Assembly (NCBI GenBank): GCA_017134395.1
Contig: CP070993.1
Coordinates: 398,199-462,198 of the forward strand
Length of the DNA stretch: 64,000 nucleotides
Origin: Candidatus Kaiserbacteria bacterium
GTDB taxonomy: Bacteria; Patescibacteriota; Minisyncoccia; Phycocordibacterales; UBA2100
Direction of reading: 5' to 3'
In this document: positions 1-64,000 of the stretch, piece by piece
How the letters are laid out: each line of letters starts with the position of its first letter
How positions within the stretch are numbered: position 1 is the stretch's first letter
Translations under genes and position numbers: made by a program
Notes under the pieces: model-generated
The model's database searches: none
Told to the model about the DNA's origin: nothing
What the model saw: the letters and a program-made list of their open reading frames with translations, nothing else

Positions 1-461
1 CACCATCTTCATTAGGTACTAGGTCAGACGTATCAATTGCTCCCTGAAGGCGGAATTCTAGTACTGGCGTTTCCCCGATAAGCCGAATGGCTTCTTGTGT
101 ATCGGTAACTCCTGGCAGTTCGATAATGAGCCTATCTTGCGTTTCGCCTGAGAGTGCACCGCCACGTTCTGTTTGTACGATTGGCTCTGCAACACCAAAG
201 AGGTTTACACGACGCTCAATGGTGTCGCGCAGTGATGCCATAGACTCCGAAATATCTTCCGATGCAAGACGTGAAGTATCCGCCTTGTATACTAAGTGCG
301 TACCTCCTGAGAGGTCGAGTCCAAGCTGAAATTGGAAATTGTTCTTTTGTATCTCAGAAGAGTATACGAACCATCCGACTCCGAATCCTACTAGTAAAAT
401 CGCTACTGTTATTAGTCTATTTTTCCACATAATTAAGTGCTGGAAGTATACCTTACCCATT
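1..461 (-). CDS. secD: Protein translocase subunit SecD, N-terminal fragment; the CDS runs off the window start
   Basis: Manual minus-strand translation from ATG (431 or 461): MWKNRLITVAILLVGFGVGWFVYSS...LGLDLSGGTHLVY...IIELPGVTDTQEAIRLIGETPVLEFR, a SecD N-terminal signature. Not in the ORF track because no stop codon lies inside the window. Confidence 0.6.
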
Positions 462-490
462 TAGCGAATATCAAGGGGTATTTTTTTATA

Positions 491-1846
491 CTACGAACCA
501 CGTTTTGTGAGAATGGTCTTGAGTGTAAGCGCGGCAATATAGAAATCGAGCCATAAACTACGCTCTTTTATATAGAAGAGGTCGTATGAAAGCTTTTCTG
601 CAGTGGAATCTACGTCTGCTTTATGGTGTGCGTGGTTATCGTGCATTATTTGAGCCCAACCAGAAAGCCCTGGTTTTACTACATTACGTAAGTTGTAATA
701 CGGTATTTCTGTCTTATACACGTCAGTAAGTGCTGGGAACTCTGGGCGAGGTCCGATGAATGACATGTCTCCCTTAAACACGCTCCACAACTGAGGTAGC
801 TCATCGAGCCTAGTGCGTCGTAGTAGTGCTCCAACACGAGTAACAGTATGCTTGGTTTCTAGCGCTTCCTCATCTGTATCGACTCCTGTCATGCTTCTAA
901 ACTTTGGAAAAGAGAATAGTTCCCCGCCAAGGCCAACACGTTGTGCTATGTAAAAGATTGGCCCTTTGCTCTCAAGCTTTATTGCCAGAATAATGAATGG
1001 ATATAATACGAGCGATACAAGCCCGAGTATAACTGCAGCTGCAATATCTGTTGCACGCTTACCAACTGAATAGACCAATTGTTGGTCTAGCGACATGTAC
1101 TGTAGGAGCCAGCGATGATCTATCAAAGAAAGTGGTACTCGTTCAAAGATTTCTTGGTACAACCTTCGTACGTCAATAAATTCGGCTTGGTGTTTTACAA
1201 AGGTTATATCGTAAATAAAAGACAATAGGTCATCTAATGAATGGTTGCTCATATCAGCAACTATAGTGCTGACTTCCCCACTTTCTATGAGTAACTGCAG
1301 GGTTTGTTTGACCTCTTCACTGGAAGAAAGCTCTGGGTGAATAATTGCGCGGAACTCCAACGGATACAGCGGGTCTTTATTAACCTCTTCTGCAAGCTCG
1401 GTAAGTTCAAGCCCTGTTCCGATGAGTACCGCACCAATTTCTCGGCGTACTAAAAGGTGCGGGTACATGTGTACTCGCCAAAAATACAGGAGTGCAGTTG
1501 AGATAAACAAATACAGCACCAGTACTGTTTTTGGCGTAATAAGAAAAATTGGAATAAGGAAGAAAAAGAGGGCGGCTATTCCTATGTTAACTGCTTGGGC
1601 TGCAAAGATAATGTTTGGTAGCTGCTTTCTAAATAACACGGTGTACCGTCCGTATAATCCGGAAATAAAATATACGATGAACCACACGCCAAATAAAAGA
1701 GAGAACGAGACCAAATGCACGACTGCATTTTCAAGGGAGGGCACACTAAAACTACGTAATGACAGTGCCAGCCATACGGATACATACAAAATGCTTATAT
1801 CACCCAATAAAAGCACGATATAGGCCTTGCGACTCAAAATGCTCAT
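491..1846 (-). CDS. Polyprenyl glycosylphosphotransferase (bacterial sugar transferase, WbaP/CpsE-like)
   Basis: 451 aa with N-terminal TM helices; the C-terminal domain (KRATDIAAAVILGLVSLVLYPFIILAIKLESKGPIFYIAQRVGLGGELFSFPKFRSM...DELPQLWSVFKGDMSFIGPRP) matches the bacterial sugar transferase family. Confidence 0.8.
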   Translation of the reverse strand: MSILSRKAYIVLLLGDISILYVSVWLALSLRSFSVPSLENAVVHLVSFSLLFGVWFIVYFISGLYGRYTVLFRKQLPNIIFAAQAVNIGIAALFFFLIPIFLITPKTVLVLYLFISTALLYFWRVHMYPHLLVRREIGAVLIGTGLELTELAEEVNKDPLYPLEFRAIIHPELSSSEEVKQTLQLLIESGEVSTIVADMSNHSLDDLLSFIYDITFVKHQAEFIDVRRLYQEIFERVPLSLIDHRWLLQYMSLDQQLVYSVGKRATDIAAAVILGLVSLVLYPFIILAIKLESKGPIFYIAQRVGLGGELFSFPKFRSMTGVDTDEEALETKHTVTRVGALLRRTRLDELPQLWSVFKGDMSFIGPRPEFPALTDVYKTEIPYYNLRNVVKPGLSGWAQIMHDNHAHHKADVDSTAEKLSYDLFYIKERSLWLDFYIAALTLKTILTKRGS

Positions 1847-1889
1847 ACAGTACTAGTATCACTTTTAAGCTATTGACGCAATGGTTTGG

Positions 1890-3038
1890 CTATACTCCTA
1901 TAAACTCTCTTTGGGAGTCGTCGCGGTGAACGGTGCGTGAATATCGGCTCATACCCATAATAATACCGAGCGCCGCAAATTCGGTAAGCAAGTGAGAACC
2001 GCCGTAGCTCATAAACGGCAGAGTTACGCCAGTTACGGGGAGCAGCCCTATGTTCATACCAACATGTACCGTAAAGTGACTGATGAAGAGTATGGCGACA
2101 CCAAGCGCAAAGAGTGTTTCAAAATTAGTTGCTCCAAGTTTCGCATGCATTAAAATACGCCACAAAAGGATTCCGAATAGCATGAACAGGAACACAACTC
2201 CGACAAACCCCCACTCTTCTGCAAACGAGGCAAAAATGAAGTCGGTCTCGTATTCTGGCAAGAATTGCAACTTGCTTTGTGTACCGTACCCAATTCCTTT
2301 ACCTGATATTTGCCCAGAACCTACAGCGATAGTAGATTGATACGCATTGTAACCAGCGCCACGAACGTCAGCCAATGGGTGTAAGAATGTCAAAATTCTA
2401 TCTTTCTGATAATCGGCGAACACAAACATCCACATACCCGCTATGGCAAGCGCACCAGCAATAAATACTGCCAACAAGTGCTTTTTTGAGATGCCGGACA
2501 CGAGTACCATCCCAAACCATACAAACGCAATCATAATAGCTGAGCCGAAGTCTGGCTGGAGCAAAATGAGCAAGAAAAGAATGAGTGCGTACACTCCAGA
2601 CAAAAGAATGTGCCTAATGTGTGCTATTTCGATATGTCGACGAGTGAAGTACTTGGCGAGCAGCGCAATGATTACTAGCTTTGCATACTCAGCAGGTTGT
2701 ACCGCAAAACCTCCAAAATTGAAGCGGCTTTGGGCCCCCTTTACCACATCGCCAAACACAAAAACTAGTAACAGCAGCAGAACTGTTATACCGAACAGAA
2801 TGGTCACTATATTTGTTCTCCGTAGAAACCTAAAATCGATAAAGCTGAATATAAAGAACACGGCTACCGAAATAGAGAGCCATATAATCTGTCGTTGAAA
2901 GAATGAGTTGGCATCACCGTAGGCATGCATGGTTACAAGCCCTGCAAGCGTGATGAGTACTGCAGAAACAAATAGCAGCACATCGATGTGTCCAAAATAT
3001 CGCTGCAGGATATTTCCAGATAGATTTCCCATATTCAC
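1890..3038 (-). CDS. SEDS-family peptidoglycan glycosyltransferase (FtsW/RodA)
   Basis: 382 aa polytopic membrane protein with FtsW/RodA/SpoVE-like motifs (PDFGSAIMI, GSGQISGKGIGYGTQSKLQFLPEYETDFIFA, MSYGGSHLL). Confidence 0.85.
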   Translation of the reverse strand: MNMGNLSGNILQRYFGHIDVLLFVSAVLITLAGLVTMHAYGDANSFFQRQIIWLSISVAVFFIFSFIDFRFLRRTNIVTILFGITVLLLLLVFVFGDVVKGAQSRFNFGGFAVQPAEYAKLVIIALLAKYFTRRHIEIAHIRHILLSGVYALILFLLILLQPDFGSAIMIAFVWFGMVLVSGISKKHLLAVFIAGALAIAGMWMFVFADYQKDRILTFLHPLADVRGAGYNAYQSTIAVGSGQISGKGIGYGTQSKLQFLPEYETDFIFASFAEEWGFVGVVFLFMLFGILLWRILMHAKLGATNFETLFALGVAILFISHFTVHVGMNIGLLPVTGVTLPFMSYGGSHLLTEFAALGIIMGMSRYSRTVHRDDSQREFIGV

Positions 3039-3043
3039 TGCGC

Positions 3044-3820
3044 CTATCGTGGGCGTTGGGGAAGTATTAAAGGAACTATATCAACGCGACCGACAGCAAA
3101 ACCAAATGGTTCTGGCCAGGTAAATGCGATTGGAAATTCTTCGTTTGGCCCAACGGCTTCTACTAATGTTCTCGACGAAGTGAATGCGTTTCCAGCAGTG
3201 TCAAAAACTGTCGCAACTAAAACTATGTCGTTAATGGTTACCACTTCACTGTTATGAACAATTGCGTCAAGCCGCGGCATTGAAGTGGTGTCGCTTATCT
3301 TTTCATTGCGTATTGAAATACCTATTGCTGGGTCTTGCATACGTTCCCACGTTAAGTCATTTACAAAACTGAAGAGCGTTCGTGCTGGGATACGATTACC
3401 AGTGTCTATACGGCTTTCAAACACTGGGAATACGCCTTCTGGCAGAACCGGTGCCCGCCCGAAACGCTCTGCAATAAGGATGTTTTTTTCGTCATAGAGT
3501 TTGAATTGGTATATACCATCGTACACTCCTGCACCTTGGTTTGGGTTTTCGATATACGCGACAGTATTGTAAAATCCGTCGCGCACTGGGAAGGTGCGTG
3601 CCCAAAGGACAGCATATGGCTGTATAAAGCGCTCATCTAGGAGCTGACAAGAGCCACCTCGGTCAATTGCTGTTTCATCTTGGTTTAGCTTGCCATCAAA
3701 ACAAGTGGCCGGTTTGTATGTCGTGAAAAATACTATTGGTGCAATGATGCTAAATACAAAAAGAAGTAGCCCTCCTCCGTAGATCATTTGCCTTTTTCGT
3801 GCCCATGCTGATGTTGCCAT
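3044..3820 (-). CDS. Hypothetical membrane-anchored protein, probably co-transcribed upstream of FtsW/RodA
   Basis: 258-aa ORF with an N-terminal TM helix and no recognisable domain; lies 6 nt upstream of the SEDS gene on the same strand. Confidence 0.45.
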   Translation of the reverse strand: MATSAWARKRQMIYGGGLLLFVFSIIAPIVFFTTYKPATCFDGKLNQDETAIDRGGSCQLLDERFIQPYAVLWARTFPVRDGFYNTVAYIENPNQGAGVYDGIYQFKLYDEKNILIAERFGRAPVLPEGVFPVFESRIDTGNRIPARTLFSFVNDLTWERMQDPAIGISIRNEKISDTTSMPRLDAIVHNSEVVTINDIVLVATVFDTAGNAFTSSRTLVEAVGPNEEFPIAFTWPEPFGFAVGRVDIVPLILPQRPR

Positions 3821-3868
3821 TACCTACAAGTATACCTTAGTGCTTCCTGTGGTGTCGAATACACTATG

Positions 3869-3906
3869 CAAAAACGCACCTCACTTTGTGAGGTGCGTTT
3901 TATAGG
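3869..3906 (-). terminator. Rho-independent terminator of the rRNA operon
   Basis: aaaacgcacctca-caaag-tgaggtgcgttttt hairpin plus T-run on the minus strand, directly downstream of 5S. Confidence 0.6.
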
Positions 3907-3945
3907 AGTGTGAATAGTATCACTAACGATATATTCAAATATTTT

Positions 3946-4053
3946 ATGTTGGCGCCGAGCTACTCTCGCCTTACGACTACCATCGCCTCAGAAGAGCTTA
4001 ACTTCTGTGTTCGGAATGAGAACAGGTGTACCCTCTTCGATGAAGCACCAACA
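3946..4053 (-). rRNA. rrf: 5S ribosomal RNA
   Basis: The reverse complement reads TGTTGGTGCTTCATCGAAGAGGGTACACCTGTTCTCATTCCGAACACAGAAGTTAAGCTCTTCTGAGGCGATGGTAGTCGTAAGGCGAGAGTAGCTCGGCGCCAACA, which matches the bacterial 5S consensus (CCGAACACGGAAGTTAAGC...GATGGTAGT). Helix I closes the 5' and 3' ends. Confidence 0.85.
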
Positions 4054-4074
4054 TAAAATATTCGAATGTTGTTG

Positions 4075-4313
4075 TACCTATGTTTGAAAATGAGCTCAAT
4101 CTCTCTAGAAAAGGGATTGAGGAGGATGGTGGGAATTGCACCCACAGCCTGCGCTTAGGACCGTTATAGTTACGGCCGTCGATCCTTTACTGCGACAGCA
4201 AGGACGGACACATATGCGGCACATTGGCTCGAAGGACCTTCGTCCTTACGCATCCTCATGAGGAAAAGGAGAGACGTAGGGCCCTCCAGTTCCCTCATTT
4301 TCAAACATAGGTA
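4075..4313 (-). other. Spacer element between 23S and 5S, bounded by perfect 20-bp inverted repeats and carrying an exact 25-nt copy of 23S helix 69 / I-CeuI-type homing site
   Basis: IR arms 4075-4094 and 4294-4313 are perfect reverse complements (tacctatgtttgaaaatgag). The interior holds CGGCCGTAACTATAACGGTCCTAAG (rRNA sense), identical to the 23S copy at 5697-5721, plus perfect sub-palindromes aaggaccttcgtcctt and cctcatgagg. Confidence 0.5.
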
Positions 4314-4315
4314 GT

Positions 4316-4345
4316 ATTACATAGCACTGAAATCGACATGCAGAT
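4316..4345 (-). other. 3' strand of the 23S processing stem (pairs with 7933-7962)
   Basis: 4316-4345 is the reverse complement of 7933-7962 with one mismatch; in the transcript the two form a 30-bp helix with one G-U pair that brackets 23S, the classical RNase III processing stem. Confidence 0.7.
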
Positions 4346-4374
4346 TTGTTAAACAAAGCTGTTAGAGAACTCCA

Positions 4375-7715
<3,341 letters not shown>

Positions 7716-7932
7716 TTCCACTAACTGCTTTGTTTGTGTCTTGTGTCTGTGCCAACACAACGTAAACCACTTTACGTTTGCTGACGTGTTTTGAAACTAC
7801 CAGCAAGCCCGGTGAGGCTGCTGTTAGTGTAGTTTCGATTTATTTTCTACTTAATTAAAAGTAGTAAATGCAATGTATGCCCCGTACGGAAAGACCCTGG
7901 TCGGCTAGACCAAAAATCAAACGGGACATACT

Positions 7933-7962
7933 ATCTGCATGTCGATTTCAATGCTATGTAAT
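7933..7962 (-). other. 5' strand of the 23S processing stem (pairs with 4316-4345)
   Basis: See 4316-4345. It lies about 220 nt upstream of the mature 23S 5' end. Confidence 0.7.
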
Positions 7963-8095
7963 TGTCAAAGTGCAACGTACTTTGGGCAAGAAAAAAGGTC
8001 GCTCATGCGACCGAATCAAGTGCTTTTAAAAATAAAAAGTCACCTTACCGGCTCGCCTTTTGCTTCTTTAAATTACTCATAAATACGTGGTCGCT

Positions 8096-8123
8096 ATTAT
8101 ATAGATGCGAGCATAAAAGTCAA
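8096..8123 (-). promoter_or_regulatory. Candidate sigma70-type rRNA promoter (TTGACT-N16-TATAAT on the minus strand)
   Basis: On the minus strand: gttgacttttatgctcgcatctatataatag. It lies about 140 nt upstream of the processing stem and just downstream of the terminator of the preceding gene. Confidence 0.45.
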
Positions 8124-8130
8124 CAAAATG

Positions 8131-8174
8131 AAGATAAAAAAACAGAGTCGACATATCAAAATACATGTCGACTC
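8131..8174 (-). terminator. Rho-independent terminator of the 8193-8498 gene
   Basis: gagtcgacat-N10-atgtcgactc hairpin followed by tgtttttttat on the minus strand. Confidence 0.55.
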
Positions 8175-8192
8175 CTTGTTTTTTAAGAAACG

Positions 8193-8498
8193 TTACTCCA
8201 TCCCATCATGCAAACGTGGAATACTGCTATTCGAGACCATGTTTGCAAAAGTCCATGCTTCCCGTCCCTTGAAGAATAATTGCGGAAATACATACGATGT
8301 TGACGCAGCAACATATCCAGATGGCCCGTGAATTGGACGTACGCATGACACCACCCATACGCCAAAACGTATCTGACGATGAACCATTACTGGTCCGTAT
8401 TTCAATTCTTTTGCAACCATGTTCTTGTCAGCATGACGAGCAAAATCTCTGGGCGGAAACATAAAGAAGAAAACCAACTGCTGAGAATTGCTTTTCAT
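8193..8498 (-). CDS. Hypothetical protein
   Basis: 101-aa ORF with no recognisable family. Confidence 0.45.
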   Translation of the reverse strand: MKSNSQQLVFFFMFPPRDFARHADKNMVAKELKYGPVMVHRQIRFGVWVVSCVRPIHGPSGYVAASTSYVFPQLFFKGREAWTFANMVSNSSIPRLHDGME

Positions 8499-8552
8499 AA
8501 GTATCCCTCCTAATATAAATGAGCTGACACCTGTATACCATCAAAATACGCA

Positions 8553-8592
8553 AAACAAAACACCCGCCGTATTGGCGGGTGTTTTGTTATTC
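8553..8592 (-). terminator. Rho-independent terminator (bidirectional palindrome)
   Basis: aaaacacccgcc-gtatt-ggcgggtgttttgtt, directly after the stop of the 8605-9291 gene. Confidence 0.6.
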
Positions 8593-8604
8593 AAATAGAA
8601 AAGA

Positions 8605-9291
8605 CTATTTGTGGCTCATTTCTGAGCGTAATTGTTCGATGTATCGTGCTGCTGCTTCTTGTCCACCGAGTCCGAACGCGAGTCCGAACGCGAGTGAAAG
8701 AGCTACAACAACTCCTGCAAACAATGTTTGTAGGAATGCTGTTGCAACATTCAATTGAATGAGAGCTGCGATAACTGCGAAAATCCAGATTGACCACTTA
8801 GCAACACTGCCAAGAAAATGTGCACTCTTCATTTCTGCGGCGCGAGCTGCTCCTGCAACAAGGCTTCTTACGAACTCACCAAGTACTGCAGCGATCAAAA
8901 GAATTAATACTGCAACGATAACTTGTGGCAAGTACAAGAGAACAACTTCCTGAAGGAAGACACCAACTTGTGTAAGACCAAGAACTTCCACTGCAGCGAG
9001 TAGGAATACAATAATGATGAACCATTTTACGAGTCCACCTAGTAAACCTCCAGCGCTCATGCGAAAACCTCCTCGGTTAACAGCCTCTTCAAAACCGGCA
9101 CTTCGGAGTGCGTTGTCTATCTTGAGTGCGTCAACAACTTGTGCGACAACACGTCCTAAGATAGCTCCTACAATCCAACCGATTATAAAGATAACGATTG
9201 CTACAACTATGTTTGGTACGAAAACTACAAAGTTAAGCCAAACTTCTTGAAATGACTGCTGAATAGCAGCAGTCCATGATTGAATCAACAT
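8605..9291 (-). CDS. Membrane protein with conserved-TM-helix repeats (MscS-associated TM_helix-like)
   Basis: 228 aa with multiple TM segments and repeated IVGxILGRVV-like motifs. The 3' end carries a tandem 12-nt repeat (gagtccgaacgc x2, 8666-8695) encoding LAFGLAFGL. Confidence 0.5.
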   Translation of the reverse strand: MLIQSWTAAIQQSFQEVWLNFVVFVPNIVVAIVIFIIGWIVGAILGRVVAQVVDALKIDNALRSAGFEEAVNRGGFRMSAGGLLGGLVKWFIIIVFLLAAVEVLGLTQVGVFLQEVVLLYLPQVIVAVLILLIAAVLGEFVRSLVAGAARAAEMKSAHFLGSVAKWSIWIFAVIAALIQLNVATAFLQTLFAGVVVALSLAFGLAFGLGGQEAAARYIEQLRSEMSHK

Positions 9292-9403
9292 AACGTTATT
9301 TTTTGCCTAGGCGTTATATTAGAAAACGAATAATAATACAGTACCGACCTACCTTAATAATACACCTTGTAGGAAGCGATTTTTTTGTAGCTGTGGGTAT
9401 GTT

Positions 9404-10066
9404 TTATTGCACCTTCCCTATTTTACGCATGTGTACATCCTTCCACGCTGGCGCCATTTTATCTACAATAATTTGGTGAGGATAGTCGAGTACATCCCGA
9501 ATGAGTCTGTCGTATACACCTAAACGATACGTAAAATCTGGCGTTGAAAAAGCAGCGTATCGAAGCTCATGACCCATGTGTGATTCTAAATCTCGTATAG
9601 CCGCTTTAAGGCGCGAGTCTTTCAAAGAATCTCCTACTACCATTATGTCTATACGACTATCAGTATCACGAATAAAGACACCAGAAACGATTACGAGTTT
9701 TATTTTCCCTGTCCCATTAATCTTTTTTAGAATCCCATTATCGTCTGTCGGTTTAATGTTAAGTATAAAGTTTCGCAATGCAAGTAAGTCTGCAAAGGTG
9801 GTGTCTATAGTAAATCCAACCACTTTCTTTTTCGCCTCTTTTTTATTCTTGCCTCTGCCTTTAGTAACGATACGAGTATCGTTTTGTTTTTTAAGTAATC
9901 CTATTTTTGTAAATAGATTGAGTTCTTTTCGAACTGTTTGAGGATGAACCTTCGCACGTGTCGCAACTTCATCTGAGGTGTAGCATGAGTCAAGATTCGA
10001 TAAAAATAATCGGAGGATTTTTACCCGTGCTGGGCTTCCAAATAGTGCGCTGAGTACATCATTCAT
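9404..10066 (-). CDS. Winged-helix DNA-binding protein with a C-terminal minimal nucleotidyltransferase-like domain
   Basis: The start was moved to M17 (MNDVLSALFGSPARVKILRLF...) because the longer ORF overlaps the rplL terminator. The C-terminal region IKLVIVSGVFIRDTDSRIDIMVVGD resembles the G[SG]-x-D-x-D motif of the Pol-beta NTase fold. Confidence 0.5.
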   Translation of the reverse strand: MNDVLSALFGSPARVKILRLFLSNLDSCYTSDEVATRAKVHPQTVRKELNLFTKIGLLKKQNDTRIVTKGRGKNKKEAKKKVVGFTIDTTFADLLALRNFILNIKPTDDNGILKKINGTGKIKLVIVSGVFIRDTDSRIDIMVVGDSLKDSRLKAAIRDLESHMGHELRYAAFSTPDFTYRLGVYDRLIRDVLDYPHQIIVDKMAPAWKDVHMRKIGKVQ

Positions 10067-10095
10067 TGGGGTGATTGTAGCATAAGCTTCGTGCA

Positions 10096-10135
10096 AACAA
10101 AAAACCGGCGCCAAAAGCGCCGGTTTTTTGCAATA
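10096..10135 (-). terminator. Rho-independent terminator after rplL
   Basis: ccggcgc-ttttg-gcgccgg stem followed by ttttttg on the minus strand. Confidence 0.7.
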
Positions 10136-10148
10136 TATAGTAATGAAG

Positions 10149-10664
10149 TTATTTTAACTCAACTGTAGCTCCTGCCTCAGTAAGCTTGGTCTTCATTTCT
10201 TCTGCCTCTTCTGGCTTTACGCCACTCTTAAGGTCAGCCGGTGCTGATTCTACAAGGTCTTTTGCTTCTTTAAGCCCAAGTCCTAGTACTTCCTTAATTG
10301 CTTTGATAACTCCGATCTTTGAGTCACCTACAGCTGAAAGGTGAACGATGTAATCGCTCTTTTCTTCAGCGGCACCACCATCTGCTGCTCCACCTGCAAC
10401 TGCAACAGCTGCTGCTGAAACACCAAATTTCTTCTCAAGAACTTTTACAAGCCCGTGAAGTTCAAGCACGGTCATCTTTTCGATCTTTTCGATAAGGTCC
10501 TTGTACTCATCTGGCACTTCTACCTCTTCCGCTTCGTCAGCAGCTGGAGCTGCTTCCTCTGCCTTTTCTTCAGCAGCTGGTGCTTCTTCAACAACAGCCT
10601 CTTCTTTTACTTCTTCCGCTGCTTCCTCAGTAGCAGCTTCGTCTTTCTTTTCTTCTTCAGTCAT
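10149..10664 (-). CDS. rplL: 50S ribosomal protein L7/L12 with an approximately 50-aa acidic N-terminal extension
   Basis: The C-terminal domain [30 protein letters not shown] and hinge [14 protein letters not shown] are canonical. The N-terminus [27 protein letters not shown]... is an extra Glu/Ala-rich extension. Confidence 0.9.
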
Positions 10665-10730
10665 ACGTTAGTTATTAGTTGATAGTTGATAGTTTTTAGT
10701 TGGTAGCAACACACTATACAAGTGCAATTG

Positions 10731-11225
10731 CTATGCTTCTTTCTTTTCTGCAATTCCGTTAAGTGCTACAACCAAACCTTGAATTGGTGAGTTGATGACG
10801 TTTGCGAACATACCACGAAGTGTGTCCACCGGTGGAATAGTTGCAACTTCGTTCATCTCTGCAGCATCCATGAAGCGACCTTCAAAGACACCTCCCACAA
10901 TTGAAAGCTTGTCGCCGTACTTCTTTACAAACGAGTACACGTTTCGTGCTGGAGCTGTTGGATCGTCAGACCCGTATGCTACTGCAACTTCTCCTTCAAG
11001 AATTGGTTGCTCCCCCTCTACTCCGGCGTTTTCAAACGCACGGCTCATAAGAGTTTTTCGAGCAACGAAATATGATACGCCTTCCTCACGAAGACCACTA
11101 CGAAGTGCAGTTTCTTCACTCACTGGAAGACCATTGAAGTGCACAAAAACTGTCGATGCCGATGTTTTTACTGCACCCTCAAGACGATCAAGAATTGCTT
11201 TCTTTTGTTCTTTTGTTTTTGCCAT
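10731..11225 (-). CDS. rplJ: 50S ribosomal protein L10
   Basis: The start was trimmed to MAKTKEQKKAILDRLEGAVKTSASTVFVHFNGL... (typical L10). The longer ORF-track N-terminus is probably leader sequence. Confidence 0.85.
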   Translation of the reverse strand: MAKTKEQKKAILDRLEGAVKTSASTVFVHFNGLPVSEETALRSGLREEGVSYFVARKTLMSRAFENAGVEGEQPILEGEVAVAYGSDDPTAPARNVYSFVKKYGDKLSIVGGVFEGRFMDAAEMNEVATIPPVDTLRGMFANVINSPIQGLVVALNGIAEKKEA

Positions 11226-11382
11226 AGAGCAATACGAAAATGCTGATAAATGGTAACGAGTGTTATATACGAAGAGAATCAACCTCGGCACGTCTGACCC
11301 CTAATGTGGGAGCGCGCTTTCTTCAGCTCGTTACCGAAGACTATACCCAAATACAGCTAAAAGTGCAACGATTTACTATCAA

Positions 11383-11410
11383 TTGACAGTGCGTGTATAT
11401 GTGTTACAAT
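11383..11410 (+). promoter_or_regulatory. Sigma70-like promoter TTGACA-N16-TACAAT for the small gene at 11440
   Basis: caattgacagtgcgtgtatatgtgttacaat. An AAGGAG ribosome-binding site lies at 11426-11431, 8 nt before the ATG. Confidence 0.55.
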
Positions 11411-11439
11411 ACAGTTTGGTAAATTAAGGAGATAGAGAT

Positions 11440-11661
11440 ATGGGTAAATCTACGCTACCGGCTGATTTGTTGTCTGATCTCGGCGAAGTAATGCCAGTCG
11501 GCGGGATCCTCTTCGACTTCACTACTCAAATGCTCGGAGAGCTTATCCCTGAAAAAAACTGCGATACTCCGCGCAAAGCATTGAAGGAGGTTCTTGGCAA
11601 AGATAACATCTCTGCCGTGAACTTCGTTCTCGCCAAGCACGAAATCGCTGTTCAAATCTAG
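11440..11661 (+). CDS. Small hypothetical protein (73 aa)
   Basis: Strong promoter and ribosome-binding site context; followed by a hairpin terminator; no family recognised. Confidence 0.55.
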   Translation: MGKSTLPADLLSDLGEVMPVGGILFDFTTQMLGELIPEKNCDTPRKALKEVLGKDNISAVNFVLAKHEIAVQI

Positions 11662-11671
11662 TGATTACTGC

Positions 11672-11712
11672 CCATCTACAAAAGCGACCACACTAGTTAG
11701 TGGTCGCTTTAA
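11672..11712. terminator. Bidirectional hairpin terminator
   Basis: aaagcgaccac-actagtta-gtggtcgcttt between convergent genes. Confidence 0.55.
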
Positions 11713-11719
11713 CTTTTAC

Positions 11720-11878
11720 CTATTGAAATAATACAAACGACACGCCAGCCTGCATCAAGTCTTCTGTGGTTATGTCGTAATAGTTAACAGCAAGCACAAC
11801 ACTCAGACTGATTGAAAGTATAAATACAAATCCAAACAGAAAGTTGAAGAATGTACTATTGAGGATTCCTTTTTCCAT
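11720..11878 (-). CDS. Candidate small hydrophobic protein (52 aa), not in the ORF track
   Basis: Manual translation: MEKGILNSTFFNFLFGFVFILSISLSVVLAVNYYDITTEDLMQAGVSFVLFQ. It is a single TM segment, lies downstream of the PLC-like gene on the same strand, and has no clear ribosome-binding site. Confidence 0.3.
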   Translation of the reverse strand: MEKGILNSTFFNFLFGFVFILSISLSVVLAVNYYDITTEDLMQAGVSFVLFQ

Positions 11879-11930
11879 ATCTATATATTACCATCTAAAG
11901 TTTAAACTGAAATAAGCTCTTTTTTACTTG

Positions 11931-13664
11931 TTAGAACTCGAACGGGACATCGACATCTAAAGAAACTGTCTTTACGAATGCCCCACTGTCACACGACAAC
12001 GTTAAAGTCATATCTTCAGCGATAAGTGCGAACTCACTCCCTGATGTGCCAGTCCATGAAATAAGTCCTCCGGTTACAGTACAGCTGGTAGCACCCGAAG
12101 TATTCCAGGATACTGTCGTTGGTCCAAAGAACCCAGATGAAGGGTCAGCAGATATACTTCCACTTATTGCTGCTGTTCCACTACCGCCTGTTCCTTGAAT
12201 TGGTGCAAAAAACATTTTTTGTATCCACGGTGTAGGGTCATTGCATCCTGGTTGATCACCAACCCATCCTACCTTGTTCCACGGTCCTTGTAGTGAGTTT
12301 TCAATACACTCTTTTTCACGTTGAGCCAAAAGAGCCTCAAGAAATGCAATGAGTGCGCTCGCCTCGTTGACCCGCGCTTGTAGCTCCTCTAGTGTTGGTC
12401 CTGTTTGTTTTTGTGGTGTCACTCCGTCTGGCAGAGGTTCGCCAACGATAGTTTTCTTTAAGGCCTGCTGTAATCCGAGCAATGCACTCGCTGGTTGTGC
12501 ATCTTCCTTAAGAGCTGAATCACGTGCTGCTGCTGGCGTATGAATTCCATATACCTTAGCCGCAGCATAATACCCATCTAAATCATCTTTGTTTAGTTCA
12601 TACACATCCGCAGCAGCAAGTGATGTAAGCGCTAGTTTTGAATCTCTGCCAAACGCTAATCTTTTCATTACATCTTCAGTTTCTTTATAGCTTTTGTTCA
12701 TCGCAAGCAGCGCTCCTGTTTTACGTTCTTCTTCTACCTCTTTAAAAAACAAATCAATTACTGCGACCCCGTGAAGTACTGCCTGTTTAGATAAAACATC
12801 CCAATAGTCTTTCGATATCTTTCCATCTTTATCATTAAAAAAGTACTCAGTTTCAATCTCTTCTGTGCTTTCCTCATAATCTTGTTTCGCATTAACTACT
12901 CTATGCCCGTAGATTTTGTGTATGGCAAACCCTGAATCAAAGTACACATCACTCTCAGAGGGATGTGTATACTTACCAAAGCTTGCATCACGACTCACGA
13001 AATTATAATTTGAAAATGTTGCAGCATACAATATAGCGTCTTTAATACTTGCAACAACGGGAACGTCTTCATCTGTAATTTCAACAATTACTTTTCTACT
13101 TTCTGAATATTGTTCATATAGATCTCCTCCAAAATCCCAAGGAGGGTGTGCATCATTTCGCGTATGTGCAGGTACAGTAGCATCCTGCACCAAATGCAAT
13201 TGATGCCCCAGAACCTGCAGGGCATAGTTTTTATCACCATGTACGTATTCATATACACCCCTGGCCCAAGAAAAATCAGTTTCGGAACTAAAGAGTATCT
13301 CATCCGACTTTATTTTCCCGCGCCCAAAGTTTCCTTGCATGATTGTATCCTGCGCCCATATCATGGAAGCATCTCCATTCACTGGAGCAAAATCTGAAAA
13401 TCTCCCTCTAAGCCCTCGGTTCTTTACTGGATCATAAAAATGATTTAAATATCTTGTTGATGAATCTTCCTTAAGGCTTCCATCAACGATTTCTGCTACC
13501 TCAGAATTGCTAAACAACTCTTCACCATTAATGGAAGCATGCGCATTTAAAGTGGCTGCTGTTATATCTGCATGAGTTTCTAGGCTGTATGCACCTACAT
13601 AAGTAGGCATGCTCGCAATACATAGAGCTACATATAACGTTGCTAGAAATCTTTTAGTTTCCAT
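11931..13664 (-). CDS. Secreted zinc-dependent phospholipase C-like (PLC/P1-nuclease fold) protein with a Thr/Gly/Ser-rich C-terminal domain
   Basis: Signal peptide METKRFLATLYVALCIASMPTYVGA. NHFYDPV and LGHQLHLVQDATVPAHTRN align with the zinc-ligand motifs (HFYDPD; HYLGDxxxPxHxxN) of B. cereus PC-PLC and C. perfringens alpha-toxin. Confidence 0.6.
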   Translation of the reverse strand: METKRFLATLYVALCIASMPTYVGAYSLETHADITAATLNAHASINGEELFSNSEVAEIVDGSLKEDSSTRYLNHFYDPVKNRGLRGRFSDFAPVNGDASMIWAQDTIMQGNFGRGKIKSDEILFSSETDFSWARGVYEYVHGDKNYALQVLGHQLHLVQDATVPAHTRNDAHPPWDFGGDLYEQYSESRKVIVEITDEDVPVVASIKDAILYAATFSNYNFVSRDASFGKYTHPSESDVYFDSGFAIHKIYGHRVVNAKQDYEESTEEIETEYFFNDKDGKISKDYWDVLSKQAVLHGVAVIDLFFKEVEEERKTGALLAMNKSYKETEDVMKRLAFGRDSKLALTSLAAADVYELNKDDLDGYYAAAKVYGIHTPAAARDSALKEDAQPASALLGLQQALKKTIVGEPLPDGVTPQKQTGPTLEELQARVNEASALIAFLEALLAQREKECIENSLQGPWNKVGWVGDQPGCNDPTPWIQKMFFAPIQGTGGSGTAAISGSISADPSSGFFGPTTVSWNTSGATSCTVTGGLISWTGTSGSEFALIAEDMTLTLSCDSGAFVKTVSLDVDVPFEF

Positions 13665-14161
13665 ACTTTAGTATATTCATTGAAAATGAATCTCTCAAAA
13701 TGAAATTGTTGTCCATCTTTGAAAAAATCTATTTCATACGTTGTGCCATCAGGAAATAAAGCTCCTTGCTGTTCGTATGTTTTTAATATATTTATATAAA
13801 ACTCCGGCCTCTTCATCTTTAGAAACACACTAAACTGTTCTTCTTGCTGTTCTGGCAAAAAGTACTTACTTGCAAGTTCGTAGTCCTCTTCTTCCATAGC
13901 AGTAATGAAAAGTTGTAATGTTTCCTCTGGGGTAGTTCCTCCGTATGTATCATTTTTGTAAAGATTTGTGATTCGCTCACCTTCTTTTTCCAAAGCTTTT
14001 AGTGAATCCCTAAGTTCCCTATCTTGCGCACGATACGGTGCCTCAACTTTCCACGACTGGTAGTAATTGGCTACGAACAATGCTGCCCATGCGCCAATAA
14101 CTACAGCGATGAGCCATACCCACCACTTGCCAGAAAACCCTTCTAGAAAGTCATATTTCAT
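13643..14161 (-). CDS. Hypothetical membrane-anchored protein; its stop overlaps the start of the PLC-like gene
   Basis: 172 aa with an N-terminal TM helix; the 22-nt overlap with the downstream PLC-like CDS suggests translational coupling. Confidence 0.5.
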   Translation of the reverse strand: MKYDFLEGFSGKWWVWLIAVVIGAWAALFVANYYQSWKVEAPYRAQDRELRDSLKALEKEGERITNLYKNDTYGGTTPEETLQLFITAMEEEDYELASKYFLPEQQEEQFSVFLKMKRPEFYINILKTYEQQGALFPDGTTYEIDFFKDGQQFHFERFIFNEYTKVWKLKDF

Positions 14162-14220
14162 ATTTGAATACTATCATATTGCAATACGACAATATATAGA
14201 ATTCTATGCAGTAAGTACCC

Positions 14221-15702
14221 CTATTTCTTACCCTTCTTAAGTGGTTTGAGTGTTTCTAAATCAAGCGTTTCATCTATACGGATTTGGCTGACAAATTCTG
14301 GGACGTGAGAAACTAATATCATAGCGCCTTCATATTCATCTAATGCCTTCGCGATAATAGGTAAATGGCGAAAGTTAATGTGGTTTGTAGGTTCATCTAA
14401 AATAAGAAGATTCGGTTTTAAAAGTACCAGTTGGGCAAATGCTACCAACCCCTTTTGTCCTTCAGAGAGACTCCCCACCTTTGAATACATTATGTCCGCT
14501 GTAATTAAGAACCCTGCCGCAACACTGCGCATGTGGTGTTCGTCAGGTTTTGGCATTGCTGATTCAAGCGTCTTGTACACAGTCTCATCAAAATTGAGCG
14601 TCGAGAAATCCTGTCGATAGTACCCGACATTCACTCCAGAAGCGATAATTGCTCCCTCTTCAGTATTATTAGCCAAACGTTCAAGCAGTGTACTTTTGCC
14701 AATACCGTTTGGTCCAGTAAGAAGAAGGTGTTTATTTCTTACAAGAGAGATTTCAGCAGCGCGCTCTTGCGGCTTATTGTCTTTCATTACGAGCACAGAG
14801 TTGATATGTAGAATCTCCCCTATTGGGCGCTCTCTCATTTCAATAGCAAATGGTCGGATTGTCTTATCTTCGCGCCGTACGTCTACCTTTGACTCTTCAG
14901 CTTCTGCCGCACTTTCACGCATTCGTTTCGCAACCATACGCATGTTTCCACCCTTATTTGCGAAGAAGTTAGCCTTGTCTTTTTTTTCTTTGATAATCTT
15001 CTCAGCCTGCGCATTCTTACGGCGTTCTTTTTCTACTCGTACAGTAATATCACGCACTACGTCTTTATAGTTACCAACGTACTGTTCTACCTTACGGGTA
15101 AATATATCAAGGTACAAAACACCCTGTGTAAATGCATTCAAAAAATCTGCGTCGTGGGAAATGACAATAACTGTCTTCTTGTAGTCGATTAGGAACTTTT
15201 CTAGGTGAGCAATGCCCTCTTTATCTAAATTGTTCGTCGGCTCATCAAGGAGAAGTAGGTCAGGTTTTTGAATAAGTGCTGAAGCCAATAGAAGTCGTGC
15301 TTGCTGCCCACCTGAAAACTCTTTTACTTTCTTTTCTTTATCAGCATGTAAATTAACTACTTCAAGGATGTCGTCAATTCGTGGGTCAATATCGTACACC
15401 TTCTTTTTAAAACTTCTCTCAAAGAACTCTCGTACTGAAAGCTCTAATTGCTCACGTGGTATTACTTGTCGTGCTATCGCTACAGAGAGGTTCGGTGCTA
15501 TTTGTATGACGCCATCTTCTGGTTCAGATGCTCTTGTAATAAGCGAGAAGAGTGTACTTTTACCAGCCCCATTTTGACCCATAAGCGTAATCTTAGAACC
15601 ACGACGCACAGTAAAACCAACCTCATCGAGTATGGGTTTTGTAGAGCTGTGTTCAAACGACACGGTATCAAATCTCACTATTACTTCTCCTCTTTCTGAC
15701 AT
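14221..15702 (-). CDS. ABC-F family ATPase (EttA/Uup-like translation factor with two ABC domains)
   Basis: Two Walker A motifs (GQNGAGKST, GPNGIGKST), two signature motifs (LSGGQQARLLLA, LSEGQKGLVAFA), no TM domain. The start was trimmed to MSERGEV... Confidence 0.85.
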   Translation of the reverse strand: MSERGEVIVRFDTVSFEHSSTKPILDEVGFTVRRGSKITLMGQNGAGKSTLFSLITRASEPEDGVIQIAPNLSVAIARQVIPREQLELSVREFFERSFKKKVYDIDPRIDDILEVVNLHADKEKKVKEFSGGQQARLLLASALIQKPDLLLLDEPTNNLDKEGIAHLEKFLIDYKKTVIVISHDADFLNAFTQGVLYLDIFTRKVEQYVGNYKDVVRDITVRVEKERRKNAQAEKIIKEKKDKANFFANKGGNMRMVAKRMRESAAEAEESKVDVRREDKTIRPFAIEMRERPIGEILHINSVLVMKDNKPQERAAEISLVRNKHLLLTGPNGIGKSTLLERLANNTEEGAIIASGVNVGYYRQDFSTLNFDETVYKTLESAMPKPDEHHMRSVAAGFLITADIMYSKVGSLSEGQKGLVAFAQLVLLKPNLLILDEPTNHINFRHLPIIAKALDEYEGAMILVSHVPEFVSQIRIDETLDLETLKPLKKGKK

Positions 15703-15809
15703 ACAAAATAAAAAAGGCACCACACGGGCACTCGTTAGGACTAGAGAATACTGTATATATGACAGTAACACAACTACTCTATATGCACAGAATGTTGAAT
15801 GCAAGAAAA

Positions 15810-15905
15810 CCCTTAAAACAATAACGTTTTAAGGGTTTTCTAAAATAGTGTGGTAAGGGAAAAGCCCCAAGCGCTTGCGCGCTTGGGGCTTATTCCCTAA
15901 TCCTA
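15810..15905 (-). terminator. Two tandem hairpin terminators after the large surface protein gene
   Basis: aaaacccttaaaac-aataac-gttttaagggtttt (14-bp perfect stem), then aagccccaagcgc-ttgc-gcgcttggggctt (13-bp stem). Confidence 0.6.
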
Positions 15906-15946
15906 ATTAACCATAGAAGTTAATTAGTGTAATCAAGCTAACTCGA

Positions 15947-18900
15947 TTACGAAGGATTTACGTGAGTTTGACCGAATAGGTCTCCCTTGAACACGTTGTC
16001 GGCTTCCGAGTAGTTTGTAGTACCCGTTCCAACACTAAATCCTAGATCAGCTGCGGTTGAGTCATCAAGCCATGCTTGAATCGTGTCCCCGTCTGTTGCC
16101 AAGCCTGAAGCATCTGCGTACACGTAAATGTACTCGAATCCTCCAGCAGGAACAGTAAGTTCAGCTGTACTAAAGTCGAATGCTACAGCTGATGTTGCGA
16201 TTGCACCAGAGTCAAGAGTGTTTCCATCCTTGTCTTTGATTGTAATCGTTTCATCAAGAGCTGCACCGCCATCGTTACCTGAGAACTGAATCTCAAGGTT
16301 GTTGGCAGTTGAAGTGTCATCGAAGCTCAGGTCTTCATCTCCTGGGTTCGTAACCTTAATCTTCGCTACGAGGTAGTTAGCACTTGTTGTAAGAACTGTG
16401 CTTGCAACATCCTCGAATGCGAATACTGGGTATGCTTCATACACAGTTTGTGTAGCTGGAGTAACAGTTGTGTCATCAGGGTCAATTGCTGATCCTGAAT
16501 CAAGTCCTGTACCGTCAACGTCACCTGAAGCTGCAATTGTTGCAATAACAGTTGAACCGTTAACTACCTGTGTACCGTCAATGTTGTTCAATACAACCTT
16601 AACTGTAACAAGTACCTTATCGTCAGCTGGAACAACAAGTGTTCCGTCTGTGAAGAATACTTCTGCTGTGTTCTGACCACCAGTTACTTCTCCTAACTTG
16701 GTTGAACCATTGTAGAAGATGTACTTTGCAACTGCGTTGTCAGTACCAGTGCTTGTAAGCTTAATGCTGTCGATGTCTACATCTTCAACATTGTTTGCTG
16801 CAAGACGGAAGACTGCTACAGTCTGCTCGCTTGTGGTGTCGTCAAGAATCAATGATGCGTCTGGTGATGTAGAGTCTACTGTAAGAGTTACATCTCCTGA
16901 AGCTGCAACAGTCATAACCTGTCCTGAACCTGTTGGGCTAACTGAAACAGTTGAACCTGAGTTCAGACCTACGGCTGTAACCGCACTAATTGATACTTGG
17001 TGTGTACCACTAGATGCAGATGATGAAAGGTCTAGTATTACTGCAATTTCCACTGATGTGTTCTTTGCAACAGTAATGTGCGTGTCAAGAGGCATTGCCA
17101 ATGTAACTGCACCAGTTGAACCTGTCATTTGTTCTGCGTCTGCTACACGAGTTTCGTACTTGTCACCACGAACTGAGTCGTTAGTTGAACCACCTGTAAG
17201 GTTTGCCCAAATTTCAACGTTGTCTAGGTGTGTACCAGTTGATGTTGCTGCTGTTGAAGCAACAGTAACCGCTGTAACACGTACATCTTCTCCTGAGTTG
17301 GCTGCGTCAAGGTTAGCAGTTGCAAAGACGAAGTCTGTTGCACCTGGAACGACTGAACGAGCTGCAGGTTGTGTAAGTGTTGTTGCTGACAATGCAGCAG
17401 ATTGAACTGTCATTGTGTTTCCAGTAGCTGTTGTGCCAGGGATTGTAACAGTGTCACCAGTTACATCACCAGTTGCGTCACTCCATCCTGAAGGGTTGGC
17501 ATTGATCACAATTGTGTCCCCATTCGCCCATGACGAATCTAGATAACCTCTAACGTACAGAGTAGTAACTCCTGTTGGGAAGCTAATGCTGCTGAATGTC
17601 ATTGTACCTGTAGTACTTGCTCCTGTTGCGTCAACTGGACCTGCAAGAACAGAACCGTTTTGGTCAACAAGAGTAACGTTGTCAAGATCAGTTCCGACTG
17701 GGCTTCCTCCTACTTGACCGATTGTAGCTGTCATAACTAGAGTTTGAACCGTAATTGGTTCTCCCTTGATATCAACAGTAAATGCCCCTAGAAGTTCATC
17801 AGAAGTCTGGATAGCAACGTTAGCTGCTGGAGCTGCACTACTCTTTGATACTGAGTTAAATGTACCTGCTGAGATAGTAACTACGTTAGCATCATACACA
17901 GGGCTCGTTGCGCTGAAGTTTGAACCAACTGCTGGTGTAAGTCCGTATCCGTAAGTCTCGCCAGTTAGGTTGATATCAGTCATCTTGTAGACGTCAAACG
18001 CAATGTTTCGGTTTGTACCTCCGATGATGTCACCCTTAACAACGATCTCCTTTGAGAGACCTTCTTTAATAACAATTCCTGAACCAAAGTTCACTACGTA
18101 ATAGTCACCCATTACAGTTGGAGTGTATGCAACACCATCTACATACGCCATCACATTGTTGATGTCTGAAGTTGATGCTGAACCGCTCTGGTCAAATCGT
18201 ACTGAGTGAAGACGTACATCTTCCTGTGAACCTGCTGTCAACTTGATAGCAGTAAAGGTGTAGTTGGTTGTACCAATTTCCTTTGTTGCTGTTGAAGCTG
18301 GGTCTTCTACGCCACGAGCTGCAGTTACGCTACCGATTGCAAGAGTTGCGTTAGTAGTGTGTGATGCACCTGTGATTGGAAGTGAACCTGCAACAGTTGC
18401 TGAAGTGTTAACTGCTACAACTGAAAGTGTTCCCACTTCACCTGCGTAGGCGTCAAGGCTTGCTGCCATGTTACCTGCAACAGTAAATGTGCGAGTTTCA
18501 CCTGCATTCAAGGTAACTGCCTCACCAACGTTTGCTTGGTCGTTTGAGTTAAGTACTCGAGCTGTTCCAAGCTGGATCCCGTTTTGGTCAAGAAGAACTA
18601 CTCCGGCAAATACCGAGTTGTTCAAAAGTCCTCCACGTTGCACAGTCACGTTGTTGATTGTCTGTGCTGTTCCACTGTTGTTTGTAACAGTGAACTTAGT
18701 GAAAGGAACACGTGCTGCTCCTTCAACTGCAAGACCATTAGCTGGCTGTGCTGCTGCTGCAACAGTAATTCCTGTTCCTGTAGGAACAGTTGTACCTGTG
18801 CCAGTTCCTGTTCCAGTACCTGTGCTAGTGCTCATTGCGTTAGCTGCAGAACGTGTGATAGGACCCCAGTAACCTGCTACTGGCGTAATGCCCTTAGCTG

Positions 18901-19276
18901 ACTGGAAAGCCTTAACTGCTGCTTGAGTTCGTGAACCAAAGTAGTCAGTTTCGTTACCAGGTGAACCTGCTCCTGTTGCTGAAACGGCAAATCCGTTTGC
19001 GTTTAGGAACTTCTGAATGTCCATAACTTCTCCACCTTGGTCACCTAGTTCGTGTGTAAGGGTGAAATTGTATGAACCTGTTGTGGTTGTTGAACCACCT
19101 GTCATTCCTGCAAGCTGTGCTTGTAGAGATGAGATTGTTGCAAGCAATGATGCAATTTGTGCTGTTAGATCTTCAACTGATTGCGCCTGTGCCGGTGTGA
19201 CAAAAGCGAAAGAGAAAACCATAGCAACTCCAACTGCTGCTGCTGCAACTTTGTTTGTTGTTAATGCAATACTCAT
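15947..19276 (-). CDS. Large secreted Thr/Gly/Ser-rich cell-surface protein with an N-terminal putative peptidoglycan-binding domain
   Basis: 1109 aa with a signal peptide ending AQA. LGDQGGEVMDIQKFLNANGFAVSATG...FGSRTQAAVKAFQSAKGI resembles the PG_binding_1 domain. The rest is a long repetitive beta-rich region containing a (TG)n tract (STGTGTGTGTGT). Confidence 0.65.
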   Translation of the reverse strand: MSIALTTNKVAAAAVGVAMVFSFAFVTPAQAQSVEDLTAQIASLLATISSLQAQLAGMTGGSTTTTGSYNFTLTHELGDQGGEVMDIQKFLNANGFAVSATGAGSPGNETDYFGSRTQAAVKAFQSAKGITPVAGYWGPITRSAANAMSTSTGTGTGTGTGTTVPTGTGITVAAAAQPANGLAVEGAARVPFTKFTVTNNSGTAQTINNVTVQRGGLLNNSVFAGVVLLDQNGIQLGTARVLNSNDQANVGEAVTLNAGETRTFTVAGNMAASLDAYAGEVGTLSVVAVNTSATVAGSLPITGASHTTNATLAIGSVTAARGVEDPASTATKEIGTTNYTFTAIKLTAGSQEDVRLHSVRFDQSGSASTSDINNVMAYVDGVAYTPTVMGDYYVVNFGSGIVIKEGLSKEIVVKGDIIGGTNRNIAFDVYKMTDINLTGETYGYGLTPAVGSNFSATSPVYDANVVTISAGTFNSVSKSSAAPAANVAIQTSDELLGAFTVDIKGEPITVQTLVMTATIGQVGGSPVGTDLDNVTLVDQNGSVLAGPVDATGASTTGTMTFSSISFPTGVTTLYVRGYLDSSWANGDTIVINANPSGWSDATGDVTGDTVTIPGTTATGNTMTVQSAALSATTLTQPAARSVVPGATDFVFATANLDAANSGEDVRVTAVTVASTAATSTGTHLDNVEIWANLTGGSTNDSVRGDKYETRVADAEQMTGSTGAVTLAMPLDTHITVAKNTSVEIAVILDLSSSASSGTHQVSISAVTAVGLNSGSTVSVSPTGSGQVMTVAASGDVTLTVDSTSPDASLILDDTTSEQTVAVFRLAANNVEDVDIDSIKLTSTGTDNAVAKYIFYNGSTKLGEVTGGQNTAEVFFTDGTLVVPADDKVLVTVKVVLNNIDGTQVVNGSTVIATIAASGDVDGTGLDSGSAIDPDDTTVTPATQTVYEAYPVFAFEDVASTVLTTSANYLVAKIKVTNPGDEDLSFDDTSTANNLEIQFSGNDGGAALDETITIKDKDGNTLDSGAIATSAVAFDFSTAELTVPAGGFEYIYVYADASGLATDGDTIQAWLDDSTAADLGFSVGTGTTNYSEADNVFKGDLFGQTHVNPS

Positions 19277-19290
19277 AATTATTTAATTAA

Positions 19291-19321
19291 TGTAACGTCA
19301 TGTATTAAATGTGACGTTACA
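19291..19321. promoter_or_regulatory. Perfect 10-bp inverted repeat TGTAACGTCA-N11-TGACGTTACA, 15 nt upstream of the surface-protein start codon
   Basis: Read directly from the sequence; it sits in the 5' UTR or operator position of the minus-strand gene starting at 19276. Confidence 0.4.
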
Positions 19322-20039
19322 GCTTATAGACCTTTTGTGACTACGAACGTCCCGGCTACCCGGGGAACCCCCCGGTCTGTAAAAGGCCCGGAGACGTTCA
19401 TAGCTGCAATACTGATTTGTCGACCAAATCAATTTCGCACTTTTCATCCGCACATCTTTTTTACAAGATGCACAGGCGTTAACTTTTCCATTCTATAAGA
19501 ACAACAAATTACTACTAATAAAATATGTAATGGCGTTATTCTTGAAACTTCGAGTTAACTTTACTTTTAATTGCCATCTTGCCACCACCATTGATTTCGA
19601 CACGGTGATGTATGCAAGTTAGCGAACTATATTTAAGTCTGAATGTCTGACATACAGAAAGCCCTTGTGCGAACACATGGGGTACGGAACATTGCTTCAA
19701 AATTCTGAAAATCTTATCTATAAATAGTAGACGAGTTACCGCGCTAATACTTACGTTTAAGAGACATCCTGCGAATGCAGGAAACTAGTTTATTCTAGTA
19801 TTTTATTGTCAAAGAACACACAGAGTCAACACACAAGTGCATAGACTCCACCCCCACATTATATATTGCTTAGCCAAGTGAGCAATAAACCATAGCTGGT
19901 AATGTGGATAGCGAACAAAACCTTATTGAGCATCTTTTGCAACATACTCGTACGTCAAAGCGACCGCATGTTTTGGGCGGCTTTTGTTCTTGGCTTTAAC
20001 GTGGGGCAATACTACTATTTTATGCAGTAAAGTCAATAA

Positions 20040-20075
20040 AAAACACCCTTTTGGGGTGCCTTTATTCAATCACTT
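20040..20075 (-). terminator. Rho-independent terminator of the 20115-20942 gene
   Basis: On the minus strand: caccc-caaaa-gggtg followed by tttttta. Confidence 0.6.
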
Positions 20076-20114
20076 TTCTATACCAAATTGGACACTATTT
20101 TCACCACGTTTCGC

Positions 20115-20942
20115 TTATACAACCAAAGAATAGGTCGTCCAGCGCTTTGAACCCTCCTTCTTTACCACATTATCGTGTACTAATGATTGCAGTTCTCGCT
20201 GAATTGTCTTTTCACTACAATCAGAAACCTCTGCTGCAATGTCCTTTATGTGAATAGGGCTCTTCTTAGTAATCACATCCAAAATAGCCATCCGCCGACT
20301 AGTAACACGTCGCTTTGACTTCAAAGATTGTGGGCGTTTATCCTTTTGCTGTTTAATGTCCTTTAAAGATTCTATGTCCGTAATAGTGTCCTTTATACTT
20401 TTGTCCTTTAGAGTTTTTGTTGTTTGTCCTTTAGAAGTTTGCTCTCTAGATTCAGAAGATGAAGGTGCAAGGAAATCATCTTCGTTTAACTCAATACTTT
20501 CAGACGCACTTCCCTGTTCTGATTTTGAAAGGAATCGTACAAGATCAGCGTACGCATACTTAAGTACACCTAAGTTCATCTCTGAAATATAGCCAGATGC
20601 ATGAGCGATATCAAGAAGTGAAAGTAATTGTCGCACGTGTGCTGAAATTGCATCTACGGAATCAGGGCCAGTGCTTTGAAAGCCTTCGCGCAAGCTCATT
20701 ACCATCGGCAGTAGATACTGGGCAGATTCACGGATATTCTCACGGACACTTTCGCTTTGTGGAACAAAATTTGTTACCAAATGAGTGGCGAGCACAAGAC
20801 GTTCAACTTTCTTGTAGGCTATTTCTGCAGCACGGTTTTGTCCGAAAGGACTCACGGACATATTTGCATCCAGAGAAATACCTTCATAATTGATGGGCTT
20901 ATATACTGCTTTATTGTCCTTTATAGTCATAGTAATGTCCAT
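20115..20942 (-). CDS. Hypothetical regulator with a C-terminal winged helix-turn-helix (DeoR-like HTH)
   Basis: The C-terminus RRMAILDVITKKSPIHIKDIAAEVSDCSEKTIQRELQSLVHDNVVKKEG fits the wHTH pattern. A Lys/Asp-rich linker is encoded by repeated TGTCCNTTA units. Confidence 0.5.
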   Translation of the reverse strand: MDITMTIKDNKAVYKPINYEGISLDANMSVSPFGQNRAAEIAYKKVERLVLATHLVTNFVPQSESVRENIRESAQYLLPMVMSLREGFQSTGPDSVDAISAHVRQLLSLLDIAHASGYISEMNLGVLKYAYADLVRFLSKSEQGSASESIELNEDDFLAPSSSESREQTSKGQTTKTLKDKSIKDTITDIESLKDIKQQKDKRPQSLKSKRRVTSRRMAILDVITKKSPIHIKDIAAEVSDCSEKTIQRELQSLVHDNVVKKEGSKRWTTYSLVV

Positions 20943-21060
20943 TATATAAAGGACAAATTGTTATAGACAATGTCCTTTATATGCATGTCCGTAAAGATGT
21001 CCTTTACGTTATGTCCATAATAGGTTTATGTCCGTTAAAGTCAAGGGTTCGTACATTGTA
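20930..21060. promoter_or_regulatory. Divergent promoter region (wHTH gene / ftsK) carrying at least six ATGTCC boxes, including aATGTCC-N10-GGACAa
   Basis: aatgtccatt, caatgtccttt, gcatgtccgt, agatgtccttt, ttatgtccat, ttatgtccgtt, all within 130 bp. Confidence 0.4.
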
Positions 21061-21207
21061 ATGAGATTGTGTCTTATAGACACATCCCCACAATCGAAAC
21101 TCATCAAACACTCTGTTTGTCGGCATGAAAGTATCCTTATGTGCACGAACTACTCTGTACGCTATATGGTATTATTGATTGATAATTCAATATATTAGAT
21201 AGACATC

Positions 21208-23574
21208 ATGATGGCAGTACGAACACGAAAGAAACCTATGGCTAAAAAGTCAAAGCCAAAAAGGGAAACGAAACGCGCGCGGCGTCGAAAGGAAGAAGAG
21301 TTTGAAGAAGAAGACTCACTGGGTCTTCCAATTCAATCTGAAACACTCAGAGGAGTGTGGGCAGTTTTTGCTATTGCAGCAGCTGTATTTTTTACTCTTG
21401 CATGGTTTGATGTTGCCGGTAAAGTCGGAACCACATTGTACATTTGGCTTTCTGCCTTCTTTGGGGTCGGCTATGTTCTTGTGCCGATTTCTTTTGCGAT
21501 GATAGCGGTAGTTTTGTTTCGTTCACTTGAACATGAACGTATCGGCACACTAAAAATTGTAGGGACCGGCATCTTCTTTCTTAGTGGTCTTGGGCTTGTG
21601 GAAACTTTGTTCCCGAGCCGTGGTGGCCTTATTGGACAACTTATTTCTGCACCACTTACGTACGCGGTGGATACTATTGCAACAATAGTTGTACTTCTTT
21701 CTTTAATTGTTATCTCACTACTCATTGCCTTCGATGCTCATCCGCAACATGCCTTCCCTACTATCTCTCGTTTGTGGAAACGCGAACGGGACGAAGAAGA
21801 GGAAGAGCAAGTGCTTGAAGATGAAGAAGAAGCGGTTATCGAATCTGGTACCGCTCGTGCAGAAGCTGAAGCAGAAGATGCAGACGAGGTCGAAGAGGAA
21901 CACGTTGAGGAGCCTAAAAAAAGTGGCGGCATATTTAACTTCGGAGGAACTGATGAACCGAACCCAGCTATATTTAACTTCGCAGCTGGAAGCAACGGAA
22001 CGTATTCTCCTCCTCCCCTTTCACTTCTACAGAAAGATAGAGGAAAGCCTTCAGTGGGCGATGTAAAAGCAAGTGCAAATACTATTAAACGAACACTCCA
22101 GAACTTTGGTATTAGTGTAGAAATGGATGAAGTGTCCATCGGTCCGACAGTAACACAATACGCAATGAAGCCAGCAGAAGGAGTGCGCCTCGCAAAAATC
22201 ATGAGCTTGCAGAGCAACTTAGAACTAGCGTTAGCTGCAACACCTATTCGTATCGAGGCACCAATTCCTGGAAAAGCACTGGTAGGTATTGAAGTACCAA
22301 ACACCACAAAGTCTACACTTGGTCTTGCCTCTATATTTAGTGACCACGAATTCCAAAATTCAGACAAACCACTTCTGATTGCACTTGGTCGTGATATTGC
22401 AGGAAAGCCGCACTACACGAACATTGCAAAGATGCCCCACCTTCTTATTGCTGGAGCAACAGGTGCTGGTAAGTCTGTAACGGTGCACGATATTATTGTG
22501 TCTCTTCTCTACCGAAGAGGTCCACAGGAATTACGTTTTGTTATGGTAGACCCTAAGCGAGTAGAGCTTACGATGTACAACGAGATTCCTCACCTTCTTA
22601 CCCCGGTTATTACCGATCCAAAAAAGGCCATTCTTGCGCTTAAGTGGCTCGCGAAAGAGATGGATAGACGGTACGATATTCTTGAAACTGAGAAAGTACG
22701 AGACATTGCTTCGTACCACAAAAACATCTTTGAGCCTGCGCAGAAGAAAAAGAAAGACGATGATTCTGAAATGCCAGAACCAATGCCATATATTGTTGCT
22801 ATTGTTGATGAAATGGCAGACCTTATGACTTCGTACCCACGTGAACTCGAAGCATCTATTGTACGCCTTGCCCAAATGAGTCGTGCGGTAGGTATTCACC
22901 TTATCCTTTCAACACAACGTCCAAGTGTGCAGGTTATTACCGGACTCATTAAGGCAAACATCCCTTCACGAATTGCTCTGCAGGTATCTTCACAAATTGA
23001 TTCGCGAACGATTCTCGACATGGGAGGTGCTGAAAAACTTCTTGGTGCTGGTGATATGCTCTATCTTTCAGGGGAAATGAGTAAACCCCACCGTATTCAA
23101 GCGCCGTATGTATCTGAAGAAGAAGTAAAGAGCATAGTGAAATACCTTAAAGACTCTCATGAAGACGAGCTTCCTGATAAAATCGACCTCACTGAGGTAA
23201 TGCACGATAACAGTGTCTTCTCTGCAAGTGTGGGAAGTGACGATGACGATGACGACGACCTCTACGAAGAAGCGAAGCGCGTTATTATTGAAGCAGGAAA
23301 AGGCTCAACATCATTCTTACAAAGAAAGCTACGTGTCGGATACGCTCGTGCAGCACGCCTTATGGACATGCTAGAAGAACGAGGTGTTGTGGGCCCAGCT
23401 GAAGGATCGAAAGCTCGTGAAGTAATCGACCAAAGTGCAGAAACTATGCCTGAGACAGAAGAATTAGAAGATGAAACGGGAGAAGTTGAAGAAGTATACG
23501 GAGAGAGCGATGAGGAAGACACCGAAACTGAGTACGATGAAGAAGAATTAGAAGATGAAGAAAAAACTCGCTAA
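21208..23574 (+). CDS. ftsK: DNA translocase FtsK/SpoIIIE
   Basis: N-terminal TM region; motor domain with LLIAGATGAGKSVTVHDIIVSL (Walker A) and FVMVDPKRVELT; C-terminal gamma wHTH (LYEEAKRVIIEAGKGSTSFLQRKLRVGYARAARLMDMLE) followed by an acidic tail. Confidence 0.9.
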   Translation: MMAVRTRKKPMAKKSKPKRETKRARRRKEEEFEEEDSLGLPIQSETLRGVWAVFAIAAAVFFTLAWFDVAGKVGTTLYIWLSAFFGVGYVLVPISFAMIAVVLFRSLEHERIGTLKIVGTGIFFLSGLGLVETLFPSRGGLIGQLISAPLTYAVDTIATIVVLLSLIVISLLIAFDAHPQHAFPTISRLWKRERDEEEEEQVLEDEEEAVIESGTARAEAEAEDADEVEEEHVEEPKKSGGIFNFGGTDEPNPAIFNFAAGSNGTYSPPPLSLLQKDRGKPSVGDVKASANTIKRTLQNFGISVEMDEVSIGPTVTQYAMKPAEGVRLAKIMSLQSNLELALAATPIRIEAPIPGKALVGIEVPNTTKSTLGLASIFSDHEFQNSDKPLLIALGRDIAGKPHYTNIAKMPHLLIAGATGAGKSVTVHDIIVSLLYRRGPQELRFVMVDPKRVELTMYNEIPHLLTPVITDPKKAILALKWLAKEMDRRYDILETEKVRDIASYHKNIFEPAQKKKKDDDSEMPEPMPYIVAIVDEMADLMTSYPRELEASIVRLAQMSRAVGIHLILSTQRPSVQVITGLIKANIPSRIALQVSSQIDSRTILDMGGAEKLLGAGDMLYLSGEMSKPHRIQAPYVSEEEVKSIVKYLKDSHEDELPDKIDLTEVMHDNSVFSASVGSDDDDDDDLYEEAKRVIIEAGKGSTSFLQRKLRVGYARAARLMDMLEERGVVGPAEGSKAREVIDQSAETMPETEELEDETGEVEEVYGESDEEDTETEYDEEELEDEEKTR

Positions 23575-23579
23575 CATCT

Positions 23580-23987
23580 ATGCTTCCCCACCACTCAAAA
23601 CTTACTAAGTACCTCTTTGCAGCATTTGTGGTTGTATTACTTTTTTATGCGTACTTTGAGGCGCGTAATATCCTCTACGGTCCACAGATTGTATTGCAAG
23701 ACGGAGAAGCAATCACTGTGCACGATGAGCTCATAGAAATAAGTGGGACCGTAAAAAACGTAGTAGAGATTACCTTAAGTGGGCGCCCAGTATTTATAGA
23801 CGACACAGGACTCTTTACTGAAAAACTTCTTCTCGCGGAAGGATTAAACCGTTTTGTTTTTGAAGCACGAGATAAATTTGACCACAAAACCCAAGAAGTA
23901 CTTGAAGTTGTATATCAAATCCCTACCGCAGATACCAACGAGCACGAGCAGGAAGAAACTGATACTATAAAAGAATCATTAGAATAA
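23580..23987 (+). CDS. Hypothetical membrane-anchored protein
   Basis: 135 aa with an N-terminal TM helix and no recognisable family. Confidence 0.45.
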
Positions 23988-23997
23988 TTGTGTATAT

Positions 23998-25092
23998 ATG
24001 AGTGCAGCAAAGAAGAAAGTAGCGAAGAAAGTGAAAAAAGTTTCGACAGCAAGCGAAACGAAAAAGAAGGACAAGACTGTAGAAAAAGCAGCAGCTCCTG
24101 CAGAGAAGAAGAGCAATACAAAGGTAGATGCAGCTATCGCAGATATAAAGAGTAAGTTCGGTGACGAAGCCATCATGATGCTGGGAGAACACGCAAAAGT
24201 TGATGTGGACGTTATTCCAACTGGTTCTATTGGTATCGACTGGGCACTTGGCATTGGAGGGCTTCCACGCGGACGTATTATTGAGGTATACGGACCAGAG
24301 TCTTCCGGTAAGACTACCCTCTCTCTACACGCTATAGCTGAGGCTCAGAAGCTAGGTGGTGTATGTGCCTTCGTAGATGCTGAGCATGCTCTTGACCCAG
24401 TGTACGCAAAAAAGCTCGGTGTAAAAACCCAAGACCTCCTTATTGCACAACCAGACACAGGAGAACAGGCACTTGAGATTGTAGAAAGCTTGGTTCGCTC
24501 AGGAAATATCGATATTATCGTTGTTGACTCTGTTGCAGCCCTTACGCCAAAAGATGAGATCGAGGGAGATATGGGTGCACACCAAATGGGAAAACAAGCT
24601 CGCCTTATGTCGCAAGCAATGCGTAAACTGACTGCTATTTCTGCAAAAAGTAAGACGGTGATTATTTTCATCAACCAAGTTCGCATGAAAATAGGAATGG
24701 TCTTTGGTAATCCAGAAACAACAACTGGTGGTAAGGCTCTAAAATTCTATAGTTCTGTACGAATTGATATCCGACGTATTGCACAGATTAAAAAAGGTAC
24801 TGAAATCATGGGAGGACGCCACCGTGTGAAGATTGTGAAGAACAAGGTTGCTGCACCATTCCGCACTGCTGAATTTGACCTCCTCTACAATGAAGGTATC
24901 TCGCGTGAAGGTGAGCTTTTAGCGCTTGGAGAGAAAATGGGGGTTATCGAAAAATCGGGAGCATCATACAAGTTTGATGACATTGCACTGGGTCGTGGGT
25001 ATGATGCCGCACGTACCTATTTGCATGAAAATAAGAAAGTGGCGAGTGCTGTTCTTAAAGAAATTAAGGGCAAACTCAAAGACGCTGTCTAA
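23998..25092 (+). CDS. recA: Recombinase RecA with a Lys-rich N-terminal extension
   Basis: [58 protein letters not shown] are canonical RecA motifs. They are preceded by about 40 aa of K-rich sequence ([26 protein letters not shown]...). Confidence 0.95.
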
Positions 25093-25186
25093 ATAAATGC
25101 ACACGTAAGCCTTTTTAAACGCCTCAATTAATTGAGGCGTTTAAAATTTTACTTATTACTCCCAAAACCGTATAATCCCTCACAAT

Positions 25187-25750
25187 ATGCTTTCATATAC
25201 AGAAGTAAAACCAGGAGTGCTTATTATTTTAGATGGTGATCCGTTTGAAGTTATGGCAACCAGCGGTGTCGTTAAGAAACAGCGACAAAAGCCTCACAAC
25301 ACTGCAAAAATGAAGAACTTACGCAGTGGTTCTACAGTTGAAAAAACCTATACTCAGGCAGATAAAATAATTGAAGCAGATATTTCGATTCGGGAGATAC
25401 AGTTTATCTACGAGAACCGCGGAGAGATTATGTTCGCTGATCCAAACAATCCAAAAGATCGCTTTTCTCTTCCTGAGGAGCTCATTGGAGAAAAACTAAA
25501 CTACATACGTGAAAAAGACATCGTAGAGGCTAAAGTATTTGAAGATGACATTATTGGTCTTCGTGTTCCTATTAAAGTTGAACTGGAAGTAATCGAGGCA
25601 CCACCTAACATACGAGGAAATACCTCGGCTGGCGGAAACAAAGTGGTGACACTAGAAACTGGCCTTAACGTTACTACCCCACTCTTTATAGAAGCTGGTG
25701 ACACTATTCGCGTAAATACGGAGACTGGAGAATACGTTGAACGAGTCTAG
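25187..25750 (+). CDS. efp: Elongation factor P
   Basis: 187 aa with the EF-P three-domain pattern (GVLIILDGDPFEV...; NVTTPLFIEAGDTIRVNTETGEYVERV). Confidence 0.9.
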   Translation: MLSYTEVKPGVLIILDGDPFEVMATSGVVKKQRQKPHNTAKMKNLRSGSTVEKTYTQADKIIEADISIREIQFIYENRGEIMFADPNNPKDRFSLPEELIGEKLNYIREKDIVEAKVFEDDIIGLRVPIKVELEVIEAPPNIRGNTSAGGNKVVTLETGLNVTTPLFIEAGDTIRVNTETGEYVERV

Positions 25751-25760
25751 GACCTTCCTT

Positions 25761-25787
25761 AACTTAGGACATCCGATGTCCTAAGTT
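25761..25787. repeat. 27-nt perfect palindrome with core GGACATCCGATGTCC (copy 1 of 2)
   Basis: aacttaggacatccgatgtcctaagtt, 11 nt after the efp stop; the 15-nt core is identical to 47602-47616. Confidence 0.6.
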
Positions 25788-25806
25788 CAGAGATGTGTAT
25801 AGGTAA

Positions 25807-25856
25807 AGAACGAATAAACCGCCAAAGTGCTGTGCACTTTGGCGGTTTATTCGTTC
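25807..25856. terminator. Bidirectional terminator with a 22-bp perfect stem between convergent efp and rpsR
   Basis: gaacgaataaaccgccaaagtgc-tgt-gcactttggcggtttattcgttc. Confidence 0.7.
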
Positions 25857-25879
25857 GTATAGGTTTTTTCTTCTTAGAT

Positions 25880-26092
25880 TTACTTAATGATGTAGGGTAG
25901 AAGCCCCATTTCACGTGCCCGCTTTATAGCAGTTGTGACGTCACGCTGATGCTTTGCAGTAAGGTTTGTCTGTGCACGTGACTTAATGCGCCCGTGTGGG
26001 TTTAGGAATTGCTTTAGTACGTCGGCGTCTTTATAGTCGATATACTTTATTCCGTTTTGTGAAAAATAATCTGCTGTCATAAGCTCGTGCAT
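25880..26092 (-). CDS. rpsR: 30S ribosomal protein S18
   Basis: IDYKDADVLKQFLNPHGRIKSRAQTNLTAKHQRDVTTAIKRAREMGLLPY matches the S18 consensus. Confidence 0.9.
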   Translation of the reverse strand: MHELMTADYFSQNGIKYIDYKDADVLKQFLNPHGRIKSRAQTNLTAKHQRDVTTAIKRAREMGLLPYIIK

Positions 26093-26189
26093 AATACACT
26101 TTTACTGGGCGTTTTCAAGGGGTTTTGACTTTTTTAAATGATAGCTCAATACATCTAATTTTGCAGTTTTAGATGCAATTCAAGGCGTG

Positions 26190-26235
26190 TAAACAAAAAC
26201 GTCCGAGCCGTATGGAAATACGGTGAGGACGTTTT
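26190..26235 (-). terminator. Hairpin terminator after ssb
   Basis: aaaaacgtcc...ggacgttttt, a 10-bp outer stem with an internal hairpin. Confidence 0.45.
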
Positions 26236-26361
26236 TGTGCAACACAACGCTGAAGTGCGCTGCATAAGTTCTTGGTCGCTCGTACTAAATCGCTTCGCTC
26301 CTAAGTACGCCGACATAAGTTCAGGATTGGCGCTTTGCCTTACAAAGCTCTGTCCTTCACC

Positions 26362-26826
26362 TTAAAAGGGGATGTCGTCTGGGTCGATGTCTTCCTCCGG
26401 ATACTCAATACCCCCACCTGCAGCTGGCGCTGTTGGTTCTGCCTTTTCGTCACCCTTGGCTGTATTTGCATTCGTAGGTGCTCCTGCAGTTCCTGGAGCG
26501 CCTCCTCGTGGACCAAACTGTACACGGTCGGCTACAACCTCTGTACGATACTTCTTTACACCGTCCTGTTCCCAACTGCGAGTTTGCATGCGCCCTTCGA
26601 CAAACGCAGAGTTTCCTTTTTTTAGATATTGCGCGACAAGCTCTGCTTGGCGTCCAAATACCACGATGTTGTGATAATCAGCTTGCTCCTTCTTGTTTCC
26701 CTCTTTGTCTTTGTACACGCGATTTGTGGCAATACTGAATGTCCCTACTTGTATTCCACTTGGAAGTGCCTTTAATTCAGGATCTCGGGTTAAATTCCCG
26801 TATACCATTGCTTTGTTTATATACAT
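26362..26826 (-). CDS. ssb: Single-stranded DNA-binding protein
   Basis: OB-fold N-terminus (GNLTRDPELKALPSG...), a Gly/Pro-rich linker, and an acidic C-terminal tail ending DDIPF. Confidence 0.9.
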   Translation of the reverse strand: MYINKAMVYGNLTRDPELKALPSGIQVGTFSIATNRVYKDKEGNKKEQADYHNIVVFGRQAELVAQYLKKGNSAFVEGRMQTRSWEQDGVKKYRTEVVADRVQFGPRGGAPGTAGAPTNANTAKGDEKAEPTAPAAGGGIEYPEEDIDPDDIPF

Positions 26827-26890
26827 ACGTTATTGCTAGTTAGTTGCTCTGTATTGTATCAAAAAATGCGCCATCTGGCGCATTTGTAAT

Positions 26891-27427
26891 TTATACTGTA
26901 GCTTCTTCTTTTTTCTCTTCTTTTTCGTCTCCAACAAGTTCTTCAATCGCTTCTTCAACTTGCTCTTCTGAAACTTCTCCACCCTCTTCTTCAGCTACCT
27001 TATGTTCGATAGTTCCAGTTGTCTTCACTTCTCGCAAAATAGTGTTTTGCTCCGTCTGAAGTTGAGCGCGTGTCTCTTCGCGTGTTGTTTTTATCAAAAT
27101 GTAGCGAAGCACTTGAGCATTTATCTTCATGTCTTCCTCTTCTAGCTCAACTGCTTTTGCTGGATCCATTTCGAACTTAATCCATCCAAAGTATGCAGTT
27201 TCATACCGTGTTTTCTTACCACCGTTGTTGATGAACATTGGAAATGAAAGAGTTGTCATTTCAGGCGTTCCTTCAGTGATAAACGAACCACCACGTGCTT
27301 CAATTGCACTTCGGATCTTCGCAACTTCCCCTTCGAGGTCGTCAGCTACTACCGTAGGTAGGATGTGATATCCAAGTTCATACACTTGTACGTCTGTGGC
27401 TTCGTTGTTGTTTTCTTCTGTCATAGT
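26891..27427 (-). CDS. rpsF: 30S ribosomal protein S6 with an acidic C-terminal extension
   Basis: The start was trimmed to MTEENNNEATDVQVYELGYHILP. The protein is S6-like, sits in the rpsF-ssb-rpsR arrangement, and has a Glu/Lys-rich tail. Confidence 0.7.
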   Translation of the reverse strand, partial: TMTEENNNEATDVQVYELGYHILPTVVADDLEGEVAKIRSAIEARGGSFITEGTPEMTTLSFPMFINNGGKKTRYETAYFGWIKFEMDPAKAVELEEEDMKINAQVLRYILIKTTREETRAQLQTEQNTILREVKTTGTIEHKVAEEEGGEVSEEQVEEAIEELVGDEKEEKKEEATV

Positions 27428-27464
27428 GCGGTGAGAATAACACAGGCAGTAGCACTGAGCAAGG

Positions 27465-28259
27465 CTATTTACCAGCCAAAAAGAGGGTTTGGGTATTCTT
27501 GTATAGCTGCTCACTTACCTTCTCGAAATCTTCTCCTCGTATATCTGCTATAGCCCGTATAGTGTCAATAACAAACACTGGCTCGTTACGTTTGCCCCTG
27601 TGGGGAACCGGTGCAGCGTAGGGTGAATCGGTCTCCACAAGCATCATATCAAGCGGCACATCTCTAACTACTTCTTCGAGCTCAGATGCAAACGTAACGA
27701 CTCCTGGAAACGATATATAGAAACCAAGTTCAAGATATTCTCGCGCAATCTCCTTTGTAGAGGTAAAAAAGTGACTACATCCACGGACACTGTCGCCAGA
27801 CGCACCTTGATGCAAAGAAAGTATTTCAAGCACATCTTTATGTGCATCAGTGGTACCTTCTGTTGGTCGAACATGCAGCATGAGCGGTAAATCGTTCTCT
27901 GCAGCGAACACAACTTGTGCTTCAAATACCTCACGTTGTCTAATGTACACATCATCCTGAGGGGTTCTGTAATAATCGAGTCCACACTCCCCTATACCGA
28001 CAACTTTATCGTTAAGAATAGATTCATATTCTTTTGCATTAAACGATTCGTTTGTGTCTGTAGGGTGCACACCAATAACCGCACCAAGAATGTTTTCATG
28101 ACTTTCCTCCAGTGCAACGGCTTGTTTGCTAGTTTCGAGTGATACCCCTACTGCAAATGTCCCAACTTCGTTTTCAGCCATTCGCTTTAGAACTTCCTCC
28201 CTATCTTCATTAAATTTCTTCTCGAACAGATGCGAATGTGTGTCAATATACTTAATCAT
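27465..28259 (-). CDS. tatD: TatD-family metal-dependent DNase/hydrolase
   Basis: MIKYIDTHSHL..., GECGLDYY, and LVETDSPY motifs. Confidence 0.85.
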   Translation of the reverse strand: MIKYIDTHSHLFEKKFNEDREEVLKRMAENEVGTFAVGVSLETSKQAVALEESHENILGAVIGVHPTDTNESFNAKEYESILNDKVVGIGECGLDYYRTPQDDVYIRQREVFEAQVVFAAENDLPLMLHVRPTEGTTDAHKDVLEILSLHQGASGDSVRGCSHFFTSTKEIAREYLELGFYISFPGVVTFASELEEVVRDVPLDMMLVETDSPYAAPVPHRGKRNEPVFVIDTIRAIADIRGEDFEKVSEQLYKNTQTLFLAGK

Positions 28260-28678
28260 AGTATGTACTCTATCACGTACACAGTTAGTATCGAATCCTC
28301 ATGTACCTCTTCATTCGGGTACTTTGAACTCAACCATTCAACTAACGCCTCATGACTCCCAATTTCCTTATACGCTGCATGCAACTCTTCTAATGTTACT
28401 TCTTTTAGTTTCCTAGCTTCTCGCGAAATAATACGAACCGGAATACGTGATTCTATAAAAACGGGTGGCTTTTGAATATCATGACTTCCATATTCTTTTA
28501 TAAAACCAATGAATCCTTTTTGATTATTCGGTGGCCAAAATCTTGGGTTAGATATCGACGTACGATCACCAATCCTAAAGAAAACCTGAGGTTTCTTATC
28601 AAGAACTTCCTCATAATACTTTCGATCTTCCCCCAGCGTTTGTAGATCTAACTCAGAAAGGTACGTCGTATCTATCAT
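28256..28678 (-). CDS. Hypothetical protein between metG and tatD
   Basis: 140-aa ORF with no family recognised; its start and stop overlap the neighbouring genes, consistent with an operon. Confidence 0.45.
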   Translation of the reverse strand: MIDTTYLSELDLQTLGEDRKYYEEVLDKKPQVFFRIGDRTSISNPRFWPPNNQKGFIGFIKEYGSHDIQKPPVFIESRIPVRIISREARKLKEVTLEELHAAYKEIGSHEALVEWLSSKYPNEEVHEDSILTVYVIEYIL

Positions 28679-30126
28679 TCTACTTGTTGTAATCTCCCAA
28701 AGAGATTTTCTGGCTTTTTATTCTCCAATACTGCCTCCTTAATTATTCTATTCGTCTCAGGCATAAAGGGGTTCAGTAATCTTCCAATTGCATATAACTC
28801 TAGAGTTAATTCTTGAATTAACTCCTTCCCTGCTTCAACATCAACTTTTACGAGTTTAAATGGTTCTGTTGTCGTTATTTTTTCGTCCAGTTCACCTATC
28901 TGCTTCCACACATAATCAAGCGCTTGATCCATTCTAAAGTTCTCGATTGTCTCAGTATATTCTTTAGAAAATCCAACTACCTCAGGGCGCTCAACTGCAA
29001 CGTCTAAATGAGTTTCTGCTAACTTCATAATACGTGCAGTGAGGTTTCCTATACCATTAACCAAATCAGCTGTGTACCATTCATCAAGACGCTCCCACGT
29101 AACATCTGAATCATCAACAGGGTGCACATGCCGGAGCAGCATAAAACGCGTTGCGTCAGTTCCATATTTCTCTACAAGCTCAAAAGGATTGATTACATTT
29201 CCTAGTGATTTACTCATCTTTTGGCCCCCGCTGGTAATAAATCCATGATAAAAGATAGTATCGGTTGTCGGAAGCCCAGCTGAGAGTAGCATCGCCTGCC
29301 ATATAATACTTTGAAATCGAATCTGGTCCTTTCCAGCAACTTGCGTTGTTTGACCATCTTCCCAAAACTTCTTGTAATTTCCTTTCTCATCATGTGGCCA
29401 ACCCAGTGTCGAAATATAATTAGACAGAGCGTCAAACCATACATACATTACCTGTGACTCATCTCCGGGAGTCGGTATTCCCCAATTCATACGCGACACA
29501 TCACGAGAAATACTCAAATCCTCAAGACCGTTTTTAACAAAGGCAATCGCTTCTTCACGTCGCCATTGCGGCAGTATTGATTCTGGAGCATTAAGATACT
29601 CAATAAGAGCGTCTTCATACTTATGTAATGCAAAGAAATAATTTTCTTCTTCGATTTCTTGTGGCTCCATACTTGGGTGCGCAGGACACTTACCATCAAC
29701 AAGATCCGCATCCCGTAAGAACATTTCGTCACCAACGCAGTACAACCCTTTGTATGATTTTTTATATATGTCTCCCGCTGCTTCACAACGCTTCCATAGT
29801 TCAACTGCTGCAGCTTTATGCGCATCACTCGTTGTTCGTATAAAAGAATCGTTTGAGAGAGCCAAAGCGTCTTTTAATTTATTGAATTCGGCAGCAAAAT
29901 GGTCGACATACTCTTGAGTATCACGCCCTGCTTCTTGTGCCTTTTGGGCTATTTTTTGCCCGTGTTCATCGGTACCAGTACTAAAAAAAACTTCTTCCTC
30001 CATAAGTCGCCAAAATCGCGCCAACGTGTCAGCTTGTACAACCTCAAGCGCAAACCCTATATGTGGGTCTGCATTTACATACGGGAGTGTTGTTGTTATG
30101 TAGCGGGGTTTACTAGCCATTTTCAT
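28675..30126 (-). CDS. metG: Methionyl-tRNA synthetase (core enzyme, without a C-terminal tRNA-binding domain)
   Basis: The start was trimmed to MKMASKPRYITTTLPYVNADPHIGF (HIGH-like motif), with a KMSKSLGNVINP motif. The ORF-track N-terminus would overlap the upstream gene. Confidence 0.9.
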   Translation of the reverse strand: MKMASKPRYITTTLPYVNADPHIGFALEVVQADTLARFWRLMEEEVFFSTGTDEHGQKIAQKAQEAGRDTQEYVDHFAAEFNKLKDALALSNDSFIRTTSDAHKAAAVELWKRCEAAGDIYKKSYKGLYCVGDEMFLRDADLVDGKCPAHPSMEPQEIEEENYFFALHKYEDALIEYLNAPESILPQWRREEAIAFVKNGLEDLSISRDVSRMNWGIPTPGDESQVMYVWFDALSNYISTLGWPHDEKGNYKKFWEDGQTTQVAGKDQIRFQSIIWQAMLLSAGLPTTDTIFYHGFITSGGQKMSKSLGNVINPFELVEKYGTDATRFMLLRHVHPVDDSDVTWERLDEWYTADLVNGIGNLTARIMKLAETHLDVAVERPEVVGFSKEYTETIENFRMDQALDYVWKQIGELDEKITTTEPFKLVKVDVEAGKELIQELTLELYAIGRLLNPFMPETNRIIKEAVLENKKPENLFGRLQQVE

Positions 30127-31168
30127 GTTCAGGAATATGCCGAGCCTTTTCCAGATCGTTAAATACCTCCTGTACTCCTGCAACAATAGGTACAGCAAGC
30201 AAGATGCCGAGTATACCTGCCAGCTTCGCTCCAATCAACAACGCGAGAATAACGAGAATTGGCGGTACACCAACAACTTTTGTAACCACCAGAGGATAGA
30301 TGAGATGATTTTCAAACTGCTGAATAATCAAAAAGAGTGCCACTACTACCAACGCTATAGCTGGCCCGCCGTTTACAAACGCAATAGCAACAGCAGGAAT
30401 AGCCGCTAGAATTGGACCAAATACTGGGATAAGTTCCATAATTCCTGCAATTACTGCCAATACAAGAGCGTACTGAATGCCTAAAATTGAAAGACCTAAA
30501 TAGGTCAAGACCCCAATGAGCACCGCAAGCAAAAACTGCCCTTGCATCCATAATCCTATTTTACGCTGTGTACGACGCCATAATCCCAACACATAGTTTT
30601 CGTGCTTGATAGGTGTCATCACCCGAAGGAACTCTTCAATTCCTTTCTCGTTAATTGCAAAATAAAATGAAAAGACAACGATGAGGAGGAAGCTTATTGC
30701 CCCACCGAATATCACACTGATAGCGGCAAGAAAGTTCCCCGAAGAAAGTCCGGAAAGGAGTGTATTGAGATCTCGTGTTGTATCGGCAAGTGAGAAATTG
30801 TTTATAAGGGAACGTGTTTCTAGTATTGCATCACCTTTTATGGCTTCTGCGGCGCCAATAGTCTCAAGGTAGGTAGGAAGTGAGGCTAGCAAAAGTGATG
30901 TTTCGTCGAGAACCGGAGGTAGTAAAAAGAATACGATACCGAAAAAAGTACCAAAAAACATGGCGTATACTACTAATACCGCTAACACACGGGGTACTTT
31001 GTACTTCATTAATCCCCGGGCCGCTGGCTCAATAGCTGACGCGATAACAATTGACGTAAGTACAATGAGCGCTAGCTCACGAAGTTGCCACAACAAAGTT
31101 GCTGCTGCCAAAACAAGCACAACCCGAATAATGGTCCCTGTAGTTATAGAGAAAGTAGCTCCATTCAT
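30113..31168 (-). CDS. AI-2E family transporter (PerM/UPF0118)
   Basis: 351 aa with 8 TM helices and the typical AI-2E layout (MELIPVFGPILAAIPAVAIAF...). Confidence 0.8.
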   Translation of the reverse strand: MNGATFSITTGTIIRVVLVLAAATLLWQLRELALIVLTSIVIASAIEPAARGLMKYKVPRVLAVLVVYAMFFGTFFGIVFFLLPPVLDETSLLLASLPTYLETIGAAEAIKGDAILETRSLINNFSLADTTRDLNTLLSGLSSGNFLAAISVIFGGAISFLLIVVFSFYFAINEKGIEEFLRVMTPIKHENYVLGLWRRTQRKIGLWMQGQFLLAVLIGVLTYLGLSILGIQYALVLAVIAGIMELIPVFGPILAAIPAVAIAFVNGGPAIALVVVALFLIIQQFENHLIYPLVVTKVVGVPPILVILALLIGAKLAGILGILLAVPIVAGVQEVFNDLEKARHIPEHENG

Positions 31169-31209
31169 GCTACAAGAATAGCACGCGTTACCAAATTTGG
31201 CGAAACGCT

Positions 31210-32541
31210 TTACGTGGTGACAAACGAAGTAAGCTCAGTAAGGGCGATACGCTTTTGTTCTCCAGTATCACGATCTCGCACAGTGACCGTATTGTCTCCA
31301 AGAGTATCGAAGTCTACAGTTACACAATACGGCGTACCAATTTCATCTTGACGGCGATAGCGCTTCCCTACATTCCCATTATCATCAAACATTACCTGAG
31401 GTATTGTCTCTTTCAGTTCTGAATAAATTTCACGTGCCTTTTCTACAAGTTCAGGACGATTCTTCATAAGTGGGAATACTGCAACCTTCACTGGTGCTAA
31501 TTCCGGTTTCAATTTCAAAAACACACGAGTTTCGCCGTTCATTTCGTCTTCTGTGTATGCGTCTGAAAGAACTGCCATTAACAATCTCTCGACACCAAAT
31601 GATGGCTCAATAACATGTGGTATAAACGGAGTACCCTCAACTGGTGTGTAGACCATCTTTTCACCACTTCCTTCCATATGACTCTTGAGATCATGGTCTG
31701 TTCGATATGCTAACCCAAGCAATTCATCAAAGCCTTTGCCTGGATAATTGTATTCGAAATCGATTGTACGCTTTGAGTAATGCGCAAGATCGCTACCTTC
31801 TACTTCAACTTCTCTTAGGTTATCACTCGAAAGTCCTAAATTACCCAAGAAGTCACGGATAGTTTCTTGCCACTTCTCAAATTCGGCTTGCCATGAATTC
31901 TCTTCAACGAAATATTCGATTTCCATCTGTTCGAATTCGCGTGTACGAAAAACAAAATCTCGTGGTGCTATCTCGTTACGAAACGCCTTACCTATTTGAG
32001 CAATACCAAACGGCAGTTTAGGACGCATAGTATCTATAACGTTCTTGAAGTTTACAAAAATACCTTGAGCAGTTTCCGGCCGAAGATAGCTTTTCATATC
32101 CCCTTGGGCACCAACTTTAGTTTCGAACATGAGGTTAAAATCTCTTTTTTCGCCAAGTGCCCCCTTACACTCTGGGCATACACTCGTGTTCTCAAGATGA
32201 TCTACACGAAAACGTCTTTTGCATTTCTCGCATTCTACTAGTGGATCAGTGAACCCCGCTCCAGTATGTCCACTTACTTCCCACACTTTCTCATTCATTA
32301 AAATAGACGCATCAAGACCATGCATATCGTCTCGCTTTTCGACAAATGTATCCCACCACAATTTCTTTATATTATTCTTCAGGGTAACTCCTAATGGACC
32401 ATAGTCGTATGTACCGGCTAACCCTCCATAAATATCAGACCCTTGAAAAATAAACCCTCGCCGCTTTGCCAGACTCACTATTTTTTCCATTGTTGTATTT
32501 TCTGCTTTTTCCATGAGGAAACTATACACGCTACCGTACAA
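31210..32541 (-). CDS. glyQS: Glycyl-tRNA synthetase, class II alpha2 type
   Basis: Class II motifs (FRNEIAPRDFVFRTREFEQMEIEYF; GIAQIGKAFRNE), a Zn-knuckle-like CEKCKRRFRVDHLENTSVCPECKG, and an anticodon-binding C-terminus. Confidence 0.9.
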   Translation of the reverse strand: MYGSVYSFLMEKAENTTMEKIVSLAKRRGFIFQGSDIYGGLAGTYDYGPLGVTLKNNIKKLWWDTFVEKRDDMHGLDASILMNEKVWEVSGHTGAGFTDPLVECEKCKRRFRVDHLENTSVCPECKGALGEKRDFNLMFETKVGAQGDMKSYLRPETAQGIFVNFKNVIDTMRPKLPFGIAQIGKAFRNEIAPRDFVFRTREFEQMEIEYFVEENSWQAEFEKWQETIRDFLGNLGLSSDNLREVEVEGSDLAHYSKRTIDFEYNYPGKGFDELLGLAYRTDHDLKSHMEGSGEKMVYTPVEGTPFIPHVIEPSFGVERLLMAVLSDAYTEDEMNGETRVFLKLKPELAPVKVAVFPLMKNRPELVEKAREIYSELKETIPQVMFDDNGNVGKRYRRQDEIGTPYCVTVDFDTLGDNTVTVRDRDTGEQKRIALTELTSFVTT

Positions 32542-34510
32542 TCACACCATACGTGTCGGTGAAATCGACTTCGTCCAAATTCGTTGTTAATTCTGGTATT
32601 TCAATATTGATAAGAGCATCAGTGAAGTCGTCTACGCCAGTGAATTTTTGGTTCTCAACAATGGGTGGCACCTCACCGACTTGGCTTGTACTTGGTACTA
32701 ATCCGATTGAGAATACAATTCTCCGTGGCGGCTGCCCCCTGAAGCCAGTGTTGGCAAACAATTTTCCGACATTCCAAGTGACAACTCCGTTATTTTCATT
32801 AAAGGTAACGTACTCTGCTGAAGGGCTCACCGTTCCAAGCCACCGTACATATGGCGGTAGCGTTGCAGTCATCTTTGCATCTTTTACAAGATTTGATGTG
32901 TTCTCTATCTCCCACAAAATTCCGTATGTCGTTTCGTTTTCTACCTTTGGCGGCAGTGGGCCTACACTTCCTAATGGGTTTTCAAAATAGAGTGCACGGC
33001 CTGTGATGCTCGTGTCTGTTTTGACTTTAACACTTTCACTGACTGTTGATTGAATTGTTTCTGGCACTGAACCTTCGGAAAGCCTCTGTCCTGCAGCGTG
33101 AAGTTCGATTTTTATAGTCGGATTCTCTGTTCCTATTAAATTCTGTATTGTTTTAGGAGATAGTCGTATTACAAAGCTTCCACTTGCACCAGCTGGTACT
33201 TGCTCAAGCACGCCACCTGTTGTTGTCTTGTCCCACAGCACGACTGAATCGATTGATCGGAAAAAGCCACGTTCAGCAGAAATGTTAAATGGATCCAAAC
33301 CATCGCCGCTCAGTGTTGCTGCAATCACAACATCAGAAAGCGAAATAGCTAAATTGTTCGTCCACGTAAGTCGTATTGGAAATATCTCCCCTGCTGTCGC
33401 CACATATTCTTCGGCGGGTAGGTCGTTATAATCAAGTGTCATCCCAAGAAATGGTCGAGTCACATTAACTTCTTGTTCAAAATCTGCAAGCACAACATCA
33501 ACTTTTTTTGAAGCCCTATCGCTGCGGGTTCCCGCTACAAATTTAAATACTCGCGCGTCACCTGTTTGCCCATCTAATACGCCGAGAATACGCACCGTCT
33601 TTGTCTCACCAGGCTCCATACTCCCCAACTGCCACAAGTCACCAGAACCTCTTTCAGGAGATGTTGCAGTCTCTGAAAATCCAAACGGATATGATGCACT
33701 CATAACCACATCGTCCACAACTGTTTTGGCGCGAGACGTTACCGTAGCGGTCATGTCTACCGCCTGCCCTGCTACTGCTTGCGAATTTGCATCAAGAGAG
33801 ATTTCCAATGTACCAGAAGATACCAGGACCGAATGCTTTGAGTCTGCAACAAAGAGTGCACTTGAACCGCTGAGTCGGTATTCAACTGATACAGTAATAT
33901 CCTGATGTTCCCCGGTACGTCCGAATAAAATACCGCGAACTGTCCCGTTTCGAGTACCTCCTGACTCAATGGTTCCGAGAGGAATTCTTTGTGTTTCCAT
34001 TAGAACACTCGGGTCAGATGGCAATCGAGTTCCTGATGGGTATTCCACTATAAGATCAGCAAGTTCAAGAGTTGCACTGTTGTTATTTTGCACCGCTATT
34101 TGTAGCTCAACAACTTCCCCACCTTCAATTGTTCGTGGGCCATTTATGTCTATTTGTATCTTCTGAGCAGTTATTGTGTTCGAGCCAGATGCTAAAAAGA
34201 ACACAGCAATACCCCCAGCTATAACGGTAAAAATAATCGCTGCAACCAACAAAAGGACTGACGGTGAATACATACTAAGCACTGATGTTTTTCTTTTTGT
34301 GACAAGAGGCGCCTGTGGCGGTACGTTCGCTTTTGCTGGCTCAATCCAATCGTCAGCTATCTTACGTTCAACATCACTAAGACGACGACGTGGGCGCTTT
34401 CCCGGTTGCGTTTTTCTTGAGTACATTTGATCTTTCAAACGTCCCAGTCTTCCAGGATCACTAAACTCAGGCGAAGAATCGCCTGGCTTTTCTATTCCGT
34501 CAGTATTCAT
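32531..34510 (-). CDS. Hypothetical single-pass membrane protein with an Arg/Lys-rich cytoplasmic N-terminus and a large beta-rich extracellular domain
   Basis: 659 aa with a TM helix near residue 85-107; overlaps the glyS start by 11 nt; no recognisable domain. Confidence 0.5.
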   Translation of the reverse strand: MNTDGIEKPGDSSPEFSDPGRLGRLKDQMYSRKTQPGKRPRRRLSDVERKIADDWIEPAKANVPPQAPLVTKRKTSVLSMYSPSVLLLVAAIIFTVIAGGIAVFFLASGSNTITAQKIQIDINGPRTIEGGEVVELQIAVQNNNSATLELADLIVEYPSGTRLPSDPSVLMETQRIPLGTIESGGTRNGTVRGILFGRTGEHQDITVSVEYRLSGSSALFVADSKHSVLVSSGTLEISLDANSQAVAGQAVDMTATVTSRAKTVVDDVVMSASYPFGFSETATSPERGSGDLWQLGSMEPGETKTVRILGVLDGQTGDARVFKFVAGTRSDRASKKVDVVLADFEQEVNVTRPFLGMTLDYNDLPAEEYVATAGEIFPIRLTWTNNLAISLSDVVIAATLSGDGLDPFNISAERGFFRSIDSVVLWDKTTTGGVLEQVPAGASGSFVIRLSPKTIQNLIGTENPTIKIELHAAGQRLSEGSVPETIQSTVSESVKVKTDTSITGRALYFENPLGSVGPLPPKVENETTYGILWEIENTSNLVKDAKMTATLPPYVRWLGTVSPSAEYVTFNENNGVVTWNVGKLFANTGFRGQPPRRIVFSIGLVPSTSQVGEVPPIVENQKFTGVDDFTDALINIEIPELTTNLDEVDFTDTYGVIVR

Positions 34511-34567
34511 TGCTAAAGTATAGCAAACTACCTACATGATGGTTCATAGCTGCCAGTTGATAGCTTC

Positions 34568-35140
34568 CTACAACTGACTTTCAGAAAGACCTGAATTGAT
34601 GTCATCCACCATTTTATTTTCGATAATAGAAGCCTTCGTGATAGTCTCGTCACTAAAATCGTCGGTGTCGATGATTCCTTTGTACTCTGAAGTACGTGAT
34701 AAGTATCCAAGCTGATACAGTACCCGAGCAACAGCAAGTATTTCGACCATCTTCCCATTTGTCTCATCAATAAGTAATGTGTCGTATGCTTTTTTAACTA
34801 TGGTGAACACCTCTTTATTTTCTTCATCTGTCGGCATAACGCGCCGAACCAATGTTGCAATACGCCCAAAAATCTCAATTGCAGAAGGTGGTAGTTTCTC
34901 TTTGTGGTTATTTTCAGCACCAGTAAGACGCCAGAGTCCGCGACCACGAACAAGTGATGTGCGCGTATATGAAAGATCACCTAATGAGTACCGCAGTTTA
35001 GATGTTTCTTCTCTCACGCTTCTGGCACTGGCAAAAACCAACCCTAAATCTTCGGTTAGTAACCAAAATAACTTATCAGCGTCTTGTACATTCGCGCTAC
35101 TTAAAACAAAAGCACTGGTTGTGTGAACGTCGTGTGCCAT
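34568..35140 (-). CDS. recO: RecO-like recombination mediator (short form without a zinc finger)
   Basis: The N-terminal OB-fold-like FVLSSANVQDADKLFWLLTEDLGLVFASARSVRE resembles the RecO N-terminus. The protein is shorter (190 aa) than canonical RecO. Confidence 0.45.
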   Translation of the reverse strand: MAHDVHTTSAFVLSSANVQDADKLFWLLTEDLGLVFASARSVREETSKLRYSLGDLSYTRTSLVRGRGLWRLTGAENNHKEKLPPSAIEIFGRIATLVRRVMPTDEENKEVFTIVKKAYDTLLIDETNGKMVEILAVARVLYQLGYLSRTSEYKGIIDTDDFSDETITKASIIENKMVDDINSGLSESQL

Positions 35141-35144
35141 GAAA

Positions 35145-38018
35145 TTAGCTCTTCTCTACTTCTACCAAAGTTTCTTCTTGTGTTACGCTAGCAGAAACTA
35201 CCGTGTTCGTTTGAGATTCAATCTCTTCCTTATATTCAGTAACTGCTGCAATGAGCTCGGCTGGTCCGGATATTGTAACGATACCCTTATCATTTAATTC
35301 AAAACTTTGTTGTTTACGTGCTCCTTGAATTTCCCGAATCAATTCGCGGATATCTCCCTCTTTCTGTAGCTGCTTAGTTATAACCGTATCAAGCTCAACA
35401 GCTTCCTTTATTGATGTATCCACTGTTGCCACTTTCACGTTTACTTCATCTTTAATGAGCTCGAGATAATCTGGTGCGAGTTCATCTTTTATAGTCAATG
35501 CTGTAAGTGGTTGTCGAATCTTAATTTTAGCCTCTGCGCGTTTCTCTAGTGCAATAGAAACGGTTTCTCGCGCGCGACTCATTGACTCAAGTACAGCTTC
35601 TTGCGGTTCTTTTACCTGACACCAGTGTGCAAGATGCACACTTTCTGGGTCACCTGCCTGCGCAGGCAGGTCTTCTCGTTTTGTGTGTTGCCAAAGCCAG
35701 TCTGCAATAAATGGTGTAAACGGTGCACTTATTTTTGCGTATTTACGCAACACCCAACGAATTGTTGAAAGAGCCGCCTGCATATCTTGTGTATCATCGC
35801 TCTTGAGTCTATCTCTGGAACGTCGTATGTACCACGTAGATAGATCGTCTACAAAATCACCAAGTGGACGTGTTGCCCTATCAAGTTCGTACGCATCCAT
35901 TGATTTGGTCACTTGAGCATGTAGCTCATGAGCGCGAGCAACAATCCACTGATCCAAAATATGTGTACTATCGCTTTTCGGGTCATGCTCAATGCTGTCT
36001 TTATATAATTCGTAGAATGAATAGACATTTGCAAGGCGCCCTATAACTTTTGAAGCAACTTGAGCAACTCCGTCTTCAGTAAACCTCATGTTTTCTGCCC
36101 TCACCCCTGTGCTAGAGAGTAGGAACAATCGCATAGCATCTGCACCGTATGCATCTATTACTTTTTTTGGGTCTGGATAATTTTGCAGTCGTTTGCTCAT
36201 TTTTTTACCATCTTCTGCGAGAACAATGCCGTTAACTACCACATTACTAAATACGTTTTTCCCAAACAGCGCAGTACCTAATACATGTTGGTAATAAAAC
36301 CACTTAGAAATTTGATCTTGACCTTCGGCAATGAAATCGGCAGGAATGCGTGCATTAACTACATCTTTGTTTTCGAATGGGTAATGATACGAAGCATAAG
36401 GTACTGAACCAGAGTTGAACCAAGTATCAAGCACATCTGGCACCCGCTTCATTACACCTGCGCACTCACATGGAACAGTTATTTCATCCACTACATCTTT
36501 ATGTAAATCTTCGACTGTTTTCCCGCTTTCTTTTTCAAGTTCCGCTGCTGAACCGAATACTTTATCCTTATTACATTTTTCACAGCGCCATACGGGAATT
36601 GTATTAGCCCAAAAACGCTGCCTAGAGATAGACCAGTCTCGCGCACCTTCTAACCATTGCCCCCAACGTCCGTCTTTAATATGTTCTGGTGACCAATTTA
36701 TGTTTTTTGCTTCCTCGAGTAGTTGGGGCTTTATTTTCTCAACAGCTACGAACCATGAGCTGGTTGCGTAGTTAATAAGTGGGGTGTCACAACGCCAACA
36801 GTGTGGATACGAGTGTTCGTATTTTTCTTTCGCAAACAGTAACTCTTTACCAGCAAGATATTTGATTACCTCTACATCGGTCGACTGATGGTCATCAATT
36901 GGCTTTACGCTGAGTCCTGCCAATTCAGTAACTTCAGGCGCAATGATACCGTCCATGCCTACATGTTTAAGCACAGGAAGATTTTCTTTTTGAGCAAGTT
37001 CGAGGTCATCGGCACCGAATGCTGGCGCAACATGTACAATTCCGGTACCGTCTTCTGTATTTACAAAATCTGTTGCATATACCTTCCATGCATTTTCTCT
37101 ATTTTTAAGAGTCCCATCGCTCACGTATGAACTAAAAGGTGGCTCATATTCCAATCCAACAAGTTCGCTCCCCTTCCATTCTTTGTAATGACTAGGATTG
37201 TCCTCGCCAACAATACTTTTCGTCATGATGTATTCACCTTCATGCTCTTCTGATTTCGCGTTGATATACGCTATATCATTGCCTACAGCAAGTGCGACAT
37301 TACCTGGTAATGTCCATGGCGTAGTAGTCCATGCCAACAGGTATACATCACCCGAGAGCCCTATTTTTTCTGGATTTTTTAGCTTAAATTTAGCCGTCAC
37401 TGCCAAATCTTTAATATCAGCATACCCTTCAGTAACTTCCGATTGTGCAAGTGTTGTCTCACACCTTGGGCAAATATGCATTGAGCGATAGTCTTCATAG
37501 ACCAACCCTTTTTCGTACAGTGTTTTAAAAGCCCACCACTCGCTTTCCATATAGCTTTTGTCCATGGTGCGATACGGATTCTCCATATCTGCCCACCGCC
37601 CAAAACGCGGGATGAATTCGTTCCAAGCTTCAGCGTATGTAAAAATCTTCTCACGACAAAGATTGTTGAATTTCACTATACCGAGTTCTTCAATCTCTTT
37701 TTTAGTAGTAGTACCAAGTTCTTTTTCAACAATGTTCTCAATCGGCAATCCATGACAGTCCCATCCCCATTGTCTTTTTACCCTAAACCCCTTCATAGTC
37801 CAATAGCGCGGCACCGCATCCTTCAAAGAGCTTCCAATGAGGTGTCCGTGATGAGGTGCTCCTGTTGCAAATGGGGGTCCGTCATAAAAAACGTAGTCGC
37901 CGTTTGGAGCTTCTTTCTCTACTGATTTATTGAAAATGTCGTTCGCATTCCAGAACTCCAACGTTTCTTCTTCGCGCAGGGCGACATCACTTTTTTTTCT
38001 ATCTGAGTTATCGGACAT
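35145..38018 (-). CDS. ileS: Isoleucyl-tRNA synthetase
   Basis: PPFATGAPHHGHL (HIGH), GWDCHGLPIE, and KMSKRL (KMSKS) motifs. The start was trimmed to MSDNSDRKK... Confidence 0.9.
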   Translation of the reverse strand: MSDNSDRKKSDVALREEETLEFWNANDIFNKSVEKEAPNGDYVFYDGPPFATGAPHHGHLIGSSLKDAVPRYWTMKGFRVKRQWGWDCHGLPIENIVEKELGTTTKKEIEELGIVKFNNLCREKIFTYAEAWNEFIPRFGRWADMENPYRTMDKSYMESEWWAFKTLYEKGLVYEDYRSMHICPRCETTLAQSEVTEGYADIKDLAVTAKFKLKNPEKIGLSGDVYLLAWTTTPWTLPGNVALAVGNDIAYINAKSEEHEGEYIMTKSIVGEDNPSHYKEWKGSELVGLEYEPPFSSYVSDGTLKNRENAWKVYATDFVNTEDGTGIVHVAPAFGADDLELAQKENLPVLKHVGMDGIIAPEVTELAGLSVKPIDDHQSTDVEVIKYLAGKELLFAKEKYEHSYPHCWRCDTPLINYATSSWFVAVEKIKPQLLEEAKNINWSPEHIKDGRWGQWLEGARDWSISRQRFWANTIPVWRCEKCNKDKVFGSAAELEKESGKTVEDLHKDVVDEITVPCECAGVMKRVPDVLDTWFNSGSVPYASYHYPFENKDVVNARIPADFIAEGQDQISKWFYYQHVLGTALFGKNVFSNVVVNGIVLAEDGKKMSKRLQNYPDPKKVIDAYGADAMRLFLLSSTGVRAENMRFTEDGVAQVASKVIGRLANVYSFYELYKDSIEHDPKSDSTHILDQWIVARAHELHAQVTKSMDAYELDRATRPLGDFVDDLSTWYIRRSRDRLKSDDTQDMQAALSTIRWVLRKYAKISAPFTPFIADWLWQHTKREDLPAQAGDPESVHLAHWCQVKEPQEAVLESMSRARETVSIALEKRAEAKIKIRQPLTALTIKDELAPDYLELIKDEVNVKVATVDTSIKEAVELDTVITKQLQKEGDIRELIREIQGARKQQSFELNDKGIVTISGPAELIAAVTEYKEEIESQTNTVVSASVTQEETLVEVEKS

Positions 38019-38072
38019 ACGAACTATCCTAGCAGAATATAGCTCTATAATACAACGTGGTACAGTGTTCGT

Positions 38073-38681
38073 ATGCCTAAAAAAGTCCTGACTCATTTCA
38101 AGAAACACGACTCTGTCCTCTACCAGGCAATACAGCAGTTTGAAGGTGAGCTTCGCGGTGGGCCGGAAATTAAGAAAGATTTATTCAGCAGTTTGTGTCG
38201 CACCATCGTCGGACAACAACTCTCAGGCAAGGCAGCGTACGCCATTTGGAATAAATTTCGGGTGCTTTTTCCACACAAGAAGCCAACAGCAGCATATATG
38301 CTTACATTAAACGAAGTGCAGCTACGTGAAAGCGGTATTTCTTTCGCAAAAATACGTTCCATTCAAGATTTGAGTGAGCGCGTATCGAGTCGCTCACTTC
38401 GCCTTAATACACTTCGCACGTTATCTGTTGACGATGCCAAGATAGCACTTCAAGAAGTTAAAGGTATTGGACCGTGGAGTAGTGAAATGTTTCTAATGTT
38501 TGCACTTGGACATGAAGATATCTTTTCTGTAGGTGACTTAGGACTGCGTAAAGGAATACAAAAAATATACGGCCACACCACTCTTCCATCGGTAGAAGAA
38601 ATGGAGGAGCTTGCACAAAACTGGAGCCCGTATCGCACCTACGCCGCCTGCGCCATTTGGAGCATTTTAGATAACCAATAA
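38073..38681 (+). CDS. HhH-GPD base-excision DNA glycosylase (AlkA / 3-methyladenine glycosylase II-like)
   Basis: LQEVKGIGPWSSEMFLMFALGHEDIFSVGDLGLRKG is the helix-hairpin-helix-GPD motif with a catalytic Asp. Confidence 0.8.
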   Translation: MPKKVLTHFKKHDSVLYQAIQQFEGELRGGPEIKKDLFSSLCRTIVGQQLSGKAAYAIWNKFRVLFPHKKPTAAYMLTLNEVQLRESGISFAKIRSIQDLSERVSSRSLRLNTLRTLSVDDAKIALQEVKGIGPWSSEMFLMFALGHEDIFSVGDLGLRKGIQKIYGHTTLPSVEEMEELAQNWSPYRTYAACAIWSILDNQ

Positions 38682-38719
38682 AAAACCGCCCGTGAATAGA
38701 CACAGGCGGAATTTCGCTG

Positions 38720-39034
38720 CTAAAGAGCAAGGAGCATAGGTTTCCTCTTTACCATAAATCCGCCATCATCAGGACGGACTGCCCGAAGCGCATCAGCTAT
38801 GGCATCAGGGATATCCGATTCGCTTTTCACTTCCCACTCCCACAGAACATCTTCGTCTTCAGGGTTTTTCTGAGAGCAGAGAAACACAAAGTCATCAGGA
38901 TTCTCTTTCAAACGCTTCCTCAGCAATCTTCTCAACCTAATCGGATCCCTATTAATCGGAGTTTTGTTCGTGGCTGCGCCAATTTCTTCAGCTTTCTCGG
39001 TAAAAAAATCTGAAGAATTTTCTGATTTTGGCAT
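38720..39034 (-). CDS. Hypothetical protein
   Basis: 104-aa ORF with no family recognised. Confidence 0.4.
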   Translation of the reverse strand: MPKSENSSDFFTEKAEEIGAATNKTPINRDPIRLRRLLRKRLKENPDDFVFLCSQKNPEDEDVLWEWEVKSESDIPDAIADALRAVRPDDGGFMVKRKPMLLAL

Positions 39035-39158
39035 TGAAGCCTCCTTTCATGGTTCACGGCCTAATGTGCCTCTAATGCGAAGTATACATATAACAAAGAG
39101 AAAGAGAAGCCGCCTAATCGAAATCAAGCGGCTTTAGGTTCGAATGGATGTCACTCAG

Positions 39159-39359
39159 TCAATCATCTTTGATTACGACACCATTGCCCATGACTGCTGC
39201 ATGCTTAAGAATTTTTTGTGTCTCATTAGAGATTTCTGAAGTATCCCTAATTTGAACACTCATTCCCGAGCCTGCTGCCTCAAGTTCAATAGGTAAGCCG
39301 TGCTCATCAATTGCACTTCTGAGTGTATCGTATGAACAAAAACACTCTTTCTGTAACAT
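39159..39359 (-). CDS. Hypothetical small protein
   Basis: 66-aa ORF followed by a hairpin near 39090-39125. Confidence 0.35.
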   Translation of the reverse strand: MLQKECFCSYDTLRSAIDEHGLPIELEAAGSGMSVQIRDTSEISNETQKILKHAAVMGNGVVIKDD

Positions 39360-39481
39360 GACCTTTCCTTCCTTCTTTCCAAATTAATGGAAACTATCTA
39401 ATAAGCGTACTCCTGCTGTCTACAGGTTACCACCAACTTTATCCCCAGATTATATGTAGATGCCCACAGGTTATCTACAGT

Positions 39482-39841
39482 CTAATCAACAGGGTTCTCT
39501 ATCTTTCCAGATGGCATCTTCTTAGTCAGCGCATTAGCTGTAATAATATGTACTCGCTTTTCTCCACTAGCGATTGTAAGTGCTTGATTCACAAACTCCT
39601 CAAGTTCATCCGAGTTTTCTGCCACGTATTGCGGCGCACCTGATGACTCACCAAGCCACGGAATAATGGTCACGGGATACTCCGTACCTCGTTTTTCAAC
39701 TAAACGCCTAGCTTCTTGTGAGCTTGTTGCAGTAAAGTTCTTACTACTTTCTAGTGCTTCGTTTTTGAAATTTGTTTCAAGATTCTTCATATTATTTTTT
39801 ATATTCTCTCCGGTCTGCACAAGGGCGATCCTTGTGCACAA
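39482..39841 (-). CDS. Hypothetical protein
   Basis: 119-aa ORF with no family recognised; lies 4 nt downstream of argS. Confidence 0.4.
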   Translation of the reverse strand: MCTRIALVQTGENIKNNMKNLETNFKNEALESSKNFTATSSQEARRLVEKRGTEYPVTIIPWLGESSGAPQYVAENSDELEEFVNQALTIASGEKRVHIITANALTKKMPSGKIENPVD

Positions 39842-39845
39842 TTGA

Positions 39846-41585
39846 TTACATTCTTTCTAACGCTTGTATACCAAGCAACCAAAGACCTTTTTTTAATGCC
39901 GTTCCTACAGCCTTTGTGAGAGCTAGCTTGTACCCTTGTGAATCACTGCCATCGAGCACCTGCTCAGCTGCATACCAACTATTGTACACACTTGCCAATT
40001 CAGACAGGTAATTTGCAACATAGTGTGGTTCGTATTCGTGCGCAGCACGCTTTGCGGCTTGAGGAAAACGATACAATAAACGTTCTAGCTCAGTGGTTTC
40101 AAAAGAACTTCTTGCTGCAAGAGCATTATTTTCAATATCCCGTTCTTTTGCCTTACTTAAAATAGATTGAGTTCGTGCGTATGTATATTGGAGATACGGA
40201 CCAGTATCTCCTTCAAGGGAGAGTGATTTTTTGGGATCAAACATAATGTCTTTCCCTGCTGTGTTTTTCAGAATTGCATATTTTATAGCAGCCACAGCTA
40301 TCCGTTCCGGAATCTTTTTCTCGTCATCACCCCATCGCTTTTTTCGCATTTCTTCTATAGCTTCCTTGCTTATATCACCTGCATCTGTTGTTAAATATTT
40401 TTGTATTACGTCATTTCTTAAATCTTGGATAAAACTCATAGCAGAAATAACATCACCCGTACGTGATGACATCTTTCCTTCAGTAAGTTTCAACATTCCA
40501 TTTGATACCAGCTTAATTTTGCCAGCCACTTCAGGCATCAATAACTCAGCAGCTTTTGTAACCACTTTAAAATACGAAGTTTGTTCTGTGCCTGTAACGG
40601 TAATTGCCGTATCAAAAGGCCACCATTCTTTTTTAGCAACGATGAGCCCTATGTCTTTTGCCTCATACGTTGGTAACCCTTCTTTGTTTATAAATACTCG
40701 GGTATGCAAATCATATTTCTCTCCCTTAAACACCACGGCTCCTTCACTCTCTTCAAAAACTGAGCCAATATGTGCTTCCACTATTTCTTGCCCAATAGGT
40801 CCGGTAACACTCTCAAAAAAGTAATGATCAAAATCACTACCTAAAATGTCGTACACTTCCTCAAAATAAACAATTGACGCAACCTTTCCAGAATCGTACA
40901 GAGCATTTATTGCATCATCGTCTCTTTGGTAGATAGTCTTATTTAACCTTTTTATTTCTTCAGCTACGCCTTCTTCTTCGTACGCAGTAGCTCCTGTTGC
41001 ATACGCCTTTCCCAAATCAGAAGCCAAAATGGTATCGCCTGCTTTAAAACCATTCTTCTGCAAACCCCAAATAGCCTTCGCAACATGCATACCGACATCT
41101 CCTTGAAAAGTAACTCGTCGTACTTCTGCTCCTGACCATTCACACAGACGCGATAGAGATTCACCAAGCGCGTTTGGCACTAAGTGCCCAATGTGTAGCT
41201 CTTTAAACGGATTAGGATCAGTGTACTCAACCATTATTTTCTTTCCTGCCAGCGTTTCATTTCTCCCCCACTCTTCGCCTTGATCAAGAATAGCATTGGT
41301 TGTATCAATAAAGAATTCGTCAGTAAGATAGAAATTGATAAATCCTGGACCAGCAATCTCTACTTTTTTAATATATTTGTGCGGCTTTATATTCCCTACT
41401 ATTTCTTCAGCCAATTCTTGCGAATTCTTTCCCATCTGCTTTGCAAGAAGCATTGCAACATTACATGAAAAATCTCCATGCGAGAGATCGTTTGGATGTT
41501 CAAGAACTACCTCACCCTCTAAAGTAAGTGTTTTCAGCGCCGTGCTAACGAGTTCATTGATTATTCCTTCAATCGTTGTATCCAT
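39846..41585 (-). CDS. argS: Arginyl-tRNA synthetase
   Basis: VEYTDPNPFKELHIGHL (HIGH), the N-terminal Arg_tRNA_synt_N pattern, and a DALR-type C-terminus. Confidence 0.9.
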   Translation of the reverse strand: MDTTIEGIINELVSTALKTLTLEGEVVLEHPNDLSHGDFSCNVAMLLAKQMGKNSQELAEEIVGNIKPHKYIKKVEIAGPGFINFYLTDEFFIDTTNAILDQGEEWGRNETLAGKKIMVEYTDPNPFKELHIGHLVPNALGESLSRLCEWSGAEVRRVTFQGDVGMHVAKAIWGLQKNGFKAGDTILASDLGKAYATGATAYEEEGVAEEIKRLNKTIYQRDDDAINALYDSGKVASIVYFEEVYDILGSDFDHYFFESVTGPIGQEIVEAHIGSVFEESEGAVVFKGEKYDLHTRVFINKEGLPTYEAKDIGLIVAKKEWWPFDTAITVTGTEQTSYFKVVTKAAELLMPEVAGKIKLVSNGMLKLTEGKMSSRTGDVISAMSFIQDLRNDVIQKYLTTDAGDISKEAIEEMRKKRWGDDEKKIPERIAVAAIKYAILKNTAGKDIMFDPKKSLSLEGDTGPYLQYTYARTQSILSKAKERDIENNALAARSSFETTELERLLYRFPQAAKRAAHEYEPHYVANYLSELASVYNSWYAAEQVLDGSDSQGYKLALTKAVGTALKKGLWLLGIQALERM

Positions 41586-41631
41586 CGCCGCATTGTAGCA
41601 GTTGTCACTAAAAAACGAAGACTTTTGCAGA

Positions 41632-42630
41632 CTAATATCCGCCCACGTTCGCGATTGGCGCTTTTAGTGTCGAATGCGGATCATATCCTTCCAGTTCAAA
41701 ATCATCAAAAATAAAATCATCAATTTCTTTTCGATCAGGATTAATTTTAATTTCTGGAAATGCACGTGGTTCGCGTTCTAGCTGTTCGTTTACTTGATCG
41801 AAATGATTTGAGTAAAGATGCACATCACCAAAGAAGTGTACGAATTCCCCAGCCTCAAGACCAGTAACTTGTGCCACCATCTTCAAAAGAAGTGCGTAAC
41901 TCGCAATGTTAAATGGTACTCCCAAGAATAAATCAGCACTTCTCTGATAAAGACCTAGGTTTAGTTTTCCGTTAACGACCGAAAATTGGTAAGTAGTGTG
42001 GCAAAAAGGAGGCACTTCGTTTTTATTATCTTCTGACGCCATCGCATAGATGAAATCAGGGTTCCAGGCAGATACAACATACGATTTTCGAAATGGCTTC
42101 TCTCGCAAACCCTTAATCACCCAGCCCAATTGATCAATCTCCCTTCCGTCGCTTGCTGGCCATCTGCGCCACATCCGGCCGTAGATAGTAACTAAATCTC
42201 CCCATTCTTTAACAAACTCACTGTCTTCTGCCTCTTCTTTTAACTGAGCGATGAACGCTTTTTGCCCATCATCTTTTTCGCCCTTCTGTTCCATGTGCTT
42301 GTGATACCGCTTGTATGCCCACTCATCCCAAATATGTACGTCGTTATCTACAAGATACTTTATGTTTGAATCGCCGCTCAAAAACCAAAGGAGTTCATGA
42401 ACAATCCCACGAAAGAATACCTTCTTGGTAGTAAGTAATGGAAATCCTTTCGAAAGGTCGTACCGGGTAGCCCGTCCAAAAACAGAACGAATGAATGGGG
42501 GTTGTTCGCCAGCGTCTACGTACTGCTGCTTTACTTCTGGTGTGAAAAAAACCTCTTTATCTGAGCCATTCTCAAGAATATCTTTCATGAGATTTAAATA
42601 CTGGTACTCAGGGTGTTGGTTATTTTCCAT
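41632..42630 (-). CDS. thyA: Thymidylate synthase ThyA with an approximately 45-aa charged insertion
   Basis: Catalytic Cys in [12 protein letters not shown]; [13 protein letters not shown]; WNPDF. There is an insert between IWDEW and [12 protein letters not shown]. Confidence 0.9.
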
Positions 42631-42632
42631 AT

Positions 42633-43196
42633 TTATTTTTTAGTTTTTCGTGTCTTCTTTTCAGGAGTTAAGTTTTTCTCCCAGTTGTCACCATTAAAGC
42701 GCCCTGTCTCTGAATAACTGTGTTCGGTGCTTGACGAAAGTGGTGAAAATAGCAATTGTGCTATCTCCATTCCTGGGCGCAAAATTATAGGTACACTATT
42801 AACATTAAATAATTCTAAAGTTACATGAAGATAGTGCCCAGGATTTATAATTCCTGCTGTGTTATGTATAACAAGCCCGATGCGAGCAAGAGAACTCTTT
42901 CCTGAGAGCTGAATGAGATACTGCTCTGAACCGACGTAATCACGAAGTGTACCAAGCGCCATTTGCCCTGGGTTTAATACGAACCTACCACCATCTGGAA
43001 CTTCAACCTCCCGCATTTCAGGCAAAATCTTCGTCATAGGATCAATCGGGTGTGCGGTATGCGATTCCATGACGGCAAATTTATTACCTAAAATTACATC
43101 GTAACTTGCAGGCTGCAGTCGCTCTTCATCAAAATCGCTAATGACGATATCCTTATTTTCTATTGCCCTCTTTATGTCTGTGTCGGTAAGAAACAT
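42633..43196 (-). CDS. dcd: dCTP deaminase (dUTPase superfamily)
   Basis: [37 protein letters not shown] matches the Dcd N-terminus. Confidence 0.85.
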
Positions 43197-43201
43197 ATAC
43201 T

Positions 43202-43858
43202 TTATTCGACGATAAATATTTTGTCAGTCCCATAATACTCAGGCCAGTGTTCATTGTAATATGAAAACATGCGCTCGAGTCTATCTTGTGGGAGCTCCTC
43301 GATATCAAACTCTTTCATTGCGCTAATTATTTGAGCTCGGGCCTGTTCAGCCTCAGCTTCATCAGTAACAACTTTCTCAAATTCACTAAGCCATCCGTAT
43401 CCAGCATTTTTATCGAGAGTTATGACTAGATCTTTGTATGTATACTCCTCTCTGTCTCGCGACCACCGTGCTTGACATTCCATTCCTGCGTTTAAAAGAC
43501 AGTTGTCCAACTCCTCAATCGAAAGTGGCACTTTTGTCTCATACTCCATGCGTGACACTGCATTCTCGCTTGTTCCGTCGTCAATTGATGCCTTTACCAC
43601 AAGAATCACGTCATCATCTTTTTTACGAGTACGAACCGAGTGGTTCTCTCCTTTGGTAAGAATATTCTGCAAATCTTCTACTCCATCCATAATGATATCC
43701 TTCATTTTGTCGAAGATACTTTCGGTAGTTCCTTTAAAATAGTGGTTCAACTGCGAGTTTGACCCTGCGAGAACACCTCCTTGAGCGATTAGTTTTTTAC
43801 GCAGCTCGTCTGCCCTCTCTTGTGTACCAAGCAAACTCTTTACCTCAATTTCATACAT
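43202..43858 (-). CDS. CYTH-domain protein (triphosphate tunnel metalloenzyme / CyaB-like)
   Basis: The N-terminal MYEIEVKSLL carries the ExExK signature of CYTH domains. Confidence 0.55.
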   Translation of the reverse strand: MYEIEVKSLLGTQERADELRKKLIAQGGVLAGSNSQLNHYFKGTTESIFDKMKDIIMDGVEDLQNILTKGENHSVRTRKKDDDVILVVKASIDDGTSENAVSRMEYETKVPLSIEELDNCLLNAGMECQARWSRDREEYTYKDLVITLDKNAGYGWLSEFEKVVTDEAEAEQARAQIISAMKEFDIEELPQDRLERMFSYYNEHWPEYYGTDKIFIVE

Positions 43859-43923
43859 GCAGGTGATTATATCACTTAAGAAATTATCCGTACCCCTTGC
43901 ACTACATGCTATAGTATTGTGAT

Positions 43924-44415
43924 ATGAACAATCGAGTTATTGCTATAGCTGCTATATCTAAGGAACGCCGAGCTCTTGGAAATAAGAACGAATTACTTTG
44001 GAAAATTCCTGGTGATTTACCTCGTTTTAAAGCCCTCACTACAGGTCACCCAATAATTATGGGCTACAACACATATCTTTCTTTACCAAACTTGCTTCCA
44101 AACCGTACGAACATAGTAATGACTCTCGAGCCTAATATCGAAATCAAAGGTGCTGTTGTAGTTAACTCAGCCGAAGAAGCACTGGCGGCAGCTAAGAATT
44201 CAGAAGGAAATGAAGAGATATACGTTATAGGTGGTGGAATGATTTACAAAGCTATGCTTCCCTTTACGGACGAACTTGATCTCACACTCGTTGATGATGA
44301 GCCTGAAGCAGATGTCTTTTTCCCAGAGTACTCAGAGTTTACTGAAGTTCTAAGCGAAGAAATTCATGCAGAAAGCGAACCACACTTTACACGCGTAACA
44401 CTTCGTCGTCCATAA
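43924..44415 (+). CDS. folA: Dihydrofolate reductase
   Basis: VIAIAAISKERRALGNKNELLWKIPGDLPRFKALTTGHPIIMGYNTY and IYVIGGGMIY motifs. Confidence 0.85.
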   Translation: MNNRVIAIAAISKERRALGNKNELLWKIPGDLPRFKALTTGHPIIMGYNTYLSLPNLLPNRTNIVMTLEPNIEIKGAVVVNSAEEALAAAKNSEGNEEIYVIGGGMIYKAMLPFTDELDLTLVDDEPEADVFFPEYSEFTEVLSEEIHAESEPHFTRVTLRRP

Positions 44416-44420
44416 TAATA

Positions 44421-45695
44421 TTAGTAGTGCTTATCAGGAACTGGAAACTTTGCAGCTAATGCTTTTATCTCCTCGTGAACCTGTTTCTTTACGCTATCAT
44501 CTTCGTGACTGCGCAGCACTTCAATCATTAATTCCGCAACACGAGCACACTCTTTCTCAGTAAAACCTCGTGTAGTAATAGCAGGAGTACCAAACCGAAT
44601 ACCTGATGGTCGCATCGGTGGATTTGGATCATCGGCTATCATGTTTTTGTTTAGTGTTATTCCAACCTCATCAAGTGCCACCTCTGCAGTGTGTCCGTCG
44701 ATACCAAAGTTGGTAATGTCTGCAAGAATAAGATGGTTGCTGGTTCCACCGCCAAGCATTCGTACTTCTTCACGCTCAAAAACCTCTGCCATTGCAGCTG
44801 CGTTTTTTACCATTTGTGCAGCGTATTCTTTAAAACTAGGGTGAAGTACTTCATCAAACGCTACAGCCTTTGCTGCTATTTGATGCATAAGCGGACCACC
44901 TTGTAATCCTGGGAAAAGACTCTTATCGATTTTCTTTGCAATCTCTTCATCAGACTTCACCAAAATCATCCCCCCACGTGGTCCACGCAGTGTTTTATGT
45001 GTCGTTGTAGTCATTACATCAAAACCATGATCAAACGGGTTCTCGTGGACGCCACCGGCTATTAATCCGGCAATGTGTGCTGCATCCATTAGAGAAATAG
45101 CGCCCACTTCTTTTGCAATATCTGCCATTTTTTTGTAATCGAGTTCACGACTGTACGCCGAGTACCCAGCGAGTAGAATTTTAGGCTTCTCGCGAAGTGC
45201 CACGTCTCGCATTTCTTCGTAATCTATCTCACCAGTTTCGGTGTCTTTCATTTTGTATCGAACAAAGTTAAAAATCTTGGTTATGTACGTCACCGGATGG
45301 CCATGCGTTAAGTGTCCGCCGTGAGAAAGGTCCATACCAAGTACCGTGTCGCCTGGTTCAAGGAGTGCGAAATACGCGGCTATATTTGCATTGGCACCAG
45401 CGTGGGGCTGTACGTTTGCATACTCGCAGTTAAATATTTTTTTTGCACGATTCCGTGCGATATCTTCTATTGAGTCGGTAAATTCCTGCCCGCCATAGTA
45501 CCGCTTTCCTGGGTACCCTTCAGAGTACTTATTTGTAAAAATGGAGCCGCTTGCTTCACGTACGGCAAGTGAAACGTAGTTCTCTGAAGGAATGAGTTCT
45601 AAGCCTTCTTCTTGTCGTTTCTCTTCGCCTCTAATTGCGGTGTAAATATCGTCATCTTGCCCTTCTAAAAAAGGTATGTGTTGTGGTGTAGCCAT
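44421..45695 (-). CDS. glyA: Serine hydroxymethyltransferase
   Basis: LELIPSENYVS...TTTTHKTLRGPRGG (PLP lysine) and the full-length SHMT pattern. Confidence 0.95.
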   Translation of the reverse strand: MATPQHIPFLEGQDDDIYTAIRGEEKRQEEGLELIPSENYVSLAVREASGSIFTNKYSEGYPGKRYYGGQEFTDSIEDIARNRAKKIFNCEYANVQPHAGANANIAAYFALLEPGDTVLGMDLSHGGHLTHGHPVTYITKIFNFVRYKMKDTETGEIDYEEMRDVALREKPKILLAGYSAYSRELDYKKMADIAKEVGAISLMDAAHIAGLIAGGVHENPFDHGFDVMTTTTHKTLRGPRGGMILVKSDEEIAKKIDKSLFPGLQGGPLMHQIAAKAVAFDEVLHPSFKEYAAQMVKNAAAMAEVFEREEVRMLGGGTSNHLILADITNFGIDGHTAEVALDEVGITLNKNMIADDPNPPMRPSGIRFGTPAITTRGFTEKECARVAELMIEVLRSHEDDSVKKQVHEEIKALAAKFPVPDKHY

Positions 45696-45832
45696 AGCAA
45701 TAAATTAAGTAAATAATATTCTTTTTACTAGTAGCTAGACCATACGCATTGAGTTAATTACCTTGAGTATACCACTCCCACTTTATGCGACAATATTCAC
45801 AAACCATGTAGCTATGCTACGCTGTTTCCATA

Positions 45833-46273
45833 ATGAAATATCACTTTGAACGTACTTTTACAGATTGGTTACGAAAATTTTTGTCAGCTCCTTTCGTTCT
45901 GATAATGTTCCTTCCGCTTATTATTCTCGATGTCTTTCTTGAGATATATCATCAAATAAGTTTTCGGTTGCTAAAAATCCCGCGTGTACCACGCTGGGAC
46001 TATATTCGTATTGATAGACACAAACTTAGCTATCTGACGCCAGCACAAAAAGTGTTTTGCGCTTATTGTGGTTACGCAAACGGACTTCTACCCTATGCAG
46101 CAAAAATTGCAGCAGAAAGTGAAAAATACTGGTGTGCAATAATGCACAAAAAGAATGAAAATGATTCTTTCATCATTCCTGACCACCATAAAGATTTTAT
46201 TGAACATGGCGACAAAGAAACCTATGAAGCTGAGATAGAACGGGCAAAATCTGAAGCAAAAAAGTCTCACTAA
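45833..46273 (+). CDS. Hypothetical membrane protein with conserved Cys/His motifs (CAYCGY...YWCAIMH)
   Basis: 146 aa with one TM helix; followed by a perfect bidirectional terminator. Confidence 0.45.
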   Translation: MKYHFERTFTDWLRKFLSAPFVLIMFLPLIILDVFLEIYHQISFRLLKIPRVPRWDYIRIDRHKLSYLTPAQKVFCAYCGYANGLLPYAAKIAAESEKYWCAIMHKKNENDSFIIPDHHKDFIEHGDKETYEAEIERAKSEAKKSH

Positions 46274-46276
46274 ACA

Positions 46277-46322
46277 AAAACGCCTCATCCGCCAGCTGGC
46301 GGATGAGGCGTTTTTGTTATCG
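46277..46322. terminator. Bidirectional terminator (17-bp perfect stem); rplK ends here with no rplA following
   Basis: aaaacgcctcatccgcc-agct-ggcggatgaggcgttttt. Confidence 0.7.
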
Positions 46323-46333
46323 TAGAGAAAAGA

Positions 46334-46756
46334 TTATTCTGTTTCGATTCCCATTGATCGTGCAGTTCCTGCAATAATCTTAGCACCCGCCTTTACGTCG
46401 TTGGCACTAAGGTCTTCCATTTTCACAGCGGCGATATCTTCAAGTTGCTGTTGTGTAACTTTACCTACTTTCTTGCTGGTGTTCTTCCCAGACCCTTTCT
46501 TTTCTCCAATTGCCTTAAGCAATAGGCTTGAAGCAGGAGGTGTTTTGAGAATGAAGTCAAAACTTCGATCGTCATACACGCTAATAACAACTGGGATTAT
46601 ATCGTTACCAAGTTCACGAGTTGCCTCATTAAATTGATTTACGAATTCACCAATGTTAATACCAGCTTGCCCCAATGCAGGACCCAAGGGTGGCGCAGGA
46701 GTTGCCTTACCTGCCGGTACTTGTAGCTTCAATTGTTTTTCTATTTTCTTTGCCAT
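46334..46756 (-). CDS. rplK: 50S ribosomal protein L11
   Basis: [39 protein letters not shown] is canonical L11. Confidence 0.95.
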
Positions 46757-46778
46757 ATTAATTGTGTGAGAATACTAC

Positions 46779-47324
46779 CTAAATTCGCCGTACTTGCAAG
46801 AAGTCGAGCTCTACTGGTGTCTCGCGACCAAACATAGGCACCATAACTTTAACCTTACCTCGCTCTTCGTCTACTTCTCCAACCTTACCTTCAAGTTCTT
46901 TGAAAGGCCCATCAGCGATAACTACAGCGTCATCAATCGCAAGCTCAATCTTATGCTTTGCCGTATCAGATTCCATTCGTTTAAAGAGCGCATCTACTTC
47001 TGCCTGCTCCATAGGTACTGGTTGTGTACCTGAGCCAACGAAACCAGTTACACGAGGAGTGTTACGAACTACGTACCACGACTCGTCGTTTACGAGCATA
47101 TCTACGAGCACGTACCCTGGGTAGATCTTTTCTGCCTCCTCTACCCGCTTACCAGCCTTTACCTTTATTTTCTTTTCGGTAGGAACAACGACTGCAAAAA
47201 TTTGATCTTGCATGTTCATTGACTCAATACGCTGACGCAAGTTGCGAGCAACTGCCTCTTCGTACCCTGAATACGTATGAATAACGTACCACCGACGTTC
47301 TAGTGTTGCTTGTTGTTTCGCCAT
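46779..47324 (-). CDS. nusG: Transcription termination/antitermination factor NusG
   Basis: WYVIHTYSGYEEAV (NGN domain) and a C-terminal KOW (GPFKELEGKVGEVDEERGKVKVMV). Confidence 0.95.
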   Translation of the reverse strand: MAKQQATLERRWYVIHTYSGYEEAVARNLRQRIESMNMQDQIFAVVVPTEKKIKVKAGKRVEEAEKIYPGYVLVDMLVNDESWYVVRNTPRVTGFVGSGTQPVPMEQAEVDALFKRMESDTAKHKIELAIDDAVVIADGPFKELEGKVGEVDEERGKVKVMVPMFGRETPVELDFLQVRRI

Positions 47325-47327
47325 AGA

Positions 47328-47504
47328 TTAAATTATCTGGTTTAGAAGGCCGCTAAATACATAGTCGAACGCTCCAAGATAGAGTGCGACAACGATAGAC
47401 AATAGTATCACCAAGATAGTGAAAATCATTGTTTGTTTTTGTGTTGGCCACGAAACATGCTTCATTTCAGCATGTGTGTCCTTAATATATTGAATAAGTC
47501 TCAT
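47328..47504 (-). CDS. secE: Preprotein translocase subunit SecE (58 aa; below the ORF-track length cutoff)
   Basis: Manual translation: MRLIQYIKDTHAEMKHVSWPTQKQTMIFTILVILLSIVVALYLGAFDYVFSGLLNQII. Its stop overlaps the nusG start, in the conserved secE-nusG order. Confidence 0.75.
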   Translation of the reverse strand: MRLIQYIKDTHAEMKHVSWPTQKQTMIFTILVILLSIVVALYLGAFDYVFSGLLNQII

Positions 47505-47530
47505 AGAATATTTTTACCAAAATTAAAACG

Positions 47531-47560
47531 CCCTTTCGGGCGGTTATATGACTATAATAC
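47531..47560 (-). terminator. Hairpin terminator
   Basis: On the minus strand: ccgccc-gaaa-gggcg followed by ttttaatttt. Confidence 0.45.
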
Positions 47561-47597
47561 GGATATTTTGCGCTGAGTCAAGATGTATCGTCTGGTA

Positions 47598-47620
47598 CTG
47601 CTCTTCAATATGGACATCCG
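47598..47620. repeat. 23-nt perfect palindrome with core GGACATCCGATGTCC (copy 2 of 2)
   Basis: atatggacatccgatgtccatat, in the 3' region of the thioredoxin-like gene. Confidence 0.6.
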
Positions 47621-47711
47621 ATGTCCATATATCTTATTCAAATTAAGTGGGCAAGTAGTACTGCGGTTAATAAGATATCGCGCTATACAACTCTTCTTTC
47701 TGTTTTGTATC

Positions 47712-48305
47712 TTAAATCGAACACGTACCTTCTCCCCCAAGACACAGTGAACGACTTTTAGTTGAACCATTGGGTTGTGAGCGCTTGGTTAACAACAAAA
47801 TAGTATCTCTCATCTCCTGTAGCGACATCACTCCTCGCTTATGGAATAACACAGTCCCTTCTTCATCTACAAACACCGTTTCTGGCATGCCAAATCCTTC
47901 GATGAAGCGATAAAACGAATCTTGTGGGTCAAATAAGATATGTAGCTTATCGCTTAGCGTTAGTGTCTTCAAGAAGTCTTGCGCATCCGCTGAAGATTCT
48001 CCACGATTAATAGCAATCACGGGCACCTCAGGAAACTCATCGGCAAGCAGAGCAAGATCTGGCAATTCTTCTACACAAAACGGGCACCAGCTCGCCCATG
48101 CGTTGATAACAACAACAGGAGCTTTGTACTGCTCGAGTGTTTGGCAATTTCCATTTTCATCTGCATACGTCAGTGAATATAGTGAGCCCTCATCGTATGT
48201 ACACGCTACCCCTTCTTGAGGCTGCAAAAGAAAGGAAATACTTCCAATAATTACAATTGTAACGAGGAGCAAAGACACTGTTTGTTTTGTAACAAATCTT
48301 TTCAT
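47712..48305 (-). CDS. TlpA/ResA-like membrane-anchored thiol-disulfide oxidoreductase (thioredoxin fold)
   Basis: The WASWCPFC CxxC motif and an N-terminal TM helix; the start was trimmed to MKRFVTKQ... Confidence 0.8.
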   Translation of the reverse strand: MKRFVTKQTVSLLLVTIVIIGSISFLLQPQEGVACTYDEGSLYSLTYADENGNCQTLEQYKAPVVVINAWASWCPFCVEELPDLALLADEFPEVPVIAINRGESSADAQDFLKTLTLSDKLHILFDPQDSFYRFIEGFGMPETVFVDEEGTVLFHKRGVMSLQEMRDTILLLTKRSQPNGSTKSRSLCLGGEGTCSI

Positions 48306-48307
48306 AT

Positions 48308-49369
48308 CTAGAGCATTAATTCTGTTTCTGGATGAACAGCAAGCCAAGAGAACCAAAAACCTCCAATATACGAGAACGGTGTGTCACCAATGTTCATTCG
48401 CACCTCACCAATTTCGCTTTTAGTAATAGTTATCGTCTCACCTGCAAACGTGTCGGTAGTAACACCCACTGGGAGACTGTCGGCAACATATGCTTTAAAG
48501 TTGCCCTCATGCTCTACACCAAGTACATATTCCTTAGGATGCAGCCGTGCATCGCTAAACGTTGCACCAAATGATACATCTCGATTTGTGTAGTAATCAC
48601 CATACGGATCTCGTCCGTAGATACGAATTGCTCCAGTGTCTTTTGAGAGTACTTGAGTTTCTGGGTATTGCTTCTTCCAATCGCCAAATTTCACTGTGTC
48701 TGAAGGTACAATAGTGAGCCGTTTTCCAGTATGAACTCCCGTCACCGCACGTCCAAGTACTTGTGACCACAGTGACTCGTTGTCTTCATTATTGGTTCGG
48801 TTGTACATCAGTAAATTCGACTTCCATAGTTTTCCTGAAACACCAAACTCTACTACCTCGTCGTCAACGCGACGTTCATAAGTAACGCCAGTACGACACA
48901 GTGGACAGTACGTGACTGCAACAGACAATTCTTCTACAGACCCATTCACCGGCAATACATCGTTTACAATCTCATGCCACACGAGTATTTGGAACGGGTA
49001 AAAACGGGCAACATCTCCATGCACAATGCCCATACCAAAATCATCGTCGTCTAAAAATGTTGCCTTCTCTACTGAAATGAATTTCGGCTCATCGATTGAA
49101 GGGATTCCGTCTTTCCCAGGGCCACCTGAAAGGATTTCATCCTCGGGTATCCCTTTGAAACCATCATCGGCTGTAATTTTCGGAGTTGTCTGTGTTTGTG
49201 TGTTTGTGGTTTCAGAAACTTCTGAAGGAGTGGTATCTGTTATTGCGGAGTCTGTTTTTTCAACATCTGAAACGACTTCGGATTCTTGGTTATTTGCCAT
49301 ATAGAAAAAAATGCTAGCGATTAACACGATGATAACGATGCCTATACTCACTATTTTAAGATTATTCAT
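48308..49369 (-). CDS. DUF3179-family membrane-anchored protein
   Basis: GGPGKDGIPSIDEPKF and YCPLCRTG motifs are typical of DUF3179; the start was trimmed to MNNLKIV... Confidence 0.65.
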   Translation of the reverse strand: MNNLKIVSIGIVIIVLIASIFFYMANNQESEVVSDVEKTDSAITDTTPSEVSETTNTQTQTTPKITADDGFKGIPEDEILSGGPGKDGIPSIDEPKFISVEKATFLDDDDFGMGIVHGDVARFYPFQILVWHEIVNDVLPVNGSVEELSVAVTYCPLCRTGVTYERRVDDEVVEFGVSGKLWKSNLLMYNRTNNEDNESLWSQVLGRAVTGVHTGKRLTIVPSDTVKFGDWKKQYPETQVLSKDTGAIRIYGRDPYGDYYTNRDVSFGATFSDARLHPKEYVLGVEHEGNFKAYVADSLPVGVTTDTFAGETITITKSEIGEVRMNIGDTPFSYIGGFWFSWLAVHPETELML

Positions 49370-49374
49370 ATTGT

Positions 49375-49689
49375 TTAAAAAAATATTTCTAAAATGTGCA
49401 CTATGTTGTGTGCCACTCGTGTATCTGCAATTTTGTAACACACAGTTTGCCCTTCTCGTTCACTGATAAGCACTCCTTTGTCTTCCAGATCGTTTAATTG
49501 ATGGCTCACTGCAGAATGCGATACGCTCATACCTTCAGCTATTTCTCCTACACACATTCCATCTTTGTTAACAACAAGAAGTTTTAGAATTTTGCACCGC
49601 GTCGGGTCAGCCAGAATCTTAAAGACAGAAGCAGTTTCTTGTGCCCAATTCATTTTCTTCTCAGATTTCGTATATGAATGTATGCTCAT
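49375..49689 (-). CDS. ArsR/SmtB-family transcriptional regulator
   Basis: FKILADPTRCKILKLLVVNKDGMCVGEIAEGMSVSHSAVSHQLNDLEDKGVL is the canonical ArsR helix-turn-helix. Confidence 0.85.
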   Translation of the reverse strand: MSIHSYTKSEKKMNWAQETASVFKILADPTRCKILKLLVVNKDGMCVGEIAEGMSVSHSAVSHQLNDLEDKGVLISEREGQTVCYKIADTRVAHNIVHILEIFF

Positions 49690-49779
49690 ATATTCATATC
49701 ATACCCTACCCTCCGAATCATGCAATGCTAATCGCATACAAAAACAAGGGCCCAGAAAAGATTTCTGGGCCCTAATGTC

Positions 49780-50289
49780 TTACACGTCGAGTGTGACGGC
49801 TTTTCTATCCAGATACAGCGAAAGGAATGTCTCCTCAGCAGGATCATCGTAAGAAAGTCCACACAGTTCTGAAACTCGATCTTCATCAAGAAACCATGCT
49901 GCGGCAGCAATAATCGACAACGCGTACAAACGCGCCCTCGAAGACATCTCTCCGCACACCTTCTCCAAGTCTGAAATTGCATCTGAAGAAAGCACCTTTT
50001 CACAGAGGTCTCTATTCAGATCTTCAAAGGGACAACGTAAAATGAAAGCTCGAAAAACCTTATCATTACACTCATGTCTCCGAGCATTTTTTTCCACAAC
50101 CCGTCCGATCTCAACCCACGCTTTTCTTGCCTCTTCTCCTTTTTCTTCGGAGGTTAAAAACATAAGAGTATGCATCGCCAAGCCACGTTGTGATACCGAA
50201 TACCCAGAATCAATAGCGAAGCTCAAGACAGTGCAAAGATGCATATTTCTCAGCTTCGAGGGATATCTATAGTCTGCAATTGAACGCAT
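49780..50289 (-). CDS. Hypothetical all-alpha protein
   Basis: The start was trimmed to MRSIADY... so that it no longer overlaps the upstream gene; flanked by perfect hairpin terminators at 49748-49772 and 50354-50385. Confidence 0.4.
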   Translation of the reverse strand: MRSIADYRYPSKLRNMHLCTVLSFAIDSGYSVSQRGLAMHTLMFLTSEEKGEEARKAWVEIGRVVEKNARRHECNDKVFRAFILRCPFEDLNRDLCEKVLSSDAISDLEKVCGEMSSRARLYALSIIAAAAWFLDEDRVSELCGLSYDDPAEETFLSLYLDRKAVTLDV

Positions 50290-50405
50290 CTTCTTTCTCC
50301 GCTTTTGGGAACTTGCTACAGTTGAGTATACATATACATACTTGGAGCACAACAATAAACGCCTCACAAATGTGAGGCGTTTATTGTACATGTGAATTCC
50401 AGGGC

Positions 50406-50798
50406 TTAGACACCGAGTCCGAATCCAACGTATACGAGGTATAGTCCTGCGGCAACTGCTACAACACCAGCAAGAACTGCAAGGTTGCGATTCCGTCCAA
50501 ATGCTTTTGCTTGGCTTATCATCATGTTTGGTACAAAGAAAATAGCGATTCCCTTTATTACCATAGCCCAACCAACTAGTGTAGGAATAACACGCCATGA
50601 TGCTTCCCAGACATTGTGGTTAAGCACAATGAGTAGACCGAGGATGAATACCATCGCTCCTGTTACGAACATGAGCGCTTTGTTGTTGCTCAAGTCGTCA
50701 ACGATGTTCACGATAAACTTCTTTCTTGTCAGAATGACCACACCCTCCAATAGAAGGTAGAGACCGATTAACTGAGCAAGTAGTAGTGAAATGTCCAT
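50406..50798 (-). CDS. Hypothetical small membrane protein (about 4 TM helices)
   Basis: 130-aa hydrophobic ORF. Confidence 0.5.
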   Translation of the reverse strand: MDISLLLAQLIGLYLLLEGVVILTRKKFIVNIVDDLSNNKALMFVTGAMVFILGLLIVLNHNVWEASWRVIPTLVGWAMVIKGIAIFFVPNMMISQAKAFGRNRNLAVLAGVVAVAAGLYLVYVGFGLGV

Positions 50799-50888
50799 AG
50801 TATTAATACTTACCTAATAATGTACTTTAAGTGTAGCACGGGCTGTTTTTACGCAACCTTCAGCTGTGGGGAACTTTTGGTAATAGTT

Positions 50889-51353
50889 TTAGTTGAATTC
50901 TACCTTTGCGTAGTTAAATAATACGCTAAACGGTACGCACCAGTGTAATATGAATGGATAGTCTTCTAGATTCACCCCATCAGGTAATTCATAGTTTATG
51001 CTCCCTTCTGTCCCTTTAATTGGCCCGAGATCAATAAATTCTTTTCCATCTTTATCTTTTGCTAAGTAGAGATGTAGATTGGGCCCGTTGATTGTTTTAA
51101 AATTCTCAAACCGTAAAAAACGTTTTCCGTCGCCTTCAAAAACAGAGACCGTGCCTTGGGCAGGATGGCCAAACGTTTCGTGTATTTCAAAAGGTCCATC
51201 CATAGCATATACCACCCCACCGTCTTCTGGTTCTTGCATAAAGGATTCAGGCAATGAGTCATTTACCTCGACGACATTAAAGAGAGGTGAAATGAAATAA
51301 TAAGACGCTATAGCGAAGATTGTTACGATAATGAGACTGATGATTTTTTTCAT
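50889..51353 (-). CDS. DM13-domain protein with an N-terminal membrane anchor
   Basis: GHPAQGTVSVFEGDGKRFLRFENFKTINGPNLHLYLAKD...INYELP matches the DM13 domain pattern. Confidence 0.65.
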   Translation of the reverse strand: MKKIISLIIVTIFAIASYYFISPLFNVVEVNDSLPESFMQEPEDGGVVYAMDGPFEIHETFGHPAQGTVSVFEGDGKRFLRFENFKTINGPNLHLYLAKDKDGKEFIDLGPIKGTEGSINYELPDGVNLEDYPFILHWCVPFSVLFNYAKVEFN

Positions 51354-51400
51354 GATTGTAATGATAACAAAAAACGTTGCAAAATATGCAACTTTTTTTG

Positions 51401-51545
51401 CTAGGGCGAACGATGGGACTCGGCGCCAGTACTAAGCTCGTTCCTCGCTAAGTACTCGCTGCCCCGCCGCTTTCGACAAGCCTGACTTCGCTTGGCTACG
51501 TCATCTTGTATACCGAAAGCTTTTTTCGAGTCCCATCGCTCGCTT
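51401..51545 (-). repeat. Duplicated tRNA-His 3' end (19 nt) with an inverted partial copy that forms a 17-bp stem enclosing nested hairpins; possible att-site remnant or structured RNA
   Basis: 51404-51422 gggcgaacgatgggactcg is identical to the tRNA-His T-loop-to-3'-end segment at 51591-51609. 51527-51543 cgagtcccatcgctcgc is its imperfect reverse complement. Confidence 0.5.
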
Positions 51546-51588
51546 CCAAAATGCACAAAACCCAAGGCGATGCCTTGGGTTTATATTT

Positions 51589-51665
51589 TGGGGCGAACGA
51601 TGGGACTCGAACCCACGACAACCTGAACCACAATCAGGGGCTCTACCAACTGAGCTACGTCCGCC
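51589..51665 (-). tRNA. tRNA-His (anticodon GTG) with encoded G-1 and 3' CCA
   Basis: Reverse complement: G-GCGGACG-TA-GCTCAGTTGGTAGAGC-C-CCTGA-TTGTGGT-TCAGG-TTGTC-GTGGGTTCGAGTCCCAT-CGTTCGC-C-CCA. A cloverleaf with anticodon GUG; the extra 5' G pairs with C73. A terminator follows at 51547-51588. Confidence 0.9.
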
Positions 51666-51715
51666 ATATCTTGAACCTGCTATATATACCAAATTTTGAC
51701 CCTTTTAGCGAGTAG

Positions 51716-52273
51716 TTACTTCACATAACTTGGCGGAGTATCTTGTATATCACACTTATGGTTCACAAAGCGTACCAGAGCATACAATAAAGAAGAGAGT
51801 CTATTGGCATACGTAAGCGTATGTGCCGATATGTTTGTTCCCTCTTCTACAGCGCGCACCAAGCTCCTTTCTGCCCTCCTAGAAACAGTGCGTGCAATGT
51901 CTAACCGAGCCGAGAGTTCGTTACCGCCTGGGACAAAGAATGTGGTTATCTCGGGAAGCTGTTCGTCAATAACCGCAATAAGTGCTTCTATATCTTTCAC
52001 GTTCTTTGCAGGAATTTTTTTCTTAGCACCTGCAAGCTCCGCCTGAATAGTAAAAAGATGCTCCTGAACATCTAACAAAATTGCACTCGTTGTTTTTTCT
52101 CCCACCAGCCAATCAATAGCACACACAACACGACACCACCCCACAACCGTATTGAGCTCGTCAAACGTACCCAGCGCCTCAAAAACTGCTGCACTTTTGG
52201 GTATGCGCTCTCCTGCTTTTGTGTCAAAAAGCTTTGTAGTACCTTCGTCTCCCTTTCCTGTGTAGAGTGCCAT
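51716..52273 (-). CDS. PduO-type ATP:cob(I)alamin adenosyltransferase
   Basis: MALYTGKGDEGTTKLFDTKAGERIPKS matches the MxxYTxxGDxGxT N-terminal signature. Confidence 0.85.
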   Translation of the reverse strand: MALYTGKGDEGTTKLFDTKAGERIPKSAAVFEALGTFDELNTVVGWCRVVCAIDWLVGEKTTSAILLDVQEHLFTIQAELAGAKKKIPAKNVKDIEALIAVIDEQLPEITTFFVPGGNELSARLDIARTVSRRAERSLVRAVEEGTNISAHTLTYANRLSSLLYALVRFVNHKCDIQDTPPSYVK

Positions 52274-52358
52274 AGAGTGAGTATACTATAGCTCAAAGGA
52301 CAAAAGATAGCTTTCGCATTGCTAAAGTACTAAAAGTCGTTAAAATACGCAGTTAGTT

Positions 52359-52442
52359 GCTCAGGTGGCGGAATTGGTAGACGCGCTACCTTGAGGGGGT
52401 AGTGCCTGTATGGGCGTGCTGGTTCAACTCCAGTCCTGAGCA
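52359..52442 (+). tRNA. tRNA-Leu (anticodon GAG), long variable arm, no encoded CCA
   Basis: GCTCAGG...GTGGCGGAATTGGTAGACGCG-CTACC-TTGAGGG-GGTAG-...CCTGAGC-A. The acceptor and anticodon stems pair perfectly. A terminator follows at 52449-52485. Confidence 0.85.
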
Positions 52443-52479
52443 CAAAATAAACAAAAGAGCGCCAATGGCGCTCTTTTGT

Positions 52480-53121
52480 TTATCCTTCTTTCTTTTCTTC
52501 TGGTTGTTCTTCCTCTTTTGTTTCTTCTTCAGCTTTTGGAGCTTCTTCTGTTACCTCTTCTTCTGTTTCTAGAGCTTCTTCTTCTGTTTTAGTTTCCTCT
52601 GTTGCGTCTTCTGTAGATTCTACCTCTTCAGCTGGGGCTTCTGCTGCTGCCTTTGCTTCTTCCTCTTCTTGTCGTGCAGCTTCCTCTTCTTGTCGCTTAG
52701 TTTCTTCGGCTTCTGCTACCTTACGTTCAGCTTCTAATTCGAGCGAGCCTTTTGTAGAAACACCTGACATAGTAGTTCGTCGGAATACACGCTTCAGTTC
52801 TCGAGCAACCTTGTCTCGAATAAAGTAAAGCTTTGCTCGGCGAACCTTTGATCGCTTCACGATTTCAATCTTGTCGATTGATGGCATGTACAGTGGAAAA
52901 ATCTTTTCAACACCTACACCGTTTGTCACTTTTCGTACGGTAAATGTACCTCCAGCTTCGTTTCCGTGCTTTCGTGCAAGTACTAAGCCTTCAAATGCCT
53001 GTAAACGTGTCTTGCCTTTTTCTTCAATTTTTAACCATACGCGAACAGTGTCCCCGGCTTTAATACCGAGCTCTGCGCGTTCTTTCATGTCCACTGGACT
53101 GGTAACTACTTTGTTCTTCAT
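52480..53121 (-). CDS. rplS: 50S ribosomal protein L19 with an approximately 100-aa Glu/Ala/Lys-rich C-terminal extension
   Basis: [78 protein letters not shown] is L19. It is followed by an acidic tail. Confidence 0.9.
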
Positions 53122-53163
53122 AATGCGCGGAACTTTACCATAGCTAAACGGTTCAGGCAACGT

Positions 53164-53889
53164 CTATTCGCCTAGTGCCGTTATAAAATCAGCCGGTAGC
53201 GGTGCTGTAAAGGTTGTAGTATTGCCCTGTCCGGTTGGAATGTCGAGAGAATAAGCATGTAAAGCCAGGCGGTTAAAACCAAGCGCACACGCTCGTTTTG
53301 GCGCGTAAAGTTTGTCACACACTATTGGGTGGTGAATTGCCTTTAAATGCACTCTCAATTGATGTGTGCGCCCTGTAGTGGGTGTTAGGTTCAGATAGGT
53401 AAACATTTCTCCCTTCTCTTCAAATGACTTAAGCACTTCCCATAGAGTATGCGCTTCACGTTGTACTCCTCGACTTCCGGGTTGTGCCGACCATTTACGA
53501 AAATCTGTTTTGCTTTTGCCAATCGGGCGATTTATTTCACCTTCACTTTCTTTGAATGTGTCGTATGCAAATGCACGATAAGTCTTTTTAATTGTTCTCT
53601 CTTGAAATTGTTCCTTGAGAAACTCGAAAGCGTCCTGAGTTTTTGCAATAACCATCACGCCACTCGTTTCTCTATCGAGCCGGTGTACGATACCAGGACG
53701 TAAAATAGTTTCTCCTTTTTCATTTTCCCACGGCTCTCCTACGTTTTGTATATCTGGATATTTTGCAATAAGCCAATCGGCAAGCGTAGATTCTTTTGTG
53801 CGTCCGTCACCATGTACTACTAAACCTGCTGGCTTATTGATAACCAACATCCTTTCGTCTTCATGTATAACAGTGGGATTATTTTCCAT
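53164..53889 (-). CDS. RluA-family pseudouridine synthase
   Basis: GIVHRLDRETSGVMVIAKT is the RluA catalytic motif. Confidence 0.9.
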   Translation of the reverse strand: MENNPTVIHEDERMLVINKPAGLVVHGDGRTKESTLADWLIAKYPDIQNVGEPWENEKGETILRPGIVHRLDRETSGVMVIAKTQDAFEFLKEQFQERTIKKTYRAFAYDTFKESEGEINRPIGKSKTDFRKWSAQPGSRGVQREAHTLWEVLKSFEEKGEMFTYLNLTPTTGRTHQLRVHLKAIHHPIVCDKLYAPKRACALGFNRLALHAYSLDIPTGQGNTTTFTAPLPADFITALGE

Positions 53890-54565
53890 AACGGCGGTCG
53901 CGTTGTGCGTACTGCTCTAGAATGTCCTGTAATTCCTGTTTTGTAAATGCAGGCCAATAGGTATCGGTAAAAAAGAGTTCAGCATAGGCACCTTGCCAAA
54001 GCAAAAAGTTTGAAAGGCGCTTCTCGCCACCTGTACGAATAATAATGTCAGGATCTGGCATACCAACGCTCCACATGTGGCTTTTTAATGTGTCCTCAGT
54101 AACCTCGTCTTCATTTTCTATAAGCTTTTTAACTGCCTCTATTATTTCTAACCTACCACCATATGAAGCACAGATCCATACATGAAAATCATCATTCTCT
54201 TTTGTTTCATCTTCTAACTTCTCAAGATTCTTCTGAATATCGTTAGGGAAACGCGTCATGTCACCAATAAAATGAAGTCGTGCCCCCTCGTCTTTCAGTC
54301 TGGCAAACGCGTCATTAATTGCAGTTTGAAATAATTCCATTAAATATGAAACTTCTGCCTCAGCTCTGTTCCAGTTTTCAGTCGAAAGCATGTACACGGC
54401 AAAATGTTTTATGCCTAGTTCATGCGCCGCATGTGCAATAGTATCAAAATTTCCCAGACCCTTCTTATGACCCTCAAGACTTGGAAGCCCCTGTTCTTTC
54501 GCCCATCGACGATTGCCGTCCATTATTACTCCTACGCACTGTGGTGTTTTTTGCTCCATAATCAT
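53879..54565 (-). CDS. uppS: Undecaprenyl diphosphate synthase
   Basis: VGVIMDGNRRWAKE and the cis-prenyltransferase pattern. Confidence 0.95.
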   Translation of the reverse strand: MIMEQKTPQCVGVIMDGNRRWAKEQGLPSLEGHKKGLGNFDTIAHAAHELGIKHFAVYMLSTENWNRAEAEVSYLMELFQTAINDAFARLKDEGARLHFIGDMTRFPNDIQKNLEKLEDETKENDDFHVWICASYGGRLEIIEAVKKLIENEDEVTEDTLKSHMWSVGMPDPDIIIRTGGEKRLSNFLLWQGAYAELFFTDTYWPAFTKQELQDILEQYAQRDRRYGK

Positions 54566-54632
54566 TGAAATATACTAAAGTGTCTATATAATGCCAGAAT
54601 CGCTTCTAATAAGAAGTTGATGCAAACGACAA

Positions 54633-54706
54633 GGGCGTTTAGCTCAGTTGGCTAGAGCAACTCGTTTACACCGAGTAGGCCGGGGGTTCGAGTCCCTCAA
54701 CGCCCA
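54633..54706 (+). tRNA. tRNA-Val (anticodon TAC), no encoded CCA
   Basis: GGGCGTT-TA-GCTCAGTTGGCTAGAGC-A-ACTCG-TTTACAC-CGAGT-AGGCC-GGGGGTTCGAGTCCCTC-AACGCCC-A. Confidence 0.85.
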
Positions 54707-54709
54707 CAA

Positions 54710-54745
54710 AAAAAGCTGTTGGAAAACCAACAGCTTTTTAACGTC
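54710..54745 (+). terminator. Rho-independent terminator after tRNA-Val
   Basis: agctgttgg-aaaa-ccaacagct followed by ttttaa. Confidence 0.65.
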
Positions 54746-54766
54746 TCTTTGGGTCTCAAGATTGAC

Positions 54767-55204
54767 TCAATGACTCACATCACCGCACGTAGTACATACA
54801 TTGTCCCGATACACACCAGGACAATTTTTACTGACGTGCACTGACCCATAAAAAACAACGTCATTCACGATCTGAGCTATACCAGCAAGCAAAGGAGATG
54901 ACTCGGAACCCACTTCCATAGGTTCTGTCGGTTCAAAAATGCTTCCGGCGATATACCCCTTGCCAGCTTCACGCCATTCTTCTGACACTTTAGAAACAAC
55001 GATGTATTTCTTGCCTGTTTGACGTGCTGGCAACATCACGACAGATTCGGGTTCACCTTCAACAAAGAAATCTCCTACAGGAACTTTGGCCTGCCGCTCT
55101 AGATTTCGAAGACAATCCTCAAGAGTATCTCCTTGAACCTCGAGTCGTAGATGCTGCGGAGGATGAAAAACCTTGTGAATAATAGAAGTAATTGTTTGTA
55201 ACAT
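54767..55204 (-). CDS. Hypothetical protein with a C-terminal Cys cluster (CPGVYRDNVCTTCGD)
   Basis: 145-aa ORF with no family recognised. Confidence 0.4.
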   Translation of the reverse strand: MLQTITSIIHKVFHPPQHLRLEVQGDTLEDCLRNLERQAKVPVGDFFVEGEPESVVMLPARQTGKKYIVVSKVSEEWREAGKGYIAGSIFEPTEPMEVGSESSPLLAGIAQIVNDVVFYGSVHVSKNCPGVYRDNVCTTCGDVSH

Positions 55205-55367
55205 TAACCTATTCCCTTTCTTGTGAACTGTTTCTATTGTCTTTTATACATCGGCAAATAATGCTGGTCAATGCTTGTCGGAAACAAAACCTCAACACAT
55301 TGCCTTCTTTCTTCTTTTAACCTATTGTTCTGTTCAGAACGCACCGAATATATCGGCTGCGGTATAT

Positions 55368-56042
55368 ATGGAGAAAATCATGACTATTTGGAAAAGCCAA
55401 GTAGGGATTCAACGTCTGAAAGAAGCAGGAGCATTCTTCACTGGCCACTTTGTTCTAACGGGAGGAAAACATTCCGATTTTTATATCGATTGTGCACAAG
55501 CACTTCGAAGTTCACGTCTTTGCGAATTCTTCGGTTCAACAATCGCCCACCAATTGGAAGATCGCGGCGTTGAAATCGATGTTATCGTGACTCCAGCTGA
55601 AAACGCGATACCGCTTGGATCTTATGTTGCAAACCGTTTGACGAAGCTCTACCGTTATGAAAGAGAGCCTCGAACGGTCATCGCGAGCAAAGGTGAAGAC
55701 AAAAGTTTCGTTTTCAAGCGTGGCGGAGATCAAGAAGTTGATGGTAAGAAAGTCGTTGTGGTGGAAGACCTTTGGTCAACTGGCGGCAGTACCAAGAAAG
55801 TTGTCGAACTCATTCGTAAACATGGTGGCGAAGTTACTGCGGTCGCAGCAATCGTTAATCGTGGAAATGTTGGGTCGAAAGACCTCGGCAATCCTCCCGT
55901 ATTTTTCTCGCTTGTTTCGGTTGCTGGGATTCCTTTCTCAGAGAATGATTGTCAGTTGTGCAAAGAAGCCGTGCCTATTGATATGGATCACGGACACGGT
56001 CCTGCATGGCTTGCAAAACATCCCGACTATCCCGTCGCTTAA
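55368..56042 (+). CDS. Type I phosphoribosyltransferase, orotate PRTase (PyrE)-like
   Basis: The VVVVEDLWSTGGS PRPP-binding motif; GHFVLTGGKHSDFYIDC resembles the PyrE N-terminus; the start was trimmed to MEKIMTIW... Confidence 0.6.
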   Translation: MEKIMTIWKSQVGIQRLKEAGAFFTGHFVLTGGKHSDFYIDCAQALRSSRLCEFFGSTIAHQLEDRGVEIDVIVTPAENAIPLGSYVANRLTKLYRYEREPRTVIASKGEDKSFVFKRGGDQEVDGKKVVVVEDLWSTGGSTKKVVELIRKHGGEVTAVAAIVNRGNVGSKDLGNPPVFFSLVSVAGIPFSENDCQLCKEAVPIDMDHGHGPAWLAKHPDYPVA

Positions 56043-56172
56043 AGAAAATCCTGTTCTTTTAAAACCCGTTGAGCTTACGCTCAACGGGTTTTTCTTGTGC
56101 TTTCTACTTTTTTCGTCTATGGTTTCCCGTAGGACATGCTTTCTGTAAGCATGAAAACAGGAGGACACAAGT

Positions 56173-56643
56173 ATGTCAAAGCCCCAAGATCTGGTCACGA
56201 CTGCGACCTTGGAAATGCTGCGTCAAATCGACGTCATCGGAAGTCGCATTTCTTCAATGGAATGGAACGAGTCTGCGTCAAATATCCTGCAGAAAATGAT
56301 TGATATGGATGTGGTCAAAGAAAAAGACGTCTTGGAGGTTCTTCACGAGCGCCTTTTGGAAATCGGTCGAGAATCGTTCAACGAGCACAGAGATCGCGGC
56401 ACAGCACCTGATCATACGTATTCGCCAGAAGCACTCGCTTATGCAATGCGAGAGGACGAATTCACTGAAAAAGAAGTCTCTCGCATTGCATTTGATCATG
56501 AGAAGAATGCTTTTGAGTTTGTTGAGAAGCAACTCAAAGGGAAAGAAGATTTTTCAAAGATTGTACTCAATCAACTTTTGGAATACAGAGATCGTTCTGC
56601 GTCGATGCACAAAGACTCGCTGAAAGTATGTGTGGATCACTGA
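56173..56643 (+). CDS. Hypothetical protein
   Basis: 156 aa with a good ribosome-binding site (aggagg) and flanking terminators at 56061-56093 and 56673-56702. Confidence 0.5.
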   Translation: MSKPQDLVTTATLEMLRQIDVIGSRISSMEWNESASNILQKMIDMDVVKEKDVLEVLHERLLEIGRESFNEHRDRGTAPDHTYSPEALAYAMREDEFTEKEVSRIAFDHEKNAFEFVEKQLKGKEDFSKIVLNQLLEYRDRSASMHKDSLKVCVDH

Positions 56644-56723
56644 TTCAAACAAAAACCCAAAGTGGTCTCGCAAAAAAGAGCCGAAGTAATTCGGCTCTTT
56701 TTCTTATTTATACATATTCATTC

Positions 56724-57740
56724 TCAAAACAATCCGAACAACTTCCCGATGAAGAATATGTACACCAATACATAAAACGCTCCTTCGTATGAGTGAATGC
56801 GTTTAGACATACCAGAGATAACGAAGAACACTGTTGCAACAACCATCATGGGTATACCTAATGCGAGTGTTGCGGGATCTACCGGCAGTGTTGCAAAGAG
56901 CCCTGGTAATCCGAGCACTAAAAGAATATTAAAAATGTTTGACCCAAAAATGTTACCGAGTGCTACCTCGTGCTTGCCTTGTCTTGCTGCTTTTATAGAA
57001 ACGGCAAGTTCAGGAAGCGATGTACCAACAGCAACAGCAACCAGAGAAATGGCACCGACTCCAATAGCTAAAATTGAGGAGATACTTAATACCGACTGCA
57101 CCAAATATCGCCCTCCTAACACTAAGGCTAGAAGACCGACTGCGAGCCATACAAAATCTCGTACGGTAAGTTTGTCAGTAGCCTCTGTTTTTGGGTCATC
57201 CCCAAAGTTCATAATCTCAACGCCGCCGTGCCGTCTTCTAAATGAAAAAAGCTGTTTCACATCACCATTCTCTGAAATACCACCGTTTCGAATTGAGTAT
57301 GCAAGAAATACAATAAATGATAGGAGCAAGAAACCTGACTCAATGGGAGTGACCGCTCCATCAATCATAGTGAGTACACTAAAAGCAGTTGCGAGTGTGA
57401 GAAGTGGGATATCAAGATCAACAAGGTTCTTGCTCACGGCTAACTTGCCTCCGACCATAGCTGAAAGTCCAACGATAAGAAGAACATTGGCAATGTTAGA
57501 ACCAACGACGTTTGCTGCAACAATTTCATTTGCTCCTTGTATGATTGCGGCAAACGCAGATACAAGTTCAGGGAGGGATGTTCCCAGTCCCACAATAACA
57601 ACACCCACAACAAAAGAAGAGAGCCCTATTCGAAGTCCTATTTTTTCTGCACTATCGAGAAACCAGTCCGCGCCTTTTACTACCAAAAACAGTGATGCAA
57701 CAAAAACAGCGCTCCATAGTATTAATTCCATACGCATCAC
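56724..57740 (-). CDS. Na+/Ca2+ exchanger (CaCA family, YrbG-like)
   Basis: Two alpha-repeat motifs (GTSLPELVSAF; GTSLPELAVSI) and about 10 TM helices. Confidence 0.85.
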   Translation of the reverse strand: MMRMELILWSAVFVASLFLVVKGADWFLDSAEKIGLRIGLSSFVVGVVIVGLGTSLPELVSAFAAIIQGANEIVAANVVGSNIANVLLIVGLSAMVGGKLAVSKNLVDLDIPLLTLATAFSVLTMIDGAVTPIESGFLLLSFIVFLAYSIRNGGISENGDVKQLFSFRRRHGGVEIMNFGDDPKTEATDKLTVRDFVWLAVGLLALVLGGRYLVQSVLSISSILAIGVGAISLVAVAVGTSLPELAVSIKAARQGKHEVALGNIFGSNIFNILLVLGLPGLFATLPVDPATLALGIPMMVVATVFFVISGMSKRIHSYEGAFYVLVYIFFIGKLFGLF

Positions 57741-57777
57741 TATAGCATGATTATACGGCTATGCTTGAAGCTGCTTT

Positions 57778-57856
57778 ACTTAAACACCTCAGCCAATTGA
57801 GCGATTAATTTTTCTTAATACGTAGTGTTTAGAAATAATGGAAGTACTCTCGTGGT
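57778..57856. repeat. 79-bp direct repeat, left copy (upstream of the Na+/Ca2+ exchanger gene)
   Basis: acttaaacacctcagccaattgagcgattaatttttcttaatacgtagtgtttagaaataatggaagtactctcgtggt. It matches 58844-58922 at 77 of 79 positions. Confidence 0.75.
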
Positions 57857-57871
57857 GGCGTTCGAGTGCTT

Positions 57872-58795
57872 CTACATTCTTTCGAATCCTAAGTGCTCCA
57901 CCCATTTCCGTAAAATTTCTTTTCCTTCGTCAGTATAGTATGAACGCATGCGAAACTGAGCATCAAAATCAATTTGATCTTCAATCGGAACATGTTTCGT
58001 AGGAATCTTCTTAAATGCTTCTACAAAATCTTCTCCGTAAGAATTTCTAAAAAATTCCTCGAATTCTGGGTTGTTTAAAAATTCGCCTTCAAACATACCG
58101 CGTACCATGCCGCGCCATGCAGTCCCTTCTTGAACACCTGCATAGGTATCAATTCGAGATGCAATATCAGCGACAAAAGCAACCCACCTTACATAAGTCC
58201 TTCGCAAAGCATTTGTTACACTTTCTGCCATTTCTTTTGAAATACCAGAACGCTTTGCATATTCCATAGAAACCTGTTGTGCAAGGCGTTCTGTCACACC
58301 TTCATTAAAAGCAGCTCCGATTCCTTCACCTTGATCGTACCCAACGCGTGCTTTTAATCCCTCCGTTTCTATGTATGAAGTAGCATGTATTAACTCATGC
58401 ACGAATGTATGTATAAGTGCTGCCTTACTACTCTCACGCAAATGCGTACTTGAAAAAGAAATTTTGTTCATATCAGGGTGATAAGCTCCTATTGCAGACC
58501 CCTCTGGGGTAATAATCACCTGCTTGTCTAAAGATATCTTATTTAAAACAGATGTATCTACACCTGATTTTCTTGCAACTTCTTCAAGAATTCCCCACAG
58601 TAATGCATAGTCCAATTCTTCTTTAAATTTCTCAAGGCTTTCTTTAGCATCAGGATTCTCTTTTATTTCTTGCTTATTCTGTTTCGTATATATCCTTTCG
58701 ATAACTTTTGCTCTTGTCTTTTCTGGCCATGCTGAATTATCATGCCTACCTCCTCTTTTTTTGAGCTCTTTTTTAAAGGAAAATTTTTCGAACAT
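57872..58795 (-). CDS. Hypothetical HExxH-motif protein (putative zinc metallopeptidase-like)
   Basis: Contains LIHTFVHELIHATSYIE; no signal peptide; flanked on both sides by the 79-bp direct repeats. Confidence 0.5.
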   Translation of the reverse strand: MFEKFSFKKELKKRGGRHDNSAWPEKTRAKVIERIYTKQNKQEIKENPDAKESLEKFKEELDYALLWGILEEVARKSGVDTSVLNKISLDKQVIITPEGSAIGAYHPDMNKISFSSTHLRESSKAALIHTFVHELIHATSYIETEGLKARVGYDQGEGIGAAFNEGVTERLAQQVSMEYAKRSGISKEMAESVTNALRRTYVRWVAFVADIASRIDTYAGVQEGTAWRGMVRGMFEGEFLNNPEFEEFFRNSYGEDFVEAFKKIPTKHVPIEDQIDFDAQFRMRSYYTDEGKEILRKWVEHLGFERM

Positions 58796-58843
58796 AGTGT
58801 GGTTAGTATAACAAACTAGAACGCTTATACTGTGCGTCGTTTG

Positions 58844-58922
58844 ACTTAAACGCCTCAGCCAATTGAGCGATTAATTTTTCTTAATACGTAGTGTTTAGAA
58901 ATAATGGAAGTACTCTTGTGGT
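58844..58922. repeat. 79-bp direct repeat, right copy (upstream of the HExxH gene)
   Basis: See 57778-57856; the two mismatches are A/G and C/T. Confidence 0.75.
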
Positions 58923-59147
58923 AACCCCGGCTCGCCCATTCTCCTGGTTAGTCGAACATGACTCCGCCCGACACAACATCAAAAAAAGAAAGCAGTTTTT
59001 GTTTGTGACCACTGATCACTAAACTCATACTTCGTCCTTCGGACTTGTATTTACTAAGTGTCTTTGGTCTGGGCTCAACTGTCTTCGCTTCGCTCATACA
59101 TGTTTCCGCCTGACACCGATATACGCAAGCAAAGCAGTTTGCTTGCT

Positions 59148-59190
59148 AAACGAAAACACTTTGCGCTAGTAGCGCAAAGTGTTTTCGTTT
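59148..59190. terminator. 43-nt perfect palindrome (19-bp stem) downstream of tRNA-Arg; bidirectional terminator-like
   Basis: aaacgaaaacactttgcgc-tagta-gcgcaaagtgttttcgttt. Confidence 0.6.
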
Positions 59191-59197
59191 ACATCGG

Positions 59198-59269
59198 TGT
59201 CCCCACTAGGAGTCGAACCCAGATCGAGAGGATAGAAGCCTCTTGTTTTATCCATTAAACTATGGGGAC
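59198..59269 (-). tRNA. tRNA-Arg (anticodon TCT)
   Basis: Reverse complement: GTCCCCA-TA-GTTTAATGGATAAAAC-A-AGAGG-CTTCTAT-CCTCT-CGAT-CTGGGTTCGACTCCTAG-TGGGGAC-A. All stems pair. Confidence 0.85.
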
Positions 59270-59580
59270 TTTTTTACAAACGTTTTACCAAAACATCCAA
59301 ATTGCACATATGTCTTCCTTCTATGACAATTAGCACATCTGATTTCACATTTTTTTATTTCGGTTAAAACTGAATCCCAAGAATAATGTCCAGACAACAT
59401 TTTTGCAACAGATTTAAATTTTTCGGATGGATTGATGTGATCAAACTCTAGAACTATCGGGTCCTTCTCTTCACAATCTATACACTGTCTACTAGATAAG
59501 AAATCTAGCACCTTTTCTCTGATACGAATCCTGTGCCTCTTTTGTGCAGCATATAAGTCCTCTCTTCTTTTATAGACCAT
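59260..59580 (-). CDS. Small HNH endonuclease; its 3' end overlaps the tRNA-Arg 5' end by 10 nt
   Basis: CIDCEEKDPIVLEFDHINP...CEIRCANCHRRK is an HNH / zinc-ribbon pattern. Confidence 0.75.
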   Translation of the reverse strand: MVYKRREDLYAAQKRHRIRIREKVLDFLSSRQCIDCEEKDPIVLEFDHINPSEKFKSVAKMLSGHYSWDSVLTEIKKCEIRCANCHRRKTYVQFGCFGKTFVKKSP

Positions 59581-59634
59581 ACGAAAGATTATAGCACGCA
59601 GTTCTAACCTTTTTAACCAAGCGCTGAAAACCCC

Positions 59635-59973
59635 TTACCTTCCAGGATCGATAATCTGCGTTGGCTTTTGCTTTAAATTATCCAGTTCTACAACCTTCAT
59701 TCGGTATGTATCTAATGATTCTTGTAAGTCTGTTCTGTTTATTGTAGACGCTTTTGTCATCTGGTTAAAGATGTCATCCCCTTGCGCAGACACGCTTCGA
59801 AATACAATCCACGCAGCACTGACATTAAGTATTGTCACGATAAGGCCAATGAGCATAATGATGTACCAATGCACTGCAGGCTCTGGCGTTTTGCGTAACA
59901 CAGTAGCCAGATTTTCAATAGCTTTATATCGCTTTAGTCTCTTATATACGTTTGTAAAAGTTGAGGTAGCCAT
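59635..59973 (-). CDS. Hypothetical single-TM protein downstream of pilO-like
   Basis: 112 aa; TM helix at residues 35-57. Confidence 0.4.
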   Translation of the reverse strand: MATSTFTNVYKRLKRYKAIENLATVLRKTPEPAVHWYIIMLIGLIVTILNVSAAWIVFRSVSAQGDDIFNQMTKASTINRTDLQESLDTYRMKVVELDNLKQKPTQIIDPGR

Positions 59974-59975
59974 AC

Positions 59976-60548
59976 TTATATAGTTTCAATAGTAGCAGCT
60001 TGTAATACAGTTACATTGAATACGCCGTTCCATGAAAAGTCTGTTGGATGTTGCGTGAGTGATACCCGTTCAAATGTAAGTGCCTTAGGGTACACTTCGA
60101 GTAACGAAAGTGTGTAAAAGACTTGCTGGAGTGTACCTGTACTACTGAGCGTTAGCTCAAGCGGAATTATACTTTCATCTTTATCGATGGCTTCTTCAAC
60201 ACTCACTGTGCGAACATCAATAACTGCTCCCGCGTGTTCACCAAGATTTTCGATGTCCTCAAGAAACGCTACGATTTCTTTTTCAGCAAGAAAATAGGTA
60301 TTAAGTTCACCTATTTGCTCCTGCGTATCACGAACAATTCTCCGCACAGTTTGTGTATGTGCATTTTGTGTAGCAAGTATCTGTGCTTCCTCGGCCGATG
60401 CCGAAACCTGTGTCAGTGTTGCGCGCACTTCAAGGAAAAGCCATATATACATGAAACTAGATGCAAATACCGCGAAGACGCCAACGCTGACAAGAATGAT
60501 GAGAAGTGTATTTGGTCGTTCGTTTTTCATATTATTTTTCGATTTCAA
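59976..60548 (-). CDS. Type IV pilus assembly protein PilO-like
   Basis: N-terminal TM helix, a coiled-coil, and a C-terminal domain; positioned after pilM/pilN. Confidence 0.45.
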   Translation of the reverse strand: MKSKNNMKNERPNTLLIILVSVGVFAVFASSFMYIWLFLEVRATLTQVSASAEEAQILATQNAHTQTVRRIVRDTQEQIGELNTYFLAEKEIVAFLEDIENLGEHAGAVIDVRTVSVEEAIDKDESIIPLELTLSSTGTLQQVFYTLSLLEVYPKALTFERVSLTQHPTDFSWNGVFNVTVLQAATIETI

Positions 60549-61083
60549 GCGTTACAGAAAACACAATGGTGTCACCGCCTGCTAAGTCTGATACAGGAAA
60601 TGAAACGTTATAAAACGCTGAGTCGGCACGAAGTGTTTGAACAAACTCGTTAAGCGACGCCCTGTCTTTTGCTTCTCCTGAAACCCGCAGTTCAACTGGG
60701 GCATCTTTGGCACGAAACATGCTGTACGTGAAATTAGTGATGATTATATCTTGCGCGTGTACTTCCCAATCTCGCATAACATATTCAATGGCTCGTGTTG
60801 GACTAACGCCTTTGTTCGTAAGCAATTCGTCTATCTGCACATTAACCATTCGAGTCGTAGCAAGCGCGGTGTCTTTTTTTGCGACTTCACGTGTCTCACT
60901 TTGAAGTTCTTGGTACCGTATAACCTCATTCAAATCTGTTCGTGCTGAAAGATATGCCGGAATAAGTGAAACTGTTCCAATAGTTATAGCGGCAGTGAGC
61001 ATAAAAGTAAGTGTGACGATTACACGCAGCCAGTAATTTCGGCGGAGTGTTTCTCTTTCTTTTTGTGGTAATACGTTTGCCAT
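60532..61083 (-). CDS. Type IV pilus assembly protein PilN-like
   Basis: The N-terminal LPQKERETLRRNYWLRV followed by a TM helix is the PilN signature; overlaps pilO-like by 17 nt. Confidence 0.45.
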   Translation of the reverse strand: MANVLPQKERETLRRNYWLRVIVTLTFMLTAAITIGTVSLIPAYLSARTDLNEVIRYQELQSETREVAKKDTALATTRMVNVQIDELLTNKGVSPTRAIEYVMRDWEVHAQDIIITNFTYSMFRAKDAPVELRVSGEAKDRASLNEFVQTLRADSAFYNVSFPVSDLAGGDTIVFSVTLEIEK

Positions 61084-61085
61084 AG

Positions 61086-62189
61086 CTACATTACATCACG
61101 CAATAAGAGCCCCGCTGAAGCCGCAGCTTGCCATGAGATAGTTCTCGAGATTTTTGGTATATGTGTATTTAAATCGAACATGTTTCCCCATACATTTCCC
61201 ACTTGCACAGGCACCTGCAACACTGCCGATACTTGTTCAGGAAGCCCTTTTAACCCCACCGCTCCACCGCAAAGAAAAATGCGCTCAATTCCTGCAATAC
61301 GATTTCCTTCTTCATCTCGCCGTGTATCCCAATACCTATAGTGCCTTCTGATTTCATCGATGAGTGCGTTCGTTGTATCCGTAAGTGTTTTTTTGAGGGC
61401 TTCGTCTTCACAATCTTCAAGACCTTGCGTTCTTTTTATTTCATCCGCTTCTTCTTCTGAAACATTAAATTGAGCAATAATTGCTTCGGTCAGCACGTTT
61501 CCACCAATTTTCACTGTCGTACTAAAAATAGGTATCTGCCCGAGTGCAATGGTAATACCTGTGCGTGTGCGGCCAAAATCAATAACCATGGAAACGCTCT
61601 TTGAGCCTACTGGAATAATGGAGCGTGCAATCGACTGATCTTCTAATTCAAAGCTTTTTACCTGAAAGCCGCTGTCTTCAAATGCTTGTTTGTACGTTTC
61701 AATCACATCTTTGGGGAAAACAGTCACGCTTACTTCCGTTACATTTCCCTGCTGTCTAATAACGTCATAATTAAACACTGCGTTATCAGATGGAATTGGT
61801 GCGTGTTCGCTGAGAGAAAACTCAACGACCTGCAAAATATCTTTTTGCTTATGCGCTGTTGGTACTTCAATGGTATACAGATACGCGTGTTCTTCAGGTA
61901 GAGATACATTTGCAAAATTTCGTCCGTGTCGTTCTTTTAATTCTCGTAAAGCGTCGCTTAATTGTGCACGATCTTGTACTACACCCTCAACAACAACACC
62001 GTTTGGTAAACGAACAACATCAAAAACACGTGGCACAAGACCAGCAGATGAATACGTAGCGTCGAGATACTTTATTGACGTGTCAGAAATATCTATACCA
62101 GCAGCAGGCATGGCTAAAAACTCTGGTGGCGGAAAGAGCGCTGCAATCCTGTTTGTGTGCAGACCTTGCATATTGCATAAGTATACCAT
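61086..62189 (-). CDS. pilM: Type IV pilus assembly ATPase-like protein PilM (actin/FtsA fold)
   Basis: AAGIDISDTSIKYL and the length and pattern of PilM; the real start is probably at M7 (62171). Confidence 0.75.
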   Translation of the reverse strand: MVYLCNMQGLHTNRIAALFPPPEFLAMPAAGIDISDTSIKYLDATYSSAGLVPRVFDVVRLPNGVVVEGVVQDRAQLSDALRELKERHGRNFANVSLPEEHAYLYTIEVPTAHKQKDILQVVEFSLSEHAPIPSDNAVFNYDVIRQQGNVTEVSVTVFPKDVIETYKQAFEDSGFQVKSFELEDQSIARSIIPVGSKSVSMVIDFGRTRTGITIALGQIPIFSTTVKIGGNVLTEAIIAQFNVSEEEADEIKRTQGLEDCEDEALKKTLTDTTNALIDEIRRHYRYWDTRRDEEGNRIAGIERIFLCGGAVGLKGLPEQVSAVLQVPVQVGNVWGNMFDLNTHIPKISRTISWQAAASAGLLLRDVM

Positions 62190-62224
62190 CCACCAAGAGC
62201 TCGTCAGATGTTATACACGAATTG

Positions 62225-62815
62225 CTATTGGAAAAACATGAAGCCTGCGAATAGTGCAAGAACAACAATCCCTGCTACGGTTGTGTAGAACCAAAACTTT
62301 CTCATGATGTGCTCTGCGTGTTGTCCAAATACTCGGGCAACGTAAGCGATAAGAAGATAGCGAGCACTACGACCAATGATTGTTGCGATTAGAAATGCGA
62401 ATATGTTTGCTTTGGTGAACCCGGCAGCGAGTACTGCAACCTTAAACGGTATCGGAGTAAACGCTGCAGTTAATGTAAACACAAACACTCCTTCGTGAAT
62501 CACAGTTGTAGCTTGAGCCATGTACTCGTGTAACCCATAAAAATCTACAACTCGTATCCCAACTGTATCAAAAAGAAGCCATCCTAATACGTACCCAGCG
62601 ACCGCACCAAGAATGGAAGCGACTGAGGCAATGGTCGCATAACGAATCCACCGCTCTTTGTGCACAAAAACCATCGCTGCTAAAAGCGGGTCTGGCGGAA
62701 TAACAAACACGCAGCTTTCGGTAAAAGAAAGCACCCCGAGCCACGCACGTGCATACACATTGTCTGCCTTTTTTGAAAACCAATCGCGACTGCTGCGTAG
62801 GTATTCTTCCATATT
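62225..62815 (-). CDS. YqaA/DedA-like membrane protein
   Basis: The VIPPDPLL motif with TM helices; the start was trimmed to MEEYLRSS... Confidence 0.5.
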   Translation of the reverse strand, partial: NMEEYLRSSRDWFSKKADNVYARAWLGVLSFTESCVFVIPPDPLLAAMVFVHKERWIRYATIASVASILGAVAGYVLGWLLFDTVGIRVVDFYGLHEYMAQATTVIHEGVFVFTLTAAFTPIPFKVAVLAAGFTKANIFAFLIATIIGRSARYLLIAYVARVFGQHAEHIMRKFWFYTTVAGIVVLALFAGFMFFQ

Positions 62816-63146
62816 ACTTTCCTGAAGTACCTGCGGGGACCTCTTTATCGGGATGTAATAGTGCAAACTCTTCTCCTTCTCCTAACGCGAGAAGCATTCC
62901 GTTACTCTCTACTCCCTTAATTGTTCTTGGTGCAAGATTTAAAATGTACGGTAATTGTTTTCCAACCAAATCTTCTGCCTCTCGTACGTGCGCGATACCA
63001 GAGACTATAGTTCGGGGTTCTTCTTCACCAACATCGACTGTGCATTCGATTAACTTGTCGGTTTCAGGAACTCGTTGAGCTTCTAATATCGTTCCGAGGC
63101 GAATATCAAGTTTTGTAAAGTCATCGATAGTAATAGTTTCTTTCAT
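62814..63146 (-). CDS. Free-standing tRNA-binding protein (Trbp111/CsaA, EMAP-like OB fold)
   Basis: ITIDDFTKLDIRLGTILEAQRVPETDKLIECTVDVGEE...SNGMLLA is the tRNA-binding domain otherwise fused to the MetRS C-terminus. Confidence 0.75.
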   Translation of the reverse strand: MKETITIDDFTKLDIRLGTILEAQRVPETDKLIECTVDVGEEEPRTIVSGIAHVREAEDLVGKQLPYILNLAPRTIKGVESNGMLLALGEGEEFALLHPDKEVPAGTSGK

Positions 63147-63157
63147 AGGTATGTATA

Positions 63158-63541
63158 TTAAGCTTCGTTTTGTTTCTTATCAAGAAAACTTTGCAAAATA
63201 AGAGCGGCAGCGGCAGCATCAGCCATTGCATCTTCTGTATTTCGCTTTGCTTGAAACGTGGTTAAAAATTCTGGTTCAAGATAGACGTGTAATCCACTTT
63301 GCTCAAAGATGTCTTTAAACGCATGTGCCTGTCCCATGATGGGGTTTTCGCTTCCGTCCATCGCTAATGAGTGCCCAATTACTAGAGCTTCTACGCCATT
63401 AACTTCAATGAGCTCTTTTACTGTATCAAACAGCGCTTCGTCGTTCGGTAGTACAGAGTGTGGGAATGCTAAAGACCCCCCGTCATCTGAAAATGCCAAC
63501 CCAACTTTCTTTGATCCATAATCTACGCCTAAGTATTTCAT
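63158..63541 (-). CDS. ruvX: Holliday-junction resolvase-like nuclease RuvX/YqgF
   Basis: MKYLGVDYGSKKVGLAFSD... and EALVIGHSLAMDGSE motifs. Confidence 0.9.
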   Translation of the reverse strand: MKYLGVDYGSKKVGLAFSDDGGSLAFPHSVLPNDEALFDTVKELIEVNGVEALVIGHSLAMDGSENPIMGQAHAFKDIFEQSGLHVYLEPEFLTTFQAKRNTEDAMADAAAAALILQSFLDKKQNEA

Positions 63542-63556
63542 ACGTCTACAATACCA

Positions 63557-63793
63557 CTACTGTGTGGATGCGTCGTCTTCGTCCTCAGGTTCTTTTTTAT
63601 CGTTCCTTTTAGCAATCGCGAAAATATAAATGATTTCGAGAATCGCCAGTGTGTTCAGCACAAGAAGCGCGACAAACCATACCTTCTCACCACGACGTGC
63701 TGCAAGCCATAGCGCCCATGCAGTCCATGGAAGTGTCCATAGTAACGACAATATAAGAATTAAAAATGTATCCCCTCCAAAAATATCTATCAT
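63557..63793 (-). CDS. Hypothetical small membrane protein with an acidic C-terminus
   Basis: 78 aa with two TM helices. Confidence 0.45.
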   Translation of the reverse strand: MIDIFGGDTFLILILSLLWTLPWTAWALWLAARRGEKVWFVALLVLNTLAILEIIYIFAIAKRNDKKEPEDEDDASTQ

Positions 63794-63817
63794 ATACCTA
63801 CAATACTATCATAAAGA

Positions 63818-64000
63818 CTAATTAAACCCTCCCACATATTCCCCAAGTTTTAGGCCATATGCAGCACTCCACACATCAACGTTTATGCACTCTCCGTTTT
63901 GCATTGTTACCTCTAGGTATTGATGCGGTGATATGTACCACACCAATGTCCACTTACTTTGTATGTCTTCATTCTTAAAGAACCCACTTTTAACTAACAA
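63818..64000 (-). CDS. Hypothetical ORF reaching the window edge
   Basis: A 60-aa ORF that abuts the window end; its context is unknown. Confidence 0.25.
   Translation of the reverse strand: MLVKSGFFKNEDIQSKWTLVWYISPHQYLEVTMQNGECINVDVWSAAYGLKLGEYVGGFN

Follow-up and report, generated by a model that had tools for sequence, protein, structure and literature searches.

The spacer between the 23S and 5S rRNA genes of a Candidatus Kaiserbacteria genome holds a 239-nt element (4075-4313), bounded by inverted repeats and containing, in rRNA sense, an exact copy of a 23S segment that includes helix 69. The question raised by this locus is what such an element is, and how a piece of 23S rRNA came to lie within it. 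The stretch analysed, referred to as the window, consists of 64,000 nucleotides of contig CP070993.1, and all positions without a locus name are those of the window. A first-pass annotation, made from the letters of the sequence, had proposed either a small RNA presenting a helix 69 mimic or the relic of an intron or homing-endonuclease transposition.

The element is best explained as a lineage-specific, decaying tRNA-derived module, enclosed in a conserved long stem of the pre-rRNA; its helix 69 block is probably a recent, neutral, templated (ectopic) patch in the least constrained loop of that module. tRNAs in rRNA spacers, dispensable stem-bounded inserts of the pre-rRNA and homing sites in the helix 69 region are all already known. 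What is new is the combination, a stem-enclosed decaying tRNA cassette in a 23S-5S spacer with a captured verbatim 23S segment.

The rRNA locus and the outer stem

Rfam models place the 23S rRNA gene at 4375-7708 and the 5S rRNA gene at 3947-4052, both on the minus strand, leaving a spacer of 322 nt (4053-4374) between the two gene calls. A group I intron (RF00028) is found inside the 23S gene (4830-5110, minus strand); this is the sole match to the model, none being present in the spacer. No 16S gene occurs anywhere within the 64-kb window: the rRNA genes are unlinked in this genome, as is common in CPR bacteria (PMC8172020). The gene order MS channel, 23S, 5S, 258-aa gene, RodA is kept in relatives; an exact look-up of the RodA-neighbour protein found no record. 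Genes near the element encode a sugar transferase, RodA and ribosomal proteins, and, given these neighbours, the idea of a transposon or of a guide RNA of the TnpB/IscB-like type was rejected.

Processing stems flank both rRNAs, all on the minus strand. In that of 23S, the 3' strand (4316-4345) is 97% complementary, over 30 nt, to its partner at 7933-7962, while the extended 5S stem (3933-3955 / 4045-4067) encloses the 5S gene within a feature spanning 3933-4067. Each of the two abuts the stem formed by the inverted repeats of the element, which sits directly between them. The 23S start called by Rfam is 225 nt downstream of the 5' strand of the 23S stem, which implies a long leader (7709-7962).

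The inverted repeat described by the first-pass annotation is indeed perfect over 20 bp, the 5' arm (in RNA sense UACCUAUGUUUGAAAAUGAG, 4294-4313, minus strand) being fully complementary to the 3' arm (4075-4094, minus strand), with 0.02 such repeats expected by chance. Pairing extends imperfectly to 4322 on one side and to 4066 on the other, for a total of 29 nt at 86% complementarity (4066-4094 / 4294-4322). Conservation of the stem was evaluated on syntenic loci, gathered via RodA homologues (72-94% identity) and, for a further part, by a metagenome scan for the conserved spacer motif; they are designated by L numbers. With arms chosen by eye, which somewhat favours structure, and in an essentially ungapped alignment, 96% of the cells pair in nine related module-bearing spacers, and changes on both sides are seen in 9 of the 20 pairs. 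None of 500 shuffles reached the observed values, and pairing fell to 18-53% in a control where the partner was shifted by one to three columns. Judged from these comparisons, the inverted repeat is a real RNA stem, conserved in related spacers.

Perfect 20-bp terminal inverted repeats around a 239-bp non-coding segment would also be expected of a MITE. However, the 20-nt arms are unique in the window and the element is present in one copy only within 64 kb, neither a target-site duplication nor a nearby transposase is found, and the structure is a local one, its arms lying at the same locus in relatives with compensatory substitutions as in an RNA stem. A transposable element of this kind is scarcely credible and was rejected.

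The covarying stem and its location between the 23S and 5S stems make the excision of a discrete RNA from the pre-rRNA plausible. A long conserved double helix flanks the segment, as in processing stems of the RNase III type: it measures 20-29 bp, covaries and directly adjoins the stems of 23S and 5S, so that its assignment to this class is a prediction from structure. The stem would be cut by a double-strand-specific RNase (RNase III type) during the separation of 23S and 5S, and the interior would then be released and degraded. Where the stem encloses intact tRNAs, these would be matured by RNase P and RNase Z; a decayed interior, as in the window, would be a by-product. The arrangement recalls the IVSs of 23S genes and their RNase III stems in its long perfect helix, in the dispensable, hypervariable interior and in a presence that varies among close relatives. 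It differs from them in lying in the spacer rather than in 23S helices 25 or 45, in an interior that appears to be tRNA-derived and in a cleavage that is predicted only.

The interior of the module

The RNA-sense strand of the element folds at -109 kcal/mol, with a z-score of -8.4 against shuffles. All parts of the predicted fold lie on the minus strand and are described here in the direction of the rRNA. After the 5' arm of the outer stem, the minimum-energy structure forms a hairpin (hairpin 1, 4262-4293), which separates the stem from a tRNA-like core. The core opens with the 5' strand of an acceptor-like stem, GAGGAUG (4251-4257), which pairs perfectly with CAUCCUC at 4122-4128. At the position of a D-arm there is an 8-bp hairpin with a GAAG loop (CGUAAGGAC-GAAG-GUCCUUCG, 4230-4250), which accounts for the small palindrome aaggaccttcgtcctt noticed in the first reading of the sequence. 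The position of the anticodon arm is occupied by a central branched domain of 84 nt (4146-4229), closed by AGCC/GGCU and UGUGC/GCGCA. A T-arm-like hairpin follows, GUGGG-UGCAAUU-CCCAC (4129-4145), with a 5-bp stem and a 7-nt loop, and directly after it come the 3' strand of the acceptor-like stem and the sequence C-UCA. A last hairpin (4095-4121) lies between the core and the 3' arm of the outer stem, and in every module-bearing relative a hairpin is found at this place.

A consensus scan marked part of hairpin 1 (4268-4287), with the UUUUCC next to it, as terminator-like on the rRNA strand; if active, it would end transcription ahead of the 5S gene. The run of U is not kept in L025, a homologous spacer described below.

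Like tRNAs, the predicted fold stacks an acceptor stem of 7 bp on a T-arm whose stem has 5 bp and whose loop has 7 nt. It departs from them in the sequence of that loop, UGCAAUU and not UUCRANY, in the 84-nt central domain, in the 8-bp GAAG hairpin at the D position and in the ending C-UCA in place of C-CCA. Against a tRNA origin, no match to the Rfam tRNA model RF00005 is found in 4040-4390, even at E <= 10, nor does ARAGORN with default settings call a tRNA in the core of the window or, like the Rfam model, in that of L025. Calls made by ARAGORN with relaxed thresholds and introns allowed were inconsistent, and were left out as evidence. When the T-arm, the acceptor 3' strand and the CCA of the relatives' tRNAs are compared with the window without gaps, the best match falls exactly at 4118-4145, with identity at 17-19 of 28 positions, a result equalled in 2-75 of 5000 shuffles; the same holds for L025. 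The interior can thus be read as a tRNA-derived module, a point missing from the first-pass annotation, on the basis of its position, of its architecture and of this 28-nt similarity. It would have kept the 7-bp acceptor-like stem, the T-arm-like hairpin and the flanking hairpins, and lost the canonical D-arm, the anticodon loop, the T-loop sequence and the CCA.

Rfam searches of the spacer and of L025, at gathering and at permissive E-values, returned a 24-nt LSU match and noise. Bacterial Y RNA (YrlA) and the tRNA-like domain of tmRNA offer a comparable architecture, with a long terminal stem, an acceptor/T-arm module and another domain replacing the anticodon region. The window differs from both in its non-canonical T-loop; no YrlA or tmRNA match was given by Rfam, and ARAGORN called no tmRNA in it.

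The only clear homologue of the interior is found in L025 (metagenome locus Ga0210057_1010744). Column identity between the two elements is 75%, the fold is the same (z = -7.1 for L025) and the outer stem has the same sequence (GUUUGAAAAUGAG / CUCAUUUUCAAAC). Both share the outer stem, hairpin 1, the acceptor-like stem, the D-position hairpin, a nearly identical T-arm-like hairpin and the 3' hairpin; the hairpin 1 of L025 is at the same place with a different sequence, and its acceptor is followed by C-CCA, where the window has C-UCA. Several helices differ between the two by pair-preserving changes: in the acceptor of L025 (GGGAUG/CAUCCC) the A-U pair 2-71 has become G-C, and its D-position hairpin, CGUUAGGGU-GAAG-GCCCUGCG, keeps the GAAG loop with pair-preserving changes in the stem. 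Such changes speak against a module that is simply decaying, as they suggest that its fold is still under some constraint and may exceed mere debris.

A 42-codon reading frame, which starts in the 5' arm and ends at the TAA inside the 25-nt copy of 23S sequence, was rejected as a gene, since in L025 it stops after 18 codons.

tRNA cassettes in related spacers

In this Kaiserbacteria clade the stem encloses one or two tRNA units. ARAGORN calls a tRNA-Ala(cgc) in L014, a tRNA-Pro in L029 and, in L008, L011 and L023, an aberrant tRNA with an aberrant anticodon loop. Two units in tandem are present in L028, for which ARAGORN calls a tRNA-Pro, as well as in L018 and in L045-L048. The second unit of L045 matches the Rfam tRNA model with 64 bits as Pro (CGG), and the first with 52.5 bits (E = 1.4e-10), although an 82-nt insertion replaces its anticodon loop. 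In the alignment to the tRNA model the acceptor of this first unit has a G3-U70 pair and A73; the YrlA score of L045 is 17.6 bits, versus a gathering score of 69. T-arm-containing folds, which tRNA finders reject or accept only at relaxed thresholds, are seen in L015, L022, L030/L042 and L039. On the evidence of these calls, the stem interior is a tRNA cassette in differing states of integrity.

The first units of L045 (740-883), L028 and L018 share an alanine-type acceptor (G3-U70, A73) and an anticodon loop replaced by about 80-100 nt. Such a length falls short of that of a group I intron, and the tRNA model is the only one in Rfam to match these units.

Short spacers devoid of any module are found in L020, L021, L036 and L038, and the module is hence, by this comparison, dispensable. 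In the survey of other rRNA operons, proposed in the first-pass annotation, some relatives carry a stem-bounded module at this place and some have none, and in no case does it contain the helix 69 copy.

The type of module does not follow relatedness. L008 and L014, whose 23S genes are 97.9% and 97.1% identical to that of the window, are nearer to it than L025 (96.3%), and yet carry the canonical-tRNA type. The cassette may have been exchanged by recombination between conserved flanks; alternatively, the ancestor may have had two units, as L018, L028 and L045 do, and the unit that was lost may differ from one lineage to another.

tRNA genes are known in the spacers of rRNA operons, such as Ile and Ala between 16S and 23S, and, for CPR bacteria, tRNAs or protein genes between 23S and 5S have been mentioned without further description (PMC8172020). 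As in those operons, a tRNA-shaped unit would be co-transcribed between processing stems, and bona fide tRNA matches occur at the same spot in relatives. The window differs in the position of the unit, 23S-5S instead of 16S-23S, and in a covarying stem of its own, of at least 20 bp; the unit itself fails tRNA models and bears a 56-nt insertion with rRNA sequence. In the literature searched, no description of tRNA-like elements in a 23S-5S spacer was found. Within one CPR clade, the cassette enclosed by the conserved stem of the 23S-5S spacer ranges from functional-looking tRNAs, through tRNAs whose anticodon loop bears a large insertion, to tRNA-like folds that have degenerated; one of the latter has acquired, verbatim, part of the 23S segment most prone to introns. 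The description is of use in annotating CPR rRNA operons and in spotting hidden or decaying tRNAs.

A further tRNA-like unit is located outside the spacer in L022 (3991-4067), where ARAGORN calls a tRNA-like gene in a 123-nt insertion inside the 23S gene, with a T-arm matching those of the spacer tRNAs. A unit of this kind, placed in an IVS-type site, could lead to fragmentation of the 23S rRNA. The corresponding 23S position of the window is occupied by a near-perfect hairpin of 26 bp (6435-6488).

The 5S region of the closest relatives (L008 5675-6085, also L009-L013 and L023; L039 3171-3565) looks rearranged or invaded. Unrelated sequence of about 140 nt comes after the initial 20-23 nt of 5S, then a full 5S-like copy, only 83-87% identical to the 5S of the window, and a third, partial 5S copy.

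The copy of 23S helix 69

The 25-mer CGGCCGTAACTATAACGGTCCTAAG, which had drawn attention to the element, occurs exactly twice in the window, both times on the minus strand: in the spacer (4154-4178) and in the 23S gene (5697-5721), where it belongs to the native helix 69-71 segment, uninterrupted in the window and presumed to be the source of the copy. Identity is 25/25 with the 23S of the window and 24/24 with the Rfam bacterial LSU consensus (model positions 1932-1955; local search, 16 bits, E = 0.006), and none of 100 shuffles gave any match, even with three mismatches allowed. We take the 25-mer to correspond to C1905-G1929 of E. coli, as placed from the known pseudouridine positions of helix 69. 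The copied segment comprises helix 69 (1906-1924), as a complete hairpin, and CUAAG, all 25 nt being unsubstituted, and the hairpin forms independently in the predicted minimum-energy structure. The sequences flanking it have no similarity to 23S; a simple 23S duplication had rightly been discounted from the start.

The alignment with L025 shows what distinguishes the window. The only large difference is a single gap of 56 columns in L025, corresponding to window 4154-4209, that is to the 25-mer together with an imperfect hairpin of 31 nt (GUCCGUCCUUGCUGUCGCAGUAAAGGAUCGA, 4179-4209). In L025 this is the position of the loop of a small hairpin (UGCG-UAU-CGCA), at the anticodon position, and the whole central domain has a counterpart of about 25 nt, no larger than an anticodon arm; the central region is close to a normal anticodon arm plus variable loop. 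An insertion in the lineage of the window is the parsimonious polarity, because the central region of L025 is near normal size and relatives have normal tRNAs; with a single homologue of this module type, the direction is set by normal tRNA size only, a point against the explanation preferred here. No source for the 31 nt beside the 25-mer was detected in the window or in any fetched locus.

The anticodon-position hairpin loop would be the least constrained part of the module, and related units carry large insertions there too. The template would have been the 23S gene, about 1.5 kb upstream, or any other 23S, as the segment is universal.

By blastn against all the loci of the relatives, the 25-mer was found in their 23S genes and in no other spacer, and no rRNA-derived sequence was found in other spacer modules. 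When metagenomes were scanned for the spacer motif with the helix 69 core 135-165 nt downstream of it, there were 0 matches. In 185,579 genomes, one for each species, the 24-mer of helix 69 followed by a base other than G was found at seven loci, none of which is a spacer element of this kind; copies running past G1929 would escape this pattern. At five of the seven, small lesions or indels of a 23S gene directly follow the 24-mer; at another (L005), an IS630-like transposase has been inserted there into a 23S gene; the last (L004), from a Myxococcaceae MAG, is an ectopic fragment without relation to the element.

These results bear on the proposal that the copy has a function. According to it, a tRNA-shaped RNA would be cut from the pre-rRNA with a helix 69 hairpin replacing its anticodon arm and, being made in step with the ribosome, would act as a decoy or as an assembly or modification cofactor, titrating or recruiting helix 69 binders, such as a RluD-type pseudouridine synthase, RlmH or subunit-joining partners. 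The hairpin is complete, identical to the 23S copy and independent in the predicted fold, and the RNA that contains it is strongly structured and closed by a covarying stem; moreover, the lack of any substitution in 25 nt and the preserved hairpin, which agree with a recent neutral patch, are also expected under selection for mimicry. On the other hand, the copy is absent from L025, the one homologue that the module has, as well as from every other related spacer, and no such element came up in the metagenome and genome scans, and close relatives live without the module. Since the 56-nt block with the 25-mer is missing from L025, the helix 69 copy looks like a genome-specific insertion and not like a conserved mimic. 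A helix 69 decoy would matter if true, yet finds no support here; the mimic put forward by the first-pass annotation is in our judgement very unlikely, and the copy may be regarded as a curiosity of this genome.

An error in assembly or polishing, placing a 23S k-mer in the spacer, would also produce a copy confined to one genome. The 25-mer is repeated within 1.6 kb on a metagenome-assembled contig, and a second genome does not confirm it. A mis-join, however, would switch context, whereas both flanks are spacer sequence and the contig is collinear with relatives on both sides; the 25-mer is accompanied by 31 nt of unique sequence, and L025, which derives from a different sample, gives independent confirmation of the remainder of the module. 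For these reasons an artefact is highly improbable, and by these comparisons the 25-mer is real, if a one-off insertion without conservation.

The nature of the copied segment suggests one further origin. LAGLIDADG homing sites are known in 23S helices 69-71 (L1917, L1923 / I-CeuI, L1931). The I-CeuI site consists of half-sites around a 4-nt cleavage centre, CTAA. The copy spans the insertion points 1917 and 1923 and includes the CTAA centre and the left half-site, but the right half-site, GGTAGCG in 23S, is replaced in the spacer by CGCAGGC, an unrelated sequence (2/9 positions match); the I-CeuI-type site noted in the first reading is thus incomplete. It also differs from known homing sites in its non-rRNA context and in having no intron or endonuclease gene.

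In some relatives the native segment is interrupted. L011 and L013 carry, after U1923, an intron of 810 nt encoding a LAGLIDADG protein of 177 aa; the protein of L011 matches LAGLIDADG endonucleases of solved structure, I-CeuI among them (E = 1.4e-13). A LAGLIDADG intron of 688 nt follows U1931 in L021, and in L028 an insertion at about 1917 divides helix 69, while another lies a short way downstream. In the loci compared, helices 69-71 form a hot spot for introns in this clade. For CPR 23S genes, the insertion positions listed as rich in LAGLIDADG include 1917 and 1931 (PMC11270868). Anticodon loops of Patescibacteria tRNAs are, in turn, known targets of introns (PMC13011429).

With introns of the clade at 1917, 1923 and 1931, a repair provoked by an endonuclease is therefore conceivable: a break or ectopic homing in the spacer tRNA-like gene would have been repaired from the 23S helix 69 region, so that the exon around the 1917/1923 sites was copied in, and the intron later lost or never copied. 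The copied segment, 1905-1929, equals 1917 +/- 12, being centred on the 1917 insertion point and containing that of 1923 as well; to this are added the introns of the relatives, the CPR hot spots and the targeting of anticodon loops just mentioned. Against this reading, the spacer has no intron-like sequence and Rfam finds nothing in it, none of the introns of the fetched loci matches the 31 nt adjoining the 25-mer, the copied exon is unbroken, which would require the precise removal of a transposed intron, the right half of the I-CeuI-type site is missing, and the 23S gene of the window has no intron at these sites. We regard such an origin as unlikely; were it correct, the copy may be a rare footprint of ectopic repair near homing-endonuclease target sites. 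A templated patch in a decaying tRNA-derived module remains the preferred reading.

Two of the loci found in the genome scan deserve a separate description. In L004 (7380-7445, minus strand), an intergenic exact copy of 23S 1899-1929 is preceded by diverged 23S-like sequence, and there is no rRNA gene within the 8-kb locus; it constitutes a second, unrelated ectopic helix 69 fragment. Both this copy and that of the window stop at G1929, a boundary forced by the search pattern. In L005 (6699-7922), from an Ardenticatenaceae MAG, the 23S gene is broken right after CCTAAG (about 1929-1931) by an IS630-like transposase element, whose family was judged from the translation only.

Other 23S insertions vary among these genomes. 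A 366-nt insertion of the window (4761-5126, near E. coli position 2500), which contains the group I intron detected by Rfam, is common to the window and L014. Most relatives are without it and have instead, at position 3041/3042 of the window 23S (near E. coli 2593), an insertion whose length is about 240-550 nt; L022 has neither, and L015 has another insertion at position 2343/2344 of the window 23S. The intron repertoire thus shows a fast turnover among genomes whose 23S genes are 92-98% identical.

Follow-up and report, generated by a model that had tools for sequence, protein, structure and literature searches.

Two hairpin-forming dyads lie in the window, a term used here for the whole 64-kb stretch of DNA that was analysed, one of them after efp and ahead of a stem terminator, the other after a redoxin/thioredoxin-like gene and likewise ahead of a terminator (Table 1). 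They share an exact 15-nt core, GGACATCCGATGTCC (written as the search string GGACATCSGATGTCC), which matches exactly at two sites; no third copy was found in the 64-kb window with up to three mismatches allowed. The recurrence of this 15-mer at two distant sites and the setting of each copy between a gene end and a terminator had been noted in the original prediction, and both points are confirmed, although the interval given there for the second dyad (47598-47620) is 10 nt too low. A perfect-hairpin scan resolved copy 1 as a 27-nt dyad with 13-nt arms and copy 2 as a 23-nt dyad with 11-nt arms, each around a single unpaired centre base, the dyad extending beyond the core by 6 bp in copy 1 and by 4 bp in copy 2. 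Both copies thus sit within longer perfect dyads, as had been claimed, but the unpaired centre C keeps either from being a full palindrome in the strict sense; on the opposite strand both dyads read ...CATCGGATG...

Table 1. Coordinates of the features discussed (positions within the window).
Feature	Position	Strand	Details
REP-like palindrome, copy 1	25761..25787	.	AACTTAGGACATC-C-GATGTCCTAAGTT; core 25767-25781; sequence and hairpin scan
REP-like palindrome, copy 2	47608..47630	.	ATATGGACATC-C-GATGTCCATAT; core 47612-47626; sequence and hairpin scan
efp	25187-25750		Pfam; copy 1 begins 10 nt past the stop
Terminator-like hairpin, 23-bp stem	25808-25856		20 nt beyond copy 1; also serves convergent rpsR
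Redoxin/thioredoxin-like gene	47712-48356	minus	copy 2 lies 81 nt downstream
Short terminator	47542-47529	minus	copy 2 lies upstream of it; secE-nusG-rplK come next
Conserved wHTH gene, 275 aa	20115-20942	minus	divergent from ftsK
GGACA (TAAAGGACA-type) arrays	20240-20425, 20915-21030		the latter mostly direct repeats
23S palindrome, 21-bp arms	6440-6483		33-nt insertion at the helix 45 tip/loop

Folded as single-stranded DNA, copy 1 reached -10.6 kcal/mol (z -6.7) and copy 2 -8.0 kcal/mol (z -5.5), and in both cases none of 200 shuffles was as stable. A chance origin of the two dyads is excluded. Neither has the make-up of an intrinsic terminator, in which a T run comes immediately after a G+C-rich hairpin: copy 1 was not scored as one in the terminator scan, copy 2 gave a marginal match only, in the orientation opposite to that of the upstream gene, and the real terminator-like hairpins at both sites are separate from the dyads. 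Both copies have the short (about 20-40 nt), stable hairpin by which REPs are recognised, both are intergenic, and both are singlets, with no doublet partner.

The site of copy 1 was compared across 80 loci retrieved with an EF-P query (L001-L080), all of them MAG records and mostly carrying Patescibacteria-type titles (Paceibacterota, Kaiserbacteria, Parcubacteria etc.). The window itself derives from a Patescibacterium, one that is Paceibacterota/Kaiserbacteria-like. In the nearest relative (L001, UBA2100), whose EF-P is 96% identical, the 27-nt dyad is kept after efp with the centre base alone changed from C to G, and its arms are intact while the 10-nt spacer between the efp stop and the dyad has diverged. 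The dyad after efp is absent in L002-L012, the EF-P of L002 being 84% identical; in L002 and more distant loci efp runs directly into the terminator, and among the 80 efp loci the exact core occurs in L001 only. Since distant relatives carry no dyad after efp, the copy-1 element is lineage-specific at this site, and with two copies in 64 kb and the exact core in only 1 of 80 efp loci, the density is far below that of classical REPs. Exact-protein look-ups of the window's EF-P, its wHTH protein and P0014 returned no record of any of them.

Beyond the window, a metagenome scan with the pattern WWGGACATCCGATGTCCWW, limited to A/T flanks, returned at least 158 exact core copies on at least 120 metagenome contigs, with a GC content of 23-65%. 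Among the matches listed, the 158 copies lay in 746 kb of pattern-selected loci, with as many as four copies within 2.7 kb; for 96 of them the dyad continued for at least 4 bp past the core, the longest extension being 23 bp. When viral contigs were searched as a control for the 15-mer alone, 27 chance matches turned up, all of them single, and in 25 the dyad extended by 0-2 bp. The original prediction had reasoned that, in the case of a chance or recent local duplication, only the two copies would exist and relatives would lack them; the metagenome copies and the retention of copy 1 in L001 indicate otherwise.

The invariant tip of the family comprises 15 nt, GGACATC-S-GATGTCC, where S is the unpaired centre, either C or G. 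The fullest consensus is approximately CCCCAAAG(Y)T(W)-core-(W)A(R)CTTTGGGG, and a flank profile of 150 distinct copies among the matches listed reads approximately aaa-(C/T)-T-(T/A)-core-(A/T)-A-(G/A)-ttt. In this profile, arm complementarity falls to background about 11 nt outward, arm mismatches show no excess of G.T over A.C, and the classical GT[AG]G or CGTC tag at the hairpin foot is absent. No target motif was found immediately outside the arms. Atypical REP classes without the GT[AG]G/CGTC tag are already on record (PMC6006769).

Arm pairing is maintained in the family, in keeping with the emphasis that the original prediction had placed on the hairpin. The outer arms vary yet stay self-complementary across copies; the core itself is very uniform, with just 13 variants at one mismatch and 12 at two mismatches among the listed loci, and in about 5 of these 12 the changes were compensatory, affecting both arms. 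Copies on one contig have longer arms in common, e.g. CAAAGCTA-core-TAGCTTTG, and the variant represented by copy 2, with ATAT/ATATAT flanks, is also found in the metagenome loci L110, L140, L166, L188 and L225. The dyad symmetry kept up by differing flanks had been taken to argue for selection on a hairpin or dyad rather than copy-paste, a contrast that finds no support: the family consists of copied, presumably mobilised elements. Doublets with a spacing of 3-48 nt were present as well, and among the matches listed 22 of the 24 distinct doublets had opposite centre bases, a REPIN-like organisation in which each opposite-centre doublet is a larger perfect palindrome. In single copies, the centre base showed no association with GC skew or gene strand (p about 0.8), and no strand or orientation bias indicative of lagging-strand targeting was detected.

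According to a crude ORF call, 99 of the 158 copies among the matches listed fall outside ORFs, with tandem, convergent and divergent neighbours all represented; 16 copies lie between divergent gene starts, and many metagenome copies 0-25 nt past an ORF end. Copies inside ORFs, 59 among the matches listed, occur in all three frames. Within ORFs of at least 250 aa there are 40 of the 158 listed copies, in-frame readings being TSDV, DIGC/DIRC and GHPMS/GHRMS, and with this quarter of the copies inside long ORFs the family is not strictly extragenic. Pfam identified the host ORFs as real genes, encoding LeuRS, NAD-dependent DNA ligase (LigA), ArgRS, GatB, PurH, a class II aminoacyl-tRNA synthetase and others. 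The same LeuRS loop, before FTTRPDT, carries the element in four lineages, in differing frames and with LeuRS 48-58% identical, while a methyltransferase family has it in three orthologues and lacks it in one. A few single copies with zero extension, for example in FTHFS, are probably chance matches. A scan of 17 loci found no family copy inside an rRNA gene.

Unbiased clustering of all ORFs on core-bearing contigs yielded one recurrent protein family, present at 11 loci among the matches listed. Its gene adjoins a core copy in nine of the 11 (L114, L175, L207, L145, L161, L192, L198, L116 and L147), at a distance of at most about 55 nt from the start or stop, and in all five loci whose contig spans the complete gene, copies lie on both sides of it. 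The linked protein is a Y1 HUH transposase of the RAYT type. Members are 195-235 aa long (about 215 aa) and pass the Pfam cutoff for PF01797 (Y1_Tnp; 32-37 bits, cutoff 23); the top NCBIfam match is NF047646 (REP_Tyr_transpos), at a sub-cutoff 41 and 20 bits versus 80, which makes the protein a distant relative and not an equivalog. Neither the H-u-H motif (NHYHLL) nor the Tyr motif (YIPYYIHLN) varies, and H69, H71 and Y129 are constant in 34 homologues. A single-sequence search of the PDB gave no match, and a profile search only a weak one, to ISDra2 TnpA (E = 0.07). For the AlphaFold model (pLDDT 85, pTM 0.84), the top Foldseek match was 4ER8_A (E 1.9e-4, probability 1.00), the E. coli REP-associated tyrosine transposase in complex with a REP hairpin, followed by the IS608, ISDra2 and IS200 TnpA proteins. 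The 64-kb window contains neither a RAYT homologue nor a gapA cluster.

The association was also examined in reverse, with homologues chosen on the protein and without regard to the repeat. At E <= 1e-10 the protein matched 2072 clusters, and among the names of their sources are Parcubacteria 20-58-5, Candidatus Kaiserbacteria RIFCSPLOWO2_01_FULL_55_19 and 'transposase [Patescibacteria group bacterium]'. Contigs were inspected for two protein-selected homologues, P0020 and P0028, and the exact core brackets the RAYT gene in both lineages, namely the Kaiserbacteria MAG GCA_001781715.1 (L228-231) and L232-234. At these loci the arms measure 15-19 bp (CCCCAAAGTY-core-RACTTTGGGG), and the centre bases are opposite on the two sides of the gene. 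Repeat copies flanking a cognate RAYT, the arrangement that characterises a REPtron, are therefore found in relatives at nine pattern-selected loci and in two protein-selected lineages. The RAYT gene stands beside gapA-rpiB in three lineages (the two protein-selected ones and L114), followed by rpe and tkt in two of them, where the contigs are longer, and the RAYT identities of 77% and 73% are on par with those of the neighbouring genes. This stable gapA-rpiB neighbourhood, together with a divergence like that of the neighbours, suggests a resident, vertically inherited RAYT more than a hopping IS. Other RAYT homologues, in the named Patescibacteria loci L017, L022, L031 and L080, in L120 and L111 and as a second paralogue in L228, each have a different odd-centred palindrome of their own on either side, which amounts to the one-RAYT-one-REP pattern typical of REPtrons, a pairing described for these systems (PMC6006769, PMC5581495).

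Taken as a whole, we consider it very probable that the window palindromes are solo copies of a REP-like (REPIN-type) family of Patescibacteria, the hairpin of which brackets an HUH/Y1 RAYT gene in relatives. Both dyads belong to the family, and the physical linkage between REP and RAYT is directly observed in relatives. A REP-like repeat was one of the candidates named in the original prediction, and it is the one strengthened by the spread of the core over metagenome contigs and its bracketing of RAYT-type transposase genes.

Compared with the REP/RAYT systems of E. coli, Pseudomonas and Stenotrophomonas (Quentin 2018, PMC6006769; Bertels 2017, PMC5581495), the likeness is extensive: short hairpin repeats scattered mainly between genes, a probably resident HUH/Y1 transposase gene bracketed by the same repeat, a repeat type of its own for each RAYT paralogue, inverted doublets, a RAYT in conserved synteny and 4ER8 as the best predicted-fold match. 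The differences are also clear. The Patescibacteria family has no GT[AG]G/CGTC tag, and its hairpin is perfect with a single unpaired centre, whereas REPs are imperfect and bulged; the 15 nt of its core do not vary over genomes with a GC content of 23-65%, nor alongside RAYTs that are only 33-60% mutually identical. Copy density in the window is low, a quarter of the sampled copies are in-frame within long ORFs, the RAYT scores below the NCBIfam equivalog threshold, and the hosts are Patescibacteria and not Proteobacteria.

By analogy with E. coli TnpA-REP and IS200/IS605 TnpA, a RAYT dimer would bind the hairpin in single-stranded DNA, for instance at replication forks, and would cut and rejoin beside it, scattering copies to tolerated places. 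In the window, such places would be the short spacers from stop codon to intrinsic terminator after efp and the redoxin gene. We infer that the RAYT moves these hairpins, and the genome from which the window derives may still encode a RAYT; any effect of the copies on the efp or redoxin transcripts would be hypothetical, a side effect on mRNA 3' ends being possible.

The most serious competing explanation, which we nevertheless regard as improbable, would derive the hairpins from an autonomous IS200-like IS, as its termini or left-over solo ends, and not from a RAYT/REP system that is domesticated and single-copy; the two dyads in the window would then be MITE-like debris. A RAYT gene with its flanking hairpins spans about 0.8 kb, the size of an IS200; in L114 a 790-bp REP-REP-RAYT unit is repeated at the contig edge, and many RAYT homologues are found on very short contigs, of 0.8-2 kb, as is usual for repeated elements. 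The RAYT fold, moreover, fits the IS608 and ISDra2 TnpA proteins nearly as well as 4ER8, and elements of the IS200/IS605 group (IS200, IS608, ISDra2) share with this system the Y1 HUH fold, the small unit and, as far as the analogy may be extended to this RAYT, recognition of a sub-terminal hairpin in single-stranded DNA. Such IS, however, have distinct left and right ends and multiply as many identical copies that include the transposase, whereas here the same symmetric hairpin stands at both ends, the transposase occupies one syntenic locus, constant at gapA-rpiB in three lineages and about as diverged as its neighbours, and it is mostly the bare hairpin that has multiplied: among the matches listed, solo hairpins far exceed RAYT-linked ones, with 158 copies against nine adjoining RAYT genes. 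The length of about 215 aa is also RAYT-like, typical IS200 TnpA proteins having 130-150 aa.

Much less plausible still is a primary role as host-selected RNA elements of the 3'-UTR, acting as 3'-exonuclease barriers, RNase targets or translation-coupled regulators. The position of both window copies between stop codon and terminator, with copy 1 only 10 nt from the efp stop, would suit this role, as would the many metagenome copies close behind ORF ends; E. coli REPs, too, stabilise upstream mRNA and affect translation when near stop codons (background in PMC6006769). The copies between divergent starts (16) and in ORFs (59) among the matches listed, and others around RAYT genes, do not fit it, and neither does the lack of a G.T-over-A.C excess in arm mismatches, which pairing within a single RNA strand would give. 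At the site after efp the window and L001 have different centre bases, the centre base is unrelated to gene strand, and the linkage with the RAYT would be left unexplained.

Almost no weight attaches to the dyad as the operator of a dimeric DNA-binding protein, for which the 275-aa wHTH protein encoded in the window would be the candidate. The letters GGACA(T) do form the core of the TAAAGGACA motif, of which about 14 repeats lie within the wHTH gene and upstream of it, in arrays conserved in about 50 Paceibacterota loci, but the T at -4 and the A at -3 and -2 of the array are unmatched by the half-sites CTTAGGACA and ATATGGACA, and the family consensus before GGACA (a-C-T-T/A) disagrees with the array motif (T-A-A-A/C-GGACA). 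The arrays are found in dozens of loci without the 15-mer; an operator, besides, has no need of self-complementary flanks of up to 23 bp and does not bracket a transposase gene. The original prediction had listed an mRNA stabiliser or RNase target and a protein-binding dyad next to the REP-like repeat, and neither is upheld, given copies in 5', 3' and intra-ORF contexts (in three frames), no G.U-type bias and a centre base that is not fixed relative to transcription.

Three further candidates were dismissed: a CsrA-type GGA-loop RNA site, as GGA is on the transcript strand at just one of the two window sites; a DNA-uptake sequence, the copy density being far too low; and a sequencing-adapter artefact, as the element occurs in independent assemblies from many projects and the ORFs stay in frame. 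Viral contigs gave chance single matches only.

To our knowledge, REP/RAYT characterisation has been almost wholly confined to Proteobacteria, the literature on these systems reportedly including work by Nunvar in 2010, by Bertels and Rainey in 2011, and by Ton-Hoang and by Messing in 2012 (the last with PDB 4ER8). Our literature search found no paper containing this sequence and none on REP/RAYT systems in Patescibacteria; one 2026 preprint goes no further than naming a RAYT among the annotations of a DPANN archaeon. REP/RAYT is thus a known kind of element, and the present family is one undescribed so far in Patescibacteria in the literature searched. Its unusual traits are the invariance of the core across very diverse genomes and the in-frame copies in housekeeping genes (exonisation). 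In the latter respect the family resembles the Rickettsia palindromic elements (RPEs), which are also palindromic repeats placed in-frame in housekeeping genes and are read as extra peptide loops; RPEs, however, are 100-150 bp long and have no known cognate transposase, whereas the Patescibacteria elements measure 15-40 bp (or form doublets) and are RAYT-linked.

A broader reading, which we advance tentatively and hold to be on balance doubtful, is that of a vertically inherited RAYT-REP partnership across much of Patescibacteria, and possibly in other ultra-small lineages (contigs of 23-27% GC). The 15-nt tip would have stayed identical letter by letter while the RAYT and host proteins fell to 33-60% identity and, with its repeated in-frame occurrence in essential genes (the LeuRS loop, LigA, ArgRS, GatB), might reflect host-level selection on the hairpin beyond selfish spread. 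Such a frozen core, if true, implies a selected hairpin function in bacteria whose genomes are among the smallest and most streamlined.

The occurrence of REP/RAYT in streamlined, ultra-small genomes widens the range of systems that combine a domesticated transposase with a hairpin population, and this one, with its perfect hairpin and invariant 15-nt tip, makes a very simple model. For annotators, the motif accounts for odd 3' palindromes and for short TSDV, DIGC and GHPMS insertions in housekeeping proteins; the hairpin repeats may also account for some assembly breaks in Patescibacteria MAGs. For the window itself the significance is modest, with two solo copies and at most a possible effect on neighbouring genes.

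Two further dyads, at 6451-6472 and 20937-20957, had been described as related to the 15-mer. Both exist, but they have only the letters GGACA(T) in common with it and belong to other features. The one at 20937-20957 falls in the GGACA arrays, which were considered as operators or iterons of the family over 50 loci and set apart, as they represent a separate motif, TAAAGGACA, tied to the wHTH gene and with flanks that mismatch the palindromes. An oriC/DnaA-box reading of the array was rejected as well, since neither the cumulative GC skew nor the gene orientation switches near 21 kb. The other lies in the 23S palindrome, which has a different core and is unique among the 2.3 Mb compared; without the 15-nt core, this helix-45 insertion stands outside the REP-like family. 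In adding self-complementary sequence to the helix 45 tip, it recalls the 23S rRNA intervening sequences of Salmonella, Leptospira and Campylobacter, from which it differs in being just 33 nt long, unique among the sequences compared and devoid of the 15-nt core. The 23S rRNA gene of the window also carries a group I intron.

The RAYT gene bracketed by the 15-mer repeat has further paralogues and homologues in Patescibacteria, each of which is bracketed by its own odd-centred palindrome, such as TGTCGGGACGTA-N-TACGTCCCGACA or CTAGCAAGAAC-N-GTTCTTGCTAG; this pairing of gene and palindrome suggests that several REP/RAYT pairs co-exist in these bacteria. At one contig edge (L114:1-950), a 790-bp unit comprising two hairpins and the RAYT gene is apparently tandemly repeated; a genuine duplication, a circular form and an assembly loop are all candidate explanations.

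The repeat was also found in-frame within protein-coding genes. In the LeuRS genes of four contigs (L160, L193, L227 and L167), it occupies an identical surface loop position, is read in different frames within this shared loop, and is carried by proteins that are only 48-58% identical. In a SAM-methyltransferase family, three orthologues contain it (L134, L153, L179), with one lacking it (L204).

Coordinates of the features discussed (window positions unless a relative or metagenome contig, L, is named)
Feature	Position	Strand	Details
23S rRNA gene	4375-7708	minus	
Group I intron	4830-5110		within 23S rRNA gene; Rfam RF00028, 85 bits
Perfect palindrome	6440-6483		within 23S rRNA gene; 21-bp arms, tip GGACAUGUUUACAUGUCC
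275-aa protein gene	20115-20942	minus	
TAAAGGACA-type motif arrays	20240-20425; 20915-21030		~14 copies
ftsK	21208-23574	plus	
Long-stem hairpins (examples)	25808-25856; 46273-46318; 50352-50387; 52447-52483; 59147-59191		
Sigma-70-like promoter match	47554-47581	minus	TTGACT-16-TATTAT, 10/12
RAYT paralogue/homologue units	L228:2761-3512; L031:1047-2110; L080:2409-3180; L022:434-1239; L017:12021-12867; L120:2767-3488		
Repeat copies in LeuRS genes	L160:8934-8984; L193:3349-3390; L227:5767-5808; L167:~3222		

The TAAAGGACA-type motifs lie partly upstream of a 275-aa protein gene and partly within its coding region, where they fall in a KD-rich linker. This gene and ftsK form a divergently transcribed pair, and an inverted pair, TGTCC-N10-GGACA, is located at its start codon. 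The gene pair, both arrays and the inverted pair are kept together in about 50 Paceibacterota loci. The sole domain match of the 275-aa product is a weak C-terminal winged helix, and this protein probably binds DNA and is autoregulated. Beyond ftsK, RecA (23998-25092) carries an N-terminal extension of about 45 residues, rich in lysine and alanine, ahead of its conserved core.

The palindrome in the 23S rRNA gene, which also contains a group I intron, was considered as a member of the 15-mer family and rejected as lying outside it. It was created by a 33-nt insertion in the loop of helix 45, the classical location of 23S intervening sequences, and had no second occurrence among all sequences compared.

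Numerous intergenic hairpins in the window have unusually long perfect stems of 17-23 bp, flanked by runs of A and T, and look like bidirectional terminators; in the one downstream of efp, comparison with L001, the nearest relative locus (UBA2100), reveals a compensatory pair change. The sigma-70-like promoter match, a good one, lies between copy 2, the second window copy of the repeat, and a short terminator, immediately upstream of secE. This predicted promoter and the terminator hairpin directly after it could be a leader or attenuator.

Follow-up and report, generated by a model that had tools for sequence, protein, structure and literature searches.

Behind the tRNA-His gene of the window (by which we mean the whole stretch of 64,000 nucleotides that was analysed, from contig CP070993.1 of a Candidatus Kaiserbacteria bacterium) lies a small, non-autonomous, structured insertion element. 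Its unusual trait is that its arms are templated by, or specific to, the adjoining tRNA. The unit in the window is very probably one member of a family that is specific to tRNA flanks. In the DNA that we examined, members of this family, which is apparently undescribed, occur only directly 3' of tRNA genes in Patescibacteria (Paceibacteria/Kaiserbacteria-like lineages). The most likely explanation, to which we give a probability of about 0.55, is that the family consists of selfish mobile DNA, non-autonomous and targeted to the tRNA 3' end, which relies on an enzyme acting in trans. An earlier note on this DNA had proposed a scar left by a tRNA-targeting integrase next to acquired genes. The present finding is the more interesting of the two because it reveals a family.

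The tRNA-His of the window is of a type native in the relatives L052, L054, L057, L059 and L066-L069. A 19-mer at its 3' end, CGAGTCCCATCGTTCGCCC, which runs from the T-loop base C56 through the discriminator to C74, has two exact copies on the minus strand of the window, spaced by 187 bp and enclosing 168 bp that hold no credible gene (Table 1). We found no third copy in the window, even with 3 mismatches allowed, and dinucleotide shuffles of the window gave zero matches to the 19-mer. The earlier note had located this duplication correctly, but had ended it at the discriminator, one base before C74. At the position equivalent to that of the second copy, L001, L066 and L068 have the same 18-19 nt.

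Between the two direct copies lies an inverted copy of the tRNA-His 3' end with 3 mismatches. It can pair with the downstream direct copy in a 17-nt stem that is 94% matched (arms 51406-51422 and 51527-51543), and the one position of this stem that is not a Watson-Crick pair reads as G.U on the tRNA-sense strand. With the tRNA end and its trailer the inverted copy forms a longer palindrome of 26 nt at 85% (arms 51525-51550 and 51586-51611), which is centred on the terminator hairpin. The minus strand of 51395-51590 has a folding energy of -91.2 kcal/mol, far better than that of shuffled sequence (z = -8.5), and in its fold a long closing stem surrounds two hairpins. The earlier note had also suggested a check by structure prediction or Rfam; the fold turned out to be strong, but it matched no Rfam family. 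In total, about 187 bp is inserted at this tRNA-His gene, and the hairpin element proper is about 140 nt long and non-coding.

Table 1. Parts of the element behind tRNA-His and of the second locus, behind tRNA-Arg, in the window.
Feature	Position	Strand	Basis
tRNA-His(GTG), G-1 and CCA encoded; target/anchor of the element	51589-51664	-	ARAGORN; Rfam tRNA 64.4 bits
Direct-repeat copy 1 (A), tRNA C56 to C74, inside tRNA-His	51591-51609	-	exact 19-mer
Terminator hairpin (B), 11-bp stem, T-runs on both strands	51558-51582	.	two-strand terminator scan; inverted repeat
Inverted copy (C): tRNA 3' end and first trailer bases; core match 51527-51545	51525-51550	-	inverted-repeat scan
Structured core (D), 104 nt	51423-51526	-	fold; homologous cores with compensatory changes in L068, L067-Val and L066
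Core D: A-rich linker at the start, then helix P1	51514-51520 paired with 51469-51475	-	
Core D: hairpin hp1, motif GGTATACAAG...CTTGTC	51476-51513	-	
Core D: junction GGCGGGGCAGC	51458-51468	-	
Core D: hairpin hp2	51428-51457	-	
Core D: GGCGC	51423-51427	-	
Direct-repeat copy 2 (A'), displaced/extra tRNA-His 3' end; 3' strand of the closing stem	51404-51422	-	exact 19-mer
Small hairpin and T-run (B'), closes the unit, adjoins the DM13 promoter region	51369-51392	-	terminator scan
Second, decayed family locus behind tRNA-Arg(TCT) 59196-59269	58903-59190	-	sequence read; weak first nhmmer hit
tRNA-Arg locus: terminator	59148-59190	-	
tRNA-Arg locus: conserved hairpin	59124-59147	-	
tRNA-Arg locus: short inverted copy of the tRNA end	59112-59122	-	
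tRNA-Arg locus: core	59005-59111	-	
tRNA-Arg locus: further fragment	58903-58972	-	

Exact look-ups of the DM13 and PduO proteins of the window returned no record, and syntenic contigs of relatives were reached through homologues of window proteins (PduO). Among genome records, 'Patescibacteria group bacterium UBA2100' (L001) comes closest, with an adjoining PduO-type adenosyltransferase that is 94% identical to that of the window, and the farther PduO homologues are labelled Candidatus Kaiserbacteria by their sources. L068 and L076 stand for the contigs ERZ26692762:ctg84295 and ERZ26052130:ctg19749c, respectively. The same layout recurs behind the tRNA-His, Val, Leu, Arg and Glu genes of these related Patescibacteria. 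In the orientation of the tRNA, a unit consists of the tRNA 3' end A, the terminator B, the inverted copy C, the core D, the direct copy A' and a terminator, and its size is about 140-300 nt, all of it non-coding. A' begins at the T-loop base C56, and C ends within two bases of that T-loop position. Across the family the core is built in the same way: P1 encloses hp1 and is followed by hp2, and the junction and loop motifs are conserved.

One of these relatives is L023, whose PduO is only 44% identical to that of the window and which has this layout behind all four tRNAs within 10 kb. These 10 kb contain 5 units, each of which takes its arms from the tRNA that it follows, while the cores are common. 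The tRNA-His of L023, which differs in sequence from that of the window, is followed by a terminator, the inverted copy AGTGTCTATCGGGATTCGAA, a core of about 90 nt and the direct copy CGAATCCCGATAGACACCC, and then by a second, degraded unit. Behind tRNA-Leu, tRNA-Arg and tRNA-Val the arms are likewise those of the respective tRNA. The common core reads AGACGGAA, hp1 with the loop UAGCAA, UGAGUCGGGGUCG, hp2 with the loop UGAGCGACGGCGAA, and UGAC. The Leu and Arg units are identical at 46 of the 47 positions of hp1 and have different hp2 hairpins. In the Leu unit B and B' are clearly homologous; in the window unit and in the first L023 tRNA-His unit the arms are perfect, and B and B' are unrelated.

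Besides those of L023 and the window, units are present behind tRNA-His in L052, L066 (two), L067, L068 and L069, behind tRNA-Val in L001, L059, L066 and L067, behind tRNA-Leu in L052 and L067, behind tRNA-Arg in L066 and behind tRNA-Glu in L059. Some of them depart from the standard arrangement. Both the second L023 tRNA-His unit and the L067 tRNA-His unit have a hairpin inserted in C exactly at the boundary of the acceptor and T stems. Two units have mixed arms: in L059 tRNA-Val the inverted arm matches at 20 of 20 positions and the direct arm is unrelated, and in the first tRNA-His unit of L066 the direct arm matches at 19 of 19 positions and the inverted arm in its T-arm part only.

We used 14 cores as nhmmer queries against the window and the fetched contigs of relatives. 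All 21 hits lie downstream of a tRNA on the same strand, at a distance of 65-122 nt (262 nt for a second tandem unit), and no core hit was found away from a tRNA in this DNA. A covariance model built from six units, the window unit among them, finds the same set. It scores 123.6 bits on the window unit, which is a training sequence, and 88.3, 76.8, 42.4 and 36.8 bits on the independent units L067-Val, L052, L059-Val and L023-His; it detects nothing in L002, L008, L017, L018, L024, L054 and L057, which comprise other CPR loci and genomes with empty sites. The decayed locus behind tRNA-Arg in the window belongs to the family by virtue of its shared modules, since its core was itself an nhmmer query and the hit is a self-match. 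The conserved hairpin of this locus is also found behind tRNA-Arg of L066, behind tRNA-Leu of L052 and inside the second tRNA-His unit of L023.

The core has kept its fold while its sequence has changed. In an 18-row alignment to the model, 88.5% of the cells are standard pairs and 16 of the 24 pairs have changes on both sides; as the rows are related to one another and the alignment was fitted to the model, these figures lean towards structure. None of 500 shuffles reaches the observed values, and slid partners pair at 30-41%. The closing stem is maintained across copies, with helix 1 paired at 90.5%. In the window-type units (L068-His, L067-Val and the second L066-His unit) the P1 and hp2 helices are preserved despite complete replacement of their sequence: P1 is GCTTTCG/CGAAAGC in the window, GTCGCTG/CAGCGAC in L068 and GCTTCCG/CGGGAGC in L067-Val. 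These replacements in P1 and hp2 were read by hand and are independent of the alignment.

The fold also has a polarity. In all 18 units, and under RNA and DNA energy parameters alike, the tRNA-sense strand is the more stable one. The motif GCGNAGC, which we take to be the GNA-triloop mini-hairpin known for its high stability in DNA, was counted 11 times on the sense strand and 0 times on the antisense strand. The covariation, the greater stability of the sense strand and the restriction of GCGNAGC to it together argue that the element is selected for folding as a single strand of tRNA polarity.

Occupancy of the tRNA flanks varies among the relatives. The tRNA-His site is occupied in the window, L052, L066, L067, L068 and L069, whereas it is empty in L054, L057, L059 and L076, where the terminator is followed by the next gene; the empty site that the earlier note had proposed to look for thus exists. 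The tRNA-Val, Arg and Leu sites are similarly patchy, and the load ranges from 0 of 9 tRNAs (L054 and L057) to 7 of 7 (L023 and L067). At least four core subtypes occur at the tRNA-His locus across lineages. L066 has two tandem units with different cores behind its tRNA-His, the newer of which sits between the tRNA and the older, window-type unit. In L001 the native tRNA-His gene has been replaced by an HNH-like ORF and a different tRNA-His, and what remains of the unit is the end of B, a decayed C, the core and an exact 18-nt A'. Older units are often cut down to their right end, that is the 3' strand of hp2 and CGAnTCC, and such right-end fragments stand in tandem behind tRNA-Glu of L059 and behind tRNA-His and tRNA-Leu of L067. 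Tandem, truncated and mosaic copies are thus all present in the family; a repeat subject to gain and loss behaves in this way, a fixed gene does not.

The interpretation put forward in the earlier note was that the 19-mers are the attL/attR remnant of an integrase-borne island, with the genes at 47.7-51.4 kb as its cargo. A direct repeat of a tRNA 3' end that starts in the T-loop is indeed the classical signature of integrase elements, and the genes immediately downstream of tRNA-His do differ among relatives. Read along the minus strand, the genes are rplS, tRNA-Leu, PduO, tRNA-His, the element, DM13, a 130-aa membrane protein, a hypothetical protein, ArsR, DUF3179, a thioredoxin-like protein, secE, nusG and rplK. 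However, the block is outside the repeats: the two 19-mers are found together at its tRNA-proximal side, and the 168 bp between them hold zero genes. DM13, the 130-aa protein, ArsR, DUF3179 and the thioredoxin-like protein are found between PduO/tRNA-His and secE-nusG in L057, L066, L067, L068 and L077, with or without the repeat, and in L057 the block is present next to a tRNA-His site that lacks it. What varies is the slot from the tRNA-His terminator to the upstream region of the 130-aa gene, which is empty or holds 1-2 unrelated genes or DM13. That upstream region is conserved in all relatives and directly adjoins the DM13 gene, with no att remnant, and a third 19-mer copy is absent from the window. 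The GC content of 47.7-51.4 kb is 0.41-0.44, and the flanks are alike. The synteny in relatives and the flat GC content show that the neighbouring block is unrelated to the element and is not its cargo. Pfam scans of 33 window ORFs gave no integrase, in line with the earlier note. Its observation that perfect hairpins bracket each of the adjacent genes is borne out in part: the inverted-repeat and terminator scans gave terminator-like hairpins or perfect palindromes at 47529-47542, 49747-49773, 50352-50387 and 51376-51392, but not for every gene. What survives of that interpretation is that the duplicated tRNA 3' end marks an insertion at the tRNA gene; a scar left by an island with cargo genes is already contradicted by synteny and is most improbable. 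We judge it just as improbable that the unit is a pseudogene, a decayed duplicate of tRNA-His. Such a duplicate would agree with the retention of a 3' end at a spacing of about 180 bp and with a short match, GACGTAGC, to the 5' part of the tRNA within the core. It is already contradicted by the common core at unrelated tRNAs: the same core stands behind five tRNA species with arms that change with the tRNA. Furthermore, the D arm and the anticodon arm are absent, neither ARAGORN nor the Rfam tRNA model sees a tRNA at this place, and the interior is maintained as helices instead of decaying.

Two other explanations deserve more attention. The unit might be the gene of a structured RNA, whose closing stem mimics stacked acceptor and T arms and whose transcript is excised by tRNA-processing enzymes. 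The processing would consist of RNase P cleavage, 3' trimming and CCA addition, the core would be the functional part, and the gene would have spread next to tRNAs by duplication and recombination. This agrees with the better folding of the tRNA-sense strand in all 18 units, the G.U pairs on that strand, the covarying helices, the conserved loop and junction motifs and the terminator-like hairpin of its own after each unit, as well as with the cloverleaf-like insertion of a hairpin at the acceptor/T-stem boundary of C in the second L023 tRNA-His unit and L067-His. However, Rfam gave no match whatever the threshold, a strong terminator stands between the tRNA and the unit, and we identified no promoter. 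Moreover, the unit is dispensable, for the sites of close relatives are empty and two genomes have it at 0 of 9 tRNAs, and its copies are often truncated, decayed or reduced to tandem right-end fragments. As read from the sequence, position -1 is an A, and both the G-1:C73 pair and tRNA-His identity are absent. Finally, processing enzymes do not require arms identical to the adjoining tRNA, and hence a process at the DNA level is needed in any case. We therefore consider an RNA gene unlikely. A by-product of replication or repair, formed with no dedicated enzyme by template switching at the terminator hairpin and the T-arm, is in our judgement less probable still. Here the nascent strand would fold back at the tRNA terminator and copy the trailer and the tRNA end in reverse, giving C, then switch at the near-universal TTCGAnTCC to another tRNA locus, copy the core there and switch back, giving A'. 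Template switching would account well for C reaching into the trailer and for the terminator as the centre of the palindrome, for arms that are local and cores that are common and mosaic (the Leu and Arg units of L023), for the position of both arm boundaries in the T-loop and for the homology of B and B' in L023-Leu. Yet it predicts that B' equals B at birth, which fails in the two youngest-looking units (the window and the first L023-His unit), and a passive hitch-hiker should preserve neither helices by compensatory changes nor sense-specific motifs.

Under the reading that we prefer, a selfish element mobilised in trans, the unit would enter a tRNA gene at its T-loop and 3' end, or close to them, and would bring or duplicate the tRNA 3' end on entry, which would explain why the tRNA is intact and is accompanied by a 19-nt direct repeat. 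By analogy with known folded attachment sites, the element would probably move as a folded single strand. We propose the following mode of insertion with moderate to low confidence. The starting point would be a single-stranded circle A*-B-C-D, folded so that C pairs with A* and mimics the duplex end of the tRNA gene. This circle and the tRNA gene would then swap one strand at the T-loop, with CTX phage at dif as the model; the tRNA would gain A*, and its old end A0 would be displaced behind the loop D, giving the observed order A-B-C-D-A'. A variant that we rank equal first would be a double-stranded exchange by a T-loop-specific integrase provided in trans. Successive entries next to the same tRNA would produce arrays in which the older units lose their palindromic parts, and such repeated entry at one tRNA would account for the arrays observed.

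Neither the gene tables nor the Pfam scans, which covered L001 ORFs and the 33 window ORFs, all outside 30-46 kb, revealed a recombinase, transposase or reverse transcriptase near any copy; among the 61 listed ORFs of at least 140 aa, 3 were scanned in 1-30 kb and 54.7-63 kb. None of the loci examined has an autonomous copy in which genes lie between A and C, and no excised form or circle junction was observed. An objection to the preferred reading is how one core family obtains arms specific to five tRNAs, as a 3' end carried by the element would wreck a non-cognate tRNA; the mixed arms of L059-Val and of the first L066-His unit are another. In addition, an RNA gene would be expected just as much to fold on the sense strand and to have a terminator behind each copy. 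The first trailer bases resemble those of relatives with empty sites in 2-3 cases (window/L057, L066/L069 and L067-Leu/L069-Leu). This likeness hints that A-B may be host DNA, and insertion after the tRNA fits it at least as well as insertion in the T-loop.

A bolder proposal, which we regard as possible but rather doubtful, is a new class of enzyme-less element whose folded strand would impersonate a tRNA end and whose arms would be re-templated at each tRNA, so that any tRNA could be colonised. Such a class would be the tRNA-targeted counterpart, in CPR bacteria, of CTX phage/dif or of integron attC, or else an RNA-mediated equivalent.

The attachment sites of known elements offer partial parallels. 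With the attL/attR sites of tyrosine integrases, as in P4-like phages and islands, the family shares a repeat that starts in the T-loop, an intact tRNA, empty sites and tandem arrays. Unlike them, its insert is only about 187 bp long and has no integrase and no cargo, and it possesses an inverted copy of the att core, a covarying hairpin core and a range of five tRNA species. Folded single-stranded attachment sites are known from CTX-phage attP(+)/dif, in the IMEX elements, and from integron attC. There too, the target is present in an inverted and a direct copy, some 100 nt from each other, which form a hairpin resembling the double-stranded target, the order predicted after integration is target, body, inverted arm, loop and displaced target copy, as seen here, the folding is strand-specific, arrays form at the target and the element encodes no recombinase. 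Here, in contrast, the target is a tRNA and not dif or attI, and the body consists of a terminator hairpin only. On reading the arms we found no Xer/dif-like sites and no integron GTTRRRY, as they hold T-arm and acceptor sequence only and GTTCGAG misfits GTTRRRY. A single-stranded DNA intermediate, suggested by this analogy, is a conjecture.

The fallback offered in the earlier note, a structured RNA or MITE, came close and was right in spirit, although the tests of Rfam membership and of MITE terminal repeats and target-site duplications (TSD) did not bear it out. Like MITEs and REPINs, the units are short, non-coding, multi-copy and intergenic, with terminal inverted arms and lineage-specific bursts; there are 2 loci in the window and 5 units in the 10 kb of L023, and the sites are variably occupied. 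But their arms copy the end of the adjacent tRNA and not a fixed family sequence, their specificity for tRNA flanks is strict and their orientation fixed, and no canonical TSD surrounds both arms: one copy of the direct repeat doubles as an arm, and the other copy is placed 45 nt outside the opposite arm. Neither a parent transposase, of the autonomous MITE type, nor a RAYT gene was found in the loci examined.

Among RNAs, tmRNA, YrlA, mascRNA and retron msr-msd likewise have a long closing stem, formed from both ends around several hairpins, and a 3' strand of tRNA acceptor/T-arm sequence. The present units differ from them in that the T-loop is not retained, no reverse transcriptase or Ro protein gene is adjacent, and the copies are dispensable and decaying. 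ARAGORN reported no tmRNA. A 5' leader or riboswitch of DM13 was also considered and rejected, because at other loci unrelated genes or convergent tRNAs follow the element, and a terminator closes it. On a reading of the sequence, hammerhead and other small ribozymes, retrons and DGRs do not fit the junction sequences or the gene context, and neither do IS200/IS605, IS91 (GTTC target), casposons or the homing spacers of CAST. The distal 178-bp repeats of E. coli tyrT reportedly each end with the last 19 nt of tRNA-Tyr. They resemble the window locus in having a 19-nt tRNA 3' end at a spacing of about 180 bp behind a tRNA, but they are plain tandem duplications without an inverted copy or a core common to other tRNAs.

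Database searches returned no relative of the family. At the gathering threshold, Rfam gave only genuine tRNAs, rRNAs and a group I intron in the window and five relatives, and at a permissive threshold only sub-threshold, microRNA-like hairpin matches at the window locus and in L023. Pattern scans of IMG/VR for core motifs gave chance matches inside coding regions with no tRNA nearby, BLAST of the core against phage and plasmid collections gave no match, and a full-text literature search, which included a MITE survey, turned up no matching element. The combination of tRNA-copied arms in both orientations with a common covarying core is unlike any element family that we found. The mobilising enzyme, if identified, could be a recombinase that is programmable by a hairpin mimic of its target.

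The genomes of CPR bacteria (Patescibacteria) are small and thought to be repeat-poor; several lineages nevertheless carry the element at most or all of the sampled tRNAs, whereas sister lineages have none. The element can be mistaken for a prophage scar, as was the case here. It also breaks metagenome assemblies at tRNA genes: the contigs of L069 and L071 both break within it.

In the closest genome (L001), the native tRNA-His has been replaced by a tRNA-His of a different sequence type, and an HNH-like ORF is found immediately 5' of it. The match of this ORF to Pfam HNH_3 is weak, and the ORF is possibly disrupted. The direct arm of the old element is kept downstream and is exact over 18 nt; about half of the positions of its inverted arm are altered. 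In two relatives (L057 and L077), a LAGLIDADG-type ORF is placed between rplS and tRNA-Leu and may represent another homing-endonuclease gene adjoining a tRNA gene.

A second, decayed member of the element family lies behind tRNA-Arg in the window. Besides a terminator and a core, this locus holds a conserved hairpin (AGCAAGCAAACTGCTTTGCTTGCG), one additional fragment and a short stretch in which the tRNA end and its trailer are copied in inverted orientation. The same hairpin occurs behind the tRNA-Arg of L066 and the tRNA-Leu of L052, which are both loci of relatives, as well as within the second tRNA-His unit of the distant contig L023.

A pair of 83-nt direct repeats in the window encloses a 307-aa ORF, which has tRNA-Arg on one side and a Na/Ca-exchanger gene on the other. 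In three relatives (L054, L057 and L069), tRNA-Arg is followed directly by the exchanger gene, without the intervening ORF. The repeat starts with ACCACAAGAGTACTTCCATT, a module that it has in common with the long cores of the L052 tRNA-His and L059 tRNA-Val units.

In single-stranded DNA, the heptamer GCGNAGC is known to form a highly stable mini-hairpin with a GNA triloop. The cores of 18 units, including that of the window at 51404-51545, contain it 11 times in the tRNA-sense strand, mostly at hairpin tips. On the antisense strand of the same 18 cores, from the window and the other loci, it occurs 0 times. Two independently assembled contigs (L069 and L071) both end within the element at ...GGTATACAAGA, as would be expected if this motif were repeated in the genome and broke short-read assemblies.

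Coordinates of the features in the window and in loci of relatives
Feature	Position	Strand	Remarks
5S rRNA gene	window 3947-4052		
23S rRNA gene	window 4375-7708	minus	
Group I intron	window 4830-5110		inside 23S rRNA gene; Rfam 85 bits
tRNA-Leu(GAG) region adjoining PduO gene	window 52359-52483; L001 3196-3278		equivalent positions in other loci
Direct repeat, 83 nt	window 57775-57856 and 58840-58922		copies 96% identical
307-aa ORF	window 57872-58795	minus	SprT-like match, weak
Decayed second locus of the element family	window 58903-59190	minus	3' of tRNA-Arg 59196-59269
HNH-like ORF and tRNA-His of other type	L001 6140-6684		identical arrangement in L021
tRNA-His of other type, as in L001	L077 11777-11849		
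LAGLIDADG-type ORF	L057 9098-9781; L077 949-1632		Pfam match, faint
Contig 3' ends within element	L069 10723-10763; L071		

The window, L052, L054 and L066 carry the tRNA-Leu(GAG) gene beside PduO in the orientation opposite to that seen in L001, L057, L059, L067, L069 and L076. At this site, L001 carries an additional 2.2 kb with metallo-beta-lactamase-fold, rhodanese and ArsR genes, and the window has a perfect 18-nt palindrome (52447-52483) 3' of the tRNA gene.

Follow-up and report, generated by a model that had tools for sequence, protein, structure and literature searches.

Two near-identical direct copies of an 82-nt sequence bracket an orphan gene for a HExxH protein, between a tRNA-Arg gene and a Na+/Ca2+ exchanger gene in a Patescibacteria genome, and most likely this repeat marks—and may have mediated—the insertion of the orphan gene next to the tRNA gene. 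The best explanation that we can offer, and one that we hold to be moderately probable, is that the two copies represent a junction duplicated around a one-gene cassette, consisting of the HExxH gene and a predicted promoter of its own, within a tRNA-Arg-linked islet, where they would provide portable homology. Patescibacteria (CPR) have tiny genomes and, to our knowledge, the ways in which they gain and lose accessory genes have not been worked out so far. The locus provides a sequence-resolved example of a tRNA-linked islet whose orphan genes differ among strains with exchanger proteins 70-97% identical, and in which breakpoints fall on a small conserved hairpin module.

A composite repeat around an orphan gene

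The stretch examined (the window) comprises 64 kb of a 688-kb genome. All genes of the locus lie on the minus strand, and its features are as follows, with M denoting the hairpin module that forms the left part of the repeat:

56724..57740, minus: Na+/Ca2+ exchanger gene, the conserved right flank
57739..57747, minus: predicted extended -10 element (TGCTATAGT) of the exchanger gene, beyond the limits of the repeat and 7 nt upstream of the ATG at 57731
57775..57856, minus: repeat copy 1, 82 nt, flanked by the stop codon of the HExxH gene and the predicted exchanger promoter
57775..57806, minus: decayed terminator-type hairpin of copy 1, orthologous to the hairpin 3' of HIT in relatives
57807..57856, minus: M in copy 1 (covariance model R1, 79.3 bits), its 5' end being the exact left edge of the duplication
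57872..58795, minus: cargo gene for a 307-aa HExxH...E (gluzincin-like) protein, found at this locus only in this genome
58805..58813, minus: predicted extended -10 element (TGTTATACT) of the HExxH gene, beyond the limits of the repeat and 9 nt upstream of the ATG
58841..58922, minus: repeat copy 2, 82 nt, 5' of the HExxH gene
58841..58872, minus: decayed palindromic terminator-type hairpin of copy 2 (plus-strand TAAACGCCTCAGCCAATTGAGCGATTAA), folding at -6.3 kcal/mol
58873..58922, minus: M in copy 2 (covariance model R1, 80.7 bits)
58923..59195, minus: noncoding array after tRNA-Arg, with a perfect 22-bp palindrome (59147-59191) and two tandem units
59196..59269, minus: tRNA-Arg(TCT), the conserved left anchor
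59260..59580, minus: HNH-like ORF of 106 aa that overlaps the tRNA-Arg gene at the 5' end of the latter; its Pfam HNH score of 17.3 bits falls short of the cut-off

A repeat search of the window found the copies to be identical at 79 of 82 positions, with a start-to-start spacing of 1066 nt; the two near-identical copies reported in the preliminary description (a 79-nt core at 57778-57856 and 58844-58922, with two differences) sit within this longer repeat. The copies differ at 57777/58843 (T/G), 57786/58852 (A/G) and 57851/58917 (C/T), so the changes are not adenine-specific and, as Pfam detected no reverse transcriptase in 47 of about 60 window ORFs, the earlier dismissal of a diversity-generating retroelement was sound. 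Copy 2 ends 45 nt before the ATG of the HExxH gene (58795), while copy 1 starts 15 nt past the stop codon of that gene (57872) and ends 34 nt before the exchanger start if this is the GTG at 57740, or 43 nt before it if it is the ATG at 57731.

The repeat is a chimera, made up of a promoter-distal left part of 50 nt (M) and a promoter-proximal right part of 32 nt that represents a decayed terminator, and the repeated 82-nt unit is not an ancient functional entity. The right part belongs to a palindrome family, AAACGCCTC...GAGGCGTTT, that is the standard terminator of this genome, with members after gene 3' ends at 25117, 46278 and 50357 (seven occurrences of the family 9-mer, against 0.43 expected) and also 3' of HIT in the related loci L041, L094 and L103. 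In the repeat this half folds at just -4.4 and -6.3 kcal/mol, compared with -15.6 to -38.7 kcal/mol in intact family members. Since the copies differ at 3 of 82 positions, against a divergence of 9-12% between the window and UBA2100, either the duplication postdates the separation of these two or homogenisation is keeping the copies alike.

The 40-nt core of the repeat occurs exactly twice in the window at ≤3 mismatches (0 expected from 100 shuffles), an unfiltered covariance-model search recovered only these two copies from the 64 kb, and the exact 40-mer had no match in 185,579 species-representative genomes. Such restriction to two nearly identical copies, along with the decay of the terminator half, would fit a neutral, recent segmental duplication through replication slippage or template switching, devoid of function and of any role in the arrival of the HExxH gene. 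We regard this as highly improbable, given that a simple tandem event would also copy whatever lies between the repeats and would not bracket a foreign, low-GC orphan gene (GC 0.38, against 0.43 for the window), and that the left edge of the duplication coincides exactly with where a conserved module, independently placed in five other lineages, has its 5' end.

Two readings of the repeat had been offered previously, a regulatory leader and a cassette boundary, and they fared differently: the alleles described below bear out the boundary, while the claim of a shared leader, promoter or cis-regulatory RNA found no backing. When the Rfam check suggested for the copies was run, neither matched a family at the gathering threshold or even at E ≤ 10, and across the window and the related loci only tRNAs and rRNAs were matched. 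The repeat, with and without flanks, folded no better than shuffled sequences (minus-strand z between +0.25 and +0.47, plus-strand z -0.31), fold support within the repeat being limited to the 13-bp hairpin of M, and a consensus scan placed neither promoter nor terminator inside it.

Predicted -10 elements (TGnTAnnnT) sit between the repeat and the ATG in both genes. The one assigned to the HExxH gene is of the same type as the conserved exchanger and HIT promoters of relatives; that of the exchanger is conserved in L041, L094, L097 and L103, and is kept without the repeat at least in L097 and L094, whose sequence was read, and probably also in L100 and L101. These promoter calls are predictions from sequence and conservation, and the positions they give would leave the repeat outside both mRNAs. 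As the predicted promoters fall outside the repeat, Rfam yields no match and the 82 nt carry no fold signal, the leader, riboswitch or promoter reading is unsupported; the repeat is probably neither a riboswitch nor a shared promoter, and a false lead has thus been removed. A literature search on promoters and transcription starts in Patescibacteria returned nothing relevant.

Cargo and alleles of the tRNA-Arg-linked islet

The protein encoded by the cargo gene contains the LIHTFVHELIHATSY motif and has no close homologue among 5.8 billion proteins, although 289 distant relatives were recovered. Among 61 aligned relatives, H133, E134, H137 and E165 are invariant, the last within an NEGxTE motif, so that the gluzincin arrangement—HExxH with a downstream glutamate ligand—is conserved across the family. 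Database comparisons gave no assignment: the best Pfam score (SprT-like, 23.6 bits) lay under the cut-off of 25.6, NCBIfam provided no match, a profile search of the PDB reached E 0.042 at best and a Foldseek search of the PDB reached E 0.24 (DPP III, selecase) with a model of pLDDT 88; an AlphaFold model built without an alignment (pLDDT 41) was not used. The description of the protein as a putative zinc peptidase of unknown family thus holds, in that the metal-site residues are invariant and no Pfam family passes its cut-off. A tblastn search of all related loci with this protein found nothing.

The identity of the right flank as a Na+/Ca2+ exchanger was confirmed (Pfam Na_Ca_ex, 182 bits; TIGR00367, 212.7 bits), and the interval between tRNA-Arg and this gene was compared across ten alleles, in which the relatives' exchangers are 70-97% identical. 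The interval is empty in L097, L100 and L101, holds HIT alone in L094, and is without protein cargo in L106 (where an HNH-like ORF precedes the tRNA) and in L108 (a noncoding element only). L041/L098 carry the noncoding array, M, HIT and a 44-aa ORF, while L103 carries HIT plus a reversed 190-aa gene preceded by M, this cargo likewise being an orphan, and L107 carries a 304-aa orphan. The HNH-like ORF over the tRNA is present in L094 and L106 and absent from L041, L097, L100, L101 and L103.

This comparison with relatives, which the preliminary description had called for, found the HExxH gene at the site in the window only: it is absent from all nine other alleles (9/9), which are empty or carry different cargo, as expected of a cassette boundary. 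As its alleles are empty, carry HIT or carry other orphans, we treat the interval as a tRNA-linked hypervariable islet. No second copy of the tRNA-Arg 3' half occurs in the window at ≤3 mismatches, and none bounds the islet.

These alleles suggest how the duplicated junction might have arisen. An ancestor resembling UBA2100 would have carried, in order, tRNA-Arg, the noncoding array, M, a long hairpin, HIT, a small Zn-ribbon ORF, a terminator and the exchanger gene. A deletion that began at the 3' edge of M and reached the terminator would have removed HIT and made the 82-nt unit, after which the HExxH cassette would have entered, bringing a second such unit with it. The likely route would be RecA-dependent recombination through the 82-nt homology (RecA, RecO and SSB are encoded in the window), either by single-crossover integration of a circle or by homology-anchored uptake of DNA from a sibling strain. 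The repeated intergenic module would thereby act as portable homology, recombination between copies being able to delete the cassette, circularise it out or re-insert it, and would not serve the genes that it flanks as leader or promoter. As to the origin of the first duplicate, a circle or donor fragment already furnished with the lineage-specific 82-nt chimera has to be assumed; against the explanation, no empty or circular form of the HExxH cassette was encountered among the alleles recovered.

The conserved hairpin module M

On the minus strand M consists of ACCACAAGAGTACTTCC, an AU-rich hairpin and AAGAAAAATT. We recovered 8-9 instances from six lineages, in at least six contexts: two in the window, three in L089 and others in UBA2100, L081, L103 and L106, with an abrupt 5' edge at (C)ACCACA. 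The 17-nt head (GAGTACTTCC) is nearly invariant across lineages. The 13-bp stem that follows has conserved U.U, A.A and A.A mismatches and distal pairs that covary: 92% of alignment cells are paired, a level reached by 0/500 shuffles and compared with 37-65% in slid controls, and both sides have changed in 7/13 pairs. The hairpin has a tip of variable length (0 to about 14 nt), and its two closing G-C pairs have been lost from the window copies (TTAATC vs TTGGTC). The nearly invariant head, and the conserved mismatches in a hairpin that covaries, suggest that M has a sequence-specific partner, which may be a protein or an RNA, and count against passive homology.

M behaves as a clean presence/absence indel between L041 and L103 (z 20.6) and between L089/L106 and L108 (z 17), which gives two filled/empty pairs in two unrelated noncoding host elements; its position differs by ~14 nt between the two kinds of host element when compared by eye, a figure that rests on non-significant resemblances. 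In the window, M in copy 2 interrupts a conserved noncoding element downstream of tRNA-Arg, cutting off the second unit of the array, each unit of which comprises a CUGC-loop hairpin and a structured element. The two ends of M coincide with the left-hand breakpoints of the window duplication and of the HIT deletion. Different copies of M are adjoined by short direct repeats, of 3, 5, 9 and 10 nt (GTC/GTCGC in L089 and L106; GGCGT(9) in L103; 10 nt with one mismatch in L081) and the tandem copies in L089 share one common junction.

These sharp and reused ends (a duplication edge, a deletion edge and two filled/empty pairs), the adjoining direct repeats and the common junction in L089 could mean that M is the recognition site or end of a dedicated mobile system, its enzyme encoded elsewhere in the genome, and that a site-specific event placed the HExxH cassette at the 5' edge of an M already present; the 82-nt identity would then be a consequence of insertion and not its driver. 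M might in that case be a cassette site of the attC kind, used by a tyrosine recombinase, or else a hairpin end like those of IS200/IS605 or REP elements, used by a single-strand HUH transposase, and its conserved head followed by an imperfect hairpin with a variable tip is an architecture that resembles attC sites and the subterminal hairpins of IS200/IS605 ends. We nonetheless think a dedicated mobile system unlikely. No integrase, transposase or HUH enzyme was found in the 47 window ORFs scanned or among the called genes of ~20 related loci, and neither the R'' (RYYYAAC) nor the R' (GTTRRRY) box is present in the alignment consensus of M. The module also lacks terminal inverted repeats, its 5' end (ACCACAAGAG) and 3' end (AAGAAAAATT(GGTC)) being non-complementary, and the element ends implied by the flanking direct repeats are inconsistent from copy to copy. 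Furthermore, the duplication runs 32 nt past M into the lineage-specific fusion, which site-specific recombination at M alone would not do.

In all instances M points in the direction of the next downstream gene, including in the divergent intergenic region of L103 and at one L089 site 13 nt before tRNA-Pro, and in L081 and L089 a stable hairpin RNA and an intrinsic terminator come after it, in the manner of a small-RNA unit. Taken together with the invariant head and a hairpin that covaries across lineages, this could indicate that selection maintains M, or even the entire repeat, as a functional cis element at both sites, an updated form of the earlier regulatory reading, whether as an operator that a DNA-binding regulator occupies upstream of both promoters or as an RNA processing or stability element in 3'-UTRs (of the HExxH mRNA and of tRNA-Arg read-through). 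Such a role strikes us as decidedly unlikely: the exchanger has its own conserved predicted promoter in alleles without M (L097 and L094 at least), the next start may lie as little as 13 nt or as much as about 120 nt from M, and what follows M is of unrelated kinds, comprising a tRNA, hairpin RNAs, HIT, two orphans and the exchanger. To this may be added the missing closing pairs in the window hairpins and the lack of both a fold signal and an Rfam family.

Other identities for M were considered and rejected. M bears some resemblance to the arms of Firmicute dif, and a chromosomal dif/Xer site was discounted on finding no GC-skew switch at the locus and an inter-arm spacer that varies from 0 to 14 nt. 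A small peptide (frame c, ...PQEYFHYF*) was set aside as upstream frames and start codons are not conserved and conservation sits at the nucleotide level, in a hairpin that covaries. Four viral 17-mer matches lay within coding sequence with no flanking similarity and were attributed to chance, as were three of nine metagenome 20-mer matches (L082, L085 and L088), from which the flanking motif was absent. The M 20-mer had no match in the viral collection, and a blastn search of 50,697 phage records was likewise without a match.

If M does prove to be a recombination substrate or a mobile element, it would offer a handle on the flexible gene content of uncultured organisms and a candidate site for genetic tools.

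Known systems and tRNA-linked noncoding elements

The closest analogue is the PeSL (promoter-early stem-loop) cassettes of T4-type phages. PeSLs are small, composite and intergenic, and are found beside ORFans in hyperplastic regions; they mediate the indels that separate near-identical phages, and they give rise to mini-circles (PMC2839356, PMC4122927). Common to both are short conserved stem-loop intergenic modules on either side of ORFans in hypervariable regions, indels between close relatives that start and stop at the module, and recombination between copies as the proposed driver of cassette gain and loss. PeSLs, however, have a strong sigma-70 promoter and an efficient terminator, whereas here there is no promoter inside the repeat and the terminator half is degenerate; moreover, the setting is a cellular Patescibacteria genome beside a tRNA gene and not a phage.

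Integrons provide a second comparison, in that attC sites bound single-gene cassettes with an imperfect hairpin that has conserved ends, conserved unpaired bases and a tip that varies; near-identity between adjacent copies and a cargo of orphan genes are further shared traits. Against this, no IntI or Phage_integrase-type domain was found in the 47 scanned ORFs and the R''/R' core boxes are missing; M has a long unpaired head of 17 nt and, in L103, is placed 5' of the cargo; and there are two sites here, not an array. Like MITEs, REPs and REPINs (PMC8049555), M is a short, noncoding hairpin element in unrelated intergenic contexts, polymorphic for presence and sometimes in tandem; unlike them, it is without terminal inverted repeats or a consistent target-site duplication, no cognate transposase (RAYT/TnpA) was seen in the 64-kb window and its copy number appears low (2 in 64 kb).

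Tycheposons, flexible genomic islands linked to tRNA genes in streamlined marine bacteria (bioRxiv 10.1101/2020.12.28.424599), share with this locus a hot spot of variable cargo directly 3' of a tRNA gene, remnants of earlier insertions and occurrence in a small marine genome, and direct repeats of tRNA 3' ends flank small elements at tRNA-His in the window and at tRNA-Arg in L108; the differences are that no recombinase was found in the 47 ORFs scanned, that the islet in the window lacks a bounding repeat of the tRNA-Arg 3' end and that the 82-nt repeat is not tRNA-derived. Finally, the placement of near-identical sequence upstream of two unrelated genes recalls mobile or reused promoters (PMC3575422), except that both predicted promoters are outside the repeat and the consensus scan placed none within it.

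A separate set of noncoding elements, here termed type 1, lies downstream of tRNA-His, -Val, -Pro and -Arg genes. Two of them lie between direct repeats, 18-19 nt long, of the tRNA 3' end. The elements linked to tRNA-Arg in the window, L041 and L103 gave no nhmmer match to type 1, scored z ≤ 3 in a separate comparison with it and resemble it locally only by eye; as this resemblance is non-significant, the two kinds are treated separately. It is conceivable, though we think it very unlikely, that M and the tRNA-linked noncoding elements together form an undescribed non-autonomous integrative family of Patescibacteria, with M as a separately mobile seed for cassette capture.

The type-1 elements, with their antisense tRNA segments, merit a study of their own: 16-23 nt antisense to the tRNA 3' half (positions 54-73) stand directly before a constant core, AGACGGAGSCGGTAYACAAG. 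Guide RNAs are laid out in this way, with a variable target-matching segment on a constant scaffold, so on this same very unlikely reading base pairing could programme integration at tRNA genes, a proposal that likens the type-1 elements to bridge RNA and to the homing of CRISPR-associated transposons. At 4/6 loci examined, the antisense segment matches the adjacent tRNA.

The repeat, its genes and the shared-leader reading

An 82-nt direct repeat (57775-57856 and 58841-58922; 79 of 82 positions identical; spacing 1066 nt) contains the 79-nt core that the preliminary description had reported as near-identical direct repeats. A 40-nt core occurs exactly twice in the window at up to three mismatches, against no occurrence in 100 shuffles, and a covariance model scored without filters found no third copy in the 64 kb. 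All genes at the locus lie on the minus strand, in this order:

59580-59260, minus strand: HNH-like ORF, 106 aa
59269-59196, minus strand: tRNA-Arg(TCT)
58923-59195, minus strand: noncoding stretch, 273 nt, between tRNA-Arg and copy 2
58841-58922, minus strand: repeat copy 2
58795-57872, minus strand: HExxH ORF, 307 aa, bracketed by copies 2 and 1
57775-57856, minus strand: repeat copy 1
57740 or 57731 to 56724, minus strand: Na+/Ca2+ exchanger

The nature of the three inter-copy differences (T/G, A/G and C/T) and the lack of a reverse transcriptase among the 47 of about 60 window ORFs scanned exclude a diversity-generating retroelement, upholding the rejection made at first reading.

That reading had proposed a shared leader, promoter or regulatory RNA, and had called for an Rfam check. 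Neither copy matched an Rfam family, whether at the gathering threshold or at E ≤ 10; the repeat folded no better than shuffles, with or without flanks and on both strands (z −0.3 to +0.5); and a generic −35/−10 scan found no promoter inside it. Wherever an allele was read at sequence level, TGnTATAGT or TGGTATATT stands 6–7 nt before the exchanger ATG, and this −10-type element is kept in repeat-less alleles too (read in the window at 57747-57739 and in the related loci L041, L094, L097 and L103). HIT genes carry TGCTACAAT 6 nt ahead of the ATG, while for the HExxH gene it is TGTTATACT at 58813-58805, which lies past copy 2 in unique sequence and stands 9 nt ahead of that gene's ATG. Judged by sequence and conservation, these are predicted extended −10 promoters, whose mRNAs would begin past the repeat and have little or no leader. 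With no Rfam match, no fold signal and the predicted promoters outside it, a role for the repeat as regulatory RNA, promoter or leader of the genes it flanks is not supported.

The extended −10 motif TGnTAnnnT stands only 6–9 nt before an ATG, without a Shine-Dalgarno sequence, at 57739-57747, 58805-58813 and 25160-25186, and likewise upstream of exchanger and HIT genes in L041, L094, L097 and L103; this spacing and the missing Shine-Dalgarno suggest that leaderless mRNAs are common in the lineage.

The bracketed gene has a GC content of 0.38, against 0.43 for the window. A word-indexed search matched its product only to itself (NCBI locus JXR01_02360); exhaustive phmmer gave 289 representatives (E ≤ 0.001), the best of them 36% identical and the majority 300–350 aa in length. 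H133, E134, H137 and E165 (the last in an NEGxTE motif) are invariant in 61 aligned relatives, a gluzincin-type signature, and no Pfam or NCBIfam model reached cut-off, in agreement with the initial suggestion of a putative zinc peptidase of no known family. AlphaFold with the alignment gave a model (pLDDT 88, pTM 0.89) for which Foldseek found nothing significant in the PDB, the best matches being DPP III (E 0.24) and the minigluzincins selecase and jannalysin (E about 1). A homologue, P0002, is surrounded by core genes, and no copy of M—the left 50 nt of the repeat in minus-strand reading—is nearby; the family is therefore an ordinary, uncharacterised one of Patescibacteria, of which only the window copy is cassette-borne.

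A variable interval between tRNA-Arg and the exchanger

Relatives were found by exchanger protein search and their DNA was then compared, giving a graded identity series. Throughout the series, gene order is kept on both flanks (PilM/N/O with a 112-aa gene on one; exchanger, UppS, pseudouridine synthase and L19 on the other), and the content of the tRNA-Arg-to-exchanger interval differs in nearly every lineage.

Table. Interval content in related loci (locus; exchanger identity to window; content)
L041/L083/L084/L098 (UBA2100); 97%; 270-nt noncoding array, 50 nt of the repeat, long hairpin, HIT, 44-aa Zn-ribbon ORF, terminator
L094; 93%; HIT gene 4 nt past the tRNA
L097; 88%; empty, 75 nt
L100, L101; 79%; empty, 35–45 nt
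L103; 78%; noncoding element, reversed 190-aa orphan gene, HIT
L106; 73%; terminator and hairpin only, HNH ORF ahead of the tRNA
L108; 71%; noncoding element of about 170 nt bounded by a 19-nt direct repeat of the tRNA-Arg 3′ end
L107; 70%; 304-aa orphan and long noncoding stretches

By tblastn, the HExxH gene is absent from every relative locus in the series. The comparison with relatives suggested in the preliminary description thus finds the HExxH cassette at this locus in the window only, and that description's other proposal, that the repeat marks a cassette boundary, is supported by this absence and by the variability of the interval, which is a hot spot—a tRNA-linked flexible islet.

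Several further features of the islet were recorded. The 190-aa orphan of L103 (2785-3357, minus strand) matched only itself among 5.8 billion proteins, and the orphan products of L107 (2294-3208, 304 aa) and L106 (5063-5359, 98 aa) have no Pfam match on record; a copy of M precedes two of these three cargo orphans in or near the hot spot. The HNH-like ORF (59260-59580, minus strand, 106 aa), whose last codons overlap the 5′ end of tRNA-Arg, scores 17.3 bits with Pfam HNH, below cut-off; it is present in L094 and L106 and absent from UBA2100, L097, L100, L101 and L103. It looks like a free-standing insertion of homing-endonuclease type and may add to recombination nearby. In L097, a 227-aa ORF (9512-10195) with a faint LAGLIDADG_3 match, absent from the window, lies between the L19 gene and tRNA-Leu, putatively another such polymorphism adjoining a tRNA gene. 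The noncoding array (58923-59195, minus strand) is 91.5% identical to UBA2100, against 88.6% for neighbouring coding DNA. Within it are a perfect 22-bp palindrome (59147-59191) and a tandem pair of units, each carrying a 9-bp hairpin with a closing CUGC loop; in the L103 counterpart of this hairpin, pairing is kept by compensatory changes (GCAAGCAAA/UUUGCUUGC versus GAACGCAAA/UUUGCGUUC).

Module M and the probable assembly of the repeat

The 82-nt unit is a chimera of M and a terminator-type hairpin (right 32 nt; plus strand, TAAACGCCTCAGCCAATTGAGCGATTAA). The latter belongs, in degenerate form, to a palindrome family, AAACGCCTC-loop-GAGGCGTTT, whose 9-mer occurs seven times in the window (0.43 expected). 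Members lie directly past gene 3′ ends (25117-25142, 46278-46313 and 50357-50382, with folds of −19 to −39 kcal/mol), one of them between convergent genes, and after the HIT gene in L041, L094 and L103. Intact members fold at −15.6 to −38.7 kcal/mol, the two repeat copies at −6.3 and −4.4. The organism probably uses these hairpins as its standard bidirectional intrinsic terminator; they might alternatively be a DNA-uptake-type signal.

Instances of M (minus strand, ACCACAAGAGTACTTCCATTATTTCTAAA-loop-TTAAGAAAAATT) were gathered by a 20-mer search of metagenome contigs and then with a covariance model.

Table. M outside the window and UBA2100 (locus; copies; setting)
L081; one; between a gene terminator and a structured region ending in its own terminator
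L089/L086/L087; three; a tandem pair that stops 13 nt short of tRNA-Pro, plus one within a tRNA-linked element
L103; one, diverged (44 bits); inverted, 58 nt ahead of the 190-aa orphan, between divergent genes
L106; one (46 bits); within an element that follows tRNA-Val and precedes the 98-aa orphan

In every copy the conserved part sets in sharply at (C)ACCACA; the 17 nt after it (..GAGTACTTC..) hardly vary, and the rest is a 13-bp imperfect hairpin with conserved mismatches and a 0–14-nt tip. Across eight instances, in an alignment that had been fitted to the model, 92% of cells are paired and 7 of 13 pairs have changed on both sides, values reached in 0 of 500 shuffles (slid controls pair at 37–65%). 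Window copies read TTAATC where all others have TTGG(T/G)C, and have therefore lost two closing G-C pairs. Overall, M is a discrete module, both conserved and dispersed.

M also coincides with breakpoints. The post-tRNA-Arg elements of UBA2100 and L103 align on both sides of a gap that corresponds to M (z 20.6), as do the L089 and L106 elements with that of L108 (z 17.4 and 17.0); these two filled/empty comparisons are statistically solid. Short local resemblances between the two kinds of host element, judged by eye and short of statistical significance, put the position of M about 14 nt apart between them, which would therefore imply at least two independent placements. Both ends of M are borders in the window: the duplication has its left edge at the 5′ end of M, and the HIT deletion has its left end at the 3′ end. 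Short direct repeats adjoin M in L089 and L106 (GTC or GTCGC), L103 (a 9-mer) and L081 (a 10-mer with one mismatch); the ends that they imply for the element do not agree, so they do not establish a target-site duplication.

Relative to UBA2100, the window has lost the segment from the 3′ end of M to the terminator (long hairpin, HIT, Zn-ribbon ORF and one terminator), a deletion that joins M to the former HIT terminator. The fusion is specific to the window's lineage, and the 82-nt unit as such is therefore young. A UBA2100-like ancestor would thus have lost the HIT segment, so that M and the terminator came to lie next to the exchanger promoter on its upstream side; the HExxH cassette, with 985 nt of unique sequence and its own predicted promoter, would then have become bracketed by two M-terminator units. 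Copies differ at three of 82 positions, with copy 2 in the UBA2100 state at two of these, while window and UBA2100 differ by 9–12%.

The simplest mechanism would be recombination through the 82-nt homology, either by a single crossover with a circle or by homology-anchored incorporation of sibling-strain DNA; the window encodes RecA, RecO and SSB, with type IV pilus genes adjoining the locus, and no integrase, transposase or reverse transcriptase was found in the scanned ORFs. A dedicated enzyme, encoded elsewhere, might instead recognise M, a less likely rival that the strong conservation of M's sequence keeps in play. The feature is best described as a recombination module, built from the small conserved hairpin element M and flanking an ORFan cassette in a tRNA-linked flexible islet.

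Promoter-early stem-loop (PeSL) cassettes of T4-type phages (PMC2839356, PMC4122927) are small, conserved modules between genes; in hyperplastic regions they stand on either side of ORFans, they define the indels by which near-identical genomes differ, and they give rise to mini-circles. The locus resembles them in its conserved intergenic module flanking an ORFan, its hypervariable region and the indels between relatives at the module, but its repeat has no promoter inside and a weak terminator half.

Elements downstream of tRNA genes and other window features

A profile from four sequences defined a family of noncoding elements of about 150–200 nt directly downstream of tRNA genes, two of which contain M.

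Table. tRNA-linked elements (position; adjacent tRNA)
Window 51404-51552, minus strand, about 150 nt, 97 bits; tRNA-His (51589-51664)
L108 3835-3996; tRNA-Arg
L106 5430-5640, minus strand; tRNA-Val
L100 6388-6507; tRNA-Val
L083 919-967, also L098; tRNA-Val
L089 505-705; tRNA-Pro
L107 8982-9019; tRNA-His
L013 (5126-5451), L020, L008; more distant Patescibacteria

Elements outside the window scored nhmmer E-values of 1e-6 to 7e-37, and Rfam holds no family for them. Behind the tRNA come, in order, a terminator, a tRNA 3′ half copied in inverted (antisense) orientation, a constant core (AGACGGAGSCGGTAYACAAG) and a CTTAG...CTTAG hairpin. The window tRNA-His and L108 tRNA-Arg elements end in an 18–19-nt direct repeat of the tRNA 3′ end (18 nt in the window, GAGTCCCATCGTTCGCCC, 51421-51404), an attL/attR-like arrangement such as an integrated element might leave; there is no integrase at the window element, and no recombinase gene adjoins the elements.

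The antisense segment matches the adjacent tRNA at 20/20 positions in L106 (tRNA-Val, positions 54-73), 16/16 in L089 (tRNA-Pro), 21/23 in the window (tRNA-His, GGAAGCGAGCGATGGGACTCGAA) and about 17/19 in L107 (tRNA-His); that of L108 fits another tRNA, and that of L083/L098, beside tRNA-Val, resembles the tRNA-His type. A variable segment abutting the constant core AGACGGAGSCGGTAYACAAG gives a guide-plus-scaffold-like layout. The segment may have arisen as a palindrome grew around the terminator, may pair with the tRNA in a regulatory role, or may guide integration; should the elements prove to be a programmable integration system, the interest of the feature would rise.

Elsewhere in the window, the region 3947-7962 holds a 23S rRNA gene (4375-7708, minus strand) with a group I intron (4830-5110, 85 bits), followed by a 5S rRNA gene; no 16S rRNA was reported anywhere in the window, hence none adjoins the 23S gene. 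A 30-nt inverted repeat (4316-4345 and 7933-7962, 97%) flanks the 23S gene, and the sequence of 4154-4178 recurs exactly at 5697-5721 as a 25-nt direct repeat.
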